Assembly (NCBI GenBank): GCA_900752335.1
Contig: CAADUZ010000001.1
Coordinates: 1,772-65,771, forward strand
DNA from: Clostridia bacterium
GTDB lineage: Bacteria > Bacillota > Clostridia > TANB77 > CAG-508
Direction: 5' to 3'
Length of the DNA stretch: 64,000 nucleotides
Below the pieces are notes generated by a model. The model was not told the DNA's origin. It made no database searches and worked only from the letters and a program-made list of their open reading frames with translations. Shown one piece after another: positions 1 to 64,000 of this stretch. The translations under genes were made by a program, and so were the position numbers. The stretch's first letter is position 1; each line of letters opens with the position of its first letter.

Positions 1-128
1 GTTATTGATATTGTTGCTAAAATAATTAATATTATTATTGTTATTACTAGTGCTATCAGCGTTATTCCTAGCTCACTTTTACTATTTCTTTTCACATGCA
101 TTTTTGTATTTCTAATCTGTTCTATCAT
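1..128 (-). CDS. Prepilin-type N-terminal (pseudopilin-like) protein; only the 5' end is present and the gene runs off the left edge
   Basis: Too short for the ORF track. The ATG at 128 is preceded by an AAGGGGA RBS. It reads MIEQIRNTKMHVKRNSKSELGITLIALVITIIILIILATISI with no stop down to position 1. The G-ITLIALVITIII helix resembles the prepilin cleavage/methylation motif. Confidence 0.4.
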   Translation of the reverse strand, partial: MIEQIRNTKMHVKRNSKSELGITLIALVITIIILIILATISI

Positions 129-364
129 TTTCTTTCCCCTTTCTTATGTACATTTCCTTTAATTATTTTTATCTTTTTGTATATTTTTATTCATTTTGTT
201 TAATACTATTTTTTAAATAATATTATAGGCAAAATAATTTTATTTGGATATTTCCGATTAGTCATATTTTAAAACAACTTGTTTTAAAAGTCAATATAGC
301 ATAAAAAAATAGCGGAGATTTGAACTGAACCCAAAAAGTTAGACGCTTTTTGATTAAGTTTATA

Positions 365-1165
365 TTAGGCTACTTTTAGGGAATGGATTCTGTAATTTAC
401 AGGACTCATTCCTTTTAATTTGCCTTTAATCCTTTTATTATTATAGTAATCTATATATTCAATTAATTCTTTTTTAAAATGTTCTATTGATTCAAAATTC
501 TGTAAATACAATAATTCAGATTTTAATAATCCAAAGAAATTTTCAGCTACAGAATTATCTAAACAATTACCTTTTCTAGACACACTTTGTTTAATTCCTT
601 TTTTCTCTAAAGCATATTGATATTGTTTCATTTGATATTGCCATCCTTGGTCTGAATGTAATATTAAATTGGTATTATCTGGTATTTTGTTAAAAGCTTT
701 TTCTAGCATATCCATAACTTGATAAAATACTGGTCTTTCAGAAATGTTGTAGCTAACAACCTCCCCATTAAACAAATCAATTATTGGAGACAGATAAATT
801 TTAGTTCCAAAAAGAGAAAATTCAGTAACATCTGTAACCCACTTTTGGTTAGGTTTATTAGCTTTAAAATCGCGTTTTAACAAATTATCACATATTTTAC
901 CAATTTCACCTTTATATGATTTATACTTTTTCATTCTTACAAAACATTGTAATCCTAATTCTCTCATAAGTTTTAAAACTGTTTTATGATTAATTACATA
1001 GTTTCTATTATGAAGTTCCATTGTAATTCTTCTATATCCATATCTACCTTTGTTTTCATGATAAATAGCTGTTATCTGTTCTTTAATCTCTTTATATTTA
1101 TCTTCTTTTTTAAATTGTTTAAGATAGTAGTAATATGTACTTCTTGGCATTTCTGCTAATTTCAA
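365..1165 (-). CDS. IS3-family transposase OrfB (rve/DDE integrase core), probably made as an OrfAB fusion by -1 frameshifting
   Basis: Carries the motifs HSDQGWQY and NSVAENFFGLLKSE typical of the rve integrase core. The OrfB frame stays open upstream as far as the A AAA AAA slippery site at 1261-1267. Confidence 0.85.
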   Translation of the reverse strand: MKLAEMPRSTYYYYLKQFKKEDKYKEIKEQITAIYHENKGRYGYRRITMELHNRNYVINHKTVLKLMRELGLQCFVRMKKYKSYKGEIGKICDNLLKRDFKANKPNQKWVTDVTEFSLFGTKIYLSPIIDLFNGEVVSYNISERPVFYQVMDMLEKAFNKIPDNTNLILHSDQGWQYQMKQYQYALEKKGIKQSVSRKGNCLDNSVAENFFGLLKSELLYLQNFESIEHFKKELIEYIDYYNNKRIKGKLKGMSPVNYRIHSLKVA

Positions 1166-1209
1166 TAAAGCCGTTAACCTATATTTGTGCCTTAATTCTG
1201 TAACGACTT

Positions 1210-1719
1210 CTACTTTTTCTTGTTCTCTCGCTTTATTCTTTCCTGAACTAAGGCATTTAATTTTTTTAAGTATTCATTTTCCATCCTTAATCTTTGATTT
1301 TCAGAAATTAAATCTTCTTCTACTTCTTTAGATAATTTCTTTTTTCTTGGTTTAGAACTCATATTCTTTTTTCTACCACGTCGCTCTTCATAGAGTGCTT
1401 GTGGCCCTTCCTCATAATATATACGTTCCCATATACCAACTCTATCTTGGTTTCCTATATTAAATTTTATACAAGTTTCTAAAAGTGATAAATGGTTTTC
1501 ATGCATATATTCTACAACATATTGTTTGAATTTTCCATCATATTTTTGAAAATTACGTACTAGTCCTTGTGGTCCATGCTCTTGGTATTTTCTTACCCAT
1601 TTTTGAACTATACTATGATGAGAAAGGTTAAAATGATCAGCTGTCGCTTGAAATCCAAAATGCTTTTCTAGGCAATATTGTACTACCTGTAGTTTAAATT
1701 CATGAGAATATTTACTCAT
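1210..1719 (-). CDS. IS3-family transposase OrfA (HTH DNA-binding part)
   Basis: The ORF begins MSKYSHEFKLQVVQYCLEKH and has an HTH plus a C-terminal leucine-zipper-like LKKLNALVQE. A GGAGG RBS precedes the ATG at 1719, so the track start at 1758 is probably too far upstream. Confidence 0.8.
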   Translation of the reverse strand: MSKYSHEFKLQVVQYCLEKHFGFQATADHFNLSHHSIVQKWVRKYQEHGPQGLVRNFQKYDGKFKQYVVEYMHENHLSLLETCIKFNIGNQDRVGIWERIYYEEGPQALYEERRGRKKNMSSKPRKKKLSKEVEEDLISENQRLRMENEYLKKLNALVQERIKRENKKK

Positions 1720-1856
1720 TAAAAATACACCTCCAAATGTTAGATTTTTGTCTAACATTTGGGGTGCACTTCAATTATTTCTCTGCTATTTTTTATAGTT
1801 ATTATGCTATTTTAGTTTTGCTTAAATTGAATTCATTTTATCTTATATATATTTTT

Positions 1857-3725
1857 TTACTCTAACTCAAATGCACCTGTATATAATTGATAATATACGC
1901 CTTTTAAGTCTATTAAGTAATCGTGTTCTCCTCTTTCTATAATTCTTCCATGGTCTAAAACCATAATTGCCTTTGCATTTCTTACAGTTGAAAGTCTATG
2001 TGCTATTACAAACACTGTTCTGCCTTCCATTAATTTGTCCATACCATCTTGAACTATTTTTTCTGTTCTTGTATCTATTGAGCTTGTTGCTTCGTCTAGT
2101 ATCATTACAGGTGGGTTATTTACTGCAACTCTAGCTATTGATAGAAGCTGTCTTTGTCCTTGTGATAGTTCTGAACCATTGCCTGTAAGCTTTGTGTCAT
2201 AGCCTTTTGGTAATCTTTCTATAAAGTCGTGTGCATTTGCAAGTTTGGCTGCTGCTATTACTTCTTCGTCTGTTGCATGTTCGTTACCATATTTTATGTT
2301 TTCTTTTATTGTTCCTGTAAATAGGTTCGTATCTTGTAAAACTATTCCTAATGACCTTCTTAAGTCTGCTTTTTTTATTTTGTTTATGTTAATTCCATCA
2401 TATCTAATTTTTCCATCTTCTATGTCATAGAATCTGTTTATTAAGTTAGTGATGGTTGTTTTTCCAGCACCTGTTGCACCAACGAATGCTATTTTTTGAC
2501 CTGGTTTTGCATATAAGCTTATATCGTGAAGTACTGTTTTTTCTGGTGTATAACCAAAGTCTACATGTTCTAACTCTATATGTCCTTTAAGTTCCACATA
2601 TTCTAGTCTTCCATCATGGTGTGGGTGCTTCCATGCCCACATTCCTGTTCTTTCTTTTACTTCTACTAGTTTGTCGCCTTCTTTTTTAACATTTACAAGT
2701 GTTACATAGCCATTGTCTTGTTCTGGCTCTTCGTCCATCATTTCAAATATTCTGCCTGCACCAGCAAGCGCCATAATAATTGAGTTCATTTGGTTCATTA
2801 CTTGGTTTACTGGTTGTGTAATATTTCTTGTAAGTTGTAAGAAAGATACTATTGTTCCTACTGAAAGCACTAGATTTCCATTTAATGCAAGCACTGTTCC
2901 TACTATAGCTATTAGCACATATTGTAAATTTCCTAAATTGTTTGCAATAGGCATCATTATATTTGAATATTTATGTGCTTTATACATGTCTTCATTTAAT
3001 TTGTCATTTAATTTGTCAAATTCTTCTTTCGCTTTTTCTTCATGTGTAAATACTTTTATAACTTTTTGCCCATTTAACATTTCTTCAATATACCCATTCA
3101 CTTTTCCAAGTGATATTTGTTGGTTTATAAAGTTTTTTGAACTTCTTGCAGCTATTGTTTTTGTTATGAATACTGTTAGAAGTGAAAATACAACTATAAA
3201 TACTGTAAGTACTGGGCTTAAATATGTCATTGCACATAGAATTGCTACTATACTAATTATTGATTGAATACATGTTGGCAAACCTTGTGAAATCATTTGT
3301 CTTAATGTATCTGTATCATTTGTATAATGGCTCATTATATCTCCGTGTGTATGTGTATCAAAATATCTAATTGGAAGTGCTTCCATTTTTGCAAACATTT
3401 CATCCCTTATATCTTTTAGTACACCTTGTGATACTACCGCCATTAGTCTATTGTACAAATATGAGGTTAGCATACCAACAAGATATATTATTATCATAAC
3501 ACCTATAGCACTTAATAAACCTGTGTATACTGGGTTTTCCTGTCCTAAAAGAGGAGTAATATAGTCGTCTATTAATATTTGTAAAAATAGCGAACCTGCA
3601 ACTTGTGCAATACTACTAAATATTATACAGATAAATACGCATATAAATTGCTTTTTATAGCTTTTAGTTATGTATGATAATAATCTTTTTACTGTTCCTT
3701 TTCTTATTTGTATTTTTTTATTCAT
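1857..3725 (-). CDS. ABC exporter, fused permease/ATPase, canonical half of a heterodimeric multidrug-type exporter
   Basis: Six-TM domain followed by an NBD. Walker A is GATGAGKTT, the signature is LSQGQRQ, and Walker B is VMILDEATSSID with a catalytic Glu. A GGAGG RBS sits before the MNKKIQ start. Confidence 0.85.
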   Translation of the reverse strand: MNKKIQIRKGTVKRLLSYITKSYKKQFICVFICIIFSSIAQVAGSLFLQILIDDYITPLLGQENPVYTGLLSAIGVMIIIYLVGMLTSYLYNRLMAVVSQGVLKDIRDEMFAKMEALPIRYFDTHTHGDIMSHYTNDTDTLRQMISQGLPTCIQSIISIVAILCAMTYLSPVLTVFIVVFSLLTVFITKTIAARSSKNFINQQISLGKVNGYIEEMLNGQKVIKVFTHEEKAKEEFDKLNDKLNEDMYKAHKYSNIMMPIANNLGNLQYVLIAIVGTVLALNGNLVLSVGTIVSFLQLTRNITQPVNQVMNQMNSIIMALAGAGRIFEMMDEEPEQDNGYVTLVNVKKEGDKLVEVKERTGMWAWKHPHHDGRLEYVELKGHIELEHVDFGYTPEKTVLHDISLYAKPGQKIAFVGATGAGKTTITNLINRFYDIEDGKIRYDGININKIKKADLRRSLGIVLQDTNLFTGTIKENIKYGNEHATDEEVIAAAKLANAHDFIERLPKGYDTKLTGNGSELSQGQRQLLSIARVAVNNPPVMILDEATSSIDTRTEKIVQDGMDKLMEGRTVFVIAHRLSTVRNAKAIMVLDHGRIIERGEHDYLIDLKGVYYQLYTGAFELE

Positions 3726-5460
3726 CTGTATCTCCTCCTTTCGTTTGAGATTCATATACTTCCTTGTATATTTCATTATTTTTTAGTAATTCTTCATGTG
3801 TGCCAATTCCGTTTATTTTGCCATTGTCCATAACAATTATCTTATCGCAGTCTTCTACTGACGAGATTCTTTGTGCGATAATTATTTTTGTTGTATTTGG
3901 TATTTCTTCTCTGAATGCTTTTCTAATTAAACTATCTGTTTTTGTGTCAACCGCACTTGTAGAATCGTCCAATATTAATATTTTTGGGTGTTTTAAAAGA
4001 GCTCTTGCAATACATAGTCTTTGTTTTTGTCCACCAGACACGTTTGTACCACCTTCTTCAATATATGTGTTATATCCATCTGGGAATTGAGATATGAACT
4101 CATCTGCTTGTGCTAGTTTGCACACTCTTTTTACGTCTTCGTCTGTAGCATTTTCGTCACCCCATTTGATATTTTCTGTAATTGTTCCAGAAAATAATAC
4201 ATTTTTTTGTAAAACGCATGCTACTTGGTTTCTTAATGATTCTATATGATATTTCTTTACATTTTGGCCGCCTACTAGAAGTTCTCCTTCTGTTACGTCA
4301 TATAGCCTTGGTATTAAGTTTACCAAACTAGATTTTCCACTACCAGTTCCACCAATTATTCCAACGGTTTCTCCTGATTTTATTTTTAAATTAATGTCTT
4401 TTAAGCATTCCTTTTTCTTATCTTTTACATAGCTAAAGCTTACATTTTTATATTCTATGCTTCCATCCTTTACTTCCATTATTGGTTTTTTAGGATCATG
4501 TATATCTGATTGTGTATCTAATACTTCTACAATTCTTTCTGCTGATGATTTAGATATTGCTATCATAACCATTACCATAGAAAGCATCATTAAGCTTGAT
4601 AGTATTTGTATTGAATATGTAAACATTGTCATAAGTTCACCTGTTGTAAGCTCTGTCATTCCTGTTTGAATGATTATTTTTGCACCAAACCATGAAATTC
4701 CTAAAATGCAAGAGTAAATTGCAAATTGCATTAAAGGACTTGTAAGTGCCATAATTTTTTCTGCTTTGCTAAAGTCATCAAATATGCTTTTCGATACTTT
4801 TCCAAATTTTTTCTTTTCTTTTTCTTCTATTACAAAAGATTTAACCACTCTAATTCCCGCAACATTTTCTTCTACAACATTGTTTAAATCATCATATGTT
4901 CTAAATACCCTCTTCATAATAGGGTGTACTCTTGTTATTATGAAAAATAGTCCTATTGCTAATATTGGTATTATTACCAAAAATACTAATGATAGTTTTG
5001 GGCTTATTGATATTGCGAAAAATAGTGAAGTTACTAACATAAGTGGGGTTCTTATTGCAATTCTTATAATCATTTGAAATGCAAATTGAACGTTTGTTAC
5101 GTCTGTTGTAAGTCTTGTTACTAAACTACTTGTAGAAAATTTGTCTATGTTTATAAAAGAAAAATCTTGTACTTTGTAGTATAAATCTTTTCTTAAATTT
5201 TTAGCAAAACCTGATGAAGCTTCTGCTGCAAATTTTCCTGATAATACACCAAAAAGTAGCGATAATACAGCACATAAAATTAGTTCTAACCCTATTTTAT
5301 ACACCATATTCATTTCTCCGCCATATACACCATCATCTATTAAGTTAGCCATTAATAGTGGTATTATTATTTCTAATACAACTTCTATTGCTACGCAAAC
5401 TGGTGTTAATATACTGGCTTTTTTGTATTCTCTTATTGATTTGCTTAATTTCTTTATCAT
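3718..5460 (-). CDS. ABC exporter, fused permease/ATPase, degenerate-site half of the heterodimer
   Basis: Walker A is GGTGSGKSS, the signature is VSGGQKQR, and Walker B is ILILDDSTSAVD, with Asp where the catalytic Glu would be. It overlaps the downstream partner by 8 nt. Confidence 0.85.
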   Translation of the reverse strand: MIKKLSKSIREYKKASILTPVCVAIEVVLEIIIPLLMANLIDDGVYGGEMNMVYKIGLELILCAVLSLLFGVLSGKFAAEASSGFAKNLRKDLYYKVQDFSFINIDKFSTSSLVTRLTTDVTNVQFAFQMIIRIAIRTPLMLVTSLFFAISISPKLSLVFLVIIPILAIGLFFIITRVHPIMKRVFRTYDDLNNVVEENVAGIRVVKSFVIEEKEKKKFGKVSKSIFDDFSKAEKIMALTSPLMQFAIYSCILGISWFGAKIIIQTGMTELTTGELMTMFTYSIQILSSLMMLSMVMVMIAISKSSAERIVEVLDTQSDIHDPKKPIMEVKDGSIEYKNVSFSYVKDKKKECLKDINLKIKSGETVGIIGGTGSGKSSLVNLIPRLYDVTEGELLVGGQNVKKYHIESLRNQVACVLQKNVLFSGTITENIKWGDENATDEDVKRVCKLAQADEFISQFPDGYNTYIEEGGTNVSGGQKQRLCIARALLKHPKILILDDSTSAVDTKTDSLIRKAFREEIPNTTKIIIAQRISSVEDCDKIIVMDNGKINGIGTHEELLKNNEIYKEVYESQTKGGDTDE

Positions 5461-5924
5461 ACAGTTTTTATTCCTCCTTCATTACATTTTATGTTTTTTC
5501 TAATTTTCTCGATAGTACTTAAAAAATTGTTAAGTTCTTCTTCTGATATGTTTTTGGTTATTTCCTCATCTAATTTTTTAAAGGTTTCTTTTACTTCTTC
5601 ATATATTTTTTTGCTTTTTTTAGTTAAAACTATTTTCTTTTGCCTTGCATCATTTTCTGATGCAACTCTTTTAATAACTTCATTCTTTTCCATTGTAAAG
5701 AGCACCCCTGATATTGTTGCTTTTCGCACCTCAAATACTTCTTCTAACTCTTTTTGATATACCTCTCTTTTGTTATTTTCAATTAAGTATTTGGTTATTT
5801 TAGCTTGCAATGGACTTGGATAAAATGATATTTTATTTTCTTTTGCAATAGAAAAAAGCTTTCTGCTTATATCAACATCTAGCTTTTTTAGTTCGTTTGC
5901 AACATAAATTTTCATAACCTCCAT
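5457..5924 (-). CDS. MarR-family transcriptional regulator
   Basis: Winged-helix segment RKATISGVLFTMEKNEVIKRVASENDARQKKIVLT. It overlaps the start of the ABC exporter operon by 4 nt. Confidence 0.8.
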   Translation of the reverse strand: MEVMKIYVANELKKLDVDISRKLFSIAKENKISFYPSPLQAKITKYLIENNKREVYQKELEEVFEVRKATISGVLFTMEKNEVIKRVASENDARQKKIVLTKKSKKIYEEVKETFKKLDEEITKNISEEELNNFLSTIEKIRKNIKCNEGGIKTV

Positions 5925-5965
5925 CCTCTCATTTTTCTTTGCACACTTCTTATTAATAATTAAAA

Positions 5966-6024
5966 TTAGTAAGGTGCTTAACTAATATACCATTTTTAAT
6001 ATTATTAGTCAAGTGCCTTACTAT
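5966..6024. promoter_or_regulatory. Two inverted copies of an approximately 18-bp pseudo-palindromic box upstream of marR (candidate MarR operators)
   Basis: 5966-5985 reads TTAGTAAGGTGCTTAACTAA. 6005-6024 reads TTAGTCAAGTGCCTTACTAT, whose reverse complement TAGTAAGGCACTTGACTA matches the first box. Confidence 0.4.
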
Positions 6025-6046
6025 ATTTTTCACAAAATTTTCACAT

Positions 6047-7204
6047 TTACTTTGAAAATAGTACTTTTTCTGATTTATACTGCTTTATAATATATGTAAA
6101 GATTATTGTTATATATATAATTGTTGAAATTGCCATAAGCGCAATGTTTAGTAAGTCTATGTTTCCAGAAGCTATGTCTGTAAATATCATTGTATAGTTT
6201 AAAAATGGTATTATTGATAATACTGGTGTTGTTTTTAAACCTACCATGAATACTACAAAGCTTGGAAAAAATGATATAAATGTTAATGGCGTTAGTGCAC
6301 TTTGTGCTTCTTTAAATGTTTTTGAAGTGCTTGCAATAGAAATGCAAAGTCCACTTACAAAAATTGAATAAGCTATAATTACTATTATTCCAAATACTAT
6401 GCTAGATGCACTATACATTATATCTACACCTTCATAAATTGAAAACATATCTTTTGCTGCAAATAGCGCTACTATTGCTAAAGCAAAACTTATTAAGCCT
6501 GTTACAATGGATGAAAGTGATACTGCCAAAAATTTTCCTACTATTATATCTTTGCTTTTTATTGGAAATGTTAATAAAGTTTCCAATGTTCCTCTTTCTT
6601 TTTCTCCTGCCGTTGTATCTGTTGCTGGGTATGTTGCAGATACTGTTATTGCCATTATTATGAATAAAAAGGCATAATTTTTAATATAATCTCCAAAATA
6701 ATTATCTTGTTCTAGTGCATTTTGGCTAACTGTGATTATATCCAATACTTTTCCCGCTTCTATCCCATTTTCTTCTAAATATTTGCCCTGCAAGATTTGT
6801 TTATATGAGTTAAAATATTCTTCCATTAAATTACTTGCAAATGTACTATTGTCTGAACCATCAGTATTTATTATATAATTTTTTTCGTTTTTGGTTACAT
6901 ATGCATTAATTTCTTCAGCATCATACTTTTGCTTTAACTCTTCTTCAGTTCCTGTAATTACCTCTATATTCATTTGCTCTGCCAAAGATTTCTCTTCTTC
7001 ACTTAATTCATAGGCAAATCCTATTTTATTATATTCTTCTATGTCTTTATTAGCTTGCATTTCAAAAAGCGCAGACATTCCTATCATAATTAAAGGTATG
7101 AAAATTGGTATTATTAGCATCATAGCTAATGATTTTTTATCTCTAAACAATTCGCGAAGTTCTTTTTTCAGGATATTTATCATGTTATTCTTCATTTGAA
7201 ACAC
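6047..7204 (-). CDS. ABC-2 type transporter permease (NatB-like)
   Basis: N-terminal TM, a large extracytoplasmic loop, then five C-terminal TMs. It overlaps the upstream ATPase gene. Confidence 0.7.
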   Translation of the reverse strand: MFQMKNNMINILKKELRELFRDKKSLAMMLIIPIFIPLIMIGMSALFEMQANKDIEEYNKIGFAYELSEEEKSLAEQMNIEVITGTEEELKQKYDAEEINAYVTKNEKNYIINTDGSDNSTFASNLMEEYFNSYKQILQGKYLEENGIEAGKVLDIITVSQNALEQDNYFGDYIKNYAFLFIIMAITVSATYPATDTTAGEKERGTLETLLTFPIKSKDIIVGKFLAVSLSSIVTGLISFALAIVALFAAKDMFSIYEGVDIMYSASSIVFGIIVIIAYSIFVSGLCISIASTSKTFKEAQSALTPLTFISFFPSFVVFMVGLKTTPVLSIIPFLNYTMIFTDIASGNIDLLNIALMAISTIIYITIIFTYIIKQYKSEKVLFSK

Positions 7205-7943
7205 CTCCTATTAATGCAAAAAAGCTATCTCTCAAATTAGTAGTATTTGTGTCCTTCTTTATGCTATCTGGTGTTCCCGTTTTTATAACTATGCCTTTAT
7301 TTATCATTATTACTTTGTCACAAATATTTTCTGCTTCTTCCATATAGTGTGTTGAATATAAAATAGTTTTACCTTTTTTCTTCTCTTCTTTTATAAAATC
7401 AAGAATTATCTGGCTTGAAATAATGTCCAAGCCTGTTGTTGCTTCATCTAAAATATAATATTTAGGGTTATGCACTAAACACCTTGCTATATTTACTCTT
7501 TGAGTTTGCCCTGTTGATAAATTTGCAATTTTATTATATAAAAATCCTTCCATATTTAATATTTTAGCTAATTCTTTTATTCTTTTCTCGGCTTCGCCTT
7601 TTTCTACTCCATATATATCACTACACATTTTTAATAGTTCATAAACCGAAAGTGTATCATATAACTTTGTGTTTCCTGATAAATATGCAATATTTTGTTT
7701 TATTTCTATTTCATTATTTTTATAATTTAGCCCATCAAATGTGACTGTGCCTTCTGTTGGTTCTAATATTCCTGCTGTTATCCTAAGTAGCGTTGTTTTT
7801 CCAGCACCATTTGGTCCTAAAATCCCAACGATTTCTCCATCATTTGCTTCAAAACTAATATCATTATTTGCTAAAAACTCTTCTTTTTCGGTCTTGTTTT
7901 TATACTTAACAAACTTTTTCTTTACTTTATCTACTTTAATCAT
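7185..7943 (-). CDS. ABC transporter ATP-binding protein (NatA-like)
   Basis: Walker A GPNGAGKTT, signature LSTGQTQR, Walker B YYILDEATTGLD. Confidence 0.8.
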   Translation of the reverse strand: MIKVDKVKKKFVKYKNKTEKEEFLANNDISFEANDGEIVGILGPNGAGKTTLLRITAGILEPTEGTVTFDGLNYKNNEIEIKQNIAYLSGNTKLYDTLSVYELLKMCSDIYGVEKGEAEKRIKELAKILNMEGFLYNKIANLSTGQTQRVNIARCLVHNPKYYILDEATTGLDIISSQIILDFIKEEKKKGKTILYSTHYMEEAENICDKVIMINKGIVIKTGTPDSIKKDTNTTNLRDSFFALIGGVSNEE

Positions 7944-7954
7944 AATTTTCCCCT

Positions 7955-9232
7955 TTATTTTATTATTTCCTCTGGATTCATTGCACTTTCTTTTGGATTA
8001 TCAAATATTATGCACACAAAAGTATCACCAGAATCATATATATAGTCTTGCTCTAAATATACTATTTCTTCACTTTCGTATTCTCTTTCTAATACATAAA
8101 ATGTTTTATTTTCTATTTCTTTTTCTACAACTTCTGCTGCTTCCTCATATTCTGCTGCTATATCCTCTAAAAATTGTTTTGCAGTATATCCTTCGTCAAA
8201 ACCAGATTTATTATTTTGTATTATCATTATCATTTTTTCAAAGTCTTCACTAGTTATAATCGCATCATAGGCTGCTGCATATGGTTTTCCATAGTATTCT
8301 GCTATTTGGTCTTCTGAAAGTTTTATCATATCTTCTTCAAAGTTTAATGTTATATCTGTATTTTCTATTGTATATGACGATATTACCTCTCCCGGTGTAA
8401 TTTCTTCTTCTACTAGTGTATTTGCATTTTCACTATTACCTGGATATGTTTTCGTAAAGTACATAAGTGCTGCTATAGCAACAGCTATTATTAATACTAT
8501 TATAAATATTTTTACATTTGTAAATTCATATCTATAATATGGACTATTTTGTGCTTTTTCTGAAAAATAGTATTTATTTGATTTTTTCTTTATAATATTT
8601 TCTATTCTTAAATATTCAAATATTCTACTGCCTTTATTCTGCCCAAATTCTCTTTGTAAATCTTCTACTATTAGTTCTTTTGCTATTGGATTTTTCTTGC
8701 TTAATGCATCATTTCTTTCAAATACTTCTCTTGCTTTTTCTATGTCTTCATTTGAAAACATTTCATTTTCTACGCTTTTGGTAATAATGCGTATGTCTTT
8801 TACACCATGTTTTATTTGCTTATTTAAGTTATATATTATACAGCCTATTACCAATGTGCAGAATATTAAAGATATTACATAATCTGTAAGAATTACTGAA
8901 GATACTTCTTCTATTTGGTAAATCGTTTTAAATGTTTCAAAAGAAATCGTTACGCCTTCTTTTCCCATGTAGATTAATGGTATTGCTACAAGCATTGTTA
9001 CAGTTATTGCTATAAATGAAACTATTGATAAAATAACTGGCAATTTTTTATCCATTTTCGCTTTTGTTAATTTATATCCATAAAATGCACATACCACAAT
9101 TACCACTGATAGTATTGCGTAAATCATATTTGCAAAAACGTACGAAAGTATCCATGGTATACTTCCTATAACCGCACCTATTAGTGCTCCTATTGTTCCT
9201 ATTACATATCTGTTTTTTACTTTTTCTTCCAT
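7955..9232 (-). CDS. Membrane protein of unknown function (about five N-terminal TMs, one mid-protein TM, acidic C-terminal domain)
   Basis: Long ORF embedded in the ABC operon, 11 nt and 32 nt from its neighbours. No family recognised. Confidence 0.5.
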   Translation of the reverse strand: MEEKVKNRYVIGTIGALIGAVIGSIPWILSYVFANMIYAILSVVIVVCAFYGYKLTKAKMDKKLPVILSIVSFIAITVTMLVAIPLIYMGKEGVTISFETFKTIYQIEEVSSVILTDYVISLIFCTLVIGCIIYNLNKQIKHGVKDIRIITKSVENEMFSNEDIEKAREVFERNDALSKKNPIAKELIVEDLQREFGQNKGSRIFEYLRIENIIKKKSNKYYFSEKAQNSPYYRYEFTNVKIFIIVLIIAVAIAALMYFTKTYPGNSENANTLVEEEITPGEVISSYTIENTDITLNFEEDMIKLSEDQIAEYYGKPYAAAYDAIITSEDFEKMIMIIQNNKSGFDEGYTAKQFLEDIAAEYEEAAEVVEKEIENKTFYVLEREYESEEIVYLEQDYIYDSGDTFVCIIFDNPKESAMNPEEIIK

Positions 9233-9264
9233 AAACTTCTCCTTTTCGTTTTTTATGTATTATA

Positions 9265-10920
9265 TCATATTATTTTTTTAGCTAATTCATATTGTTTTTT
9301 ATATAAGTAGATATACACAAAAATATTTAATAAAATATATATCAAAGTTATAATCGCTAATTGAATGTATGCTGAATACATTTTTAATGTAGTATTTACA
9401 AATATTATTATCCCAATATTTATTGTTCCAAATATCATTGGAAATACTAAATTCATGTTTTGTTTTACAACAGCATATTCTGTATTCCATTGTAGTTTTG
9501 GCCTTTTTAAATCCATTATTAAACATAGCGTGCTTAATGATATATTCATTAAGATAGATACTGCAAATACAATTATTAGGTCAGTTATCGGTATTGGCAA
9601 TAAATATCTTACAATTCCTAATACTATTACCGTAGAAAATATATTCATTAATATGTTTGGAATTATTTTATATATATATTGTTTATATAATGGCACTGGT
9701 ATATATTTTATAAATGTGGCATTTTTACCTTCTCTTGAAATTGCCGTAATTGATACATATATAAACATAGCAAAAAATTGCATGGCTGCTACTAATCCCA
9801 TTAAGATTAGTGGTTTATTAAACTCAAGCATCATTGATAATGCATTTGTTATTCCACTTGTTTCTTCTTCTGGCAATATAAATATTAGCCCTATAAAGAG
9901 TAGCGGAAATATTAATGCCGGTAATACACATTGCACCAAATATACTGGATTTCTAACTAATATTTTTAATTCTTTTAGCACATATGTAAAACCTAGTTTC
10001 CCTGACTTTGCATTTATTTTAATTTTGCCTTTTTTCGTTTTTTCTCCGCTATATAAGCTACCAATTAAGCCTTTAAAGTATAGTTTTTGAGCACATAGTA
10101 AGTATATTATAACCCCTGCAAAAGTTACTAATACTGTTTTTACTGTTTCTAATAATATTGTAAGAATATTATTACTATGAACAGAATCACTTAAAAAACC
10201 AAATGTTGGGAAATATGTTTTTAGCATTTGTGTAAATCCACCTGCACTGGTTAATGTTTGTGCCATTTGCTCGTCAGTCATTGTTTCGCTATCTATTTTG
10301 GTTATAGCTATTGAAAAGGCAACTACTAAAGCTAGCATAATTAATGTGGTAAATAACTGGAATTTATTTTTATTCTTTGTTATTTTAGAAAAACTCATTA
10401 TTACCATAGAAATAAGCGAAATTATTATAACTGGCAATACTGGTAATAATATTAATCCTATTACTACAGAAATATAGTAAAGTGCATTGCAGTTTAATTT
10501 TATTCCATAAATTACTAGTGGTACTAAACCTATTAGCATATTTACCGCAATTTCCAATATTAGCATTACATTAGTTCTAGCAAGTATTATTTGATATGGC
10601 TTTAATGGAAGCGTTAATATAGAATCTGTATCTTTTGAAAAGTACAGCAAATTTATGCTCGAAAACACCGCTTGTAATATATTTAGGAAAAATACCATCA
10701 TAAATACTAAATCTATAAATACTGCTTGTGCCTCTATCTCTTTAAGCACATTAATCATTTTTGTGCTTAAAAACCACATAACACCAATCAAATATGCAAA
10801 TAGCAATACGTATAGAGTAATCTGTGCTTTGCTTTTTTTACGTACGTCACTTATGCCATTTTGTTCAGTGATTTTTTGCACAGAACTCTTTAAAAATATT
10901 TTTGTTAATAAAAAAGTCAT
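9265..10920 (-). CDS. Polytopic membrane protein, putative ABC exporter permease
   Basis: At least ten predicted TM segments. It lies 23 nt downstream of an ABC ATPase gene. Confidence 0.55.
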   Translation of the reverse strand: MTFLLTKIFLKSSVQKITEQNGISDVRKKSKAQITLYVLLFAYLIGVMWFLSTKMINVLKEIEAQAVFIDLVFMMVFFLNILQAVFSSINLLYFSKDTDSILTLPLKPYQIILARTNVMLILEIAVNMLIGLVPLVIYGIKLNCNALYYISVVIGLILLPVLPVIIISLISMVIMSFSKITKNKNKFQLFTTLIMLALVVAFSIAITKIDSETMTDEQMAQTLTSAGGFTQMLKTYFPTFGFLSDSVHSNNILTILLETVKTVLVTFAGVIIYLLCAQKLYFKGLIGSLYSGEKTKKGKIKINAKSGKLGFTYVLKELKILVRNPVYLVQCVLPALIFPLLFIGLIFILPEEETSGITNALSMMLEFNKPLILMGLVAAMQFFAMFIYVSITAISREGKNATFIKYIPVPLYKQYIYKIIPNILMNIFSTVIVLGIVRYLLPIPITDLIIVFAVSILMNISLSTLCLIMDLKRPKLQWNTEYAVVKQNMNLVFPMIFGTINIGIIIFVNTTLKMYSAYIQLAIITLIYILLNIFVYIYLYKKQYELAKKII

Positions 10921-10943
10921 TGTTTTTTCTCCTTAAATTTCAA

Positions 10944-11666
10944 CTATTCTTCTGTAATTTCCAAAAATAACTCTTCTAACGAGCCTTGCTCTTTAAATTT
11001 TTCTTTCATTTCTTGTAATGTTCCAACAAATACTAATTTTCCTTTATTTATTATTCCGACTCTATCACATAATTTCTCTGCAACGTCTAATACGTGAGTA
11101 GAGAAAAATACTGTATTTCCTTTTTTAGTATGTTCTCTCATCATTTCTTTTAAATCAAATGAAGCTTTTGGGTCTAATCCTGTCATTGGCTCGTCCAATA
11201 TCCAATTTTTTGGGTTAGATAATAATGCTCCACATATTACTATTTTCTGCCTCATACCATGTGAATAGCTCTCTATATAACTATTTAAATTCTCATATAT
11301 CTCAAATTTTTTAGTTAGTTCTTCTATTCTTTTTTGTTTTTCCTCTGCTGGAACTTTATATACTTCTGCTAAAAAATTTAAATATTCTATACCCTTTAGC
11401 TTTAAAAACATGTCTGGATTATCTGGCACAAAGCCAAAATTCTTTTTTGCTTCTAGTGGCTCTTCCTTTATACTATGGCCATCTACTAAAATATACCCTT
11501 CATCTGGGTCTAATATTCCCGTAATCATTCTAATAGTTGTCGTCTTGCCAGCGCCATTTGGTCCTAAAAAGCCAAATATTTCTCCATTTTTTATTTCTAA
11601 ATTTAAAGAATCTACTGATTTTTTATTCTTAACATATGATTTAGAAACATTTTTTATTTCTATCAT
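10944..11666 (-). CDS. ABC transporter ATP-binding protein
   Basis: Walker A GPNGAGKTT, atypical signature YSHGMRQK, Walker B WILDEPMTGLD. The GGAGGT RBS favours the MIEIKNVSK start at 11666. Confidence 0.85.
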   Translation of the reverse strand: MIEIKNVSKSYVKNKKSVDSLNLEIKNGEIFGFLGPNGAGKTTTIRMITGILDPDEGYILVDGHSIKEEPLEAKKNFGFVPDNPDMFLKLKGIEYLNFLAEVYKVPAEEKQKRIEELTKKFEIYENLNSYIESYSHGMRQKIVICGALLSNPKNWILDEPMTGLDPKASFDLKEMMREHTKKGNTVFFSTHVLDVAEKLCDRVGIINKGKLVFVGTLQEMKEKFKEQGSLEELFLEITEE

Positions 11667-11780
11667 TTTGTAACCTCCATTTTTCATCTTTATATAAATT
11701 CGCTCTATTTATATTTTTAGTCAAATTTTTCCATATTCCTTTATTTTTTTTGATTTTTTTCAAATCTTAAGAATTTGAAA

Positions 11781-11816
11781 AAGACTATATTAAATTTTTT
11801 GTTTTAATATAGTCTT
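11781..11816 (-). terminator. Intrinsic terminator after the PIN toxin gene
   Basis: AAGACTATATTAAA and TTTAATATAGTCTT form a 14-bp stem, followed by TTTTC on the minus strand. Confidence 0.5.
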
Positions 11817-11821
11817 ATTAT

Positions 11822-12223
11822 CTATTTTTTATATTGTTTTAAAAAATCATTTACAGTCATAATTTCTGGTTTATCGATTTTTATATCAAAAAAGTCTTTA
11901 TCCCCGGTTATAAGAATGTCTACATTTTCAATTATAGCTGTATATAAAATTATATAATCATCATCATCTCTTATTTTAAACATTTTTCCATCTACGTTTG
12001 TTGGTGAATATACTAAATCATAAGGAAACTCTTTTAAAAAGTTATCTAAACACTCTTCTTTCATAATAAATTTAGAGCTTATTAATTCTTTTAATTCTTC
12101 TATGACATAAGAGCATATTACTATTTCATGATTTTTAGAAAGTTCGTTTATTAGTTCATTTATTTTACTACTTTTAAATATAAATGACGATATAAGAATA
12201 TTTGTATCAAGCATTACTCTCAT
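11822..12223 (-). CDS. PIN-domain ribonuclease toxin (VapC-like)
   Basis: N-terminal MLDTNILISS contains the PIN acidic Asp, and a C-terminal ITGDKDF motif is present. The gene starts 1 nt after the antitoxin stop. Confidence 0.75.
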   Translation of the reverse strand: MRVMLDTNILISSFIFKSSKINELINELSKNHEIVICSYVIEELKELISSKFIMKEECLDNFLKEFPYDLVYSPTNVDGKMFKIRDDDDYIILYTAIIENVDILITGDKDFFDIKIDKPEIMTVNDFLKQYKK

Positions 12224-12224
12224 A

Positions 12225-12491
12225 TCAATTCTTTTTCCTTTCTTTTCTAAAATCTTTTACAAATTTCACTACGTCGGTTTCATTTTTTAGACCTAATCTT
12301 TCTGCTTCTCCTTCAAATTCTTTTTGTATTTTTTCTAGAGCTAACATTGCAGAATTCTTAATTACAATATCATCTCCCCTCTGTAAAAATATAATTTTGC
12401 TACCTTCTTTTAGTTCCAGTTTTTCTCTAATTGCTTTTGGTATTGTTATTTGGCCCTTTGTTGTAACTTTGGCTAATTCCATTTTTTCCAC
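12225..12491 (-). CDS. AbrB/SpoVT-family antitoxin (VapB-like)
   Basis: VTTKGQITIPKAIREKLELKEGSKI is the looped-hinge-helix signature. Confidence 0.75.
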   Translation of the reverse strand: MEKMELAKVTTKGQITIPKAIREKLELKEGSKIIFLQRGDDIVIKNSAMLALEKIQKEFEGEAERLGLKNETDVVKFVKDFRKERKKN

Positions 12492-12555
12492 CTCTTTTCC
12501 TTACTTTTCTTACATTCATTACTACTATTATATGCTATTTTTTAATAAATATCAA

Positions 12556-13209
12556 CTATTTTTTTACTTTTTTATTTTCGAATATTTCGTCCATGTATTT
12601 ATCTGGATATGCCTTATCTAAAAACATATCTATATTTCCATTTGCCGGTATGTTATTAACTCTTTCATTTTGCCTTATTGCTGCCATAGATGAAATTGTG
12701 ATATTAAATAGCATAAATACTGATGCTATACTTGCAATTATTTTTACTTTATGGTTTTTAACAAATTCTTCTATTTTCGGTATTAATGGCTTTATATATG
12801 AAGTATATAGTAAGCCAGCTAATCCCCAATAAGTACAATGAATTAGAGTTGTTCTCCCGTTTATATTAAATATCCAATTTGAATAGTCCCATGATACAGT
12901 TCCAAATACTTTTTCTTGAATGTACGAACATAAATATTCTGTTATTCCACCTAATATCATAGAAAATATAAATATGTGTCCTTTATTTTTTGTATTAATA
13001 ATACTGAAGAACAAATAATATACAAGTATTCCTATTCCATATACTGGTGTAAAGGGACCATATATCAAACCTTGCCTTGATACAAAACGACCATTTTGTA
13101 CTAGCCCTACTATCATTTCTACTATGTACCCTAATATACTTCCTATCATAAATATTACAAATATTTTAATAAATACATTAAACTTACTTTTTTTCTCAAT
13201 TTCTATCAT
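12556..13209 (-). CDS. Membrane protein of the putative ABC-transporter type IV family (CmpB/DUF1113-like)
   Basis: Motifs GYIVEMIVGLV...GLIYGPFTPVYGIG and a WDYS segment, recalled as typical of that family. Confidence 0.55.
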   Translation of the reverse strand: MIEIEKKSKFNVFIKIFVIFMIGSILGYIVEMIVGLVQNGRFVSRQGLIYGPFTPVYGIGILVYYLFFSIINTKNKGHIFIFSMILGGITEYLCSYIQEKVFGTVSWDYSNWIFNINGRTTLIHCTYWGLAGLLYTSYIKPLIPKIEEFVKNHKVKIIASIASVFMLFNITISSMAAIRQNERVNNIPANGNIDMFLDKAYPDKYMDEIFENKKVKK

Positions 13210-13301
13210 AATTAGCTCCTTTGTAAGTCTAATATAGCAAGTATTTATTAATAATCCTTTTATTTCTTATTAAAATATTCTTAATATTTTCTATGTTATA
13301 A

Positions 13302-13326
13302 AAACGTGGACAAATTGTCCACGTTT
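13302..13326 (-). terminator. Intrinsic terminator after dps
   Basis: AAACGTGGAC-AAATT-GTCCACGTTT forms a 10-bp stem, then TTATAAC on the minus strand. Confidence 0.6.
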
Positions 13327-13328
13327 CA

Positions 13329-13763
13329 CTATTTCATTAACATTTGTCTAATCATCCAAACTTTTTTCTTGTAGTCTTGCAAATATTCGTCCATTAAAGC
13401 AGATGTATCATATTTTTTTAGGTTATCTGCATCTTCTTTTATTTTTGTGGCATTTTCTATTAGAATATTATAATCTTTTAAAATAGCTGCAAATATTTTG
13501 CTTGAGCAAATTTTTTCATTGCTTGCTTCTTGTATTTGTGCTGTATCTAAATAATCTTGCATTCTTCCATAAGGCTCACCATCTATTATTAATATATGTT
13601 CTGCGATTTCGTCTATTTGTTCATTTATGGCGTTATACAATTCTTCTAATTTTTCATGTATTACAAAAAAATCTTCTCCCTTAATATTCCAATGATAGTT
13701 TTGTAATTTTCTATAAAATACATTTAAATTAGATAAAAATAAATTTAGGTCTTCTGTAATCAT
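13329..13763 (-). CDS. dps: Dps-family DNA-protection/ferritin-like protein
   Basis: LQNYHWNIKGEDFFVIHEKLEELY is a typical Dps helix motif, and the size (144 aa) fits. Confidence 0.8.
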   Translation of the reverse strand: MITEDLNLFLSNLNVFYRKLQNYHWNIKGEDFFVIHEKLEELYNAINEQIDEIAEHILIIDGEPYGRMQDYLDTAQIQEASNEKICSSKIFAAILKDYNILIENATKIKEDADNLKKYDTSALMDEYLQDYKKKVWMIRQMLMK

Positions 13764-13829
13764 ATATTCTCTCCTTCTTTCTTTTTAATATATGTACATT
13801 ATGACATAAATTCATTTTTCTATTCATAT

Positions 13830-14543
13830 TTATTTCATTATTTTCATTGCTTCTTCCGCTGTTTTGTCTTTGTCAAATTTATTTACTACAAATATAAATA
13901 TTCCTACTAATAAAAAAGTTACTGCATAAATTGCTATGCTATGTGTCCAATTTCCTGCTACTATACTTCCCCCTGCAAATGTAGATGACACTACTGATGG
14001 AAGTCTTGCAAATGTTGATATTAGTATAAACCTTAATGGTTTTAATGGTAAAAGTCCTGCTATATATACTAATAAATCTTTTGGTGTTCCAGGTATTACA
14101 AATAGTAAAAGCATTATCCATTCTATTTTCTTTGGATTTTGAAATAGCTTGCTATTTTCAATTTTGTCTATTCGTTCTTTACTGCAAAAGCTATAAACAA
14201 ATTTTCTTCCAAATTTTCTAACTGCAAAAAATATTAAAGAAGATATTACGCATGCTGAAATAGTTATAAATATTGTGCCTCCTATTCCTCCATAGCACAT
14301 ACCAGCAAGAATTTCCATTGGCTCTCCTGGAAGTATGATTAAAAATATTTGTGCAAATTGTAAGCCGAATAGGGCTAGGAAACCTAAAAATCCCATTTCT
14401 TCTACTTGATTTTTAAATTCTAATTGACCTTCAGGTGTACTTAAGTTTTTCATTACTGGTACTAAATATACCATTAGCCCTACAATCAACGCAATTACTA
14501 ATATTAATAAAATATATTTAAATGCTCTTACTCTTTTACTCAT
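13830..14543 (-). CDS. TVP38/TMEM64 (DedA/SNARE-associated) family membrane protein
   Basis: The LPGEPMEILAG and IPGTPKDLLVYIAG motifs are present. Confidence 0.7.
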   Translation of the reverse strand: MSKRVRAFKYILLILVIALIVGLMVYLVPVMKNLSTPEGQLEFKNQVEEMGFLGFLALFGLQFAQIFLIILPGEPMEILAGMCYGGIGGTIFITISACVISSLIFFAVRKFGRKFVYSFCSKERIDKIENSKLFQNPKKIEWIMLLLFVIPGTPKDLLVYIAGLLPLKPLRFILISTFARLPSVVSSTFAGGSIVAGNWTHSIAIYAVTFLLVGIFIFVVNKFDKDKTAEEAMKIMK

Positions 14544-14620
14544 TCTTCTTCCTTCTTTATTTTAAACTGCTATTAGTATAACATTTTATCCCCAAAAATA
14601 CTATTTATTTTTTCTTAAGA

Positions 14621-15310
14621 TTAGTTTTCTTTTGCTCTATCTATTTTTAAAATCTCTCCATATGATACTTCTCTTACAAAATCCCAGCTTTTACCCAAAT
14701 CTTCTGACTCAAATTCGTAATATGTATAATCACTATCCGCCACCGATTGTACTGTGTATGCTATAACTTTTAATTTTCCATCTACCATTTCTGGTAAATC
14801 TCTAAAAAATATATTTTTAGCTGTTATCTCATCTGGCTTGTCTATGTTAAGTTCATTCCAAGTTTTTCCTCCATCTAATGTCACTTTTACTGTATCAAAG
14901 CTGTCCACTCCACCATATGGGTCATGTACAAAGCCTACGTCTTTACTTAAAAACATAAATTCAGATCCTACATATACCTCGTCTAAATTACTATCTATTT
15001 CGTTCCAAGTAGTACCATTATTAGACGTTGTATATATTGTAACAGAGTATCTATCTCTCCACAAATTGTTTAGTTCTATTCTAAAACCAACATTTTCACT
15101 TATAAAATAAGTTTTAGTATCATTTATTTCGGGAACGTCACTTTCTACAGTATTTTCACTTGTACTTTCTTGTTCACCTATTAAATCTCCATGTGTTTTA
15201 TTTTCCTTATAATCTTTAGCTGCAACCATAATTATTACAATACCTAATATACAAATACCTAATACCGCTACAGTTTTAATAGTATCTTTTTTTCTTTCTT
15301 CCATAAACAT
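14621..15310 (-). CDS. Membrane-anchored protein with BNR/Asp-box repeats
   Basis: N-terminal TM. Asp-box-like TLDGGKTW, SEDLGKSW and SNNGTTW. Confidence 0.5.
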   Translation of the reverse strand: MFMEERKKDTIKTVAVLGICILGIVIIMVAAKDYKENKTHGDLIGEQESTSENTVESDVPEINDTKTYFISENVGFRIELNNLWRDRYSVTIYTTSNNGTTWNEIDSNLDEVYVGSEFMFLSKDVGFVHDPYGGVDSFDTVKVTLDGGKTWNELNIDKPDEITAKNIFFRDLPEMVDGKLKVIAYTVQSVADSDYTYYEFESEDLGKSWDFVREVSYGEILKIDRAKEN

Positions 15311-15318
15311 CCCCTCTT

Positions 15319-16890
15319 TTATACTCTTATTCTAAATGTCTTTGGTGCTAATTTATATGCTATAAATAGTGAAACTATTGAATATACTACTGCAAAACAT
15401 ATCGCTGCTATACCAAAATATGTGGTTGGTAATTTAAGTTGTAGCATTTCGTAACATATAAAATATGTAAGAAAACTTGCTATGGAATATGTGCTACTTT
15501 TAGTTTCGCTGCTTATGTTATATGGCTGTAATAAATAGTATAGCACTAAATGGTGGACTGAAAAGAATACACTCATTGATATTATTGATATAAATAATAT
15601 TAAATAGTTATATATATTATCAGTTCCACCAGTTACATATAAAATTACAGGTAGCCCTAGTCCTATTACTATTGCAGGCAATAAGTTAATTGCAACTACA
15701 CTTTTTATTCTTTCTTTAAATAAGCTTAAAATTGATTTTGGTGTTTTGTAAAATGAGTATGTTAGCATACTGTGGTCACAATTCATAAACATAGCTTGTG
15801 TTACTACTTGTCCTCTATTTATGATATACATAATAAATACAAAATATGGTAGTGAGTTCATAAGAACTTCATTTATTCTAATCTTAAAATCAGTGTTTAA
15901 ATTAACTGCAAAAATTACTATTGCTATAATGCAGAAGCTAATAGCTGCTGTTCTTTTTGCTGATTTCAGTAAGATTTTGCTATGTCTTTTTATAAATAAA
16001 TCATTAAAATATTTAAATCCTTTTTTGTTGCTAGTTATTTCTTTTGAAATATCTATTTGTTTATGTACATTTTCCTTTGTAATTTCTTGTGCATTTGTTT
16101 GTACATTCATATTGCTACTTGTTAATATTTGTTTATACATTTCTCTATACATATTAAATTTCTTTATGTATATACAAGCAAATATCGCTAAAATTACTGT
16201 TATTGCAGTTAAAATAGCAAATACAAAATCTGGCACAGTTATTCCTATATATGGAAGACCATAGGCTAAAATTAAACAAATCCCAACTATTCCCCAAATG
16301 AATTTTACTGGTTTATTTTCGTTTATTGTAATTCCAGTTTTTTCATACTGTTTTAGAGAATATGCTCCAAAAAGTATTTTACATGCTGCCACATAAATTG
16401 GCATTATTGCACATATCAAAATATTAACATTTGCGATCCATCCAAATAGTATTGTAAATGGCATAAATCCAGTTATTACTTTTAATATTGAATAAATGTA
16501 ATTTGATAATGTGTATTTTTTTGCATCCATTCTCATAATAAACATGGCATAATATTTGTCGTTTGTAGGATTAAACATGTATGTGTTCATTATTGCTCCT
16601 GCTATTGTTAAAAATGTAAAAATCGTAACGAAACTACCAGCTTGGTTTTGCTCATATAAGCTCATCATACCAAATATCATGGCTGCTATATATATTAATT
16701 TTCCTAAAAAGATAGAGCCAAGTTCTAGTATTATACTAATAATTGTTCCAAATATTTTTAGTCCTTTACTTTTGTACAAACTATCTGGCAATATCTTTTT
16801 AATTAATGGTATTTGTTTTATTGAATAAATTATTGTATTTACTTTATATGTATTACGTAATTTAAATGATTGTATAAATGTTTCTAACAT
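15319..16890 (-). CDS. Polytopic membrane protein, putative permease partner of the frameshifted ABC ATPase
   Basis: At least ten TM segments. It lies 18 nt downstream of the ATPase gene. Confidence 0.5.
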   Translation of the reverse strand: MLETFIQSFKLRNTYKVNTIIYSIKQIPLIKKILPDSLYKSKGLKIFGTIISIILELGSIFLGKLIYIAAMIFGMMSLYEQNQAGSFVTIFTFLTIAGAIMNTYMFNPTNDKYYAMFIMRMDAKKYTLSNYIYSILKVITGFMPFTILFGWIANVNILICAIMPIYVAACKILFGAYSLKQYEKTGITINENKPVKFIWGIVGICLILAYGLPYIGITVPDFVFAILTAITVILAIFACIYIKKFNMYREMYKQILTSSNMNVQTNAQEITKENVHKQIDISKEITSNKKGFKYFNDLFIKRHSKILLKSAKRTAAISFCIIAIVIFAVNLNTDFKIRINEVLMNSLPYFVFIMYIINRGQVVTQAMFMNCDHSMLTYSFYKTPKSILSLFKERIKSVVAINLLPAIVIGLGLPVILYVTGGTDNIYNYLILFISIISMSVFFSVHHLVLYYLLQPYNISSETKSSTYSIASFLTYFICYEMLQLKLPTTYFGIAAICFAVVYSIVSLFIAYKLAPKTFRIRV

Positions 16891-16908
16891 AAATCGTTTC
16901 TCCCTATT

Positions 16909-17614
16909 TTATCCTTCTTCTTTCAAAGCATTTATTATTTTATCTTTTATTTCTGTATTGTCTAAATTATTTTTATCAATTTTTTCTAATATACCATTAC
17001 TTAATATAACTATTTCGTCACATAAGCTTAATGCAAGTTCCATAATGTGTGTAGAAAAAATTAAAATATGGTCTTTCTTTATCTCTCTTAACATTTGCTT
17101 CATTTCTTCTGCTACTACAACGTCTAGAGAAGTAAGTGGCTCGTCTAATAAAAGAATATTTGGTTTTGCAATTATATTTATTAGCATTTGCATTTTATTT
17201 TTCATACCATGTGAGTAGTCTTTTAAAAGTTTATCCCTGTCTTCCTTGTCTATTTTCATAAAATCAAAATATTCGTCTATTGTTTTTGGATTATCTATCG
17301 TTTTTTCATTTATTTCTAAAAAGAATTTTAAAAATTCTCTACCCGTTAAAAATTCTGGAACATTTGGTGTAGATACCACATAGCCTATATCAGTTATACT
17401 TAATTTTCTTGTATTTCCATTATCGTCTTCTACTAAAAAATTACCTTCGTCCACTTTTATGTCTTCGTTTAAGCAGTTAAAAAAAGTAGTTTTACCGTGC
17501 ACCATTTCTGCCAAGAAGTCCGTATATCTTGCCCTTTTCAAATGTAAAGTTTATTCCTTTTAATACTTCTTTTTTATCAAATTTCTTTTTTATATTTTCA
17601 GCTATTAGTTTCAT
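16909..17614 (-). pseudogene. ABC transporter ATP-binding protein disrupted by a 1-nt insertion inside the Walker A codons
   Basis: The ATG at 17614 has an AGGAGG RBS and reads MKLIAENIKKKFDKKEVLKGINFTFEKGKIYGLLGRNGAR-stop. Shifting +1 gives GKTTFFNCLN and the rest of the NBD (YSHGMKNK, LLLDEPLTSLD). Confidence 0.75.
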
Positions 17615-17677
17615 AAATTTCCTCCTATATTTCTCTTGCAAGAGTATACCATACATTTAAAAAAGAGTAAAGAAAAA

Positions 17678-17709
17678 GGAACAAAGGGTGTGAAGTGCCC
17701 CTCTGTTCC
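17678..17709. repeat. Short hairpin related to the GGAACAGAGGG arm of the palindromic repeat family; probable terminator of 17726..18559
   Basis: GGAACAAAGGG-TGTGAAGTG-CCCCTCTGTTCC. Its reverse complement TTGGAACAGAGGGGCAC resembles TTGGAACAGAGGGACGTAC at 26765-26783. Confidence 0.4.
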
Positions 17710-17725
17710 AAATTAGATTTTATTA

Positions 17726-18559
17726 TTATTCTTCTACTGTTTTATTTTCTGTATTATCATTTACAGTATATCCTGTTAAGTCTGGTTTATATATTTCGTC
17801 TACATTATTAACTTCTATATTTGTAAATTCCATTGTTTCTGTTGTGGTTTGTCTTTTAACAACAAGCCCCGTTGCTTTGTCTACCCATAATATGTAATCA
17901 CTACCTAAATTTAATACATAACAATCTTTTCCGTCAAATTCATCTGAAGTAATTAATGCAAATAACATTGTATTCATAAACCAATAATCACCTTGTGCAA
18001 GATCAAAAGGTGCTGCTACTACTACTGAAGAAAATGGATTTTTTGATGCTACTTTTTGGTTTGGAAATGCCATAATTGATTCTCCAGTATTTTCATCTGC
18101 CCATATTGTAAAATCTTTGCTATCATCTTCAAAATTATCCATATCTAATCTAGTTGTTCCATCTTTTACATATGCTGTATATTCTGATACTGGTCCTTTT
18201 GCATGATATGTATAATTAGTTGCATCTTTATATACTTTTGCTTTTTCGTAAAGGTCCTTTAGAATTACATAGTTTCGTATTACAAATACTAAATATGCAA
18301 TAACTAATATTCCTATTATTACTAATACAGCTTTTAGGAATCCATGTTTTGATTCTTTTTTTACTTTTTGTGATTCTACCTTTCTAAAAGTATTATCATC
18401 TTTTTTCTCTGCCTTTTCTGGCTCTTTTTTAACAGTTTCTTTTTTTGCTTCTTTTTTTACTGGTTCTTTCTTTGTTTCCTTTTTTACTTCTTTTTCTACT
18501 GCTTTTTTTGTTTCTTCTTTGGCTTCATTTACTTTCTTTTCTTCTTTGTTCTCTGCCAT
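17726..18559 (-). CDS. Membrane-anchored protein with a K/E-rich repetitive N-terminus and an extracytoplasmic beta-rich domain
   Basis: KKETKKEPVKKEAKKETVKKEPEK repeats, one TM, and a C-terminal domain that is only vaguely LolA/DUF4367-like. Confidence 0.45.
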   Translation of the reverse strand: MAENKEEKKVNEAKEETKKAVEKEVKKETKKEPVKKEAKKETVKKEPEKAEKKDDNTFRKVESQKVKKESKHGFLKAVLVIIGILVIAYLVFVIRNYVILKDLYEKAKVYKDATNYTYHAKGPVSEYTAYVKDGTTRLDMDNFEDDSKDFTIWADENTGESIMAFPNQKVASKNPFSSVVVAAPFDLAQGDYWFMNTMLFALITSDEFDGKDCYVLNLGSDYILWVDKATGLVVKRQTTTETMEFTNIEVNNVDEIYKPDLTGYTVNDNTENKTVEE

Positions 18560-18663
18560 TATATTATCAACCCTTTCTTTTTTTATTTTATAATGTCTTC
18601 TCTTTTGCTATATAACTCAAATTATATCATAAAATGTTTTTTTGTAAATACTTTTTGTAGATT

Positions 18664-19884
18664 TTATACGTCTTTTAGTTTAATAATTTGTTCTGAATTT
18701 AATTTGCCGGCTCTAGTTATACTTTCATATCCATATTTATTTTTTAATTCGTCTACTACTTTGTCTAATTTTTCTTGTTTTTGATCATTCGCATCATTAA
18801 AAAGCGATAATTGCATTTCATCTTTTTCTATTAAATTATCTACTCTTAAACCTACCAAACGTATGAATGTGCCTCTTTTGTACATTTCTCCTAACAGAAT
18901 TTTTGCTAATTCATATATATTTTTAGTGTTTGAGGTTGGGCTCATTAATTTTTTTTGATGCGAAAAATCTTTAAAATCCTTGGTTCGAAGCTGTACATTT
19001 ACAACATTCGCATACATGTTATATCTACGTAATCTATATGCTACTTGCTCTGCAAGCGTTAGTAGCACTTTTTCAATTTCCTCCTTTGAGCTAATATCTC
19101 TAGGAAGCGTTACTGAATTTCCTATCCCCTTTGGTTTTTCTTCCAAATAGTTTACTTCTGAATTATCTATTCCATTGGCATATTCCCACATTAGAAGCCC
19201 ATGCTTTCCAAATTTTTTAACCATTTCTGCTTTATCTTGCTTTGCTAAATCCCCTATTGTTTTTATTCTCATATTTGATAATTTTGGAATAGTTTTTCTG
19301 CCTAACATAAATAATTCTGATACAGGAAGTGTCCACATTTTACTTGGTATTTCTTCTTCAAATAATGTATGTACTTTATCCGGTTTGGTAAAGTCAGATG
19401 CCATTTTTGCCAAGAGCTTGTTGTGCGCAACACCTACATTTACAGTAAATCCAAGTTCTTTTTTTACTCTTCTATTTATTTCGTATGCTTTATTTAGCAA
19501 AGTATCATTGCCTAAATAATCCGTCATGTCTAAAAAACATTCGTCTATACTAAATCTCTCTATTTTTTCTGTGTATTCTAGCAAAATTTTGTATAAATCA
19601 TTTGAATGTTTTTTGTAGCTTTTATAATCTCCTTTAAATACTTGTAAATTGGGGCATTTTAAGCGTGCTTGGTACAAAGTTTCTCCCGTATATACGCCTC
19701 TTCTTTTTGCCTTCATACTTTTTGCTAAAACTATACCAGACCTCTTGCTCTCATCTCCGCCTATTACCGCTTCTATTTCTCTTATATCAACTTTTTCTCC
19801 TTGATTTAATCTATCTAGTGCAGTCCAGCTTAAGAATGCATTGTTTACGTCTACATGAAGAATTTGTCTTTGCTTCTTTTCCAT
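18664..19884 (-). CDS. dinB: Y-family DNA polymerase IV
   Basis: ILHVDVNNAFLSWT, the SIDECFLDMT catalytic motif and VGVAHNKLLAKMASD. Confidence 0.85.
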   Translation of the reverse strand: MEKKQRQILHVDVNNAFLSWTALDRLNQGEKVDIREIEAVIGGDESKRSGIVLAKSMKAKRRGVYTGETLYQARLKCPNLQVFKGDYKSYKKHSNDLYKILLEYTEKIERFSIDECFLDMTDYLGNDTLLNKAYEINRRVKKELGFTVNVGVAHNKLLAKMASDFTKPDKVHTLFEEEIPSKMWTLPVSELFMLGRKTIPKLSNMRIKTIGDLAKQDKAEMVKKFGKHGLLMWEYANGIDNSEVNYLEEKPKGIGNSVTLPRDISSKEEIEKVLLTLAEQVAYRLRRYNMYANVVNVQLRTKDFKDFSHQKKLMSPTSNTKNIYELAKILLGEMYKRGTFIRLVGLRVDNLIEKDEMQLSLFNDANDQKQEKLDKVVDELKNKYGYESITRAGKLNSEQIIKLKDV

Positions 19885-19909
19885 ACCAAATCACTTCCTT
19901 TTCGCATAT

Positions 19910-19938
19910 ATTATAGAACATTAGTTTGTAGTAGTCAA
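19910..19938 (-). promoter_or_regulatory. SigA-type promoter of dinB with a LexA (Cheo) box in the spacer
   Basis: The minus strand reads TTGACT-17 nt-TATAAT. The spacer ends with AAACTAATGTTC, which on the plus strand is GAAC-ATTA-GTTT at 19916-19927 and fits GAAC-N4-GTTY. Confidence 0.5.
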
Positions 19939-19971
19939 GTGTTTTCAAGTCAAAAATAAAGACTTATATGT

Positions 19972-20574
19972 TTACATACAAGCCTTTTTTATTCCATATT
20001 TTTCTAGTATTCCATGTATATCCTTTTCTATATTAACCAAATTATTGTTGTTTCCAATTATATCGTCACAATTTTTAATATAAAATTCATTTGTTTGTTG
20101 CGCTTCTAATCTTTTCTCTGCTTGCTCATAATCCACATTATCTCGTGCAACAATTCTTTCTATCTGTACTTCTTTTTTTGAAATAATACCAATAACTTTA
20201 TCACAAATTTTGTTTAGTTCACTTTCAAATAAAAGTGGTGCATCTATAACAGCTATTGTATCATCTTTTATTTTTGATATTTCTTTTTTTATTTCTTTTG
20301 TTATATATTTAAATGTACAACTATTTAGTTCTTTTCTTTTTTTAGGGTTAGAGTATATAATCTCTGCAAGCTTTTTTCGCTTTAGCTCTCCCTCTTCGTC
20401 CACTATGTCCTTACCAAATTTTTTAATTATATCTATGATATAGCTAGTACCCTTTTTAGATAATTTTTTGGCAATTTTATCTGCATTGATAATTTTTACT
20501 TTATAATTTTTCTCCAGGATTTCACATATCGTGCTTTTTCCAGCACCAGAACTCCCTGTTATTCCTATAACCAT
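19972..20574 (-). CDS. coaE: Dephospho-CoA kinase
   Basis: MVIGITGSSGAGKST P-loop, about 200 aa, with the DAPLLFES motif. Confidence 0.85.
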   Translation of the reverse strand: MVIGITGSSGAGKSTICEILEKNYKVKIINADKIAKKLSKKGTSYIIDIIKKFGKDIVDEEGELKRKKLAEIIYSNPKKRKELNSCTFKYITKEIKKEISKIKDDTIAVIDAPLLFESELNKICDKVIGIISKKEVQIERIVARDNVDYEQAEKRLEAQQTNEFYIKNCDDIIGNNNNLVNIEKDIHGILEKYGIKKACM

Positions 20575-20591
20575 ATCTTCCTCTCTTTGTT

Positions 20592-21824
20592 TTATAAAAT
20601 TTCTATCTTATTTGTATAATCTAAATTAGAATATGAATCTGAATAGTAGCCTAACGTATACACATTTGTTGCTAAAATATCAGTTTCGAGCATTTCCTTT
20701 AAATTTTTATTTGCTACAGTATCAATATATTTTTTTACAGAAGTTATAACATTTAGTTTTGGGTTTAATCTCATCATTTCTGATATTAGTTCTTTCCCTT
20801 TATTGTTAAAGCCTAAAACTCTTACATATGGCACTATTTTTCTTGAAATATCCATTTGCTTTTTTGTTATTCCAAGTAAACTATATAAAAGAATCCTTTG
20901 TATTCTAGTTTGTGTGAACCTTTTTGACTTTACTATATTAATTAATTCCTCTATAGTATTGCAAGAATCTGCTGCATTTTTTATTGAATTTTCCAAACCT
21001 TCTGATACGTCTGGAAGTTTTGCAATATCTTCTATAGACATTCTCCTTAAATTATATATAATTTCTTTTTCGAACCTTGAAATATCTATAACATAATGAC
21101 CTTTTTTTAATTCTTCACCTAAAAGCAAGTACGAATTTCTAGGCATTACCTTACTTATATCGCCTAATTGCTTCGTCATAAGCATTTTTCTTATTGCCGT
21201 AGCACTTGCAAATTCATCTACAATATATTTATCATTATAAAGGACTTTTTCTCTTTTTATTCCAACTGGATTTATTGTACTTTTAGTTCTTTTTAATGCT
21301 TTTAAATACTCAATTCCTAAAATATTATTAGAACCAGCCATTATGTTTGCATATCTTTTTATATCATTTAGGTACATCATTAAAGCATTTTCCCTTGCTT
21401 TTGGAAAAGAATTACCTTTTTTAAGTTCATGAGAAAGAATTGTAACATACTCTTTTGGTTCACTGTATAGCACATTTGCAATATTATTTAGAGTAGAAAT
21501 ATCTTTTGCTTCCATGCCAAATGAAAGAGTATCCACAATTCCTAGAGAATTTAATATTTTTATAGCACCTTCTGCAAAATTTTCAGCACTTGAAATGCTA
21601 TATACAGTTGGAAGTTCTATTACTAAATCTGCGCCATTTAAAAGAGCCATCCTTGCTTTAGTCCATTTATTTACGATTGAAGTGTTGCCTCTTTGAACAA
21701 AATTTCCAGATATTACAGCAACAACATATTGAGCACCAGTTTCTTCTTTAGATTTAGCAATATGGTACAAATGGCCATTATGAAATGGATTATACTCTGC
21801 AATTATCCCAAGAACCCTGCTCAT
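20592..21824 (-). CDS. tmcAL: tRNA(Met) cytidine acetate ligase (YlbM/UPF0348 nucleotidyltransferase)
   Basis: GIIAEYNPFHNGHLYHI (HxGH motif); 410 aa. Confidence 0.75.
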   Translation of the reverse strand: MSRVLGIIAEYNPFHNGHLYHIAKSKEETGAQYVVAVISGNFVQRGNTSIVNKWTKARMALLNGADLVIELPTVYSISSAENFAEGAIKILNSLGIVDTLSFGMEAKDISTLNNIANVLYSEPKEYVTILSHELKKGNSFPKARENALMMYLNDIKRYANIMAGSNNILGIEYLKALKRTKSTINPVGIKREKVLYNDKYIVDEFASATAIRKMLMTKQLGDISKVMPRNSYLLLGEELKKGHYVIDISRFEKEIIYNLRRMSIEDIAKLPDVSEGLENSIKNAADSCNTIEELINIVKSKRFTQTRIQRILLYSLLGITKKQMDISRKIVPYVRVLGFNNKGKELISEMMRLNPKLNVITSVKKYIDTVANKNLKEMLETDILATNVYTLGYYSDSYSNLDYTNKIEIL

Positions 21825-21958
21825 AAAACTCCCCTCCTAAATAAATATGTATGTTTGTGGCTTATATTTATATTTCTTATTGTACTATCACAAATTTATT
21901 GATATAATATCATAAAATTATAAAATTTACAATAATTTTCTGGAGGTAAGTTTGAATT

Positions 21959-22387
21959 ATGGAAGAAGTTACAATATATACAGATGGTGCATGTTCAGGA
22001 AATCCTGGTCCTGGAGGCTGGGGAGCAATACTCATGTATAAAGAAAACAAAAAAGAAATATCAGGTGGAAAAAAAGATACTACAAACAACGTAATGGAAC
22101 TAACAGCAGTAATAGAAGCATTAAAGCTTTTAAAATTCCCATGCAAAGTAAAATTATATAGCGATAGTGCATATGTAGTAAATGCCTTCCTACAAAACTG
22201 GGTAATAAACTGGCAAAGAAATAATTGGAAAACCGCTGACAAAAAAGAAGTAAAAAATAAAGAGCTATGGCAAGAATTAGTAGAACTTACTAATATACAT
22301 GACATAACCTTTATAAAAGTAAAAGGACATAGCGATAATGAATATAACAATAGATGCGACGAATTAGCTAGAAAAGCCATTCAATAA
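21959..22387 (+). CDS. rnhA: Ribonuclease HI
   Basis: [27 protein letters not shown] and [16 protein letters not shown]. Confidence 0.9.
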
Positions 22388-23551
22388 TCTCTGCATAGCT
22401 TCTATTGTTCTTTCTCTGTTGCCAAATGCAGTTAATCTAAAATATCCTTCTCCGTTTTTTCCAAAACCAATGCCAGGTGTTCCTACAATGTTGTATTTTT
22501 TTAGCAATACGTCAAAGTATTCCCACGAGCTCATTTTACCTGGTATTTTCATCCATATATATGGAGAGTTTATTCCGCCATAGCATTTTATTCCTGCTTT
22601 TTGTAATCCATCTAGAATTATTCTTGCATTTTCTTTATAGTATTCTATATTTTCTCTTATTCCTTTTTTTCCTTCTTCTGTGTAAGTTTCTTCTGCTGCT
22701 CTTTGTATTACATATGATACCCCATTAAATTTTGTTGTACTTCTTCTATTCCATAATTTGTTTAGGTTCATTTGTAATTCTTTTGGTACAACTGTATATG
22801 CGCATCTTAATCCAGTAAATCCTGCTGTTTTTGAATAGCTTTTAAATTCTATGGATGTTTCTTTCGCTCCTTTTATTTCATATATGCTATGTGGTATATC
22901 TTTTTCTTCTATGAATGCTTCATAAGCAGCATCAAATAGAATTACACTTCCATTAGCTTTTGCAAAATTTACCCATTTTTCTAAAATTTCTTTTCCTATT
23001 GCTGTTCCCGTTGGATTATTGGGCGAGCAAATATATATTAAGTCTGGTACTTCTTTTAATTCTTCTGGCGCGGGTGTAAAGTTGTTCTCTTCTGTCGCAT
23101 CTATGTATATAATATTTTCATCTTTTCGACCATTCATAATATTGCTATCCAAATACACCGGATAAACTGGATCCATAATTCCAACTTTTATATCTTTACC
23201 AAATATTTCTATAATGTTTCCAGTGTCGCATTTTGCTCCATCTGATATAAATATCTCGTCTTTTTCTATATCTAGCCCTGGATAGTCATTTGCTATAATT
23301 TTTTCTTTTAAAAAATCATACCCTTGCTCTGGTCCATATCCTCTAAAAGTTTTTTCGTCTTCAAGTTCTTCTGCCGCTTTTTTTATTGCATTAGTTATAG
23401 CTTTTGGCATAGGCCTTGTAACGTCCCCTATTCCTAGCCTTATTATATCCGCATTTTCATTTTCTTTTAAGTATTGATTTACTTTTTGATTTATTTTTGC
23501 AAACAAGTAGTTGTCTTTTAATCTTAAAAAATTATCATTTATGCTAATCAT
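22364..23551 (-). CDS. dapL: LL-diaminopimelate aminotransferase
   Basis: N-terminal [14 protein letters not shown] and the [15 protein letters not shown]-lysine motif. An AGGAGAG RBS precedes the MISIND start. Confidence 0.8.
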
Positions 23552-23616
23552 ATTTCTCTCCTTTCTATATAATTTATATTCCACAAAAAAGAAGATATGA
23601 AAAATTTTCATATCTT

Positions 23617-24465
23617 CTATACTTCGTCAACTATTTTCCCTTCAAAAACCGAGGTCGCCGGTCCTTGCATGTATATGTGATTATCTTTTCCCCATTCTAT
23701 TTTTAAAATACCTCCTGGTAGTCTAACTGTAACATTTTCGTCTGTATATCCATTTAATCCGCTCGCTACAACTGCAGCACACGCACCTGTTCCACAAGCT
23801 TTAGTTTCTCCTGCTCCTCTTTCCCAAACTCTTACTTTTATATTATTTTTATCTATAATTTGTACAAATTCCACATTAGTTCTGTTTGGAAATATTGGGT
23901 TATTTTCAACTTCCGGTCCATATTTTGATATATCTATATTGTCTACATTTTCTACAAACGTCACAGCATGTGGATTTCCCATTGATACAACTGTAAATCT
24001 CATTTTTTCTCCTGAAACATTTAAATCCATATCTTTATTAAATGCTTCATACACATTATATGGTATATTTTTATCTTGAAAAATTGGCTCTCCCATATCA
24101 ACAATTACTTCATTGCAACTGCCATCATCTTCAATTAGCTTTACTTTTTTTATACCTGCCAGCGTTTCTATAGATAACTTGTCTTTGTTTGACAAACCTT
24201 TATCGTGAATAAACTTTGCCACACACCTTATACCATTTCCGCACATTTCTGCTTCGCTACCATCGCTATTAAAAATTCTCATTTTAAAATCCGAACTTGA
24301 ATTAGTAGGCTTATCTATTAATATGACACCATCTGCACCAATTCCAGTATGCCTGTCACTTAACTTCCTTGTAATTTCTGATATATTTTTTATCTTTTCT
24401 CTGTCTATGCAATTTATATAGATATAATCATTTCCAAGCCCTGTCATTTTTGTAAAATTTAGCAT
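23617..24465 (-). CDS. dapF: Diaminopimelate epimerase
   Basis: [11 protein letters not shown], with both catalytic Cys motifs (MCGNGIRC and ACGTGACA). Confidence 0.9.
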
Positions 24466-24522
24466 ATAACCACCTCTTAAGGATAATATATGCTAAATTT
24501 TTAAATTTATACAAGTTATTTT

Positions 24523-25071
24523 TCATATTATACTATCTTGCAATTTCATTGCTTGTTTTATAAGTTCTTTTATTTCATACATATTATATTCATATTTTAC
24601 TTCTATCCTATATAATGGAATATTTACTTGTTTAAATAATTGATTTATAAATTCGTCTCTTTTTTTTACATTTTCTCTTTTATGACTATAATCGTCTAAT
24701 TCTATACAAGCTACTATTCCACAATTTTTATTATTTACTATTGTATAGTCTATACTTCGTGATTTAATTTTATTTCTATCAACATTATTATTGTCTTTAA
24801 CTTGTATTATTCTTTCCAAATTAACTTGTGAGAAAATTGATAAATTTAATTCATCAGTTATTTCTTTCAATTTTCTATAGAATATTAATTCTGTTCTAGT
24901 CATTACATATCCCTTGGTGGTATAGTTAGACAAACTATTATCTGTTTTACTTTGTTTACCATTATTTCGTGGTGTGGCTAATATTATAATAAATATTATA
25001 ATCGGAGTCATTACTATTCCAAATAATATTATAAAGAGTATAAATGAAAATATAAAATATATAATCCCCAT
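24523..25071 (-). CDS. Membrane-anchored DUF2726-like (restriction-endonuclease-fold) protein
   Basis: N-terminal TM, then RTELIFYRKL...VNLERII...DYTIV...ACIELDDYSH, recalled as the DUF2726 pattern. Confidence 0.55.
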   Translation of the reverse strand: MGIIYFIFSFILFIILFGIVMTPIIIFIIILATPRNNGKQSKTDNSLSNYTTKGYVMTRTELIFYRKLKEITDELNLSIFSQVNLERIIQVKDNNNVDRNKIKSRSIDYTIVNNKNCGIVACIELDDYSHKRENVKKRDEFINQLFKQVNIPLYRIEVKYEYNMYEIKELIKQAMKLQDSII

Positions 25072-25114
25072 TTTTTTACCTTCCTTTGTTTATTACTTTA
25101 TTCATACATATAAT

Positions 25115-25309
25115 TTATTTTATTAACTCATATCTTTTAAATATAGTAATTATCATGCTATATACTAATTTCTTTCCCAATAATTCTCTAAATTTTGTTG
25201 TTTTATTTCTGCCTTCATTTCTCAACTTTTCTAATTCTTTTCCTAAATTGTCATATTCTGTTAATATATCTGCAAGTGCTTTTTCAAATCTTTCTAATCT
25301 ATCCATCAT
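25115..25309 (-). CDS. Small coiled-coil protein (64 aa), first gene of the DUF2726 operon
   Basis: An AAGGAGA RBS lies 5 nt upstream of the ATG. Heptad-like LERFEKALADILTEYDNLGKELEKL. Confidence 0.4.
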   Translation of the reverse strand: MMDRLERFEKALADILTEYDNLGKELEKLRNEGRNKTTKFRELLGKKLVYSMIITIFKRYELIK

Positions 25310-25541
25310 TTATTCTCCTTATATTAGTAAACTGTACTTATTTAACTATTTTGTAAAATATTATATATGAAAACTAATTTAATTTCAATATCATATGCGA
25401 AGTGGTTAAAGTATTAAATGTAGATTGTCAAATATATGTCACACTTTATCGACAAATATACAATAAAACATGCAATAAAATACAAACTTTTGTTTACTTT
25501 TATCCTATAACGTGCTATACTTTAGAAAGTGAGGTGAGACT

Positions 25542-26027
25542 ATGAATTATGAAATTCACAACAATATTGTAGAAGCCGAAAATTTATTAAGTAGTATACA
25601 TAATGTTGATGCAATTCAATTTTCAGAATGGATTAGAGAAAAGTCAAATTTAAGATATAATGGTAATCTACCTAAATTTCCAATATATAATAATTTTATC
25701 TACTGGTGTAATCTTGGTATAAATATTGGAAGTGAACAAAATAAATTAAGACCTGTTTTAATATTAAGAAGCTCTAAAAATTCTCCTATCTGTACTATTC
25801 TTCCTCTAACAACTAAAAGATTACAAGATGGTTTTTGGTTTCATATTGATTTAGAAGAAATCGACTCTACTGTTTTAGTTGAGCAATTAAAGGTTGTTAG
25901 TAAAATAAGAATTACAAATCCTTATAGAAAAAAGGGAAGTTTAGTTACAATTTCATTAGATGATTGGAATAAAATTAATTCACAACTTGAAGAGCTATAT
26001 AGGTTAAGACCATTAAAAGATGAATAA
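25542..26027 (+). CDS. MazF/PemK-like endoribonuclease toxin with an approximately 50-aa N-terminal extension
   Basis: FIYWCNLGINIGSEQNKLRPVLILRS, then ILPLTTK and LVEQLKVVSKIRI, match the PemK/MazF core pattern (GxIYW..G.E..K.RPVLIL). GAGGTGA RBS. Confidence 0.6.
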   Translation: MNYEIHNNIVEAENLLSSIHNVDAIQFSEWIREKSNLRYNGNLPKFPIYNNFIYWCNLGINIGSEQNKLRPVLILRSSKNSPICTILPLTTKRLQDGFWFHIDLEEIDSTVLVEQLKVVSKIRITNPYRKKGSLVTISLDDWNKINSQLEELYRLRPLKDE

Positions 26028-26042
26028 AATTCCGAATTCTGC

Positions 26043-26072
26043 TTGACTTTCTGTCATTAAATAGTTTATAAT
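26043..26072 (+). promoter_or_regulatory. Near-consensus SigA promoter in front of structured-RNA unit 1
   Basis: TTGACT (26043-26048), an 18-nt spacer, then TATAAT (26067-26072). Confidence 0.45.
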
Positions 26073-26078
26073 TAAGTC

Positions 26079-26152
26079 AATAAAACATTAGTGTCCGTTC
26101 TGAAAAGAACGTTAATCATTATAATCCGATAGTCGAAAGACTATCGTTTTTT
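26079..26152 (+). ncRNA. Candidate small RNA, unit 1 (two hairpins plus U-tract)
   Basis: ACATTAGTGTC, stem CGTTC/GAACG, TTAATCATTATAATC, stem CGATAGTC-GAAA-GACTATCG, then TTTTTT. It is a paralog of unit 2. Confidence 0.45.
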
Positions 26153-26216
26153 ATTAACTTCATTCTGCCCACGGATAATTATGCATATAATTTAGAATTC
26201 TCTATATACTATTATT

Positions 26217-26299
26217 ACATTAGTGTCCATAGTTTTTATACTATGTTAGTCATTAATATCGGAGAAAATCTAAAATATTGATTTTCTCCATTTTATTTT
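26217..26299 (+). ncRNA. Candidate small RNA, unit 2 (paralog of unit 1)
   Basis: ACATTAGTGTC, stem CATAGT/ACTATG, TTAGTCATTAATATC, stem GGAGAAAATC-TAAAATATT-GATTTTCTCC, then ATTTTATTTT. Confidence 0.4.
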
Positions 26300-26333
26300 C
26301 TGTGGTTATACCTCAACTATTGACATTGAGACC

Positions 26334-26364
26334 AAAAAAATAGTACCTCATAGGGTACTTTTTT
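26334..26364 (-). terminator. Terminator of the tRNA operon (A-run/hairpin/T-run, bidirectional type)
   Basis: AAAAAAAT-AGTACC-TCATAG-GGTACT-TTTTTTT lies directly after the tRNA-Phe 3' end. Confidence 0.5.
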
Positions 26365-26440
26365 TGGTGCCTCGAACGGGAATCGAACCAGTGACACAGG
26401 GATTTTCAGTCCCTTGCTCTACCAACTGAGCTATCGAGGC
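26365..26440 (-). tRNA. tRNA-Phe (anticodon GAA), CCA encoded
   Basis: The reverse complement GCCTCGATAGCTCAGTTGGTAGAGCAAGGGACTGAAAATCCCT...TCGAGGCACCA folds as a cloverleaf. There is one T-C mismatch in the T stem. Confidence 0.93.
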
Positions 26441-26485
26441 GTATGTGTAATATTTTCTATATATCCAATTTTGCTAATATAAAAA

Positions 26486-26562
26486 TGGCGACCCGGAACG
26501 GGCTCGAACCGTCGACCTCTAGCGTGACAGGCTAGCGTTCTAACCAACTGAACTACCGGGCC
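26486..26562 (-). tRNA. tRNA-Asp (anticodon GTC), CCA encoded
   Basis: The reverse complement is GGCCCGGTAGTTCAGTTGGTTAGAACGCTAGCCTGTCACGCTAGAGGTCGACGGTTCGAGCCCGTTCCGGGTCGCCA. Confidence 0.95.
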
Positions 26563-26583
26563 GTATAGGAAATAATAAAAAAA

Positions 26584-26659
26584 TGGTGGGCGCAATAGGG
26601 CTCGAACCTATGACCTCCTGCTTGTAAGGCAGATGCTCTCCCAGCTGAGCTATGCGCCC
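26584..26659 (-). tRNA. tRNA-Val (anticodon TAC), CCA encoded
   Basis: The reverse complement is GGGCGCATAGCTCAGCTGGGAGAGCATCTGCCTTACAAGCAGGAGGTCATAGGTTCGAGCCCTATTGCGCCCACCA. Confidence 0.95.
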
Positions 26660-26678
26660 ATTTTCCTTCGACTTGTTT

Positions 26679-26707
26679 AGTATACTAAATTTTTTTGTCT
26701 TTGTCAA
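26679..26707 (-). promoter_or_regulatory. SigA promoter of the tRNA Val-Asp-Phe operon
   Basis: The minus strand reads TTGACA-17 nt-TATACT, ending about 20 nt upstream of tRNA-Val. Confidence 0.55.
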
Positions 26708-26739
26708 CACATTTTACAAAATTTTTTATATATTTTTTT

Positions 26740-26830
26740 AATGTCTGTCCCCTTGTTTCAGTTTTGGAACAGAGGGACGTACATTTTGTTTCAAATTTGG
26801 AACAAAATGTGTGTCCCCTTGTTTCAGTTT
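26740..26830. repeat. Palindromic repeat family, copy A (1.5 units: an extra arm plus an imperfect full palindrome)
   Basis: AATGT(C/G)TGTCCCCTTGTTTCAGTTT occurs twice (26740-26764 and 26806-26830). The middle arm GGAACAGAGGGACGTACATTTTGTTTC can pair with either flanking arm. Confidence 0.8.
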
Positions 26831-26838
26831 GTTTTAGA

Positions 26839-28101
26839 TTATTTTTTGTTCCATTCTTCTTTGTTTGTTTGTCTTTGTCTTGCTATTGCTAATGCATAGT
26901 CTGGAACGTCATCTGTTATTGTTGATCCCGCTGCCACAAATGTTTCGTTTCCAAGTGTTACTGGTGCAACTAAATTTGTATTTGAGCCTATGAATGAGTG
27001 GTTTCCTATTATCGTTTTGCTTTTATGTAGTCCATCATAGTTACATGTTATTGTTCCACAACCTATGTTGCATTTTTCTCCTATTTCGCAATCTCCCATA
27101 TATGATAAATGTGGCACTTTTGTTCCTTCTCCGATTATTGCTTTTTTTATTTCTACAAAGCTTCCTATTTTTACTTTATTTGCTAATCTGCAGCCTTCAC
27201 GAATATATGAATTTGGTCCTATTTCGCAATCTTCCCCTATTTCTACGTCTGATTTTATTATTGTGTTTGGGTGAATTACTGTGTCCATTCCTATTTTCAC
27301 ACCATCATATATGTATGTTGTATTTATGTCTTCTATGGTTACACCATTTTTCATAAGTTCTGTGTTTACTCTCATTTGTAATACTTTTGTAAGCATTTCT
27401 AACTGAATTCTATCATTTACACCAAGTATTTCTGTGTTGTCTTCTACAACTACAGCTCCTGTTTTTAATCCTTTTTTGTTCATTATTCCTATTACGTCTG
27501 TTATGTAATATTCTCCTTGCGCATTGTTTGGTTTAAGTTCTTCTAATGCTGCAAGTAATTCTTCTATGTCAAAACAATATATTCCTGCGTTTATCTCTTT
27601 TATTTCTTTTTGATCATCTGTTGTATCTTTTTCTTCTACTATTGCTGATACGTTTCCGCCTTCATCTCTTATTATTCTTCCATAGCCATATGGGTTGTCA
27701 TATATAGCTGTTAGAAGGGTTGCATATTCTTTATTTTCTATGCTTTTTTCTAATAATTTATTTAATGTTTCTGGTCTTAATAGTGGTACATCGCCATTTA
27801 AGACAAGTACTCTACCCTTTTTTCCTTGCAAGTATTCTTTTGCTTGTAATACAGCATGCCCAGTTCCTAGCATGTCATCTTGATATGCATATTTTACAGT
27901 ATCTCCTAATACTGCCATTACTTCTTCTTTTTGATATCCAACTACTGCTACAATGTCACTTACGCCTGCGTTTTCCGCATTTTCGACTGCTCTTTTTACT
28001 ATTTCTTTTCCATATATTTTTTGTACTAATTTCGATTTTTTTGATTTCATTCTAGTACCTTTTCCTGCTGCCATTACAATCGCCATAATATTTTCTTTCA
28101 T
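26839..28101 (-). CDS. glmU: Bifunctional UDP-N-acetylglucosamine pyrophosphorylase / GlcN-1-P acetyltransferase
   Basis: MAAGKGTRMKS nucleotidyltransferase motif and C-terminal left-handed beta-helix hexapeptide repeats. AAGGAAG RBS before MKENIM. Confidence 0.85.
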   Translation of the reverse strand: MKENIMAIVMAAGKGTRMKSKKSKLVQKIYGKEIVKRAVENAENAGVSDIVAVVGYQKEEVMAVLGDTVKYAYQDDMLGTGHAVLQAKEYLQGKKGRVLVLNGDVPLLRPETLNKLLEKSIENKEYATLLTAIYDNPYGYGRIIRDEGGNVSAIVEEKDTTDDQKEIKEINAGIYCFDIEELLAALEELKPNNAQGEYYITDVIGIMNKKGLKTGAVVVEDNTEILGVNDRIQLEMLTKVLQMRVNTELMKNGVTIEDINTTYIYDGVKIGMDTVIHPNTIIKSDVEIGEDCEIGPNSYIREGCRLANKVKIGSFVEIKKAIIGEGTKVPHLSYMGDCEIGEKCNIGCGTITCNYDGLHKSKTIIGNHSFIGSNTNLVAPVTLGNETFVAAGSTITDDVPDYALAIARQRQTNKEEWNKK

Positions 28102-28271
28102 ATTTCTACTTCCTTTCAAGTATATTTTATGTTCCTATACAAGGAATGTTATCATTTTATCATAATAATTTTTTTTTTGCAAATTTTCAATATTTTGTCA
28201 TAACTTAAATTTCTTTTAATATACATTAAATAAAGTTTAGTACAAACATTTTTAAGGAGGTTATATATTTA

Positions 28272-29753
28272 ATGGAGGAGAATTTAAAATTATATCAAGA
28301 TATAGCTAATCGTACTCAAGGAGATATATATGTTGGAGTAGTTGGTCCTGTAAGAACTGGTAAGTCTACATTTATAAAGCGTTTTATGGATCTACTCGTT
28401 ATACCAAATATTGATAATGAATATAAGCGTGAAAGAGCAAGGGATGAGCTTCCTCAAAGTGCTGGTGGCAGAACCATTATGACTACGGAACCAAAATTTG
28501 TACCTAATGAAGCTGTTGAAATTACTATTGGAAATAATTTAAAGCTTAAAACTCGCTTGGTTGACTGTGTTGGATATCTTGTAAATAATGCTATTGGCTA
28601 TTTAGAAGACGATATGCCTAGAATGGTTAAAACACCTTGGTTTGAAGAAGAAATTCCTTTTGAAGAAGCAGCAGAAATTGGAACTAAAAAAGTTATTGAA
28701 GAGCATTCAACTATTGGAATTTTAGTTACAACAGACGGAAGCATTACAGACATTCCAAGAGAAGACTATATTGATGCAGAAGAAAGAGTAGTACGAGAAC
28801 TAAAGGAATTAAATAAACCATTTGTAATAGTATTAAATTCAGATGACCCATTTTCAGATTACACTAAAAATTTAGCAAAAGAATTAGAGGAAAAATATCA
28901 AACTGCGGTTATCCCAACAGACTGTTCAAGACTTGATATGGAAGATATAAGCGATATTTTTGGAAAAATCCTATATGAATTTCCAATAGAAAAAATGAAC
29001 ATTAATTTTCCAAAATGGGTAGATGGCTTATCTGATTCGCATTGGTTAAAGGAAGAATTGTATAATGAAATTAAAGACGCATTTACAAATATTCGTATTT
29101 TAAAACAGGTGGACTCTGGAATAGTCAAATTACAAGGCACCAAGATAATTAAAAGCACAATAATTAGCGAAATAAAACTTGGCGAAGGTACTGTAAACAT
29201 TACAATAAATTTATATGACGAACTATTTTATAAGGTACTTACAGAAATATCTGGTGTTGAAATTAATAATGAAGGAGATTTATTCTCTACAATTACCAAT
29301 TTGGCAGAAACTAAAAAAGAATATGATAAAATTTCAAACGCATTAGAAGAAGTAAAAGCAACAGGATATGGAATAGTTACACCATCTATCGACGAGTTAA
29401 TATTAGATGAACCTGAAATAATTAAGCAAGGCAGTCGATTTGGCGTTAAACTTCGTGCACGTGCTCCATCAATTCACTTAATAAAAGCAGAAATAGAAAC
29501 TGAAGTATCTCCAATAGTTGGAAGTGAAAAACAGTCTGAAGAATTAGTAAATTACTTGCTTTCTAACTTTGAAGATGACCCAGCAAAAATTTGGGAATCA
29601 AATATATTTGGAAGGAGCTTACATGAACTTGTAAATGAAGGATTACAAACAAAACTTGCAAAAATGCCTGTAGATGCTCAAAGCAAGTTACAAGAAACAT
29701 TAGAAAGAATTGTAAATGAAGGAAGTGGCGGACTAATCTGCATTATTCTATAA
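28272..29753 (+). CDS. spoIVA: Stage IV sporulation protein A (spore coat morphogenetic ATPase)
   Basis: IYVGVVGPVRTGKSTFIKRFM Walker A, 493 aa, and a highly characteristic N-terminus. Confidence 0.9.
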   Translation: MEENLKLYQDIANRTQGDIYVGVVGPVRTGKSTFIKRFMDLLVIPNIDNEYKRERARDELPQSAGGRTIMTTEPKFVPNEAVEITIGNNLKLKTRLVDCVGYLVNNAIGYLEDDMPRMVKTPWFEEEIPFEEAAEIGTKKVIEEHSTIGILVTTDGSITDIPREDYIDAEERVVRELKELNKPFVIVLNSDDPFSDYTKNLAKELEEKYQTAVIPTDCSRLDMEDISDIFGKILYEFPIEKMNINFPKWVDGLSDSHWLKEELYNEIKDAFTNIRILKQVDSGIVKLQGTKIIKSTIISEIKLGEGTVNITINLYDELFYKVLTEISGVEINNEGDLFSTITNLAETKKEYDKISNALEEVKATGYGIVTPSIDELILDEPEIIKQGSRFGVKLRARAPSIHLIKAEIETEVSPIVGSEKQSEELVNYLLSNFEDDPAKIWESNIFGRSLHELVNEGLQTKLAKMPVDAQSKLQETLERIVNEGSGGLICIIL

Positions 29754-29760
29754 GTTTTTT

Positions 29761-29820
29761 GAAACAAGGGGACACACATTTTGTTCCAAAAATGGAACAG
29801 AATGTGTGTCCCCTTGTTTC
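29761..29820. repeat. Palindromic repeat family, copy B (60-bp near-perfect palindrome)
   Basis: GAAACAAGGGGACACACATTTTGTTCCA-AAAA-TGGAACAGAATGTGTGTCCCCTTGTTTC, with 27/28 arm pairing. It fills the gap between the convergent spoIVA and 29823..30488. Confidence 0.85.
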
Positions 29821-29822
29821 AA

Positions 29823-30488
29823 TTAATCCATTCTTTTATATGAGAAAGTGTATATTCCCTCTACACCCCATAATGCACTTTGTGAAGCTTTTGTTGTTTC
29901 TAATCTTAATTCAATAGAGTTGTCATTTAAGGTTATTGTACCATTACCACTTGTGCCCCAATTATCTGTATAAGTAAATGTTCCGGTATTGCCTTCCAAG
30001 TTCACTACTATATCATCTAATTTTCCTTCTCTTTGTGTTGGTGCAGGACTTGTTAATATAAAGTCAAAACTTATTGTGTTTTGAAAATATTTATCTACGT
30101 CTAGCTCCACAATATTAGTATTTGCTTCAGACTGCATTTCTGCTTCAAATTCTGTATCAGAAATCATGTTGTCTTCTCTTCTATCCATTATGCTGTCTAT
30201 TCTTTCTGCATTCATATATGCTTCTTCACTAATGTACCATTCTCCTACATAATTTGTTGTGTTTGTATTTGTTTTATTAGTGTTTGGATTAATTTCTTCA
30301 TTTACATTATTTTGATTAGCTACTTCATTTGTCACCTTATTTGCTACGTCATTTGCATCTGGCATATCTGCTATGTTGCTACTTCCCGCTTCATTTAAAT
30401 TTTTATTTGCATCCCAAATTGCATATCCAAATATTGCTGCTATTATTAAAACAATTAATATAAATATAATAATATTTGCTTTTTTCAT
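29823..30488 (-). CDS. Membrane-anchored protein of unknown function
   Basis: N-terminal TM, an N-rich linker and a beta-rich C-terminal domain. GGAGG RBS before MKKANI. Confidence 0.45.
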   Translation of the reverse strand: MKKANIIIFILIVLIIAAIFGYAIWDANKNLNEAGSSNIADMPDANDVANKVTNEVANQNNVNEEINPNTNKTNTNTTNYVGEWYISEEAYMNAERIDSIMDRREDNMISDTEFEAEMQSEANTNIVELDVDKYFQNTISFDFILTSPAPTQREGKLDDIVVNLEGNTGTFTYTDNWGTSGNGTITLNDNSIELRLETTKASQSALWGVEGIYTFSYKRMD

Positions 30489-30622
30489 AATAACCTCCAT
30501 ACCATTTAATTTTGAAATTAGTATATCATAAAGTTATAAAAAATACTATATTTTTTTGTTTTTATACATATTTTATTTGTTTTTGGAAAATATATACTAA
30601 ATAAATTTATTAGGAGATATAC

Positions 30623-32302
30623 ATGAAATTAGTTGATACTTTTAAGAAAATATTTTTTCCAATAGAAGAGCCAAAACATGATTTCTCTCTTCCTGCTGAA
30701 AATGCAGAAATGCCTAACGCAAACGACGATACCCTCGACGTAAAAAACATATTTCCTAGCATTGACGTAAATATGGAATATATAAAAGTAAAATATAATT
30801 TATTGATAAATAGCGACATTATTTTACGTGAATTTTTGCTTACTGCAAGGAACAAACAATACAGAGCTTTTCTTCTTTTTATTGATGGCATGACTGATAT
30901 GAATTTAGTGAATGATTATGTATTAAAACCGCTAATGTTAAAAAATAGTGCAAATTCTTTTGAAGGTAACCAAAATCAAGTGATTTCTGAAGCCGTAACA
31001 AATAATATTACTGTAAGAAAAGTAAAAAAATTCAATATCAAAGAATATATTTTGAATTCTTTGCTCCCACAAAATAATGTAAAGGTCCAAAAAGAATTTA
31101 ATGAAATTTTTTCTAGCGTTAATTCTGGAAATTGTATGCTTTTTATTGATACTTTAGATATCGCATTTGATATAGACGTGAAAGGCTTCAAAACCAGATC
31201 AATTAATAAGCCGGAAAATGAAGTGGTTTTGCGAGGTCCACAAGAAGCTTTTGTAGAAAATATACGTACAAATACTTCTCTTATTAGGCGTATTATTAAT
31301 AACGAAAATCTGATTATGGAAAATATACGAATTGGAAAAGTAAGTAAAACTGCTTGTGCTATTTGCTATATGAAAAATATTGCAAATGACGATTTAGTTG
31401 CAGAAGTAAAGTTTAGGCTTAACAATATAAATATTGATTATTTGGTTTCTTCTGGCGAATTGGAGCAGCTTATCGAAGATAATTCTAAATATAGCCTTCC
31501 TCAAATGATTTCAACCGAAAGACCAGATAAAACCGCCACATATCTTTTAGAAGGTAGAGTTGCAATTATTGTAAATGGAAGTCCATATGCATTAATACTT
31601 CCAGCTGTATTTATTGATTTTTTGGAATCTTCTGAAGATAAGAACATAAAATTTCAGTTTGCTAATCTGTTAAAAATAATAAGAATTGCAGCCTATTTAA
31701 TAACATTGCTTCTACCTGGAGTTTACGTTGCAATAACTAGCTTCCATTTAGAGTTTATCCCTACAGAATTGTTATTTGCTATTGTTGCTTCCCGTGCTTC
31801 TGTTCCATTTTCTATCATTTTTGAAATTATAATAATGGAACTATCTTTTGAGCTTATACGAGAAGCTGGCTTAAGAGTACCTAGTCCCATAGGACCTACT
31901 ATTGGTATTATTGGTGCTTTAATTATTGGTCAAGCTGCTGTAGATGCCGGAATTGTTAGCCCTATTTTAATAATTATTGTTGCTATAACAGGTATTACTT
32001 CTTTTGCAATTCCAGACTATTACCTGGCTTTTCATTGTAGAGTTTGGCGATTTGTATATATTATTCTAGGATATTTAGCAGGCCTACTTGGTATTGCCTT
32101 TGCATCTTTTGCTTATCTGCTTATAGCAGCTAAAGTTCAGTCATTTGGTGTATCATATTTAGAACCATATATTCCTTCAAAAGGCAAAGCTTCTAATGGA
32201 TTTTTTGATAAGCCTATATGGAAGCGAGAAAAACGAGATTCTTTTCTTGATACTAAAAAAGAAGATAAACAAGAACATATAAGTATGAAATGGAGATATT
32301 AA
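30623..32302 (+). CDS. Spore germination protein, GerA-family A subunit
   Basis: Motifs VLRGPQEAFVENIRTN, TERPDK, and a C-terminal five-TM block with GPTIGIIGALIIGQAAV. Confidence 0.85.
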   Translation: MKLVDTFKKIFFPIEEPKHDFSLPAENAEMPNANDDTLDVKNIFPSIDVNMEYIKVKYNLLINSDIILREFLLTARNKQYRAFLLFIDGMTDMNLVNDYVLKPLMLKNSANSFEGNQNQVISEAVTNNITVRKVKKFNIKEYILNSLLPQNNVKVQKEFNEIFSSVNSGNCMLFIDTLDIAFDIDVKGFKTRSINKPENEVVLRGPQEAFVENIRTNTSLIRRIINNENLIMENIRIGKVSKTACAICYMKNIANDDLVAEVKFRLNNINIDYLVSSGELEQLIEDNSKYSLPQMISTERPDKTATYLLEGRVAIIVNGSPYALILPAVFIDFLESSEDKNIKFQFANLLKIIRIAAYLITLLLPGVYVAITSFHLEFIPTELLFAIVASRASVPFSIIFEIIIMELSFELIREAGLRVPSPIGPTIGIIGALIIGQAAVDAGIVSPILIIIVAITGITSFAIPDYYLAFHCRVWRFVYIILGYLAGLLGIAFASFAYLLIAAKVQSFGVSYLEPYIPSKGKASNGFFDKPIWKREKRDSFLDTKKEDKQEHISMKWRY

Positions 32303-32303
32303 A

Positions 32304-33416
32304 ATGAATTATACAAAACTTGGTAATTTTGAAGCTGTTTGCTTAATTGTAATTTTATTTATTAATCATCTTGTGCTTAATTTGCCACAAATGATATTAG
32401 ATAATTCTGCTAATGCTTCTACTTTAAACTCCATATATATCCTTGCGCTTTCACTTTTGTTTGTCTTTCTTGTACTAAAACTTTTAAAAAATTTTACAGG
32501 TTTAGATATTATTGATATTTCTGAATATCTTGGTGGAAAATTTTTAAAAATTTTAGTAGGTATACTTTGCATAATTTATCTTATTATAGAGGCATCTTTT
32601 TTAGTAAGGATGTTTTCCAAAAACCTTCTTCTTGCATATTTTAACAACTACCCTATATCATTTATTATTTTTATGTTTTTATTTGTAGTTGTTGTGGCCA
32701 ATTTGATGGGCAGGAAATCTATTATTAAGGTAAATACTATGGTTATGCCAGTAGCACTTTTTAGCATTTTATTTACATTTGTATTTGTAGCCAACTTATT
32801 AAGAATTGAACTTTCTCTTCCAATTTTTGCAGATGGTGCTAACACAATATTTATTACTGGTGCAAGTAATATTTTTGCATTTAATGGGCTCTTCTTTTTG
32901 TTTTTCATTTCTCCTTTGTTAGATAAAAAAGAAGATATTTCAAAAGTTGCCTTTTCCTCTACATTAATATGTGGCATATTTTTGATTTTGTCTATACTTG
33001 CACTAGTATTTGCTTTTTCTGACATATATTCTATTATTAGAGTATCTCCACTTTATTTTATAATTATAAATAGCAAACTTACTAGTTTTTTGGAAAGACC
33101 GGAAATAATATTTATATTTATTTGGGCACTAGCACTTATGTCGTTTTTAAGTGTTGCTGTAATGTTTGTTTTGAATATATTTAAAAAATTAACTAATACA
33201 AAAAATGTACAAAATTTAGCTGTAACTGTATGTACAATTATTTTTGTAATTTCTCTTTTGATTAATAATGTATTTACTTTAGAAAAAATTGCTAACTTTT
33301 TCTATAAATATGCAAGTTTAATTTTGATTTTTGGTATTTTTACTTTAATTTTAATTGGAGCAAATATCAAAAAGAGGAAAACTAAAACAGTTCAAATTAC
33401 GGCTAATAAAGAGTAA
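32304..33416 (+). CDS. Spore germination protein, GerA-family B subunit (APC-type permease)
   Basis: Ten-TM protein of 370 aa, starting 1 nt after the A-subunit stop. Confidence 0.8.
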   Translation: MNYTKLGNFEAVCLIVILFINHLVLNLPQMILDNSANASTLNSIYILALSLLFVFLVLKLLKNFTGLDIIDISEYLGGKFLKILVGILCIIYLIIEASFLVRMFSKNLLLAYFNNYPISFIIFMFLFVVVVANLMGRKSIIKVNTMVMPVALFSILFTFVFVANLLRIELSLPIFADGANTIFITGASNIFAFNGLFFLFFISPLLDKKEDISKVAFSSTLICGIFLILSILALVFAFSDIYSIIRVSPLYFIIINSKLTSFLERPEIIFIFIWALALMSFLSVAVMFVLNIFKKLTNTKNVQNLAVTVCTIIFVISLLINNVFTLEKIANFFYKYASLILIFGIFTLILIGANIKKRKTKTVQITANKE

Positions 33417-33441
33417 ATCTACGTATATAGGTGGAGGTTTT

Positions 33442-34690
33442 ATGAATTATAAAGTACGAAAAATATTTGCAATATTAATACTAACCATATTATTTTTAGT
33501 AGCTACAACTAGTTACTACGGAATACGCGGAATTGATAATTTAGCTTATGTTGTAGCTATGGGTATAGATGTTGGCGAAGATGAAAATTTATTAATTAGT
33601 CTTCAAATTTCATTACCAGGCGGCTCTAGTAGTGAATCTGGTAGCTCTTCCTCGCAGTCAACTTCTGTTGTGGTTGAATCTGTAGAATGTCCTTCTATAA
33701 ATACTGGTATTAACTTGTTTAACAGTTATTTAGGTAAAGAAATTAATCTTTCGCATTGTAAAGTAGTAGTAATTTCAGAGGAATTTGCTAAAAATGGTGT
33801 TAGTGAAGTTTTATATACTCTTACAAATGCCATTCAATTTAGAACAACCTCAAATATAATAATAAGTAAATGTGATGCAAAAACATATTTGGAATCTTCT
33901 TCCCCTCTTTTAGATAAAATTTCTGCTAGATATTACGAAATAGCACCAACTTCTAGTGAATACACAGGTTATACAGAAAGTATTACTTGCAATGAATTTC
34001 TATCAGCAATAAATAGTAGTTTTTCAAGTCCTGTAGCAATACTTCGGTTCAATTAATTCTAAAGATACTCAAAATAAAGCAAATGCAAATAATCCATCAT
34101 ATACAGCAGGAGAAACACCTATCTCTCCAAAAAATGATGGTGTTGAAACAATGGGGCTTGCAGTCTTTAATTCTGATAAATTAGTTGGAGAACTTACTGG
34201 CTTCGATTCGATTTGCCATTTGATAATTTCTAGCAAATTAAAAAACGCACAAATTCGAATTCCTAGCCCTGTGAAAGAACTTGATTATATAGATTTATAT
34301 ATTGAGCTTGATAAAAGCACTAAAAACTCTGTATATTTGGTAAATAGCTCCCCATATGTAACTTCGAAGATAGAAATAACGGCAAAAATGCAGTCTATGA
34401 ACGAAAATATTGATTTAAAAGATGACGAATTAGTACAAAAAATTGAAACTTCGGCAACTGTATATTTAAAAGAGCAAATACAAAATTATTTATACAAAAC
34501 TTCAAAAAGTCTTCATGCTGATATTGATGGCTTTGGGTTATACGCGTTAAAATATTTCTCTACAAATAGTGAATGGGATGAATACAACTGGCTTAATCAC
34601 TACAAAGATGCATATTTTAATGTAGATATTAATGTTAACTTACGTTCTAGCTATTTACTTACAGCAACTAATCAGGAAGGAGAAAAATAA
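33442..34690 (+). pseudogene. GerA-family C subunit split by a frameshift near 34037-34056
   Basis: Frame 1 (MNYKVRKIF...SSPVAILRFN-stop at 34056) and frame 2 (open from 34037: QYFGSINSKDTQNK...MGLAVFNSDKLVGELTG...) together give about 415 aa, the normal GerxC length. Confidence 0.7.
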
Positions 34691-34840
34691 ATGGAATTTG
34701 TAATTTTCCTTGCAAGCATATATGCTTTTTTAGAAACTGCTATATCTGGATATTTTGAATTTAAAGAAAATAAATTTGTGTGGATATTACTTTTTATACT
34801 TGCTATATTTTGTTTAATAGTGCCTAGCATGTTTGCCTAG
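34691..34840 (+). CDS. Unannotated 49-aa two-TM peptide at the end of the ger operon
   Basis: Its ATG abuts the gerC stop (TAAATG). It reads MEFVIFLASIYAFLETAISGYFEFKENKFVWILLFILAIFCLIVPSMFA, and the operon terminator follows it. Confidence 0.35.
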   Translation: MEFVIFLASIYAFLETAISGYFEFKENKFVWILLFILAIFCLIVPSMFA

Positions 34841-34848
34841 GCACTATT
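34816..34848 (+). terminator. Intrinsic terminator of the ger operon
   Basis: AATAGTGCCTAG-CATGTTTGC-CTAGGCACTATT forms a 12-bp stem followed by ATTTTT. Confidence 0.6.
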
Positions 34849-34857
34849 ATTTTTCCT

Positions 34858-36717
34858 CTATTCTTTCTCTTCTACTACGTTTTCTTCTGTTTCTTCCGAA
34901 AGCACTTTTTCAAAGTCAATTTGCCTTGAATTTTTATCAGCTCTAATAACTCTTATTCTAATCTTATCTCCAATATGATACATGGTTTTAGTTTTTTCTC
35001 CAAGTAGTGTTTTATTATTCTCATCATATATAAAGTATTCGTTTCCTAGTTTATCAAACCTTATCATACCTTCTACTGTATTTTCTAATTCCACAAATAT
35101 ACCAAATGAAGTAATGCTAGATATAACACCATCATATTCTTCTCCAATATGTCCTTCCATATATTCTGCCATTTTAATGTCCACACTTTCTCTTTCAACC
35201 TTTTGAGCGATTTTTTCTCTTTCTGAAGATTCTTCTGCGTACTTGCTAGCTTGTGCAGAATATTTTTCTATATCTTCTTCTGATAAATTATATCCATGGC
35301 TTAAATATTTTGAAATTATCCTATGTATGAAAAGGTCTGGATATCTTCTAATTGGCGAAGTAAAGTGGCAATAATACTTGCTTGCAATACCAAAATGCCC
35401 TTTGTTTTCGCTTTCATATCTCGCTACTTTAAGCGTTCTTAAAACAAGATTTGAAACTACTCTTTCTTCTGGTTTTCCCTTTATTTTACTTAATACTTCT
35501 GCAAAAGCAGTAGGATGAACTTCGTCTTTTTTACATTTTATTCTATATCCTAAATTAAACAAGAATTTGTTAAGTTCACTAACTTTATCCATATCTGGTG
35601 CTTCATGCACTCTATAAATAAAAGGAGCTTCAAGCCAGAAAAACTTTTCTGCAACAGTTTCATTTGCAGTAAGCATAAACTGCTCAATTATCTCATTTGC
35701 AAAGGTTAATTCATATTTTGTAATATCAACTGCAATACCTCTTTCATTTAAAATAACCTTTGTTTCTGGAATATTTAAATCCAAACTTCCAGCTCTTTCT
35801 CTTCTTTTCTTTAAAATATGTGCAAGTTCTTCCATTCTTTTAAAATGCTCTATATATTTTGAATAATACTTAACTACTACTTTATCTGAATTATCAAGTA
35901 TTTTTTGTACATTTGTATAGCTCATTCTTTCAGTTACTTTTATAACACTTTTAAATATGTCTGAAGATACTACCTCTCCGCTTTCGTTAATTTCCATCAC
36001 ACACGAAATTGCAAACCTATCCTTCATAGCGTTTAAACTGCATATTCCATTAGAAAGTTCTACTGGAAGCATTGGTATTACTCTGTCTAGCATGTACACA
36101 CTAGTCCCCCTTGCAATAGCTTCTTTATCTAAAAAAGAACCTTCTTTCACATAATGGCTAACGTCCGCAATATGCACCCCTAAAATATAATTGCCATTTT
36201 CTAATTTTTTTACATTTACAGCATCATCTAGGTCTTTTGCATCTTCTCCATCTATAGTAAATATTTCTTCGTTTCTTAAATCTCTTCTATTTGCAATATC
36301 TTTCTTGTCGATTTCTTGTTTAATGCTTTTTGCTTCGTCTAAAACTGGTTTTGGAAACTCATATGGCAAGTCATACTCTTTAACTAAAGAAAGCATGTCA
36401 ACACCAGCTTGGTCAATATATCCAATTATTTCTACAATTTTTCCCTCTGCATTCTTGTCTACTTTTGGTAATTTTGTAATTTCTACAACCACCTTTTGAT
36501 TATTTTTAGCCTTCATTGTATACTTTTTTGGAATATATATATCTGTTCCAAGCTTTTTATCGTCAGGCACAACAAATCCAAAATTCCTACTCTTTTGGTA
36601 TGTGCCAACTATTTTATTTCTCTCTAATTCAAATATCTTGCTGTCTTCTTTTACATTTCTTTTTTCTTGTTTACTATTTATTTTTTTATATACTTTTTCT
36701 ACTTCTTTTTTACTCAT
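34858..36717 (-). CDS. rnr: Ribonuclease R (RNB-family 3'-5' exoribonuclease)
   Basis: RNB motifs IDGEDAKDLDDAV and HFTSPIRRYPD, plus a C-terminal S1 domain. Confidence 0.9.
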   Translation of the reverse strand: MSKKEVEKVYKKINSKQEKRNVKEDSKIFELERNKIVGTYQKSRNFGFVVPDDKKLGTDIYIPKKYTMKAKNNQKVVVEITKLPKVDKNAEGKIVEIIGYIDQAGVDMLSLVKEYDLPYEFPKPVLDEAKSIKQEIDKKDIANRRDLRNEEIFTIDGEDAKDLDDAVNVKKLENGNYILGVHIADVSHYVKEGSFLDKEAIARGTSVYMLDRVIPMLPVELSNGICSLNAMKDRFAISCVMEINESGEVVSSDIFKSVIKVTERMSYTNVQKILDNSDKVVVKYYSKYIEHFKRMEELAHILKKRRERAGSLDLNIPETKVILNERGIAVDITKYELTFANEIIEQFMLTANETVAEKFFWLEAPFIYRVHEAPDMDKVSELNKFLFNLGYRIKCKKDEVHPTAFAEVLSKIKGKPEERVVSNLVLRTLKVARYESENKGHFGIASKYYCHFTSPIRRYPDLFIHRIISKYLSHGYNLSEEDIEKYSAQASKYAEESSEREKIAQKVERESVDIKMAEYMEGHIGEEYDGVISSITSFGIFVELENTVEGMIRFDKLGNEYFIYDENNKTLLGEKTKTMYHIGDKIRIRVIRADKNSRQIDFEKVLSEETEENVVEEKE

Positions 36718-36792
36718 TAATTTTTCTCCTAAAAAAAGAACATATATATTTAAATTTATATATGTTCTAATATATTTTCATTTATTAATAAC

Positions 36793-37041
36793 TTACATTA
36801 CAAATAATATTGATAACGCAATCGCAAGTACAACAAATAAAACACCTGTAACAACTGTTGCTCTTTTTATTTTTCCCTCTTTTGTTCTACCTTTGTTTTG
36901 CTCATAAAAATTATTTGCAGCTGCTCCTGTAACTGTTTGTGAAGCACCATTTGTATCTCTTGCTTGTATTGTTGCAAGTACTATTAATACTATACATACT
37001 AAAACATATATAACTAATACTATATTTCTTACTATTTCCAT
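36793..37041 (-). CDS. secG: Preprotein translocase subunit SecG
   Basis: About 82 aa with two TMs and a G/S/T-rich loop (TNGASQTVTGAAANNF). It lies upstream of rnr, as in many Firmicutes. Confidence 0.75.
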   Translation of the reverse strand: MEIVRNIVLVIYVLVCIVLIVLATIQARDTNGASQTVTGAAANNFYEQNKGRTKEGKIKRATVVTGVLFVVLAIALSILFVM

Positions 37042-37156
37042 TAAAATCAATTCCTTCCTAGTTTCTCTTTTAGTAACAGTAAATATTTTAACATATATTC
37101 GTATTAATTTCAAGTATTTATCGCAAGAAATTTGCGATTATGTGTTTACATAATTT

Positions 37157-37594
37157 TTAAAATATATTTTTCACAGAAAGTTTCGTTTTTTCCTCTATGT
37201 GTTTTAGTATAAAGCTACATTTCTCTGCTTCTGGTAATATCTCATCATATTTTTCTACTTCACAAAATCCTTTAATTGCATATATTTGTGTTTCTACTTT
37301 TTCTAGTTCGTCATGTTCTATATAATATGCAAGTTTTTCTTGAAATTCATTCCATGTGCTTTCTAAATTATCTATTTCTTTTTGTATTGTACTTTTATAT
37401 ATCTTGTTGTTCTCATTGCTATTTTCTAGTTTTTTATTTTCTTCCAAGTCCAATTTTCCATAAACCGCTTCTGAAATCATATCTATTCTCTCGTTCATTT
37501 TACCTACGCAGCTTTTTGTATAATTCTGTGTAATAATATTTGCAGATATTATTAATACAATTATGGTTATGCAAATAATCAGTTCTTTTTTCAT
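37157..37594 (-). CDS. DUF4363-like membrane-anchored protein
   Basis: N-terminal TM followed by a helical domain. It is the typical partner gene downstream of DUF421. Confidence 0.55.
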   Translation of the reverse strand: MKKELIICITIIVLIISANIITQNYTKSCVGKMNERIDMISEAVYGKLDLEENKKLENSNENNKIYKSTIQKEIDNLESTWNEFQEKLAYYIEHDELEKVETQIYAIKGFCEVEKYDEILPEAEKCSFILKHIEEKTKLSVKNIF

Positions 37595-37608
37595 GCATTA
37601 TTCCCCTC

Positions 37609-38289
37609 TTATTTCTTTTTTCCCATCTTTTCTTGGCAGAAGAAATTTCCCTTTCCGTCAATAGTTACAATTAAAGCTTCTTCTGGTAATATTCCAAATT
37701 TAGCTACTTGTTTTTTTAACCATTCATAATCTTTATTTAATATTTTCAAATTTTCATACATTACTTTGCCATCTAGTACTAAATCATAAGCTATGCCTTC
37801 ATATTCTGGTTCTATTCCAAAGTCTTCTGGTATTGTATTTCTTTTATTTGGTTTTTGAATAACAGTAATTTGTCCACTGGTTTCTAATATTGCATATTCT
37901 ACGTCTCCGATATTTACAATATTATTTCCACGTAGTCTTTCTTCCAGTTCATTTACAGTAAATCTTTCTTTTTTTAACTTTTTTTCGTCTATTTTGCCTC
38001 TATATATTAATATTGATGGTTTTCCACACAAAATCTGCCTTGCTTTTATGCTTTTTATATTCAAAACCGAAATAACTAAATGCATTACAAGAAGTGCCAA
38101 AATTGGAATAATTCCGTTTGTTATTGGAATTCCAGCATCTGCCATAGGTGTTGATGCTAAATCTGCTATCATTATTGATATTGCCAGTTCAAACGGTTGA
38201 AGCTGGCCTATTTCTCTTTTTCCCATTAATCTCATAACAACTAATACAATTATGTAAAGCAAAATTGATCTAATAAATATTATTAACAT
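37609..38289 (-). CDS. DUF421 (YetF-family) membrane protein
   Basis: LVVMRLMGKREIGQLQPFELAISIMIADLA is the YetF-type N-terminus. Confidence 0.7.
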   Translation of the reverse strand: MLIIFIRSILLYIIVLVVMRLMGKREIGQLQPFELAISIMIADLASTPMADAGIPITNGIIPILALLVMHLVISVLNIKSIKARQILCGKPSILIYRGKIDEKKLKKERFTVNELEERLRGNNIVNIGDVEYAILETSGQITVIQKPNKRNTIPEDFGIEPEYEGIAYDLVLDGKVMYENLKILNKDYEWLKKQVAKFGILPEEALIVTIDGKGNFFCQEKMGKKK

Positions 38290-38421
38290 ATTCTTTCCTT
38301 TAATTTTAATTTTCCTAATTATATTCTTCACATTTTTTTAGTTATTATTCAATTTGTTTTTTCAAAAAAATTTTTCGTTAATATTTTGTATAAAATATTT
38401 TTTTCAGTGAATAATAAAAGT

Positions 38422-38534
38422 AATATCAAGGATTATTTTTTTCCTTTTTATGTGTATTTTGAAACTTTCTTTTTTTGTTTTTTATCTCTCTTTACAAAGA
38501 TAATCCTTGATATTAAATCTATTTAAATAGATTT
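38422..38534. promoter_or_regulatory. 15-bp perfect inverted repeat pair 63 nt apart, plus a 20-bp perfect palindrome abutting the RBS of 38551..38916
   Basis: AATATCAAGGATTAT (38422-38436) pairs with ATAATCCTTGATATT (38500-38514). AAATCTATTTAAATAGATTT lies at 38515-38534. Confidence 0.3.
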
Positions 38535-38550
38535 AAGGAGGTTTTTTACT

Positions 38551-38916
38551 ATGGAAAATAATGAGGCTCAAACTAGAAGCAATACTTCTACTGTATGGCA
38601 AATTGTAGGACGTTTAATTACAGCTGCAATAGTTTTAGGTATAACTGCATTTTTTACCCCAGGATTTCAAATTAACAGTATTTGGGCTTTAGCAGCAGGT
38701 GCAGTAGTTCTTACTGTAATAGATTACTTACTTGCAAGGTTTACTGGTCTTCATGCAAGTGCTTTCGGTAAAGGGTTTGTAGGTTTTGTTTTAGCAGCAG
38801 TAGTTTTATATGTTACTCAATATTTTGTTGCTGGATACACAATCTCTTGGATTGCAGCAATAGTAGGTGCTTTAGTTTATGGTGTTGTTGACTATTTCTT
38901 ACCTGGCGAAGACTAA
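38551..38916 (+). CDS. Small polytopic membrane protein (internal duplication, each half ending in (I/V)DY(L/F)L)
   Basis: AAGGAGG RBS and three to four TM segments. No family confidently recognised. Confidence 0.5.
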   Translation: MENNEAQTRSNTSTVWQIVGRLITAAIVLGITAFFTPGFQINSIWALAAGAVVLTVIDYLLARFTGLHASAFGKGFVGFVLAAVVLYVTQYFVAGYTISWIAAIVGALVYGVVDYFLPGED

Positions 38917-38958
38917 AATAAATGCCATTGGGATTTTTATCTCAATGGCATTTATTTT
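38915..38958. terminator. Bidirectional terminator between convergent genes
   Basis: AAAATAAATGCCATTG and CAATGGCATTTATTTT form a perfect 16-bp stem with a 12-nt loop. Confidence 0.65.
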
Positions 38959-39628
38959 ATATATATTTATTTAAAAGTTCGATAAGTTCATATACTTTTG
39001 TACAAGGATTCATTTTTGAAGGAATTTTATCTATGTATTGGCTTTCAAGCCATTTAGCATTTGCTATCGCATCATTTAAATATGGTCTTAATTTATCATA
39101 TAGTCCCTCGCCATTCTTTAAATATTTACCTAGGTTGTTCTTTTTAAAAATTTCATTAAGCTTTTTTATGCATTCTTTTCTTCCTATACTTGACTTTATT
39201 TTAATAAAATGTAATAAAAACCATATTTCTATACATTCATTAGACCATATTGGATGATATATTGTGGAGCTTACTTTATTAAGTTCTTTACATTTCTGGA
39301 CTACTTCATTAAAACTTTCTTCTGTAAATTCGTCTCTATCATATACTAGCCATACATTACTTATATAGTTAAGTGATTTTTTTACTTCCTTAATAGCCTC
39401 TTCTAATAAACTAATAGTACCTCTTCCTTTTCCAATTACTTTAATAGAAATTTTTTCTCTATTGTCCTTTGAAATTTTATTTTTTGTTGCGTTAAAATAG
39501 TTTGGTTCAGTTTTAGTTCCTTCGCAAACAATAAGATGGTATTCTAACTTACTTTTTATAGCTCTATCTTTTCTTTTACTTATCCAATTTTTATCTTCGT
39601 CACTTTTTTTAATAGGCTTTTTAGACAT
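38957..39628 (-). CDS. RloB-like (Toprim-like) protein, AbiLii-type
   Basis: HLIVCEGTKTEPNYF, VWLVYDRDEF and WSNECIEIWFLLHF match the RloB pattern. Confidence 0.75.
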   Translation of the reverse strand: MSKKPIKKSDEDKNWISKRKDRAIKSKLEYHLIVCEGTKTEPNYFNATKNKISKDNREKISIKVIGKGRGTISLLEEAIKEVKKSLNYISNVWLVYDRDEFTEESFNEVVQKCKELNKVSSTIYHPIWSNECIEIWFLLHFIKIKSSIGRKECIKKLNEIFKKNNLGKYLKNGEGLYDKLRPYLNDAIANAKWLESQYIDKIPSKMNPCTKVYELIELLNKYI

Positions 39629-40852
39629 TTATTCCTCCCAGCTTAACATTCTTGATAAATATGGGTCTGCCCCATACTTTCCTGTTAAATATTGTTTATT
39701 AAATGCTGCATTTGCTCTTATATGTTCACCATTTTCGTCTCTAATTTCATATAATGAATAAATTTCGCTTTCTTTTTTTTCATTCTTGCATGCAAACCAA
39801 ATTTCATCTCTTCTAAATACTTCATTACTCATTGTAATTAAGTCTTGAGAAGTAAAGATAAGCTGTGCATTTGAAATATTCATATTTTTGTCTTTAAACA
39901 TCATTATTACATATTTAAGTAATTTTGGGTGTAGTTTTGCATCTAATTCGTCTAAAATTGCTAATCCACCACTTAATAAAGCATCTATTATATTAGGTAG
40001 CAAACTAAATATCTTTTTAGTTCCTTCTGATTCTTCTGCAAACTGTAATTCATATTCTTTATTATTGTTTTTATGCTTCGTAAAAAATTTTATTACTCCG
40101 TTTTCTTTTTTTTCAATTCTATAATCACATATATCAATATCCATATCCTCTAATATTTTTAGAAACATTTTCTTTGCTTTTTCTCCATATACTTTTATAG
40201 CTTCTTCAAAAGTTTGTTTAGCATAATTTATAGCTGTTACATTTTCAAAATATTCGATTACGTCTTTAATCACTTCCACATTGTTTGTTATAGATAAATA
40301 GGTTAAATATGGCATATTTTCGTTAACATTAATACTTACATTATTTTTCTTTAAAATTTCTCCTAAAACAATATTCTTTTTATTTCTTTCGAATATTTTA
40401 GCTGGCTTTTTTCCTGTAAATTCTTTTTTGTATAAACTTTCAGTTATTATTTCATTTTTCAAAATTGAAATATCATATTTATACTCATTATTATTAGTAC
40501 TAAAAAACATTTCAAACTCTGTTGGTTTTTTTGTTGATTCTTCATCAAATTTATATGGAATTATATCATTATAAAATGCAAATGTTTTGTGATAACTTTT
40601 CTTTTCACTACTCTTATCTATTAATATTCTTCTTGGTTTTATAATTATAGAAATAAAACATACTAATGCTTCTAATAAGCTAGATTTTCCGCCAGCATTT
40701 GCACCATAAATTACAGATACTGGTAATATTCTTTCTCCATTCTTATCTACAATTATACTTTCTTCGAATTCCTTTATATTTTCTGCTCTCATATCAAATA
40801 CAGTTTCATTTTTATATGATTTAAAATTTTTAAATTTAAATTGATATAACAT
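39629..40852 (-). CDS. AAA_21/ABC-like ATPase, AbiLi/RloA-type
   Basis: FKNFKSYKNETVF, Walker A GANAGGKSSLLEAL, Walker B LAILDELDAKLHP, and FTSQD. Its stop abuts the start of the RloB-like gene. Confidence 0.8.
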   Translation of the reverse strand: MLYQFKFKNFKSYKNETVFDMRAENIKEFEESIIVDKNGERILPVSVIYGANAGGKSSLLEALVCFISIIIKPRRILIDKSSEKKSYHKTFAFYNDIIPYKFDEESTKKPTEFEMFFSTNNNEYKYDISILKNEIITESLYKKEFTGKKPAKIFERNKKNIVLGEILKKNNVSINVNENMPYLTYLSITNNVEVIKDVIEYFENVTAINYAKQTFEEAIKVYGEKAKKMFLKILEDMDIDICDYRIEKKENGVIKFFTKHKNNNKEYELQFAEESEGTKKIFSLLPNIIDALLSGGLAILDELDAKLHPKLLKYVIMMFKDKNMNISNAQLIFTSQDLITMSNEVFRRDEIWFACKNEKKESEIYSLYEIRDENGEHIRANAAFNKQYLTGKYGADPYLSRMLSWEE

Positions 40853-40869
40853 ATTAATTTTCTCCCCAC

Positions 40870-40913
40870 TTTACATATATGTAAATTATACAATATATTA
40901 TTCCCGAATTCAA
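40870..40913 (-). promoter_or_regulatory. Near-consensus promoter of the AbiL-like operon, overlapped by a perfect 16-bp palindrome
   Basis: The minus strand reads TTGAAT-17 nt-TATAAT, followed immediately by TTTACATATATGTAAA (40870-40885), then GGGGAGA and the ATG. Confidence 0.5.
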
Positions 40914-41039
40914 TGGTTTTATGCGTAATTTGCGAAGTTTTTTTACTTAAATTAAAGTAAAAACTGTTTTTTATTTCATTTGTAATAGCATTTTATTTTA
41001 TGATATAATATGCATATATTTTAATAGGAGCTATATATT

Positions 41040-41882
41040 ATGCAAAAACTTATTGTTGATAAAAAATTTGATAATAAAAAAGTGAGCGATTTTTTGTATT
41101 TTCATTTCAATGGACTTACTAAAAATACTTTGTATAAAGCATTTAGAAAAAAAGACATTAGAATTAATGATATAAAAATTGGCGAAGATAAAGTAATTAA
41201 TTATGGAGATAGTATTACTGTATATATTGTAGACGAACTACTTTTTAAAAATGTTAATATAGAGAAAATATATGAAGATGAAAATATATTAGTTGTTAAT
41301 AAACCTACTAATATTGAAGTAATTGGGAATGATTCTGTAACTAGTTTATTAGAAAAGGAATATTCATATATTGCACCATGCCATAGATTAGATAGAAATA
41401 CAACTGGATTACTTTTATTTGCCAAAAATGAAGAATCTTTAAATATCCTATTGGATAAGTTTAAGAATAAAGAAATAGAAAAACATTATCTTGCAAAAGT
41501 TTATGGAATTCCTAAAAAGAAACATGAAGAATTGACTGCATATTTGTTTAAGGACAATAAAAAATCTATGGTATATATTTCAGATAATCCAAAAACTGGA
41601 TATGTAAAAATTCAAACTTCATATACATTATTAGAAAAAAATGAGAAAGAAAAATACAGTGTTTTAGATATTGAATTACATACTGGGAAAACGCATCAAA
41701 TAAGAGCACATTTAGCTCATATAGGACTTCCTATAATAGGAGATGGAAAATATGGTATAAATGAGGTAAATAAGCGTTTTAATTGTAAATTCCAACAACT
41801 TTGTAGCTACATTTTAAAATTTAATTTTGTAGCAGATGCCGGAAGCTTAAATTATTTAACTGGACGAGAAATTAAACTTTGA
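41040..41882 (+). CDS. RluA-family pseudouridine synthase (S4 domain plus catalytic domain)
   Basis: HRLDRNTTGLLLFAK catalytic Asp motif and GKTHQIRAHLA. Confidence 0.85.
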   Translation: MQKLIVDKKFDNKKVSDFLYFHFNGLTKNTLYKAFRKKDIRINDIKIGEDKVINYGDSITVYIVDELLFKNVNIEKIYEDENILVVNKPTNIEVIGNDSVTSLLEKEYSYIAPCHRLDRNTTGLLLFAKNEESLNILLDKFKNKEIEKHYLAKVYGIPKKKHEELTAYLFKDNKKSMVYISDNPKTGYVKIQTSYTLLEKNEKEKYSVLDIELHTGKTHQIRAHLAHIGLPIIGDGKYGINEVNKRFNCKFQQLCSYILKFNFVADAGSLNYLTGREIKL

Positions 41883-41940
41883 AACAAGGGGACACACATT
41901 TTGTTCCATTTTTGAAACAAAATGTGTGTCCCCTTGTTTC
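41881..41940. repeat. Palindromic repeat family, copy C
   Basis: GAAACAAGGGGACACACATTTTGTT-CCATTTTTGA-AACAAAATGTGTGTCCCCTTGTTTC, a perfect 25-bp stem. It overlaps the rluA-family stop codon and lies before the convergent ftsH. Confidence 0.85.
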
Positions 41941-41953
41941 AGTTTATCCACAT

Positions 41954-43756
41954 TTATTTTATTAGTTCTTGGAATTCTTCTGCAGAGATTACTTCTTTTT
42001 CAAGTAATGCTTCTGCCACTCTATCTAGTTTTTCCATATTCTCTCTAATTAGTTTTTGTGCTGTTGCATATGCATTGTCTAGCAATATTTTTACTTCTGC
42101 TCCTATTGCATCTCCAAATTTTTGTCCTAACATTTGTAGTTCATATGGATCTTCATCTGTATTTATTGATACAGGCCCTAGTGTTTCGCTCATTCCGTAT
42201 TTTGTTATCATGTTTTTTGCTATGTTTGTTGCAACTTCTATATCATTGCTTGCTCCTGTTGATATATCATTTAATACTATTTTCTCTGCTGCTCTACCAC
42301 CCATTAAGGCTATCATTTTCTCTTCCATTTCTGTTTTTGAAATGTAGTACTTGTCTTCGTCTGATTTATACATTGTATATCCACCAGCTACGCCTCTTGG
42401 TATGATAGATACTTCTTTTATTCCTTTTTGTGTTTCTAACCTGCTACTTACTATTGCATGTCCTGCTTCGTGATATGCTGTAAGTTTTTTATCTTTTTCT
42501 GACATTACTCTGCTTTGTTTTTCAATTCCTACTGTTACTTTCTTTACAGCATCTTCTATATCTTTATTCGTTATTGCTTCATGCTCATTTATCGTTGCTA
42601 TTATTGCTGCTTCGTTTAAGATATTTGCTAAATCTGCACCTGTAAATCCTGCTGTATCTTCCGCAATACTTTTTAAATTTACGTCCTCTGCAAATTTCTT
42701 TTCTTTTGCATGAATTTTTAGTATTGCTTCCCTTCCTCTTACGTCTGGAAGTCCTATTGTTATTCTTCTATCAAATCTTCCTGGACGCAATAACGCTTTA
42801 TCTAGCATTTCTGGTCTATTTGTTGCTGCAAGTACTATTACAGTTTCTTCTGTGTCGAATCCATCCATCTCTACAAGTAATTGGTTTAGTGTTTGGTTAT
42901 TTTCTGTTTCTGCTCCGCCACTTGTGTTTCTTCTTGAACCTATTGCATCTATCTCATCTATAAATATTATGCAAGGAGATATTTTTTTTGCTTTTTCGAA
43001 TAGCTTTCTTACTCTTGATGCTCCAAGTCCTGCAAACATTTCAATGAATTCTGAACCACTCATTGATATAAATGGTACTTTTGCTTCTCCAGCTATTGCT
43101 TTTGCTATTAATGTTTTACCTGTACCCGGTTGGCCACAAAGTAATACACCTCTAGGAATTTTTGCTCCCATTTTATTGAATCTTTCTGGATTTTTTAAGA
43201 AATCTACTATTTCTATCATTTCATGCTTTTCTTCGTCTAATCCAGCTACGTCATCAAATGTCATTTTAGATTTAGTGGTTTCACTGTCATATACTTTGCC
43301 CTTATCACCCAAGCCTTGCATTTTGAAAAATAGAACTATAAGCACTACTAATAAGATTGTTGGTAAGAATGAGATTAAGCCAGTTCCTATTGATACTAGT
43401 GCATTCGTTGGTTTTTGTATAAGTTCAAATTCGTTATTCCCTTCGTCAACTTTTTGTTGTATAAATTCTGTAAACGCCTGTGTACTTGGGACTATTGTCT
43501 TTTTCTCTTCTTCTACATTTTTTAGTTTTACTTTTATTGTTGTGCTACCCACTGTCATTTCAATTTTTTCTACATTCCCATCATTTAGCTCTTGGATAAG
43601 TTCTGTATACGCAAGTTCTGTTTCGTCCTCTTTATCTGTATCTGCTGTAGCAAAGTAAACTATACATGCTATTGCAACTACTAAAACTATCAAAATTCCA
43701 AATATTATATATTGTTTTTTCTTGCCTTGTTCATTATTTTTTTGCTTTTCTTCCAT
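41954..43756 (-). CDS. ftsH: ATP-dependent zinc metalloprotease FtsH
   Basis: GQPGTGKTL, IIFIDEIDA, the TNRPEMLDKALLRPGRFDR second region of homology, and HEAGHA. Confidence 0.95.
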   Translation of the reverse strand: MEEKQKNNEQGKKKQYIIFGILIVLVVAIACIVYFATADTDKEDETELAYTELIQELNDGNVEKIEMTVGSTTIKVKLKNVEEEKKTIVPSTQAFTEFIQQKVDEGNNEFELIQKPTNALVSIGTGLISFLPTILLVVLIVLFFKMQGLGDKGKVYDSETTKSKMTFDDVAGLDEEKHEMIEIVDFLKNPERFNKMGAKIPRGVLLCGQPGTGKTLIAKAIAGEAKVPFISMSGSEFIEMFAGLGASRVRKLFEKAKKISPCIIFIDEIDAIGSRRNTSGGAETENNQTLNQLLVEMDGFDTEETVIVLAATNRPEMLDKALLRPGRFDRRITIGLPDVRGREAILKIHAKEKKFAEDVNLKSIAEDTAGFTGADLANILNEAAIIATINEHEAITNKDIEDAVKKVTVGIEKQSRVMSEKDKKLTAYHEAGHAIVSSRLETQKGIKEVSIIPRGVAGGYTMYKSDEDKYYISKTEMEEKMIALMGGRAAEKIVLNDISTGASNDIEVATNIAKNMITKYGMSETLGPVSINTDEDPYELQMLGQKFGDAIGAEVKILLDNAYATAQKLIRENMEKLDRVAEALLEKEVISAEEFQELIK

Positions 43757-43788
43757 TTTGATTTTTCCTTTCTTTTAAGCTTTGTTGT

Positions 43789-44844
43789 TTAAGCATTATC
43801 CCCTTCAGGTTCCTTGCCAATTTCTCCCTTATCTTTTTGCTCTTGTTTTTTCTTTTTTTGTCTTTCTTTTTCCCTTTCGCGTTCTCTTCGTTCTTGTTCT
43901 TCCTTTTCTTTTTTCTCTTCTTCTTGTCTTTTTAATTCTTCTTTTACTCTTTCTTGCTCTTCTATTATTTTATTTAGTTCATATTGTTTTCGTATAACGT
44001 CAGATTTTATCATTAAAATTGCTGTAATTATATAAATTGAAGCTATTGCTGTATACATTACTCTAAAATATTCTATTGTAAAGCCTGTTAAGCTATTTAC
44101 TGCAAAGTATATAATGTTTAATATTAATGGTAAAGTTAGTGAATAAGTAGCAATATTGTATATTGCACTATATTTTAACCTCAAGCCCGAAATTCTTGAT
44201 ACTATATATGCTAGTATTGACAAGAAAAATATGTCTATTAATATATTTGATACATATATAATAAATAAGTATAATGTCATGGTTAGAGCTAAAACGCATA
44301 GCGCTATAGCCATTTCTCTTCCGGATAATATATTTATTAATTCTTGTTTGTCTATTTTATTTATATTATACTGTTCTGAAATTTCTTTATATGTTTTTTC
44401 TAATGTACCTGGATATGCTTCGCTCTGTATTATTATTTTATCTTTTAAAATTAATATTCCATTTTTTTGTGATTTTATATTATTGATACTTTCATTTATT
44501 TCTTCTTCTGTTTCTGCTGCTGTATTTATAACTATTACAGGTTGTCCAGCATTTTCAGGGATTATTTCTATCGTTTTTTCTCCACTTGCCGGTATTATAT
44601 CTAACTCATAATTTTCATACTTTATTTCTGAAATTTCATTATTTATATATTCTTTTGCTTTATTTATTGTGCTATATACTTCATATATATATGTAGCAGC
44701 AATTACTATACTAAATATTAAGATAATTAAAGCAATGTATCCTATTGTTCTAGTTACTTTTTCAGCTGCTAGATTCTGATACCCATCAAAATCTAGCACA
44801 CTAGTTTTAACTTTTCTAAAAAACGAAAGCTTTTGCTTTTCCAC
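43789..44844 (-). CDS. Polytopic membrane protein (possibly DUF1189-like) with an E/K-rich C-terminal tail
   Basis: The N-terminus FFRKVKTSVLDFDGYQNLAAEK is recalled as DUF1189-like. The C-terminal 60 aa are low-complexity E/K/R. Confidence 0.45.
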   Translation of the reverse strand: MEKQKLSFFRKVKTSVLDFDGYQNLAAEKVTRTIGYIALIILIFSIVIAATYIYEVYSTINKAKEYINNEISEIKYENYELDIIPASGEKTIEIIPENAGQPVIVINTAAETEEEINESINNIKSQKNGILILKDKIIIQSEAYPGTLEKTYKEISEQYNINKIDKQELINILSGREMAIALCVLALTMTLYLFIIYVSNILIDIFFLSILAYIVSRISGLRLKYSAIYNIATYSLTLPLILNIIYFAVNSLTGFTIEYFRVMYTAIASIYIITAILMIKSDVIRKQYELNKIIEEQERVKEELKRQEEEKKEKEEQERREREREKERQKKKKQEQKDKGEIGKEPEGDNA

Positions 44845-44859
44845 CGTTTTCTCCTTTCG

Positions 44860-46260
44860 CTATATCTTTTCTACTGTCATTCCCTCTTTTGTATCTTTAA
44901 CGATATATCCTTTTTCTTTTAACTCATCTCTTATTTTGTCTGATAATGCCCAATCTTTATTCTCTCTTGCTTCTTTTCTTTCTTCTAGCAATTTTGAAAT
45001 TTCTTCTGGTAATTCTACATTTTTTTGATTTTCAATATATTTTTCTGAATTTATTAAATCTAGTCCTAATACTCTATCAAAATCCAATAATAAATCTGCT
45101 ATTTTTTTAGATTTTGTTTCACTACGTATAATTTCCCATACAATTCCCATTGCAAGTGGTAAATTTAAGTCATCATTTACCGCCGATAAGAATTTGTTTT
45201 TATATTCTTCTATCAAGCTTTCTTCTACATTATCATTTCCATTTTTATGTTTTATATATCCTTCTCTTAATCTATTTAAAGCTTTTTGTGATGCCATAGC
45301 ACCATCAAATGTAAAGTTTAGTTTTGTTCTATAATGTGCTGTGTAGCAGAATAGTTTATATGCTAATGGCTCTATTCCTCTTTCTTCTAGGTCGGATATA
45401 TTATATACATTTCCTAAACTTTTTGACATTTTCCCGCCATCTACTTGCAAGAATTCTACATGCATCCAAGTTTTCGCAGGAATTTTTCCAAAAGCACCTT
45501 TACTTTGTGCTATTTCATTTTCATGGTGAGTTGGTATATGGTCTACACCACCTGTATGTATATCAAACACTTCTCCCAGATATTTTCTAGACATTGCTGA
45601 ACATTCCAAATGCCAACCAGGATATGATAATCCCCATGGGCTATCCCATTTCATTATATGGTTTTCTGGAGCTTTTATCCATATTGCAAAATCATATGGA
45701 TTTCTTTTTTCTGGATCTACGTCTACTCTTGCACCTGCAATTTGGTCTTCTATATTTCTATTTGATAATACAGGATACTTATCTAATTTTGATACGTCAA
45801 AATATATTGCAGTACTTGTTTCATATCCATATCCATTTTCTACTATTTTTTTAGCAAATTCTAACATTTCTGGTATGTGCTCTGTTGCTTTTGCAATTAT
45901 TTCTGGTCTATCAATATTTAATTTATCCATATCTTTGAAAAATGCTTTTGTATAAAACTCTGCTATCTCATAAGGGCTTTTATGCTCTTTTCTTGCTGCC
46001 TTTAACATTTTATCTTCGCCCTCGTCTGCATCTGATTCCAAGTGTCCAACGTCAGTAATATTCATTACATGCTTTAGAGTATATCCGTTATATTTCAAGA
46101 CTCTTCTCAAATTATCCATAAACACATATGTTCTAAAATTTCCTATATGGGCATAGCTATACACCGTTGGTCCACATGAATATATTCTAACCTCGTTCCC
46201 TTCTAGGGGAACGAAGTCATTTTTTTGTTTATTTAATGTGTTATATAACTTTATCTGCAT
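44860..46260 (-). CDS. cysS: Cysteine--tRNA ligase
   Basis: CGPTVYSYAHIGNFR (HIGH) and KMSKSLGN. Confidence 0.95.
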   Translation of the reverse strand: MQIKLYNTLNKQKNDFVPLEGNEVRIYSCGPTVYSYAHIGNFRTYVFMDNLRRVLKYNGYTLKHVMNITDVGHLESDADEGEDKMLKAARKEHKSPYEIAEFYTKAFFKDMDKLNIDRPEIIAKATEHIPEMLEFAKKIVENGYGYETSTAIYFDVSKLDKYPVLSNRNIEDQIAGARVDVDPEKRNPYDFAIWIKAPENHIMKWDSPWGLSYPGWHLECSAMSRKYLGEVFDIHTGGVDHIPTHHENEIAQSKGAFGKIPAKTWMHVEFLQVDGGKMSKSLGNVYNISDLEERGIEPLAYKLFCYTAHYRTKLNFTFDGAMASQKALNRLREGYIKHKNGNDNVEESLIEEYKNKFLSAVNDDLNLPLAMGIVWEIIRSETKSKKIADLLLDFDRVLGLDLINSEKYIENQKNVELPEEISKLLEERKEARENKDWALSDKIRDELKEKGYIVKDTKEGMTVEKI

Positions 46261-46307
46261 ATATTCTTTGTATGATTTTTTTAATCATACTCTCCTTCCT
46301 TTCAATT

Positions 46308-48932
46308 TCAAGTAATGGTATTAGTATCAACTACTTCATTTACTTCCACTGTTTCATTTCCTTCTGGTTCGTCCGGTTCTTCTGGTTCATCTACTATTTC
46401 ATTTACAGTAAGTATTATTGTACCGCCTTTCTTTAATTTTGTACCTTCAGCAATATTTTGCTCTAGTACAACACCATTATCTTGTGAAGAATCCGTACTG
46501 TACCTTGTTTGTATATTAAGTCCGCTTAAAGCTTCTCTTGCTTCCGATATTGTCATTCCCACTACATTTGGCACTGTTATTGTCATTGTATCTGCTGTAT
46601 GTTTTGTACAAGTTTCTTTTATTTCTTCATATTTCTTACCAGCGTTTGTTTTCCAACTTGGGTTTACTTCTTTTTCTGGTGTAGATAAATATGTTTTCTT
46701 TTCCTTTTCTGGACAATATTCTGTTGCAAGTTTTCCTGTTTCTTTACATATTTCTACTGTTTTATGTCCATCGCATTTTCCTGGTACAGTTCCAGACACA
46801 AATACTTCTGTATATGTTCTTGTACATTCGTCTGTTGCTGCTCTTCCTGAATCCATACATATTTTAGCAGTTACTATATTGCTTGGTCTCTTGAAGTCTT
46901 TTCCTTCTAAATCTTCGTGAATATCAGTCATTACATTTGACCAAATTGTTCTCGAATGGTTATTACCAGGTATTTCTTCGTTATAGTCATAACCAAACCA
47001 TGTTGCTGCTGCATAATATGGTGTAAATCCACAAAGCCAATAATCAAAATAGTCTGAAGTAGTACCAGTTTTTGCTGCTACTTCCATTCCTGGTATTGCA
47101 CAAGTCCAAGCTGTACCTCCACTTGTTGTTGGTGCTGTTAATATTTCTGAAAGTACATACGCATTTCCTTCTGACATTACTCTTCTTGTTTCTTGTTTTG
47201 CTTCTAATATTATATTTCCATTTGAATCCTCTACTTTCGTGTAGAATGTTGGCTCTATATATTCTCCTCCACGAGCTATCATTGCATATGCTGCTGCCAT
47301 TTGTAATGGAGAAGTACCATTTGAGCTTCCTCCTAGTACAAGTGTAAGCATTGCATCATCTTCTTTAGTAAAGTTAGTTAAGCCTGCTTCATGTAAAAAG
47401 TCTATTGCACGTTCTGGTCCAACATTTGAAAGTATTTTCATATTAACAATATTTGAAGAATTTTTTATAGCGTCTCTTACGGTAGTTAATCCTAAATATC
47501 CTGTTGAATTTGAGAATGATTCTCCACCAAAGCTTGTTGGTGAATCATCATATACAGTTGCTGCAGTAATTATATTATCTTCTAGTCCTGGTGCTATTGC
47601 TGCAAGTGGCTTTATTGAAGAACCTGGTTGTCTGTTTAAGTCTGATGCTCTATTTTTTCCATATGTTGGTGAATCGTCTCCAAGACCTCCTACAGAGCCT
47701 ACTACTTGCCCATTAGTATGGTCTATTATTACCATTGCAGATTGTGAATGATCACCTTCTTCTGCATATTCACTTGTAGCTTCATAGATATAATCTTCAT
47801 CTAAATATTCTTCTTCAAGTCTGTCCTGTATGTCATTATCCTGTGTTGTATATATTTTATACCCATTGTTATATACCCTAGCTTTTGCTGCATCATAGTT
47901 CATGTCATATTCTTCCATCATGTCTTCTATAACTTGATCTATTGCATCTACTTCTAGGAATGATAATTCTGAAGTTGCAGAGAATTCTCCTTCTTTAAAC
48001 TTTAGTCCTGCATCTACTTCTGCTACTGCTTCGTCATATTGTTCCTGTGTTATAAATGTATTTCCATCTTGATCTTTTACTACTAACATTTGACCTAAAA
48101 CAGTTTTTGTTCTTGTTTTTATATCTTCTGCATTATCCTCGCCTTCAAATGGGTTGTAATAGTTTGGAGAGTGGTTTATACCTGCTAAAAATGCTGATTC
48201 TGCCAAGCTTAAATCTTTTGCTGATTTGTCAAAATAATAGTTTGCTCCACTTTCCACACCATATACTGTACCTCCCATGAATATTTCATTTAGGTATAGT
48301 TCTAGTATTTGCGTCTTTGAAATCATTTTTTCAACTTTATATGCACGTGACCATTCTCTTATTTTTCTTTCTATGCTGTCTTCGTCATCGTCCAATAAGT
48401 TTTTAACTAATTGTTGTGTAATTGTACTTCCACCAAATGAAGAATTACCTCCATTTAGTACATATGTAACTATTGCACCTGCAGTTCTATATAGGTCTAT
48501 TCCACTATGTTCGTAAAATCTCTCGTCTTCTATTGCCACAAATGCCTTTGGAATATATTCTCCCATTTCTGATAATGATATTATTTGTCTATTTTCTTCA
48601 CCATTAAGTTTATGAAGTAGTTTTCCCTCATTATCATATGTACTTGAGTTTTGCATTTTTATTACTAAATCTGCTTCCGTTATTTCCCATGTATCTCCAA
48701 AGAATATCGCCGCAAATGCACCTGCTGCTGCTAAACATAGTAATATAAATAAGATTATAAATATTTTTATAAACTTACGAAGTTTAGGGTGTTTTTTTAC
48801 CTTTTTATTTTTAACTTTCTTTCCTTTTACACTTTTCATTTTCTTTGTTTCCTCATTATTATTTCTTCTATTTGCTGCATGATTACCTGTCTGTATATTA
48901 TACATTTTAGTTTTATCATCTTCTCCTGGCAT
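46308..48932 (-). CDS. Class A penicillin-binding protein (glycosyltransferase plus transpeptidase) with a C-terminal PASTA domain
   Basis: GT51 motifs EDERFYEHSGID and GGSTITQQL, transpeptidase SSIKP and KTGTT, and PASTA VPNVVGMTISEA. Confidence 0.9.
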   Translation of the reverse strand: MPGEDDKTKMYNIQTGNHAANRRNNNEETKKMKSVKGKKVKNKKVKKHPKLRKFIKIFIILFILLCLAAAGAFAAIFFGDTWEITEADLVIKMQNSSTYDNEGKLLHKLNGEENRQIISLSEMGEYIPKAFVAIEDERFYEHSGIDLYRTAGAIVTYVLNGGNSSFGGSTITQQLVKNLLDDDEDSIERKIREWSRAYKVEKMISKTQILELYLNEIFMGGTVYGVESGANYYFDKSAKDLSLAESAFLAGINHSPNYYNPFEGEDNAEDIKTRTKTVLGQMLVVKDQDGNTFITQEQYDEAVAEVDAGLKFKEGEFSATSELSFLEVDAIDQVIEDMMEEYDMNYDAAKARVYNNGYKIYTTQDNDIQDRLEEEYLDEDYIYEATSEYAEEGDHSQSAMVIIDHTNGQVVGSVGGLGDDSPTYGKNRASDLNRQPGSSIKPLAAIAPGLEDNIITAATVYDDSPTSFGGESFSNSTGYLGLTTVRDAIKNSSNIVNMKILSNVGPERAIDFLHEAGLTNFTKEDDAMLTLVLGGSSNGTSPLQMAAAYAMIARGGEYIEPTFYTKVEDSNGNIILEAKQETRRVMSEGNAYVLSEILTAPTTSGGTAWTCAIPGMEVAAKTGTTSDYFDYWLCGFTPYYAAATWFGYDYNEEIPGNNHSRTIWSNVMTDIHEDLEGKDFKRPSNIVTAKICMDSGRAATDECTRTYTEVFVSGTVPGKCDGHKTVEICKETGKLATEYCPEKEKKTYLSTPEKEVNPSWKTNAGKKYEEIKETCTKHTADTMTITVPNVVGMTISEAREALSGLNIQTRYSTDSSQDNGVVLEQNIAEGTKLKKGGTIILTVNEIVDEPEEPDEPEGNETVEVNEVVDTNTIT

Positions 48933-49110
48933 GATAAACCTCCTTTGTATTCTTTATAAATTTACTCATTTATTATATAATATATTAACTAAAAAGGAAA
49001 GCTTTTTCATAAATTTTTAATAAAAGTCCTTTTTATTTTATTCAATGCTATAAGATAATAGAAAAAGGCAAACTTCAATTAAGCCTGCCCCTTTATTTAT
49101 TTTATATTTT

Positions 49111-49647
49111 TTATTCCATATCCTTTATATTTCTCATAAATATAAAGCTTTCTATTAAATCCATTATTGCATATACTAAAAGTATTATTCCTACAGTAAT
49201 TATAAGTGCGCCTGGATAAAATGTTACATATATTCCACCAATTATCATTAATACTGATAATAATAAAACAAATGCCCATATTTTTTCGTTTATATTCTTT
49301 AGCTTGAACGATAGTGTAAGTCTTGTAAATCCACTATATATAATCCAAATTCCTATCATAATTCTAAATATATTTTCTATTGTACTACTATATACAATTA
49401 CTACTAAACCTATAAGAATTGAAATTATACCTAGTGCTATATCATTATTAAACAAGCTTGAATTTCCTTTTGCTACAAAGTAGTTGATAAGTTTTATTAT
49501 TCCAAGCACTATAAAGAATATTCCTAATACCATAGAAATAAATTGCATAGTGGTTTGTGGGTTATATATCATAACACCACCTATAAATGCTAGTACCAAT
49601 GAAGTTATTATTGAAGTCCATCCCGCTTTTTTCAAAAATTTCTCCAT
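49111..49647 (-). CDS. HdeD/DUF308-family membrane protein
   Basis: Six TMs with repeated G(I/V)xxI(V/I)xG motifs. Confidence 0.6.
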   Translation of the reverse strand: MEKFLKKAGWTSIITSLVLAFIGGVMIYNPQTTMQFISMVLGIFFIVLGIIKLINYFVAKGNSSLFNNDIALGIISILIGLVVIVYSSTIENIFRIMIGIWIIYSGFTRLTLSFKLKNINEKIWAFVLLLSVLMIIGGIYVTFYPGALIITVGIILLVYAIMDLIESFIFMRNIKDME

Positions 49648-49675
49648 ATATTACTACCTCCTTATTACATTTATG

Positions 49676-50989
49676 CTATGCTGTTGTTGCTTTATTTTTA
49701 GTAGATGCCCTTTTGTTTGCAGTGTTTTTTCTTGATATTTCTCTTGCATTATTTATAACAATTTTTGGTGATGCACCGTTTAAAACGGTTTCTTTTGTAA
49801 CAATACATTTTTCTATTGCTGGGTTTGAAGGTATTTCAAACATAATATCCCTCATTATTTCTTCTATAATAGAACGCAAACCTCTTGCACCAGTCTTTCT
49901 TTCTATTGCTTTATCTACAATTAGTTCCAATGCTTCTGGTTCAAATTCTAATTCAACATTATCCATTTTCAAAAGCTTTTTATATTGTTTTACTAATGCA
50001 TTTTTTGGTTTTGTTACAATGTCTATCAATGCTTTTCTGTCTAATTCTTCAAGTGTTGCAATTATTGGTAAACGACCTACAAATTCTGGTATCAAACCAA
50101 ATTTTAATAAATCTTGTGGCAATAATTGTTCAAACACTTTATATTTATCAATATCTTTATTGCTCTCTATTGTAGCACCAAATCCTATAGATTTTTTACC
50201 AATTCTTTCTTTTACAATGTTTTCTAATCCTTCAAATGCTCCTCCGCATATAAATAATATATTTGAAGTATTAACTTGTAAAAATTCTTGGTGTGGATGC
50301 TTTCTTCCTCCTTGTGGTGGTACAGAAGCTACTGTTCCTTCTATTATTTTTAATAATGCTTGTTGTACACCTTCTCCACTTACGTCCCTTGTTATAGATG
50401 GGTTTTCTGATTTTCTTGAAATTTTATCTATTTCATCTATATATATAATTCCTTTTTCTGCTTTTTCTATATCATAATCCGCCGCTTGAACTAGTTTTAA
50501 CAATATATTTTCAACGTCTTCTCCTACGTATCCTGCTTCTGTAAGTGTTGTAGCATCTGCTATTGCAAATGGTACTTTTAATATTTTTGCAAGTGTTTGA
50601 GCAAGTAGTGTTTTACCGCATCCAGTTGGTCCTAATAATAGTACATTACTTTTTTGAAGTTCTACGTCGTCGCTTTTTTCTTCCTTGCTGTTTATACGTT
50701 TATAATGATTATATACGGCAACTGCTAGAGTCTTTTTCGCCTCTTCTTGCCCTATTACATATGTGTCCAATATGTCCTTAATTTCTGCTGGACTTGGCAA
50801 TTCTTCTTGTTCTGTTGTTGTATATCTTATTTCATCGTCTTCATATAAATCGTCTTCTACTATATTTGAACAAACTTTTATACAATCACTGCAAATAAAC
50901 ACACCAGGACCTGCAATTATTCTATCTACCTCGTCTTGTGATTTTCCACAAAAAGAGCATCTTACATTTTTTTGCTTATTGTTTGACAT
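49676..50989 (-). CDS. clpX: ATP-dependent Clp protease ATP-binding subunit ClpX
   Basis: Zinc finger CSFCGK...[13 protein letters not shown], and IIYIDEIDK. Confidence 0.95.
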
Positions 50990-51031
50990 TTTTATTTCCT
51001 TTCCAATTTATATTTCTTATCTTTTTGTTTT

Positions 51032-51634
51032 TTATTTTCTTTTATCCATAATTCCATCTATAAGTCCGTATTTTAATGCCTCTTCTGCTGTCATATAATT
51101 ATCTCTCTCTGTATCTCTCATAATTACGTCTAAACTTTGACCTGTTCTTTCACTTAATAATTTGTTTAATTTTTCTCTTGTTTTTACCATATGGTCTGCA
51201 TGTATTTTAATTTCAGTTGTTTGTCCTGAAAGTCCACTTCCTCCTATTAATGGTTGGTGAATTAATATTTCTGCATTTGGTGTTGCAAATCTTTTTCCTT
51301 TTTCTCCAGATGCTAAAAGTACTGCTCCCATGCTTGCTGCCATACCAATACAAATTGTTGTTACTGGACATTTTATGTAATTCATTGTATCTACAATTCC
51401 CATACCATCTGTAATTGAACCACCAGGGCTATTTATATATAAACTAATTTCTCTATCAGGGTCTTCTGACTCAAGGAATAGTAATTGTGCTATAACTAAA
51501 CTTGCTGAAGTTGGGTTTACGTCCTCTCCTAAAAATATAATTCTATCTTTTAATAATCTTGAGAAAATATCATATGATCTTTCTCCTTTTGCTGTTTGTT
51601 CTATAACATATGGAACTAAACTGTTTCTCTCCAT
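51032..51634 (-). CDS. clpP: ATP-dependent Clp protease proteolytic subunit
   Basis: GMAASMGA active-site Ser and IMIHQP-type ILIHQPL. Confidence 0.95.
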
Positions 51635-51811
51635 TTTTTAATTTCCTCCTTATTTTTTATTAATTTTATATTCTTAATTATGTGCTTAAAAATAAAATTT
51701 AAGCATTTAAATATTATTTTGTAATTAACATAAAAAGGTCAGTGGTCAAATCCTTTATTTTATACCTAACATATATAATAAATATATTTTCCCCCTAACC
51801 TTTTATATTAA

Positions 51812-53095
51812 TTATTTCTTCTTTGCATTTTTAACTATAAATTCTATTGCTTTTTGTGTTTTTAAATTGTTTTCTATGTATTCTTTTAATTGTTCATTTT
51901 CTGCAAGTTCTTCTTCTTTTCTTCCATATTGGCTTGCCATTTCTTTTATTTTTTCACTAACTTCTTCTGGAGTAACTTCAAAATTTTCTGCTTTTACTAT
52001 TGCCTCTAATACTAATCTTGATTTAATAGATTTTTCAGCTTGGTCTTTAAAGCTTTCTCTTACTTCAGTTTCAGTTCTATTCATCATTTGGAAATATTGA
52101 TTTAATGTTAAGCCTTGGTATGATAATCTTGTTTCCATATCTTTCATCATGTTGTCAATTTCTAGTTCTACCATACCACTTGGAATATCTAATTTTGTAT
52201 TATCGCATACAACTTTTATTGCTTCTTCTTCTGTTTCATATTTAGCTCTGTCAGCGTTTTCTGTATCTAATTTTTCTTTTATGCTATTTTTTAGTTCAGA
52301 AATAGTGTCAAATTCACTAACGTCTTTTGCGAATTCGTCATCTATTTTTGGTAATTCTTTTTTCTTTATTTCATGTAATTTTACTTTAAATACTGCATCT
52401 TTTCCAGCTAAATCTTTTGCAAAATAGTCGTCTGGGAATTTTACTTTTACGTCTTTCTCTTCTTCTAACTTCATTCCAATTATTTGGTCTTCAAATCCTG
52501 GTATGAATGTGTTACTTCCTATCTCTAATTCATGGTTTTCTGCTTTTCCACCTTCAAAAGCTACACCATCTATAGAACCTTCGAAATCTATAGTTGTAAT
52601 ATCTCCTTTTTCTACTGGTCTATCTTCTACAGTTACTAATCTTGCATTTCTTTCAGCCATATGTCCTAATTCATGTTCTATATCTTTATCTGTTGTAGTA
52701 TACTCTATTTTTTTAATTTCTATACCTTTATATTTTCCAAGTTCTACTTCTGGTTTTGTTTCAACTGTTGCTGTAAATATTAATTCTTTTCCTTTTTCCA
52801 TTTGAACTATATCTATATTTGGTCTGCTAACAGCTTCTATTTTGTTTTCTTTAATAGCCTCATCATATATATCTGGAACTAATTCGTTAAAAGCATCTTC
52901 ATAAAATATTGCTGAACCGTATTGTCTTTCAACTAATTGCATTGGTGCTTTTCCCTTTCTGAAGCCAGGTATGTTAAAATATTTTGCTGTTTTTGTGTAC
53001 ACCTTTTTCATTGCTTCTTCAAATTTTTCTGCTTCAATGTTGAATGTTAATTTAACTTCATTTTTATTTTCTGTGTTTTCTACTTTTACGCTCAT
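51812..53095 (-). CDS. tig: Trigger factor
   Basis: GFRKGKAP ribosome-binding motif and a PPIase middle domain. It lies upstream of clpP-clpX. Confidence 0.9.
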   Translation of the reverse strand: MSVKVENTENKNEVKLTFNIEAEKFEEAMKKVYTKTAKYFNIPGFRKGKAPMQLVERQYGSAIFYEDAFNELVPDIYDEAIKENKIEAVSRPNIDIVQMEKGKELIFTATVETKPEVELGKYKGIEIKKIEYTTTDKDIEHELGHMAERNARLVTVEDRPVEKGDITTIDFEGSIDGVAFEGGKAENHELEIGSNTFIPGFEDQIIGMKLEEEKDVKVKFPDDYFAKDLAGKDAVFKVKLHEIKKKELPKIDDEFAKDVSEFDTISELKNSIKEKLDTENADRAKYETEEEAIKVVCDNTKLDIPSGMVELEIDNMMKDMETRLSYQGLTLNQYFQMMNRTETEVRESFKDQAEKSIKSRLVLEAIVKAENFEVTPEEVSEKIKEMASQYGRKEEELAENEQLKEYIENNLKTQKAIEFIVKNAKKK

Positions 53096-53170
53096 TTTTT
53101 TCATTCCTTTCATGTTTTTATTTCTAATAAGCTTAATTATTATATCACATTTTTTGCATTTTGCAATAGT

Positions 53171-53398
53171 TTACATATTTTTTCTTGCATTTTCTTGTGA
53201 ATTTGTCTGCGTTTCCTCTAATACGTTGCGCTCAAACCAACTTTCTAATCTATTGGCACTCTCGTCATAACTATCACTACTTTCATTCATTAAATCTCTT
53301 ACTTTGTTTGTACCAAACACTAACATTGCAGTTATGGCTGCAATTAATAAGATAATACCTATAAACATTGGAATATTAATTTCTACGGTTCTTCCCAT
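53171..53398 (-). CDS. Small single-TM protein of unknown function
   Basis: ORF with an RBS-like GGAGAGAAAAAA upstream. No family recognised. Confidence 0.35.
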   Translation of the reverse strand: MGRTVEINIPMFIGIILLIAAITAMLVFGTNKVRDLMNESSDSYDESANRLESWFERNVLEETQTNSQENARKNM

Positions 53399-53411
53399 AT
53401 TTTTTCTCTCC

Positions 53412-54107
53412 TTATATTTCTACTAAATCAAATTTTAAGTAGTCTGCACTTATAAGTTTATATTCAATTCCATGCACATTTCCTTCTACCGCATCATTAT
53501 GTGATGCTCCATGTAAGTGGCCATAATAGCACCTATGTATATTATATTTTTCTAATGTCTTTTCAAATTCTGTTTTTTCATTAATATTCTTATTAATTGG
53601 TGGATAATGCATAAATGCTATTATTTCCTTATCTGTTCCAAATTTATTTATTCCATCTTGTATTGATAATTCCAGTCTTGCTTTTTCTCTTTTTATCATT
53701 TTGCTATTATTTTCTGTATCTTGTATATTCCAGCCTCTAGTCCCTACAATTATTTTATTTTCAATTAAATAACTGTTATTATATAAAAATTCTATATTGT
53801 CAAACTCATTTTCCTTTAAAAAGTTATTCATTTTTGTTATGGTAGTCCACCAATAATCATGGTTTCCTTTTAATAATATTTTTCTTCCAGGTAAATCGTT
53901 TAAGTATTTGAAATCTAATTTAGTATCTTTCAAATTCATTTCCCAAGAAAAATCCCCCGGAAGAATTACACAGTCTTCTTTCTTTACTTTTTTTATCCAA
54001 TTATTTCTTATTTTTTCAGCATGATTTTCCCAATTATCTCCAAATATATCCATTGGTTTGTCATGTAGGAACGATAAATGTAAATCTGCTATTGCATATA
54101 TTGACAT
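53412..54107 (-). CDS. Metallophosphoesterase-family protein
   Basis: The IADLHL, GDFSW, GNHDYW and GHLH motifs are present. Confidence 0.75.
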   Translation of the reverse strand: MSIYAIADLHLSFLHDKPMDIFGDNWENHAEKIRNNWIKKVKKEDCVILPGDFSWEMNLKDTKLDFKYLNDLPGRKILLKGNHDYWWTTITKMNNFLKENEFDNIEFLYNNSYLIENKIIVGTRGWNIQDTENNSKMIKREKARLELSIQDGINKFGTDKEIIAFMHYPPINKNINEKTEFEKTLEKYNIHRCYYGHLHGASHNDAVEGNVHGIEYKLISADYLKFDLVEI

Positions 54108-54149
54108 TTTTTACCCCTATCTAAAATATTATAACAGTTATTAAATATA

Positions 54150-55139
54150 CTATTGTATTTTTAAGTTTGGTACTGCATTTAATTCTAAATCTGATACTAC
54201 ACCTGATATGTATCTGTAATATCCTGCAGATGCTATCATTGCGGCATTATCTGTACACAATATTGGTTCTGGATAATATATTTTATATCCTTTTGCTTCC
54301 AGTTTTATAAATTCGCTTCGTATATATGAATTTGCAGAAACCCCTCCTGCTAAAGCAATAGTTTTAATTTTTAGTTTTTCTGCGGCTTTTAAACTATTTG
54401 TTACTAAAATATCTGTTACATATTTTTCAAAACTTGCACATAAATCTGCCTTATTTATGTCTGGATTTTTATGGTGCAAATTTATAATTGCTGTTTTTAC
54501 ACCACTAAAACTAAAGTCTAGCCCTTCAATATGCGTTTTTGGTAATTCTATACTTGCATGTCCTTCTTTTGCTAAATTATCTACTTTTGGTCCCCCTGGG
54601 TATCCAAGCCCTATTACTCTTGCGACCTTATCAAACGCTTCACCTATTGCATCATCTCTAGTTTTTCCAATTATCTCAAATTTGTCATAATCTTTAATAT
54701 GTACTAAATGAGTATGTCCACCTGAAATTATTAGACATAAAAATGGTGGTTTTAAATCTTTATGTGTTATATAATTTGCTGCAATATGTCCTTCTATATG
54801 GTTAGTTCCTGTTAAAGGTTTGCCCAGTGCATAACTTAAGCCTTTTGCGTATGATACCCCAACAAGTAATGCTCCTACAAGTCCAGGTCCATATGTACAT
54901 GCTATATTGTCTATATCTTGGTATGTAATTTTAGCTTGTTTTATTGCTTCTTCTGTTACACCAGAAATGGCTTCTATATGATTCCTAGAAGCTATTTCTG
55001 GTACAACACCTCCAAATTTTTCATGTATTTTTATTTGTGAATTTATAACATTGGACAAAACCTCTCTGCCATTTTTTATTACTGCCACAGAAGTTTCGTC
55101 ACAACTCGATTCAATTCCTAGTGTAATTATATCTTTCAT
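54150..55139 (-). CDS. tsaD: tRNA N6-adenosine threonylcarbamoyltransferase
   Basis: [14 protein letters not shown] and NHIEGHI. About 330 aa. Confidence 0.9.
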
Positions 55140-55181
55140 TATTTCTCCTATTAATTTTAATGCCCTATATTTGTTCTTTAT

Positions 55182-55937
55182 TTATATAATTCCAAACATA
55201 CTTAAGAATAAATTAGTTAGTCCACTCTTTACAAATAAAATAATTGGTTCTACTATTAAGCTCAATATTCCTACTATCCATAGAGCTATAAATATTAGTT
55301 CAAATATTTGGCTATGTGATTCTATCCAGTTTTTTGCATTATATGGTAAGAAACCACATAATATTTTTGAGCCATCTAGTGGTGGCAATGGGATTAAGTT
55401 AAATATCCCAAGTCCAATGTTAATAGAAATTATCTTTTGTACTACTTCAATAGCAATTATTACAGCTCGATTTGAAGCTGTAAGCATTCCATCTGCCATT
55501 TCAATACCCGGTGCCAGTTTTATTATTAAGCAAAGCACGATTTCAAAAAGAATTGCTAATATAAAGTTCATTAATGGTCCTGCTGCTGATACAATCGCTT
55601 CTGCTTTAGAAAGTGACATATTTCTATTAAAATTTCTAGGATCTATTTCAACTGGTTTTCCCCAACCAAATCCAGCAAATACTAGCATTATTGTACCAAA
55701 CAAGTCCAAATGCTTAAATGGATTTAAGTTTAATCGTCCTTGTCTTCTCGGAGTATCATCTCCTAATTTGTCTGCTGCAAAAGCATGTGCAAATTCATGA
55801 AAGGTTATTGCTATTAGTATTCCTGGAATAGAAATAACAAATGCAAATAAAGCGCCTTCGTTCGAAAACAAGCTCATAAAAGAGCTAAATAGCATTAATG
55901 CTATAATTAAAAATATAAATCTTCTATCTATATACAT
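55182..55937 (-). CDS. Site-2 protease (M50) family membrane metalloprotease
   Basis: HEFAHAFAA (HExxH) and NLIPLPPLDG. Confidence 0.8.
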   Translation of the reverse strand: MYIDRRFIFLIIALMLFSSFMSLFSNEGALFAFVISIPGILIAITFHEFAHAFAADKLGDDTPRRQGRLNLNPFKHLDLFGTIMLVFAGFGWGKPVEIDPRNFNRNMSLSKAEAIVSAAGPLMNFILAILFEIVLCLIIKLAPGIEMADGMLTASNRAVIIAIEVVQKIISINIGLGIFNLIPLPPLDGSKILCGFLPYNAKNWIESHSQIFELIFIALWIVGILSLIVEPIILFVKSGLTNLFLSMFGII

Positions 55938-55986
55938 ACATAAAATCCTTTTCTAATATATTTTAAGTAATTTTCCCCTATAGTTT

Positions 55987-56481
55987 CTATCTATTTAAAT
56001 TATCATAAAAACTTTTCTTGTATTCCTCTATTTTTTCGTAGCTCACAATTCCGATTTTAAATAGTATTTGCTCTGTTGGAATTTTATATATTATGTCTGT
56101 TTTCACTAAACTATCCTTATCCAAATTATTTTGTTTATCTTTTTCTAGTAATTTGTTTGCTTTAAATTTTAATTTATTTAAATTAGAAGATACAAGCATC
56201 CCAAAATTCTCTATTGGAACAGCAATATTATCTTGATCTATTATTACAAAGAAATGATTTTTCCCCTTTTCACCACTAGGATAACTATATTCTCTAACAA
56301 AAACTATATCACCTATTTCGTAAAAATTATAAGATTTATCGTTTTCGTTTAACACATTTTCTACTTTTCCCTTATGCCATTCTTCTTCAACCGGATATTC
56401 TTCAAATGCATCTTTTAAGTCTTTAACTTTTCCATATTCATAAGCTGTTTTTAAAAAATCACTCAATTCGTTTTTGGGCAT
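55987..56481 (-). CDS. Hypothetical protein with a possible MazF/PemK-like SH3-barrel core
   Basis: An approximately 65-aa N-terminal extension is followed by GDIVFV...GKNHFFVII...LVSS...VKTDIIYKI. The resemblance is weak and the RP motif is absent. Confidence 0.3.
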   Translation of the reverse strand: MPKNELSDFLKTAYEYGKVKDLKDAFEEYPVEEEWHKGKVENVLNENDKSYNFYEIGDIVFVREYSYPSGEKGKNHFFVIIDQDNIAVPIENFGMLVSSNLNKLKFKANKLLEKDKQNNLDKDSLVKTDIIYKIPTEQILFKIGIVSYEKIEEYKKSFYDNLNR

Positions 56482-56624
56482 GATTTGATTAATCTCCTTT
56501 TAATTAATTTTTCCCTCATTTAATTTCTTGTAAACACTTTTTAAGATTTCATATCTAAAACCAGTTTTTTATATACATTATTAATTCTTCCGTTGCTTTT
56601 GAAAAGTCAACCGTATTGCACCTC

Positions 56625-58139
<1,515 letters not shown>

Positions 58140-58226
58140 TTAAGTGTTTATGCACTTTTCATACGTTTAATATTATATACTATTTTACTATTTTTGTAAA
58201 CCAATTATTTAATTTAAATTAGATAA

Positions 58227-58766
58227 TTAAATTATTTTTTCTAAATCTTTCCAGTTATTGACTCTTTTTAGTTTCGTTTCTCTATTTTTATTTACTATTG
58301 AATTAAATACAATCGCTTTTATTCCTACATTTTTTGCTTCTTCACATAATTTTATAGAATCATCTATTAATATATCTATACCCTCTGCTTTACATATTCT
58401 AGCCTTATCAAAAGCATTAAATATTATTTTATCATATACAATACCATTTTCTTCTAGATAGTCCAATGTTAATTTCTCTGTTCCTTTAAATCTTTCTTCT
58501 CCTCTTGAAGTTATTAGTATTATATCGTTTGATTCTTTTAATTTCTTTAATACAGATTTCGCATTTTCTTTTACTTTTGCCTTTCTCATTATTTCCACAA
58601 CATTACTATCAATAAACCTAGAAATAATCTCGTTAGAAATATCTCCTCTCATAATTTCTTCCATGTGGTTTATAATATCTCCATTATTATCTAATCTTGA
58701 TATATACTCTTCTATTATTTTTGAAGTATCTACAATAACGTCATCTATATCAATACCAAGTTTCAT
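58227..58766 (-). CDS. HAD-superfamily hydrolase, NT5C-like nucleotidase
   Basis: MKLGIDIDDVIVDT (DxDx motif I) and ILIDDS. Confidence 0.55.
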   Translation of the reverse strand: MKLGIDIDDVIVDTSKIIEEYISRLDNNGDIINHMEEIMRGDISNEIISRFIDSNVVEIMRKAKVKENAKSVLKKLKESNDIILITSRGEERFKGTEKLTLDYLEENGIVYDKIIFNAFDKARICKAEGIDILIDDSIKLCEEAKNVGIKAIVFNSIVNKNRETKLKRVNNWKDLEKII

Positions 58767-58846
58767 ACAATCCTCCATATATAAATATTTTTTGTTAAAA
58801 TGATTATATATGATTTACTCTTTTTAGTAAATATTTCAAACTAATT

Positions 58847-60469
58847 TTATGATGCTTTTCTTAATTCTTTTGCATGTGCTATTGATATATCTGTTATATC
58901 CCCAGAGGATATTCTAGCAATTTCTTTTAGTACTTCTTCCTCATTTAATTTTCTTATTTCTGTGTATGTTTTTTCATTTTTTGTTTTCTTGCTTATATAG
59001 TAATTGTATCTTCCTTTTGCTGCTATTGAAGCTGAATGTGTTACTACCATAACTTGATGGTTATTTGATATTGTTTTTAATTTTTCTCCAACCGCTTTTG
59101 CTGCCTTTCCGCTTATTCCTGTATCTATCTCGTCAAATATTAGAGTAGAAACTTTATCTACTTCTGCAAGTACTGTTTTTATAGCAAGCATAACTCTTGA
59201 CATTTCTCCTCCTGATGCTATTTTACAAAGTTCTTTTTCGTCTTCTCCTTTGTTTGTGCATATCATGAATTCTACTATGTCTAAACCATTTAAATTAAAC
59301 TTTTCTAGTTTTTCTACTACTACTCTTAAATTTGCGTTTCCCATTTCTAAATCTTTTAATTCCAAATTAATCTTATCTGATATTATTTGTGCATATTTTT
59401 CTCTTATGCATGTCATTTTATTGCATATTTCTAGCATCTGTTTTTTTATAGTTTCCTTTTCGTGTTTTAATTTATTGTTTATTTCGTCTAAATTTTCTAT
59501 CGCATTAATTTCCGCTTCTAGCTCTTCTTTATATTTTAATATTTCTTCTATGCTATTTCCGTATTTTCTTTTTAATGAAAATATTTCGTCCAATCTCTTT
59601 TCTACATTATCTCTTTCTTCCTCGTCAAAAAATATATCTTCCTTTAAAGATGATATATCTCTTGAAAGTTCTTGTATTTCATAATATACGTTTTTTAGTT
59701 CAGCAAGTTTTTCTTCATATACTTCACCACATGATACAATTTTTTCTAGGCACCTTATTGAATTCGATACACTTTCTATTGCCTGATTACTCAAATTATT
59801 ATCCACTTCTTCTAAATTTTCTTGTAATTTTTCTGAATTTTTCATTAAATTATGCTCTTCATTAAGTTTTATATCTTCTCCTATTTTTAATTTAGCATTT
59901 TCAATTTCTTTTAATTGATAATTAAGTAAATCTAGTCTTCTTTCTTTTTCCTTATCATCTCCATAGTTTTTATCTAACTCACTATTTATTTCATTATACC
60001 TTTTAAATAGCTTGGCATATTCTAATTTTAATCCTGTTATTTCATTTCCTATAAAGTCGTCTAAATATGATATATGTTTACTTTGATTTAATAAATTTTG
60101 ATTATCTTGCTGTCCGTGTATATCAATAATATCTTCCATAAATTCCTTTAATTCATTTACAGTTACAAGACGCCCATTTATCTTGCATGAATTTCTCCCA
60201 TTTGCATACACTTCTCTTGACACTATGATATTTCCATCTATAGCGTTAGGATTTTCTGGACAAAATATACTTGCTTCCACAAACGAATATTTTTCTCCAT
60301 TTCTTATCATATCTTTTGAAAATCTTCCTCCTGCAATTATCCCCAATGCTCCTATTATTAAAGTTTTCCCTGCTCCAGTTTCCCCTGTAAGCACATTAAA
60401 CCCTTCATTAAAATCGATGCTTAAATCCTCTATAATTCCTATATTCTTAATATGTAACGTAGATATCAT
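58847..60469 (-). CDS. recN: DNA repair protein RecN
   Basis: LTGETGAGKT N-terminal Walker A, a long coiled coil, then SGGEMSRVMLA and LIFDEIDTG. Confidence 0.9.
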   Translation of the reverse strand: MISTLHIKNIGIIEDLSIDFNEGFNVLTGETGAGKTLIIGALGIIAGGRFSKDMIRNGEKYSFVEASIFCPENPNAIDGNIIVSREVYANGRNSCKINGRLVTVNELKEFMEDIIDIHGQQDNQNLLNQSKHISYLDDFIGNEITGLKLEYAKLFKRYNEINSELDKNYGDDKEKERRLDLLNYQLKEIENAKLKIGEDIKLNEEHNLMKNSEKLQENLEEVDNNLSNQAIESVSNSIRCLEKIVSCGEVYEEKLAELKNVYYEIQELSRDISSLKEDIFFDEEERDNVEKRLDEIFSLKRKYGNSIEEILKYKEELEAEINAIENLDEINNKLKHEKETIKKQMLEICNKMTCIREKYAQIISDKINLELKDLEMGNANLRVVVEKLEKFNLNGLDIVEFMICTNKGEDEKELCKIASGGEMSRVMLAIKTVLAEVDKVSTLIFDEIDTGISGKAAKAVGEKLKTISNNHQVMVVTHSASIAAKGRYNYYISKKTKNEKTYTEIRKLNEEEVLKEIARISSGDITDISIAHAKELRKAS

Positions 60470-60581
60470 AAGTGTTCCTCCTTTTTATTACTACAAATGT
60501 TTGTTTGTAATAAGTTGTATCTATATTACAACCATTTGTTCGTTTTGTCAAGAGTTTTTTTAAATTTTTTAGCATACAAAA

Positions 60582-60626
60582 AAAGATATGTTTTTAAACT
60601 TCAAATAAATTAAAAAACATATCTTT
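60582..60626 (-). terminator. Intrinsic terminator after the LytTR operon
   Basis: AAAGATATGTTTTT and AAAAACATATCTTT form a 14-bp stem, then TTTTTTG on the minus strand. Confidence 0.55.
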
Positions 60627-60633
60627 ATAAAAT

Positions 60634-60873
60634 TTAGTACAATTCATTTGCTTCTTGCTCACTTATCCAATTATGATTAATACTATGTTCAATTTGATTT
60701 TGTCTTTCCTTATCATCTTCTATACTTTTTATATGGTTTAAAAGCTCTTCATGTGAATTTTGTATTCCTTCGTCTTTTTCAAAAATATATGTTGATGCTA
60801 TTTTATATATTCCAAAACAAATTGCTATAACTAAAATAACAATTATTGCGATAATAATATATTTTTTATTCAT
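60634..60873 (-). CDS. Small single-TM protein, third gene of the LytTR operon
   Basis: 79 aa. It overlaps the upstream gene by 8 nt. Confidence 0.4.
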   Translation of the reverse strand: MNKKYIIIAIIVILVIAICFGIYKIASTYIFEKDEGIQNSHEELLNHIKSIEDDKERQNQIEHSINHNWISEQEANELY

Positions 60874-61147
60874 TTTCTTCCCTCCTTTCTTTAAGTTTTT
60901 TTAGTTTTTCATTTAGTTTTTTTACAATATTTCTATCATAAAAGTAAATGCTAATTACTATTAAAAGATATAAAATTATGTATATTGTTAAATTTAAAAT
61001 CATATTATCTTTAAAAACACATATCAAATTTTCCTCTAATCCAAAGTATTTCAGGATAATTACTTCAGTTAATGACACGACTACATTAAAGAAAACATAT
61101 CCTAATATTCCATATAAAATTAATTTTAATATCCTTTTTCCCATCAT
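60866..61147 (-). CDS. Small membrane protein (2-3 TM), putative membrane partner/inhibitor of the LytTR regulator
   Basis: The MMGKRILKLILYG start overlaps the LytTR stop (ATGA). The longer track ORF start is unlikely. Confidence 0.5.
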   Translation of the reverse strand: MMGKRILKLILYGILGYVFFNVVVSLTEVIILKYFGLEENLICVFKDNMILNLTIYIILYLLIVISIYFYDRNIVKKLNEKLKKLKERREENE

Positions 61148-61596
61148 ATACTCCTGCTTTCCAAATATTTTAGTAAGTTTCCTATCCTTCTTCTTGATAC
61201 ATTTTCCTCTGTTCCATCGTTTAATACAACTGTTATTTTTCCTGTTTTGCTCATATCGAAGCATTTTACCATATTGATATTTACTATACATTTTTTTGAT
61301 ATTCTAATAAAGTCTTCTATATTTTCTAGTTCATATAATTTGTTTTTTACTTGATATACCTCTTTTTTAGTTCTGCAATAGTTATTTTTATTCTCACTAT
61401 AAAATAATAATATATCTTTGTAATTTATAAAAAAACCTTCGTATCCCTTATGTACTAGAATTTTATCATTATTAAGATTTTCAATATGTTTAATTATTTC
61501 TTTGACTTTTTCTGTTTCTTTATTCGATTTTATAACAACTTTTATTTCATTATCTTGTATATTATCGTCTATTTGTTTTACTATTTTAATTTTCAT
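61144..61596 (-). CDS. Stand-alone LytTR-family DNA-binding protein (no receiver domain)
   Basis: C-terminal FIRISKKCIVNINMVKCFD...VSRRRIGNLLKYL is the LytTR pattern. The GGAGA RBS favours the MKIKIV start. Confidence 0.75.
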   Translation of the reverse strand: MKIKIVKQIDDNIQDNEIKVVIKSNKETEKVKEIIKHIENLNNDKILVHKGYEGFFINYKDILLFYSENKNNYCRTKKEVYQVKNKLYELENIEDFIRISKKCIVNINMVKCFDMSKTGKITVVLNDGTEENVSRRRIGNLLKYLESRSI

Positions 61597-61615
61597 ATTT
61601 TTCTCCATGCCTTGT

Positions 61616-61683
61616 ATTATATTTGTTTTTTAATTTTTTATCAATATTTTTACTGCAAACGGTTATATATAGCGATAAACGGC
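61616..61683 (-). promoter_or_regulatory. Promoter of the LytTR operon with two upstream 9-bp direct repeats
   Basis: The minus strand reads GCCGTTTAT-11 nt-ACCGTTTGC, then 10 nt, then TTGATA-17 nt-TATAAT. Confidence 0.45.
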
Positions 61684-61692
61684 AAAAAAGTA

Positions 61693-61731
61693 GAAATGGG
61701 AATTTGAGACCTGTCCCTAAATTCCCATTTC
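61693..61731 (-). terminator. Intrinsic terminator of the large coiled-coil gene (its stem includes the stop codon)
   Basis: GAAATGGGAATTT and AAATTCCCATTTC form a 13-bp stem, then TACTTTTTTGCC on the minus strand. Confidence 0.6.
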
Positions 61732-64000
61732 ATATTCATATACAACTATTTCTTTCGTATTAAAATCGAATTCGTCCACTTTGTAATTTACATAGAAACT
61801 ATCTTCTTTTACAAATTTTAAGTTTAGTTTGTTTGTGTCTAATAATATTTCAGTTGACAAATTCATTCCAACTGGCAATGTTTTATTAAAGTTATCATAG
61901 AACATTATGTTTGTATAAAATACTGCTGGCGCATTTTCTTTTATGTTTATTTTGCAAAGTATTAATTTTGATTTTTTGCTTCGTAATTCCTTCTCTATAG
62001 CATTTTTAGGGTTTATATCAAATACATGAATTCCATCAATGCTTTTTTTAGTATTTAAAGCATATACAGACATATCATATGGTGAACTGATTTTATTTAA
62101 TGCTTCTTTTATTAATTTTAAATAGCTATTAATACTTTCTTTATATGCTTCTATGTCAGTATCTAAATTTACATTAAGTACTTTATATTTATCCTTTTCT
62201 ATTTCTCTATGTTTAACATTGTTGATAGCTTTAATTTTTGTTTTATCTTCTACTAGTCCTCCAAAAATATCAAAGTCTTTAGCATTTATTATTTCTATAT
62301 CATTTTGATATTCTTTTTTTAGTTCGTTTAAGTCTTTTTCTAGTGCTGTTTCTTTCTTCTTTTTGGTTTTTTTGTCTTCTTGCTCTTCTAAATCTTCTTC
62401 AATATTTTCATTTTTTTCTAATTCGCTAAATGAATTTGGAACATACCTTATTGCAAACATTGCATCTGTTTCATTTTTAGATAGTTTTCGTCTTTGCAAT
62501 TCGTCCATCTTTATTCCTAAATTTTCTAAATCTGCATCATAGTCAAAATATTTTTTCATTCTAGTTTTTTCGTTTTCCTCTTGCTCGTCCGCTTCTGCTA
62601 GTGTTTGCATCTCATCCTTGCTTGTAAATTTCCAGAATTCAAATATGCTTTTTTTATGCTTATCTATTTCTTTTATGTATAGTTCTGCATTGTCTAATTT
62701 TTTAGATAATATCTCTTCTTTTGTTTCTATTGCTTTTAAATCAAGTGTTAAATTTGTATTTTCCTTTTTTACTTCTTCTAATTTAGTACAAATATTTATT
62801 AAATCTTCTATTGTGTATTGCTCTTTTAAAGCATATAAGCTTTCTAATGTCTCGTCTTTTTTCTCTTCAATTTGTTCTCTTTTTTCTGGTTTTTTAATTA
62901 TTTTGTCTTCGTTTTTCTTTTTCTTAAAGAAATATTTTACCCTTCCAAAAAATGTTTTTTTACACTCTAAAAATGTAGCAATTTGCTTTTGCCTTAATAG
63001 ATATTCTTGTGTCAAATCCTCTATTATATTTTTAAATTTAGCTAATTTTCTTTTTAATTCCTTTTTTTCTTTTTCTTCATATTTTAGTTTATCTATTTTA
63101 TCTAAATATTCTAATTTTATATATTCGGATAATTTTGCATATTCTAGTTTTGTATTATTTTGCCAAAATTCAATTTCTCCATCACTATTAAGTTTTGTAA
63201 CAAATTTATATTCTTCTCTTGCACCTGTAGCAAGTATAAACATAGCTTTTAAAAGTTTATATAACTCTACTGCTTTTTCTTTTGTATCTAAAGTTATGCT
63301 ATATGTTGTTCTCATTTTTTCATAAATATTAGTTTCTCCAACTATTTTTATGAACATATTATTATCTTTATCAAATACTTCATAAATATTAGGCCATTCT
63401 TTGGTAAAATACCATAAATAATTTTCTATGTCGTCTATTTCCGATTTACTTAAAAATTCTCCTGTATATTCCATGTGACTTATTGGGACAAATATATATC
63501 TTGGCTTTCTTGCTCTTACATTGACAATTTGTTCTTTTAATAAATAGAATAAAGCATTGTTATCTTGCTCTTCTGTTGCAACTAACATGAAATATTTTTT
63601 TGCATAGTCAGAATAATATATTTGCCATATAAAGTTGTTTGGGTATTTTACTTCGAAAGGTATTTTGTCGTTTAGTTCTTCTTGCTCTTTTGTTATTTCC
63701 TCTATTCTGTCTTTATTTATTGTGGTTACTAATTTCATGAATTTTGCAAATTTCTCTATGTTTTCTTCTTTTTCTGAATCTAAATATTCACAAATTGGAC
63801 TTGCAAGTTTATATCTCTGCTTTATATCTGTTAGCCTATTTTCTGGTGTTATTAGTATTTCTATTTCTTTTATATTTACATATTTGTACACTTTATATAT
63901 TGTTTCGTCGTATGATTTAGAAGGTCTAAAATTAAGTCCTTCGTATTTTTTTAGGAAGGTTGGTATTTTATTTAAATTTAGACCGATATATTTTAGATTT
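61717..64000 (-). CDS. Large (over 760 aa) K/E-rich coiled-coil protein of unknown function; the 5' end lies beyond the window
   Basis: The track start at 63891 is a GTG. The same frame stays open to position 64000 (…NLKYIGLNLNKIPTFLKKYEGLNFRPSKSYDETIYK-VYKYVNIK…). Confidence 0.6.
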   Translation of the reverse strand, partial: NLKYIGLNLNKIPTFLKKYEGLNFRPSKSYDETIYKVYKYVNIKEIEILITPENRLTDIKQRYKLASPICEYLDSEKEENIEKFAKFMKLVTTINKDRIEEITKEQEELNDKIPFEVKYPNNFIWQIYYSDYAKKYFMLVATEEQDNNALFYLLKEQIVNVRARKPRYIFVPISHMEYTGEFLSKSEIDDIENYLWYFTKEWPNIYEVFDKDNNMFIKIVGETNIYEKMRTTYSITLDTKEKAVELYKLLKAMFILATGAREEYKFVTKLNSDGEIEFWQNNTKLEYAKLSEYIKLEYLDKIDKLKYEEKEKKELKRKLAKFKNIIEDLTQEYLLRQKQIATFLECKKTFFGRVKYFFKKKKNEDKIIKKPEKREQIEEKKDETLESLYALKEQYTIEDLINICTKLEEVKKENTNLTLDLKAIETKEEILSKKLDNAELYIKEIDKHKKSIFEFWKFTSKDEMQTLAEADEQEENEKTRMKKYFDYDADLENLGIKMDELQRRKLSKNETDAMFAIRYVPNSFSELEKNENIEEDLEEQEDKKTKKKKETALEKDLNELKKEYQNDIEIINAKDFDIFGGLVEDKTKIKAINNVKHREIEKDKYKVLNVNLDTDIEAYKESINSYLKLIKEALNKISSPYDMSVYALNTKKSIDGIHVFDINPKNAIEKELRSKKSKLILCKINIKENAPAVFYTNIMFYDNFNKTLPVGMNLSTEILLDTNKLNLKFVKEDSFYVNYKVDEFDFNTKEIVVYEYEMGI

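What the first reader, a model, noticed from the sequence alone, without database searches (positions are those of the whole stretch)
26043..26300. Two tandem paralogous structured-RNA units with compensatory stem changes, directly downstream of the MazF-like gene
Unit 1 (26085-26152) is ACATTAGTGTC | CGTTC-TGAAAA-GAACG | TTAATCATTATAATC | CGATAGTC-GAAA-GACTATCG | TTTTTT. Unit 2 (26217-26299) is ACATTAGTGTC | CATAGT-TTTTAT-ACTATG | TTAGTCATTAATATC | GGAGAAAATC-TAAAATATT-GATTTTCTCC | ATTTTATTTT. The two single-stranded segments are nearly identical. Both stems have entirely different sequences yet remain perfectly paired, which indicates selection on RNA structure rather than on DNA sequence. 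Each unit ends in a hairpin plus U-tract on the plus strand only. Unit 1 has a TTGACT-18-TATAAT promoter at 26043-26072. There is no coding potential on either strand. Placement next to an antitoxin-less MazF-like toxin suggests an RNA antitoxin or decoy (type III-like, but with a downstream arrangement), or else seed-bearing regulatory sRNAs.
Basis: seen in the sequence. Interest (0 to 1): 0.7.

Follow-up and report, generated by a model that had tools for sequence, protein, structure and literature searches.

The report
Small-RNA antitoxin candidates beside MazF toxin
Two small structured RNA genes directly after a lone MazF-type RNA-cutting toxin gene travel with that toxin across many gut Clostridia and most likely neutralise it, an RNA-antitoxin partnership I found no description of for this toxin family.

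Summary
Both units, their hairpins, the shared single-stranded segments and the TTGACT-18-TATAAT promoter lie at the stated coordinates. Neither unit matches any Rfam family. The ORF at 25542-26027 is a true MazF/PemK-fold RNase. Its catalytic Arg and Thr are kept, it has a two-helix N-terminal extension, and no protein antitoxin gene is conserved next to it.

Toxin, U1 and U2 move together as an ~850-bp module through unrelated genomic contexts. In a toxin-centred scan, 56 of 70 homologue loci (down to 49% identity) carried U1 45-70 nt after the stop codon. The only close homologues without the RNA were pseudogenes. In contrast, 30 of 77 informative RNA loci had lost the toxin. This asymmetry is what a toxin/antitoxin pair predicts.

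Stem 1 shows compensatory changes at 4 of 6 pairs. Each unit is really two copies of a motif, [A/U]CAUU-N4-UCC, each followed directly by a hairpin. The two copies change together between toxin clades. One lineage places the RNA upstream, in the canonical type III order. Cultured Desulforamulus ferrireducens carries the same design.

Antisense pairing to the toxin mRNA is not conserved. The best reading is a type III-like RNA antitoxin for a MazF-family toxin. This rests on comparative evidence only and is untested.

The parts
25483..25521 (+). Toxin promoter region. It holds the conserved palindrome CAAACTTTTGTTTAC (25483-25497) overlapping the -35 TTTACT (25493-25498), then a 17-nt spacer, then an extended -10 TGcTATACT (25513-25521).
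   Evidence: The promoter scan scores it 9/12 with a TG. This block is the only upstream sequence conserved among 42 modules in unrelated contexts, and conservation starts about 85 nt before the ATG.
25542..26027 (+). MazF/PemK-family endoribonuclease toxin, 161 aa. It has an N-terminal two-helix extension (residues 3-40), and the catalytic Arg70 and Thr90 are conserved.
   Evidence: Pfam PemK_toxin, E 4.5e-15, residues 53-152. PDB sequence hits are MoxT, EndoA and MazF. The AF2 model has pLDDT 88.9, and its best Foldseek matches are S. aureus and B. subtilis MazF (TMt about 0.75); CptN ranks 43rd. R70 and T90 are invariant.
26043..26072 (+). Near-consensus sigma-A promoter of U1 (TTGACT-18-TATAAT), lying in the 57-nt gap after the toxin stop codon.
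   Evidence: Scored 11/12. It is conserved in orthologous modules while the spacer varies. Equivalent promoters precede the RNA in distant clades.
26079..26152 (+). sRNA U1, about 74 nt. It is a leader AAUAAA, then motif copy 1 ACAUUAGUGUCC (26085-26096), a 6-bp stem with a GAAA loop (26096-26111), motif copy 2 UCAUUAUAAUCC (26116-26127), an 8-bp GAAA-loop terminator (26127-26146) and a U6 run.
   Evidence: Fold z -4.5. CM R1 scores 98 bits, E 5e-19. In stem 1, 4 of 6 pairs show compensatory changes and 99.3% of cells are paired; the terminator is 100% paired. The toxin has no terminator of its own before this one.
26180..26210 (+). U2 promoter: a -35-like ATGCAT (26180-26185) and a -10 TATACT (26205-26210). 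In most orthologues it reads TTGCAT-17/18-TATACT directly after the U1 terminator.
   Evidence: Read from the sequence. The consensus profile of 84 native U2 upstream regions is. This is weaker evidence than for the U1 promoter.
26214..26299 (+). sRNA U2, about 80-85 nt. It is motif copy ACAUUAGUGUCC (26217-26228), a stem CAUAGU/ACUAUG (26228-26245), a partial motif GUCAUUAAUAUC (26249-26260), a 10-bp terminator hairpin (26261-26289) and a U-rich tail.
   Evidence: Fold z -7.5. CM R2 scores 81.5 bits, E 5.6e-14. The stem is 100% paired in 67 distinct orthologues, with one covarying pair (CG 57, UA 7, UG 3). The terminator hairpin is replaced by unrelated hairpins in several genomes.

Best explanation
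U1 and U2 are small RNA antitoxins of the adjacent MazF-family endoribonuclease, and the whole is a type III-like toxin-antitoxin module.

Shown by the data:
- The toxin is a genuine MazF-fold protein with its catalytic residues intact.
- It has no conserved protein partner.
- Two RNA genes with their own promoters and terminators are co-inherited with it.
- Each RNA carries two copies of the motif [A/U]CAUU-N4-UCC, each placed directly 5' of a hairpin.
- The motif copies change together from one toxin clade to the next.
- RNA-less toxin copies are pseudogenes, whereas toxin-less RNA copies are common.

Inferred, not shown:
- The strong U1 promoter keeps the RNA in excess over the toxin.
- Each motif-plus-hairpin occupies one RNA-binding groove of the toxin dimer as a pseudo-substrate. 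One RNA would then bind one dimer and block cleavage of cellular RNA.
- When transcription stops, for example on phage attack or loss of the module, the labile RNA decays and the RNase is released.
- The toxin mRNA has no terminator of its own, so it should read through U1. It would then carry one antitoxin copy in its 3' UTR, which could allow autoregulation.
For: Linkage from toxin to RNA. In a toxin-centred metagenome scan, 56 of 70 loci have a U1 model hit starting 45-70 nt after the stop codon, down to 49% protein identity. The close homologues lacking it (L182, L186, L195) are frameshifted or truncated.

Linkage from RNA to toxin. Of 96 real RNA loci in species-representative genomes, 47 have an intact toxin, 12 a toxin remnant, 18 no toxin, and 19 are uninformative.

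Mobility. The module sits in unrelated contexts.

RNA and strand. Stem 1 covaries. At least 37 U-G cells in the helices would be A-C mismatches on the other strand. Promoters and U-tracts lie on the + strand.

Concerted motif change. The N4 of segA/segB is AGUG/AUAA in the main clade, AGAG/AAAU at 61-65% identity, and GUAA/GUAA at 48-54% identity. The copies are CAUUAGUUUUC/CAUUAGGUUUC in L206, AUUAGUAUUCC twice in Desulforamulus ferrireducens, and CAUCAAUUUUCC/CAUCAAUUAUCC in the P0294 group.

Gene order. L206 has promoter, RNA, terminator, then toxin, which is the canonical type III order.

No protein antitoxin. No conserved ORF lies in the module.

Toxin identity. It has a MazF fold with the catalytic Arg and Thr.
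Against: There is no expression, toxicity or binding data. Everything comes from MAGs and comparative inference.

The known type III antitoxins are near-identical tandem repeats that lie upstream of the toxin and fold as pseudoknots. Here the copies are short motifs with variable hairpins, mostly downstream and separately transcribed.

The toxin is not a member of the ToxN, CptN or TenpN sequence families.

In the main clade, U1 has above-background complementarity to the toxin ORF (window: 1 of 150 shuffles did as well). An antisense component therefore cannot be excluded there.

One remote homologue (L207) has an Xre-type ORF overlapping its start. Protein partners therefore exist somewhere in the wider family.

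The role of the N-terminal helical extension is unexplained.
Confidence: 0.55

Rival explanations
1. Antisense (type I-like) antitoxin. U1 base-pairs with codons ~26-31 of the toxin mRNA (UUUUCAGAAUGGAC against GUCCGUUCUGAAAA), blocking translation or triggering RNase III cleavage. The GNRA-type loop starts the contact.
For: In the window, the U1:mRNA duplex is -26.6 kcal/mol. Only 1 of 150 dinucleotide shuffles and 0 of 143 other window segments did as well. The same site is the best hit in 20 of 26 main-clade modules. The main-clade median z is -1.9, with 19 of 46 below -2.
Against: The pairing is not conserved where stem 1 differs. The 61-65% clade, the 48-54% clade and L131 give z between 0 and +2. 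Changes are not compensated: synonymous UCU/UCA variation at the Ser codon breaks a pair freely. U2 shows no excess complementarity. The invariant motifs have no cognate-specific match in their own mRNAs. Pairing would also require opening a stable, covarying hairpin.
Confidence: 0.12
2. The RNAs are trans-acting regulatory sRNAs, or toxin-processed substrates, with targets elsewhere in the genome. They are merely carried on the same mobile module. Their repeated CAU...UCC motifs could be anti-start-codon and anti-Shine-Dalgarno seeds.
For: The conserved single-stranded segments sit at the 5' end, as in seed-bearing sRNAs. The complement of the motif (GGA-N5-AUG) resembles a generic ribosome-binding region, which I read directly from the sequence. 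RNA-only loci persist in 30 of 77 informative genomes, so the RNAs may have value without the toxin.
Against: This model does not explain why no intact close homologue lacks the RNA while RNA-less copies are pseudogenes. It does not explain why the motif changes in step with the toxin clade across distant host taxa. It does not explain why linkage survives a change of gene order. No target could be tested.
Confidence: 0.12
3. The elements act only in cis. U1 is the terminator and 3'-UTR stability or autoregulatory element of the toxin mRNA, and U2 is a duplicated back-up terminator. Neither is an independent antitoxin RNA.
For: The toxin gene has no other terminator, so its mRNA must end at the U1 hairpin. 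The terminator stem of U1 is highly conserved.
Against: A near-consensus promoter directly precedes U1 in every clade. U2 has its own -10 and lies beyond a strong terminator. In L206 the RNA is upstream of the toxin. Units survive after the toxin is deleted. A plain terminator does not need two conserved 11-12-nt single-stranded motifs.
Confidence: 0.07
4. The feature acts at the DNA level. It would be recombination sites or ends of a small mobile element, or a REP/MITE-like repeat, whose palindromes only look like RNA hairpins.
For: Modules often abut tRNA genes. L009 is flanked by a 13-bp direct repeat of a tRNA 3' end. Contigs often break inside the units.
Against: The units are strand-specific: promoters, U-tracts and at least 37 U-G cells would be A-C mismatches on the other strand. 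There are only two copies in the 64-kb window. They are not scattered and keep a fixed position relative to the toxin. There were no hits in phage or plasmid collections.
Confidence: 0.03

Closest known systems
Type III toxin-antitoxin systems (ToxIN of Pectobacterium, CptIN of Eubacterium rectale/Coprococcus, TenpIN of Photorhabdus)
   Same: The toxin is a small endoribonuclease with a Kid/MazF-related fold. No protein antitoxin is present. An adjacent non-coding RNA is built from repeated ~30-37-nt elements, each containing a short conserved sequence. A terminator separates the RNA from the toxin in the L206 arrangement. The system is found in gut Firmicutes, as CptIN is. The toxin is 161 aa with extra helices, close to CptN (155 aa). 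CptN appears in the fold search at rank 43.
   Different: The toxin is a bona fide Pfam PemK/MazF member, not ToxN, CptN or TenpN. The RNA lies mostly downstream, as two separately promoted and terminated sRNAs, not as one upstream array. The repeats are a motif plus a variable hairpin, not near-identical pseudoknot-forming repeats. Processing by the toxin and a closed RNA-protein assembly are unknown here.
Type II MazEF/PemIK (B. subtilis EndoA-EndoAI, S. aureus MazEF)
   Same: The toxin has the same fold and catalytic Arg/Thr dyad. These are the best sequence and structure matches. NCBI annotates relatives as 'type II toxin-antitoxin system PemK/MazF family toxin'.
   Different: There is no upstream mazE/pemI-type gene and no conserved ORF anywhere in the module. 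The toxin carries a ~50-aa N-terminal helical extension that canonical MazF lacks. RNA genes are linked to it instead.
Protein-sequestering sRNAs with repeated binding motifs (CsrB/RsmZ for CsrA)
   Same: The design is several copies of a short single-stranded motif, presented next to hairpins on a small, strongly transcribed RNA. This fits titration of an RNA-binding protein dimer.
   Different: The motif differs (CAUU-N4-UCC, not GGA) and so does the partner protein. There are only two copies per RNA. The RNA is encoded next to its presumed partner on a mobile module. This is an analogy of mechanism only.
Type I toxin-antitoxin systems with trans-encoded sRNA antitoxins (e.g. TisB/IstR-1)
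   Same: A small RNA with its own promoter is encoded beside the toxin gene. Main-clade U1 has limited complementarity to the toxin mRNA.
   Different: The toxin is a 161-aa RNase, not a small membrane peptide. The complementarity is short, uncompensated and absent from other clades.

Membership tests
Type III toxin-antitoxin systems | The toxin is a sequence-specific endoribonuclease with a Kid/MazF-like fold. | tested here: met
   Pfam PemK_toxin E 4.5e-15. The AF2 model (pLDDT 88.9) best matches MazF structures, and CptN is also retrieved. The catalytic Arg and Thr are conserved. RNase activity itself was not tested.
Type III toxin-antitoxin systems | The toxin belongs to one of the three described families (ToxN/AbiQ, CptN, TenpN). 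| tested here: not met
   No ToxN Pfam hit at E<=1. No ToxN, CptN or TenpN chain appears in the PDB sequence search at E<=1. CptN appears only as a remote fold match (TM 0.46-0.48, rank 43).
Type III toxin-antitoxin systems | The antitoxin is a tandem array of near-identical direct RNA repeats (about 34-45 nt). | tested here: inconclusive
   Each sRNA holds two motif-plus-hairpin sub-repeats of ~30-37 nt. The motif copies are 8/11 to 11/11 identical within one RNA, but the hairpins differ, so these are not near-identical repeats.
Type III toxin-antitoxin systems | The RNA array lies upstream of the toxin in one operon, separated from it by a terminator. | tested here: not met
   In the window and most clades the RNAs lie downstream with their own promoters. 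The canonical order is seen only in L206.
Type III toxin-antitoxin systems | The RNA directly binds and inhibits the toxin, and the toxin processes the precursor. | not testable with these tools
   Only indirect support is available: the asymmetry of loss and concerted motif change with toxin clade.
Type II MazEF/PemIK | A MazF-fold toxin with a catalytic Arg/Thr dyad. | tested here: met
Type II MazEF/PemIK | An adjacent, co-transcribed protein antitoxin gene (MazE/PemI type). | tested here: not met
   Upstream conservation ends ~85 nt before the ATG, and the neighbouring genes differ in every context. There is no conserved small ORF.
Type I toxin-antitoxin systems | A small hydrophobic peptide toxin, repressed by an antisense RNA with extended complementarity. 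| tested here: not met
   The toxin is a 161-aa soluble RNase. The complementarity is 8-14 bp, limited to one clade and uncompensated.
Any Rfam 15 RNA family | A covariance-model match at or near the gathering score. | tested here: not met
   At gathering score the window yields only three tRNAs. Nothing relevant appears at E<=10 in 25300-26400, nor at E<=0.1 in six related loci from other clades.

The most novel reading that the evidence does not exclude
This is a previously undescribed, widespread class of RNA-antitoxin TA system. A true MazF/PemK-family RNase, which databases annotate as an orphan 'type II toxin', would be held in check by separately transcribed sRNAs. Each sRNA would present two pseudo-substrate motif-plus-hairpin modules, one per protomer of the toxin dimer, and specificity would co-evolve clade by clade. 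The class would span uncultured gut Clostridia, Defluviitaleaceae and the cultivable Desulforamulus ferrireducens.
Probability: 0.5. Interest if true: 0.85.

Novelty: new variant of a known kind. Interest (0 to 1): 0.75.

Why it matters
MazF toxins are the textbook type II toxins. Solitary mazF genes are usually written off as orphans or mis-annotations. If these are RNA-neutralised, type III-style control would extend from three small toxin families to the MazF family proper. That would link type II and type III systems in evolution and explain a set of 'antitoxin-less' toxins in gut Clostridia.

It would also define a new RNA family with a simple, testable recognition code, CAUU-N4-UCC plus a hairpin. 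The ~850-bp module could be tested for abortive-infection phage defence in gut Firmicutes. Its presence in a cultured organism, Desulforamulus ferrireducens (CP019698.1), makes the hypothesis directly testable.

Tried and rejected
- **Known RNA family.** Rfam gave nothing at gathering score or at permissive E-values, in the window or in six related loci.
- **A closing helix P1 between segA and segB (UAGUG/CAUUA).** ViennaRNA predicts it. It has no compensatory changes and 14 broken cells in 50 orthologues, so I rejected it.
- **The conserved motifs pair with their own toxin mRNA.** No cognate-specific match rose above shuffles.
- **U1 antisense to the toxin ORF as the family mechanism.** It is significant in the window but absent in three other clades.
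- **Phage or plasmid origin.** A pattern scan of viral contigs gave only two chance hits. blastn found nothing in the plasmid or phage collections.
- **Hidden protein antitoxin.** The 47-aa ORF at 25402-25545 overlaps the promoter and is not conserved. No other conserved ORF exists.
- **Defence-system models.** PADLOC gave no hit for the toxin or the DUF2726 neighbour.
- **First AF2 model.** It came from a shallow alignment and was unusable (pLDDT 45.6). I replaced it with a deeper alignment.
- **Literature.** Six searches found no paper describing a MazF/PemK toxin with an RNA antitoxin. One 2026 preprint on mining non-coding elements could not be opened. A term search did not list it among papers containing MazF, PemK or ToxN.

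Full report
**Observation.**
- U1 (26085-26152) reads ACAUUAGUGUCC, a 6-bp stem with a GAAA loop, UAA, UCAUUAUAAUCC, an 8-bp stem with a GAAA loop, then U6.
- U2 (26217-26299) reads ACAUUAGUGUCC, a CAUAGU/ACUAUG stem, UUA, GUCAUUAAUAUC, a 10-bp hairpin and a U-rich tail.
- Both units fold much better than dinucleotide shuffles (z -4.5 and -7.5).
- The scan tool finds TTGACT-18-TATAAT (11/12) at 26043-26072 and the U1 terminator on the + strand.
- No ORF of note overlaps the units.
- Rfam has no match at gathering score or at E<=10.

**The neighbouring gene.** ORF 25542-26027 matches Pfam PemK_toxin over residues 53-152 (E 4.5e-15).
- Its closest solved relatives are B. anthracis MoxT, B. subtilis EndoA and S. 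aureus MazF.
- An AlphaFold2 model from a 59-sequence alignment (pLDDT 88.9) superposes best on S. aureus and B. subtilis MazF (TM about 0.75 on the target). The type III toxin CptN appears only at rank 43.
- Arg70 and Thr90 align with Arg25 and Thr48 of B. subtilis MazF, which I take from my own knowledge to be the catalytic pair. Both are invariant in every alignment made.
- About 50 N-terminal residues form two helices that canonical MazF lacks.
- The gene has its own promoter, TTTACT-17-TGcTATACT, and no terminator before U1.

**The units travel with the toxin.** The window comes from an uncultured gut Clostridia MAG.
- Homologues at 81-84% identity sit in unrelated neighbourhoods: sigma factor/peptidase, Thg1-like, rubrerythrin, MFS/APH. 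All carry the same two units directly downstream.
- Upstream conservation begins only ~85 nt before the ATG. The unit of inheritance is therefore an ~850-bp module with no second protein gene.
Of these, 96 were real units and the rest were hairpin-less chance hits. All real units were in uncultured Clostridia from human, rabbit, chicken, goat and mouse guts.

**Linkage in both directions.**
- From the RNA side: 47 of the 96 loci have an intact toxin ending ~60 nt before U1. Nineteen are cut by contig or locus ends. Twelve keep only a toxin remnant, and 18 have no toxin at all.
- From the toxin side: a protein-pattern scan of metagenomes gave 70 loci. The U1 covariance model hits 56 of them, 45-70 nt after the stop codon, down to 49% protein identity.
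- Of the 14 without a hit, three have no downstream sequence. L182, L186 and L195 are frameshifted or truncated genes. L206 has the RNA upstream. L207 and L210-L215 are remote homologues.
- So no intact close homologue lacks the RNA, while the RNA often outlives the toxin. This asymmetry is what a toxin and its antitoxin should show.

**RNA structure.**
- In 50 distinct U1 orthologues, stem 1 is paired in 99.3% of cells and 4 of its 6 pairs show changes on both sides. Variants include CGUUCU/AGAACG, CAUCCC/GGGAUG, CAUCUC/GAGAUG, CGUUUC/GAAACG and CGUUGC/GCAACG.
- The U1 terminator is 100% paired with one covarying pair. All slid controls collapse.
- In 67 distinct U2 orthologues the stem is 100% paired, with one covarying pair.
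- At least 37 U-G cells in these helices would be A-C mismatches on the opposite strand. Together with the promoters and U-tracts, this fixes the + strand as the functional one.
- A helix between segA and segB is predicted thermodynamically, but covariation does not support it (0 compensatory changes, 14 broken cells).
- The U2 terminator is replaced by unrelated hairpins in several genomes. It is therefore generic, whereas the U1 terminator stem is conserved in sequence.

**Revised anatomy.** segA and segB are two copies of one motif, [A/U]CAUU-N4-UCC, each followed immediately by a hairpin. This becomes clear in divergent clades.
- The N4 of segA/segB is AGUG/AUAA in the main clade (70-100% toxin identity), AGAG/AAAU at 61-65%, and GUAA/GUAA at 48-54%, where the two copies are identical.
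- A search seeded with the L206 protein reached further clades, and all have the same design.
- Desulforamulus ferrireducens (complete genome CP019698.1) has two downstream units with AUUAGUAUUCC twice in the first unit.
- The very common gut protein P0294 and its relative P0298 have one downstream unit, with CAUCAAUUUUCC and CAUCAAUUAUCC.
- A Defluviitaleaceae MAG and P0274 also have one unit each.
- Each of these RNAs has its own TTGAC(A/T/C)-17/18-TATA(A/C/T)T promoter and terminator, folds significantly and has no Rfam match.
- In L206 a single unit (CAUUAGUUUUC and CAUUAGGUUUC) lies upstream of the toxin, with a terminator between them. This is the classical type III order.
- The two motif copies within one RNA resemble each other more than they resemble copies in other clades. 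This fits two equivalent binding sites, such as the two protomers of a MazF dimer.

**Tests of mechanism.**
- Antisense pairing was examined directly. In the window, U1 pairs with codons ~26-31 of the toxin ORF (14 bp including one G-U) at -26.6 kcal/mol. That beat 149 of 150 shuffles and all 143 other window segments. U2 shows nothing.
- Across 61 non-redundant modules the excess exists only in the main clade (median z -1.9). It vanishes in clades with a different stem 1 (z 0 to +2).
- Synonymous changes in the mRNA site are not compensated.
- The conserved motifs have no cognate-specific target in their own mRNAs.
- I therefore treat antisense action as a minor, possibly clade-specific, possibility.
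- Direct binding to the toxin cannot be tested with these tools and remains an inference. It rests on the motif architecture, the concerted motif changes and the precedent of type III systems.

**Comparison with known systems.**
- The module works most like a type III system but fails two membership criteria. The toxin is not in the ToxN, CptN or TenpN families, and the gene order is not upstream-array-plus-terminator, except in L206. A third criterion, near-identical tandem repeats, is only loosely met.
- It fails the defining type II criterion because no protein antitoxin is present.
- It fails type I on both toxin type and complementarity.
- Six literature searches found no description of a MazF/PemK toxin with an RNA antitoxin. 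Databases name relatives as type II toxins.
- The toxin subfamily is narrow: 16 clusters at E<1e-30 and 80 at E<1e-10 among 1.84 billion representatives.

**Verdict.**
- The feature is a new RNA family tied to a distinct, N-terminally extended MazF subfamily across Clostridia. It is most plausibly a type III-like RNA antitoxin (confidence about 0.55 for direct sequestration, and about 0.7 that the RNAs neutralise the toxin by some route).

**Limits.**
- No transcript, toxicity or binding data were available, and nearly all sequences are MAGs.
- The copy number per complete genome could not be measured.

Noticed in passing
window 26365-26659 (- strand) and 26342-26359; also L009 2763/3832, L021-L026, L049, L072, L201, L218: A tRNA-Phe/Asp/Val cluster on the minus strand, with a bidirectional terminator, lies directly after U2. 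Modules in many other genomes also abut the 3' end of tRNA genes. In L009 the module is flanked by a 13-bp direct repeat, TTGGTGGGCAGGG, copied from a tRNA 3' end. This suggests insertion at tRNA genes, although no integrase lies within the ~850-bp module.
   Followed up: partly
window 25483-25497: A perfect palindrome, CAAAC-TTTT-GTTTAC, overlaps the -35 of the toxin promoter and is conserved in nearly all main-clade modules. It could be an operator for an unknown repressor, possibly the toxin's own N-terminal helices or the toxin-RNA complex.
   Followed up: no
L066 6716-6830; L126 5040-5140; L137 4225-4335 (= L185); L169 1100-1260: Some modules carry an extra ~110-150-nt hairpin-rich insert between U1 and U2. 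It starts near UAGGAAA and in L066 and L126 ends in GUGGCGAAGCCAC plus a U-tract. It may be a third, unrelated structured RNA.
   Followed up: no
L030, L040, L043, L054, L057, L072, L119; L023 1987-2050: Some units are hybrids in which the U1 promoter and leader are fused to the U2 body, through recombination or deletion at the shared ACATTAGTGTCC. Most of these lie in loci that have lost the toxin. L023 shows such a deletion next to an intact toxin.
   Followed up: partly
L207 1232-2300: A remote homologue (179 aa, 48% identity) has an Xre-type HTH ORF overlapping its start codon. Downstream it has a differently built, promoter-led structured element containing AGUCAUUUGUUUAUCC. This may be a transitional or mixed protein-plus-RNA arrangement.
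   Followed up: no
L210, L212, L213, L214, L215: More distant MazF-like proteins of 218-232 aa share the GYNIGSEQNKxRP core and have ~120-aa N-terminal extensions. They also lack an obvious upstream antitoxin gene. L213 and L214 have a TTGACA promoter followed by a structured, terminator-ended region just downstream.
   Followed up: no
window 24523-25309 (- strand): A DUF2726 protein with an N-terminal membrane segment (182 aa) and a 64-aa coiled-coil-like ORF lie between dapF and the toxin module. Together with the module they form a small island next to the tRNA cluster. Neither has a PADLOC hit.
   Followed up: partly
L017 1-60, L047, L090 (upstream of the module); L037, L040 (downstream): A second conserved sequence, TGGTGCCAACGAAGTAGTTATCTACAACTTTTT followed by GGCTCT..GATTGATACAAATA, recurs beside modules in several unrelated MAGs. 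It could be a degenerate tRNA-like attachment site or another repeat.
   Followed up: no
L050+L062 (CASEIZ), L037+L122 (CALXQF), L060+L125 (CAMMHE): Some MAGs carry more than one locus, for example an intact module plus an RNA-only or remnant locus. Contigs also often end inside the units. Both points indicate several copies per genome.
   Followed up: no
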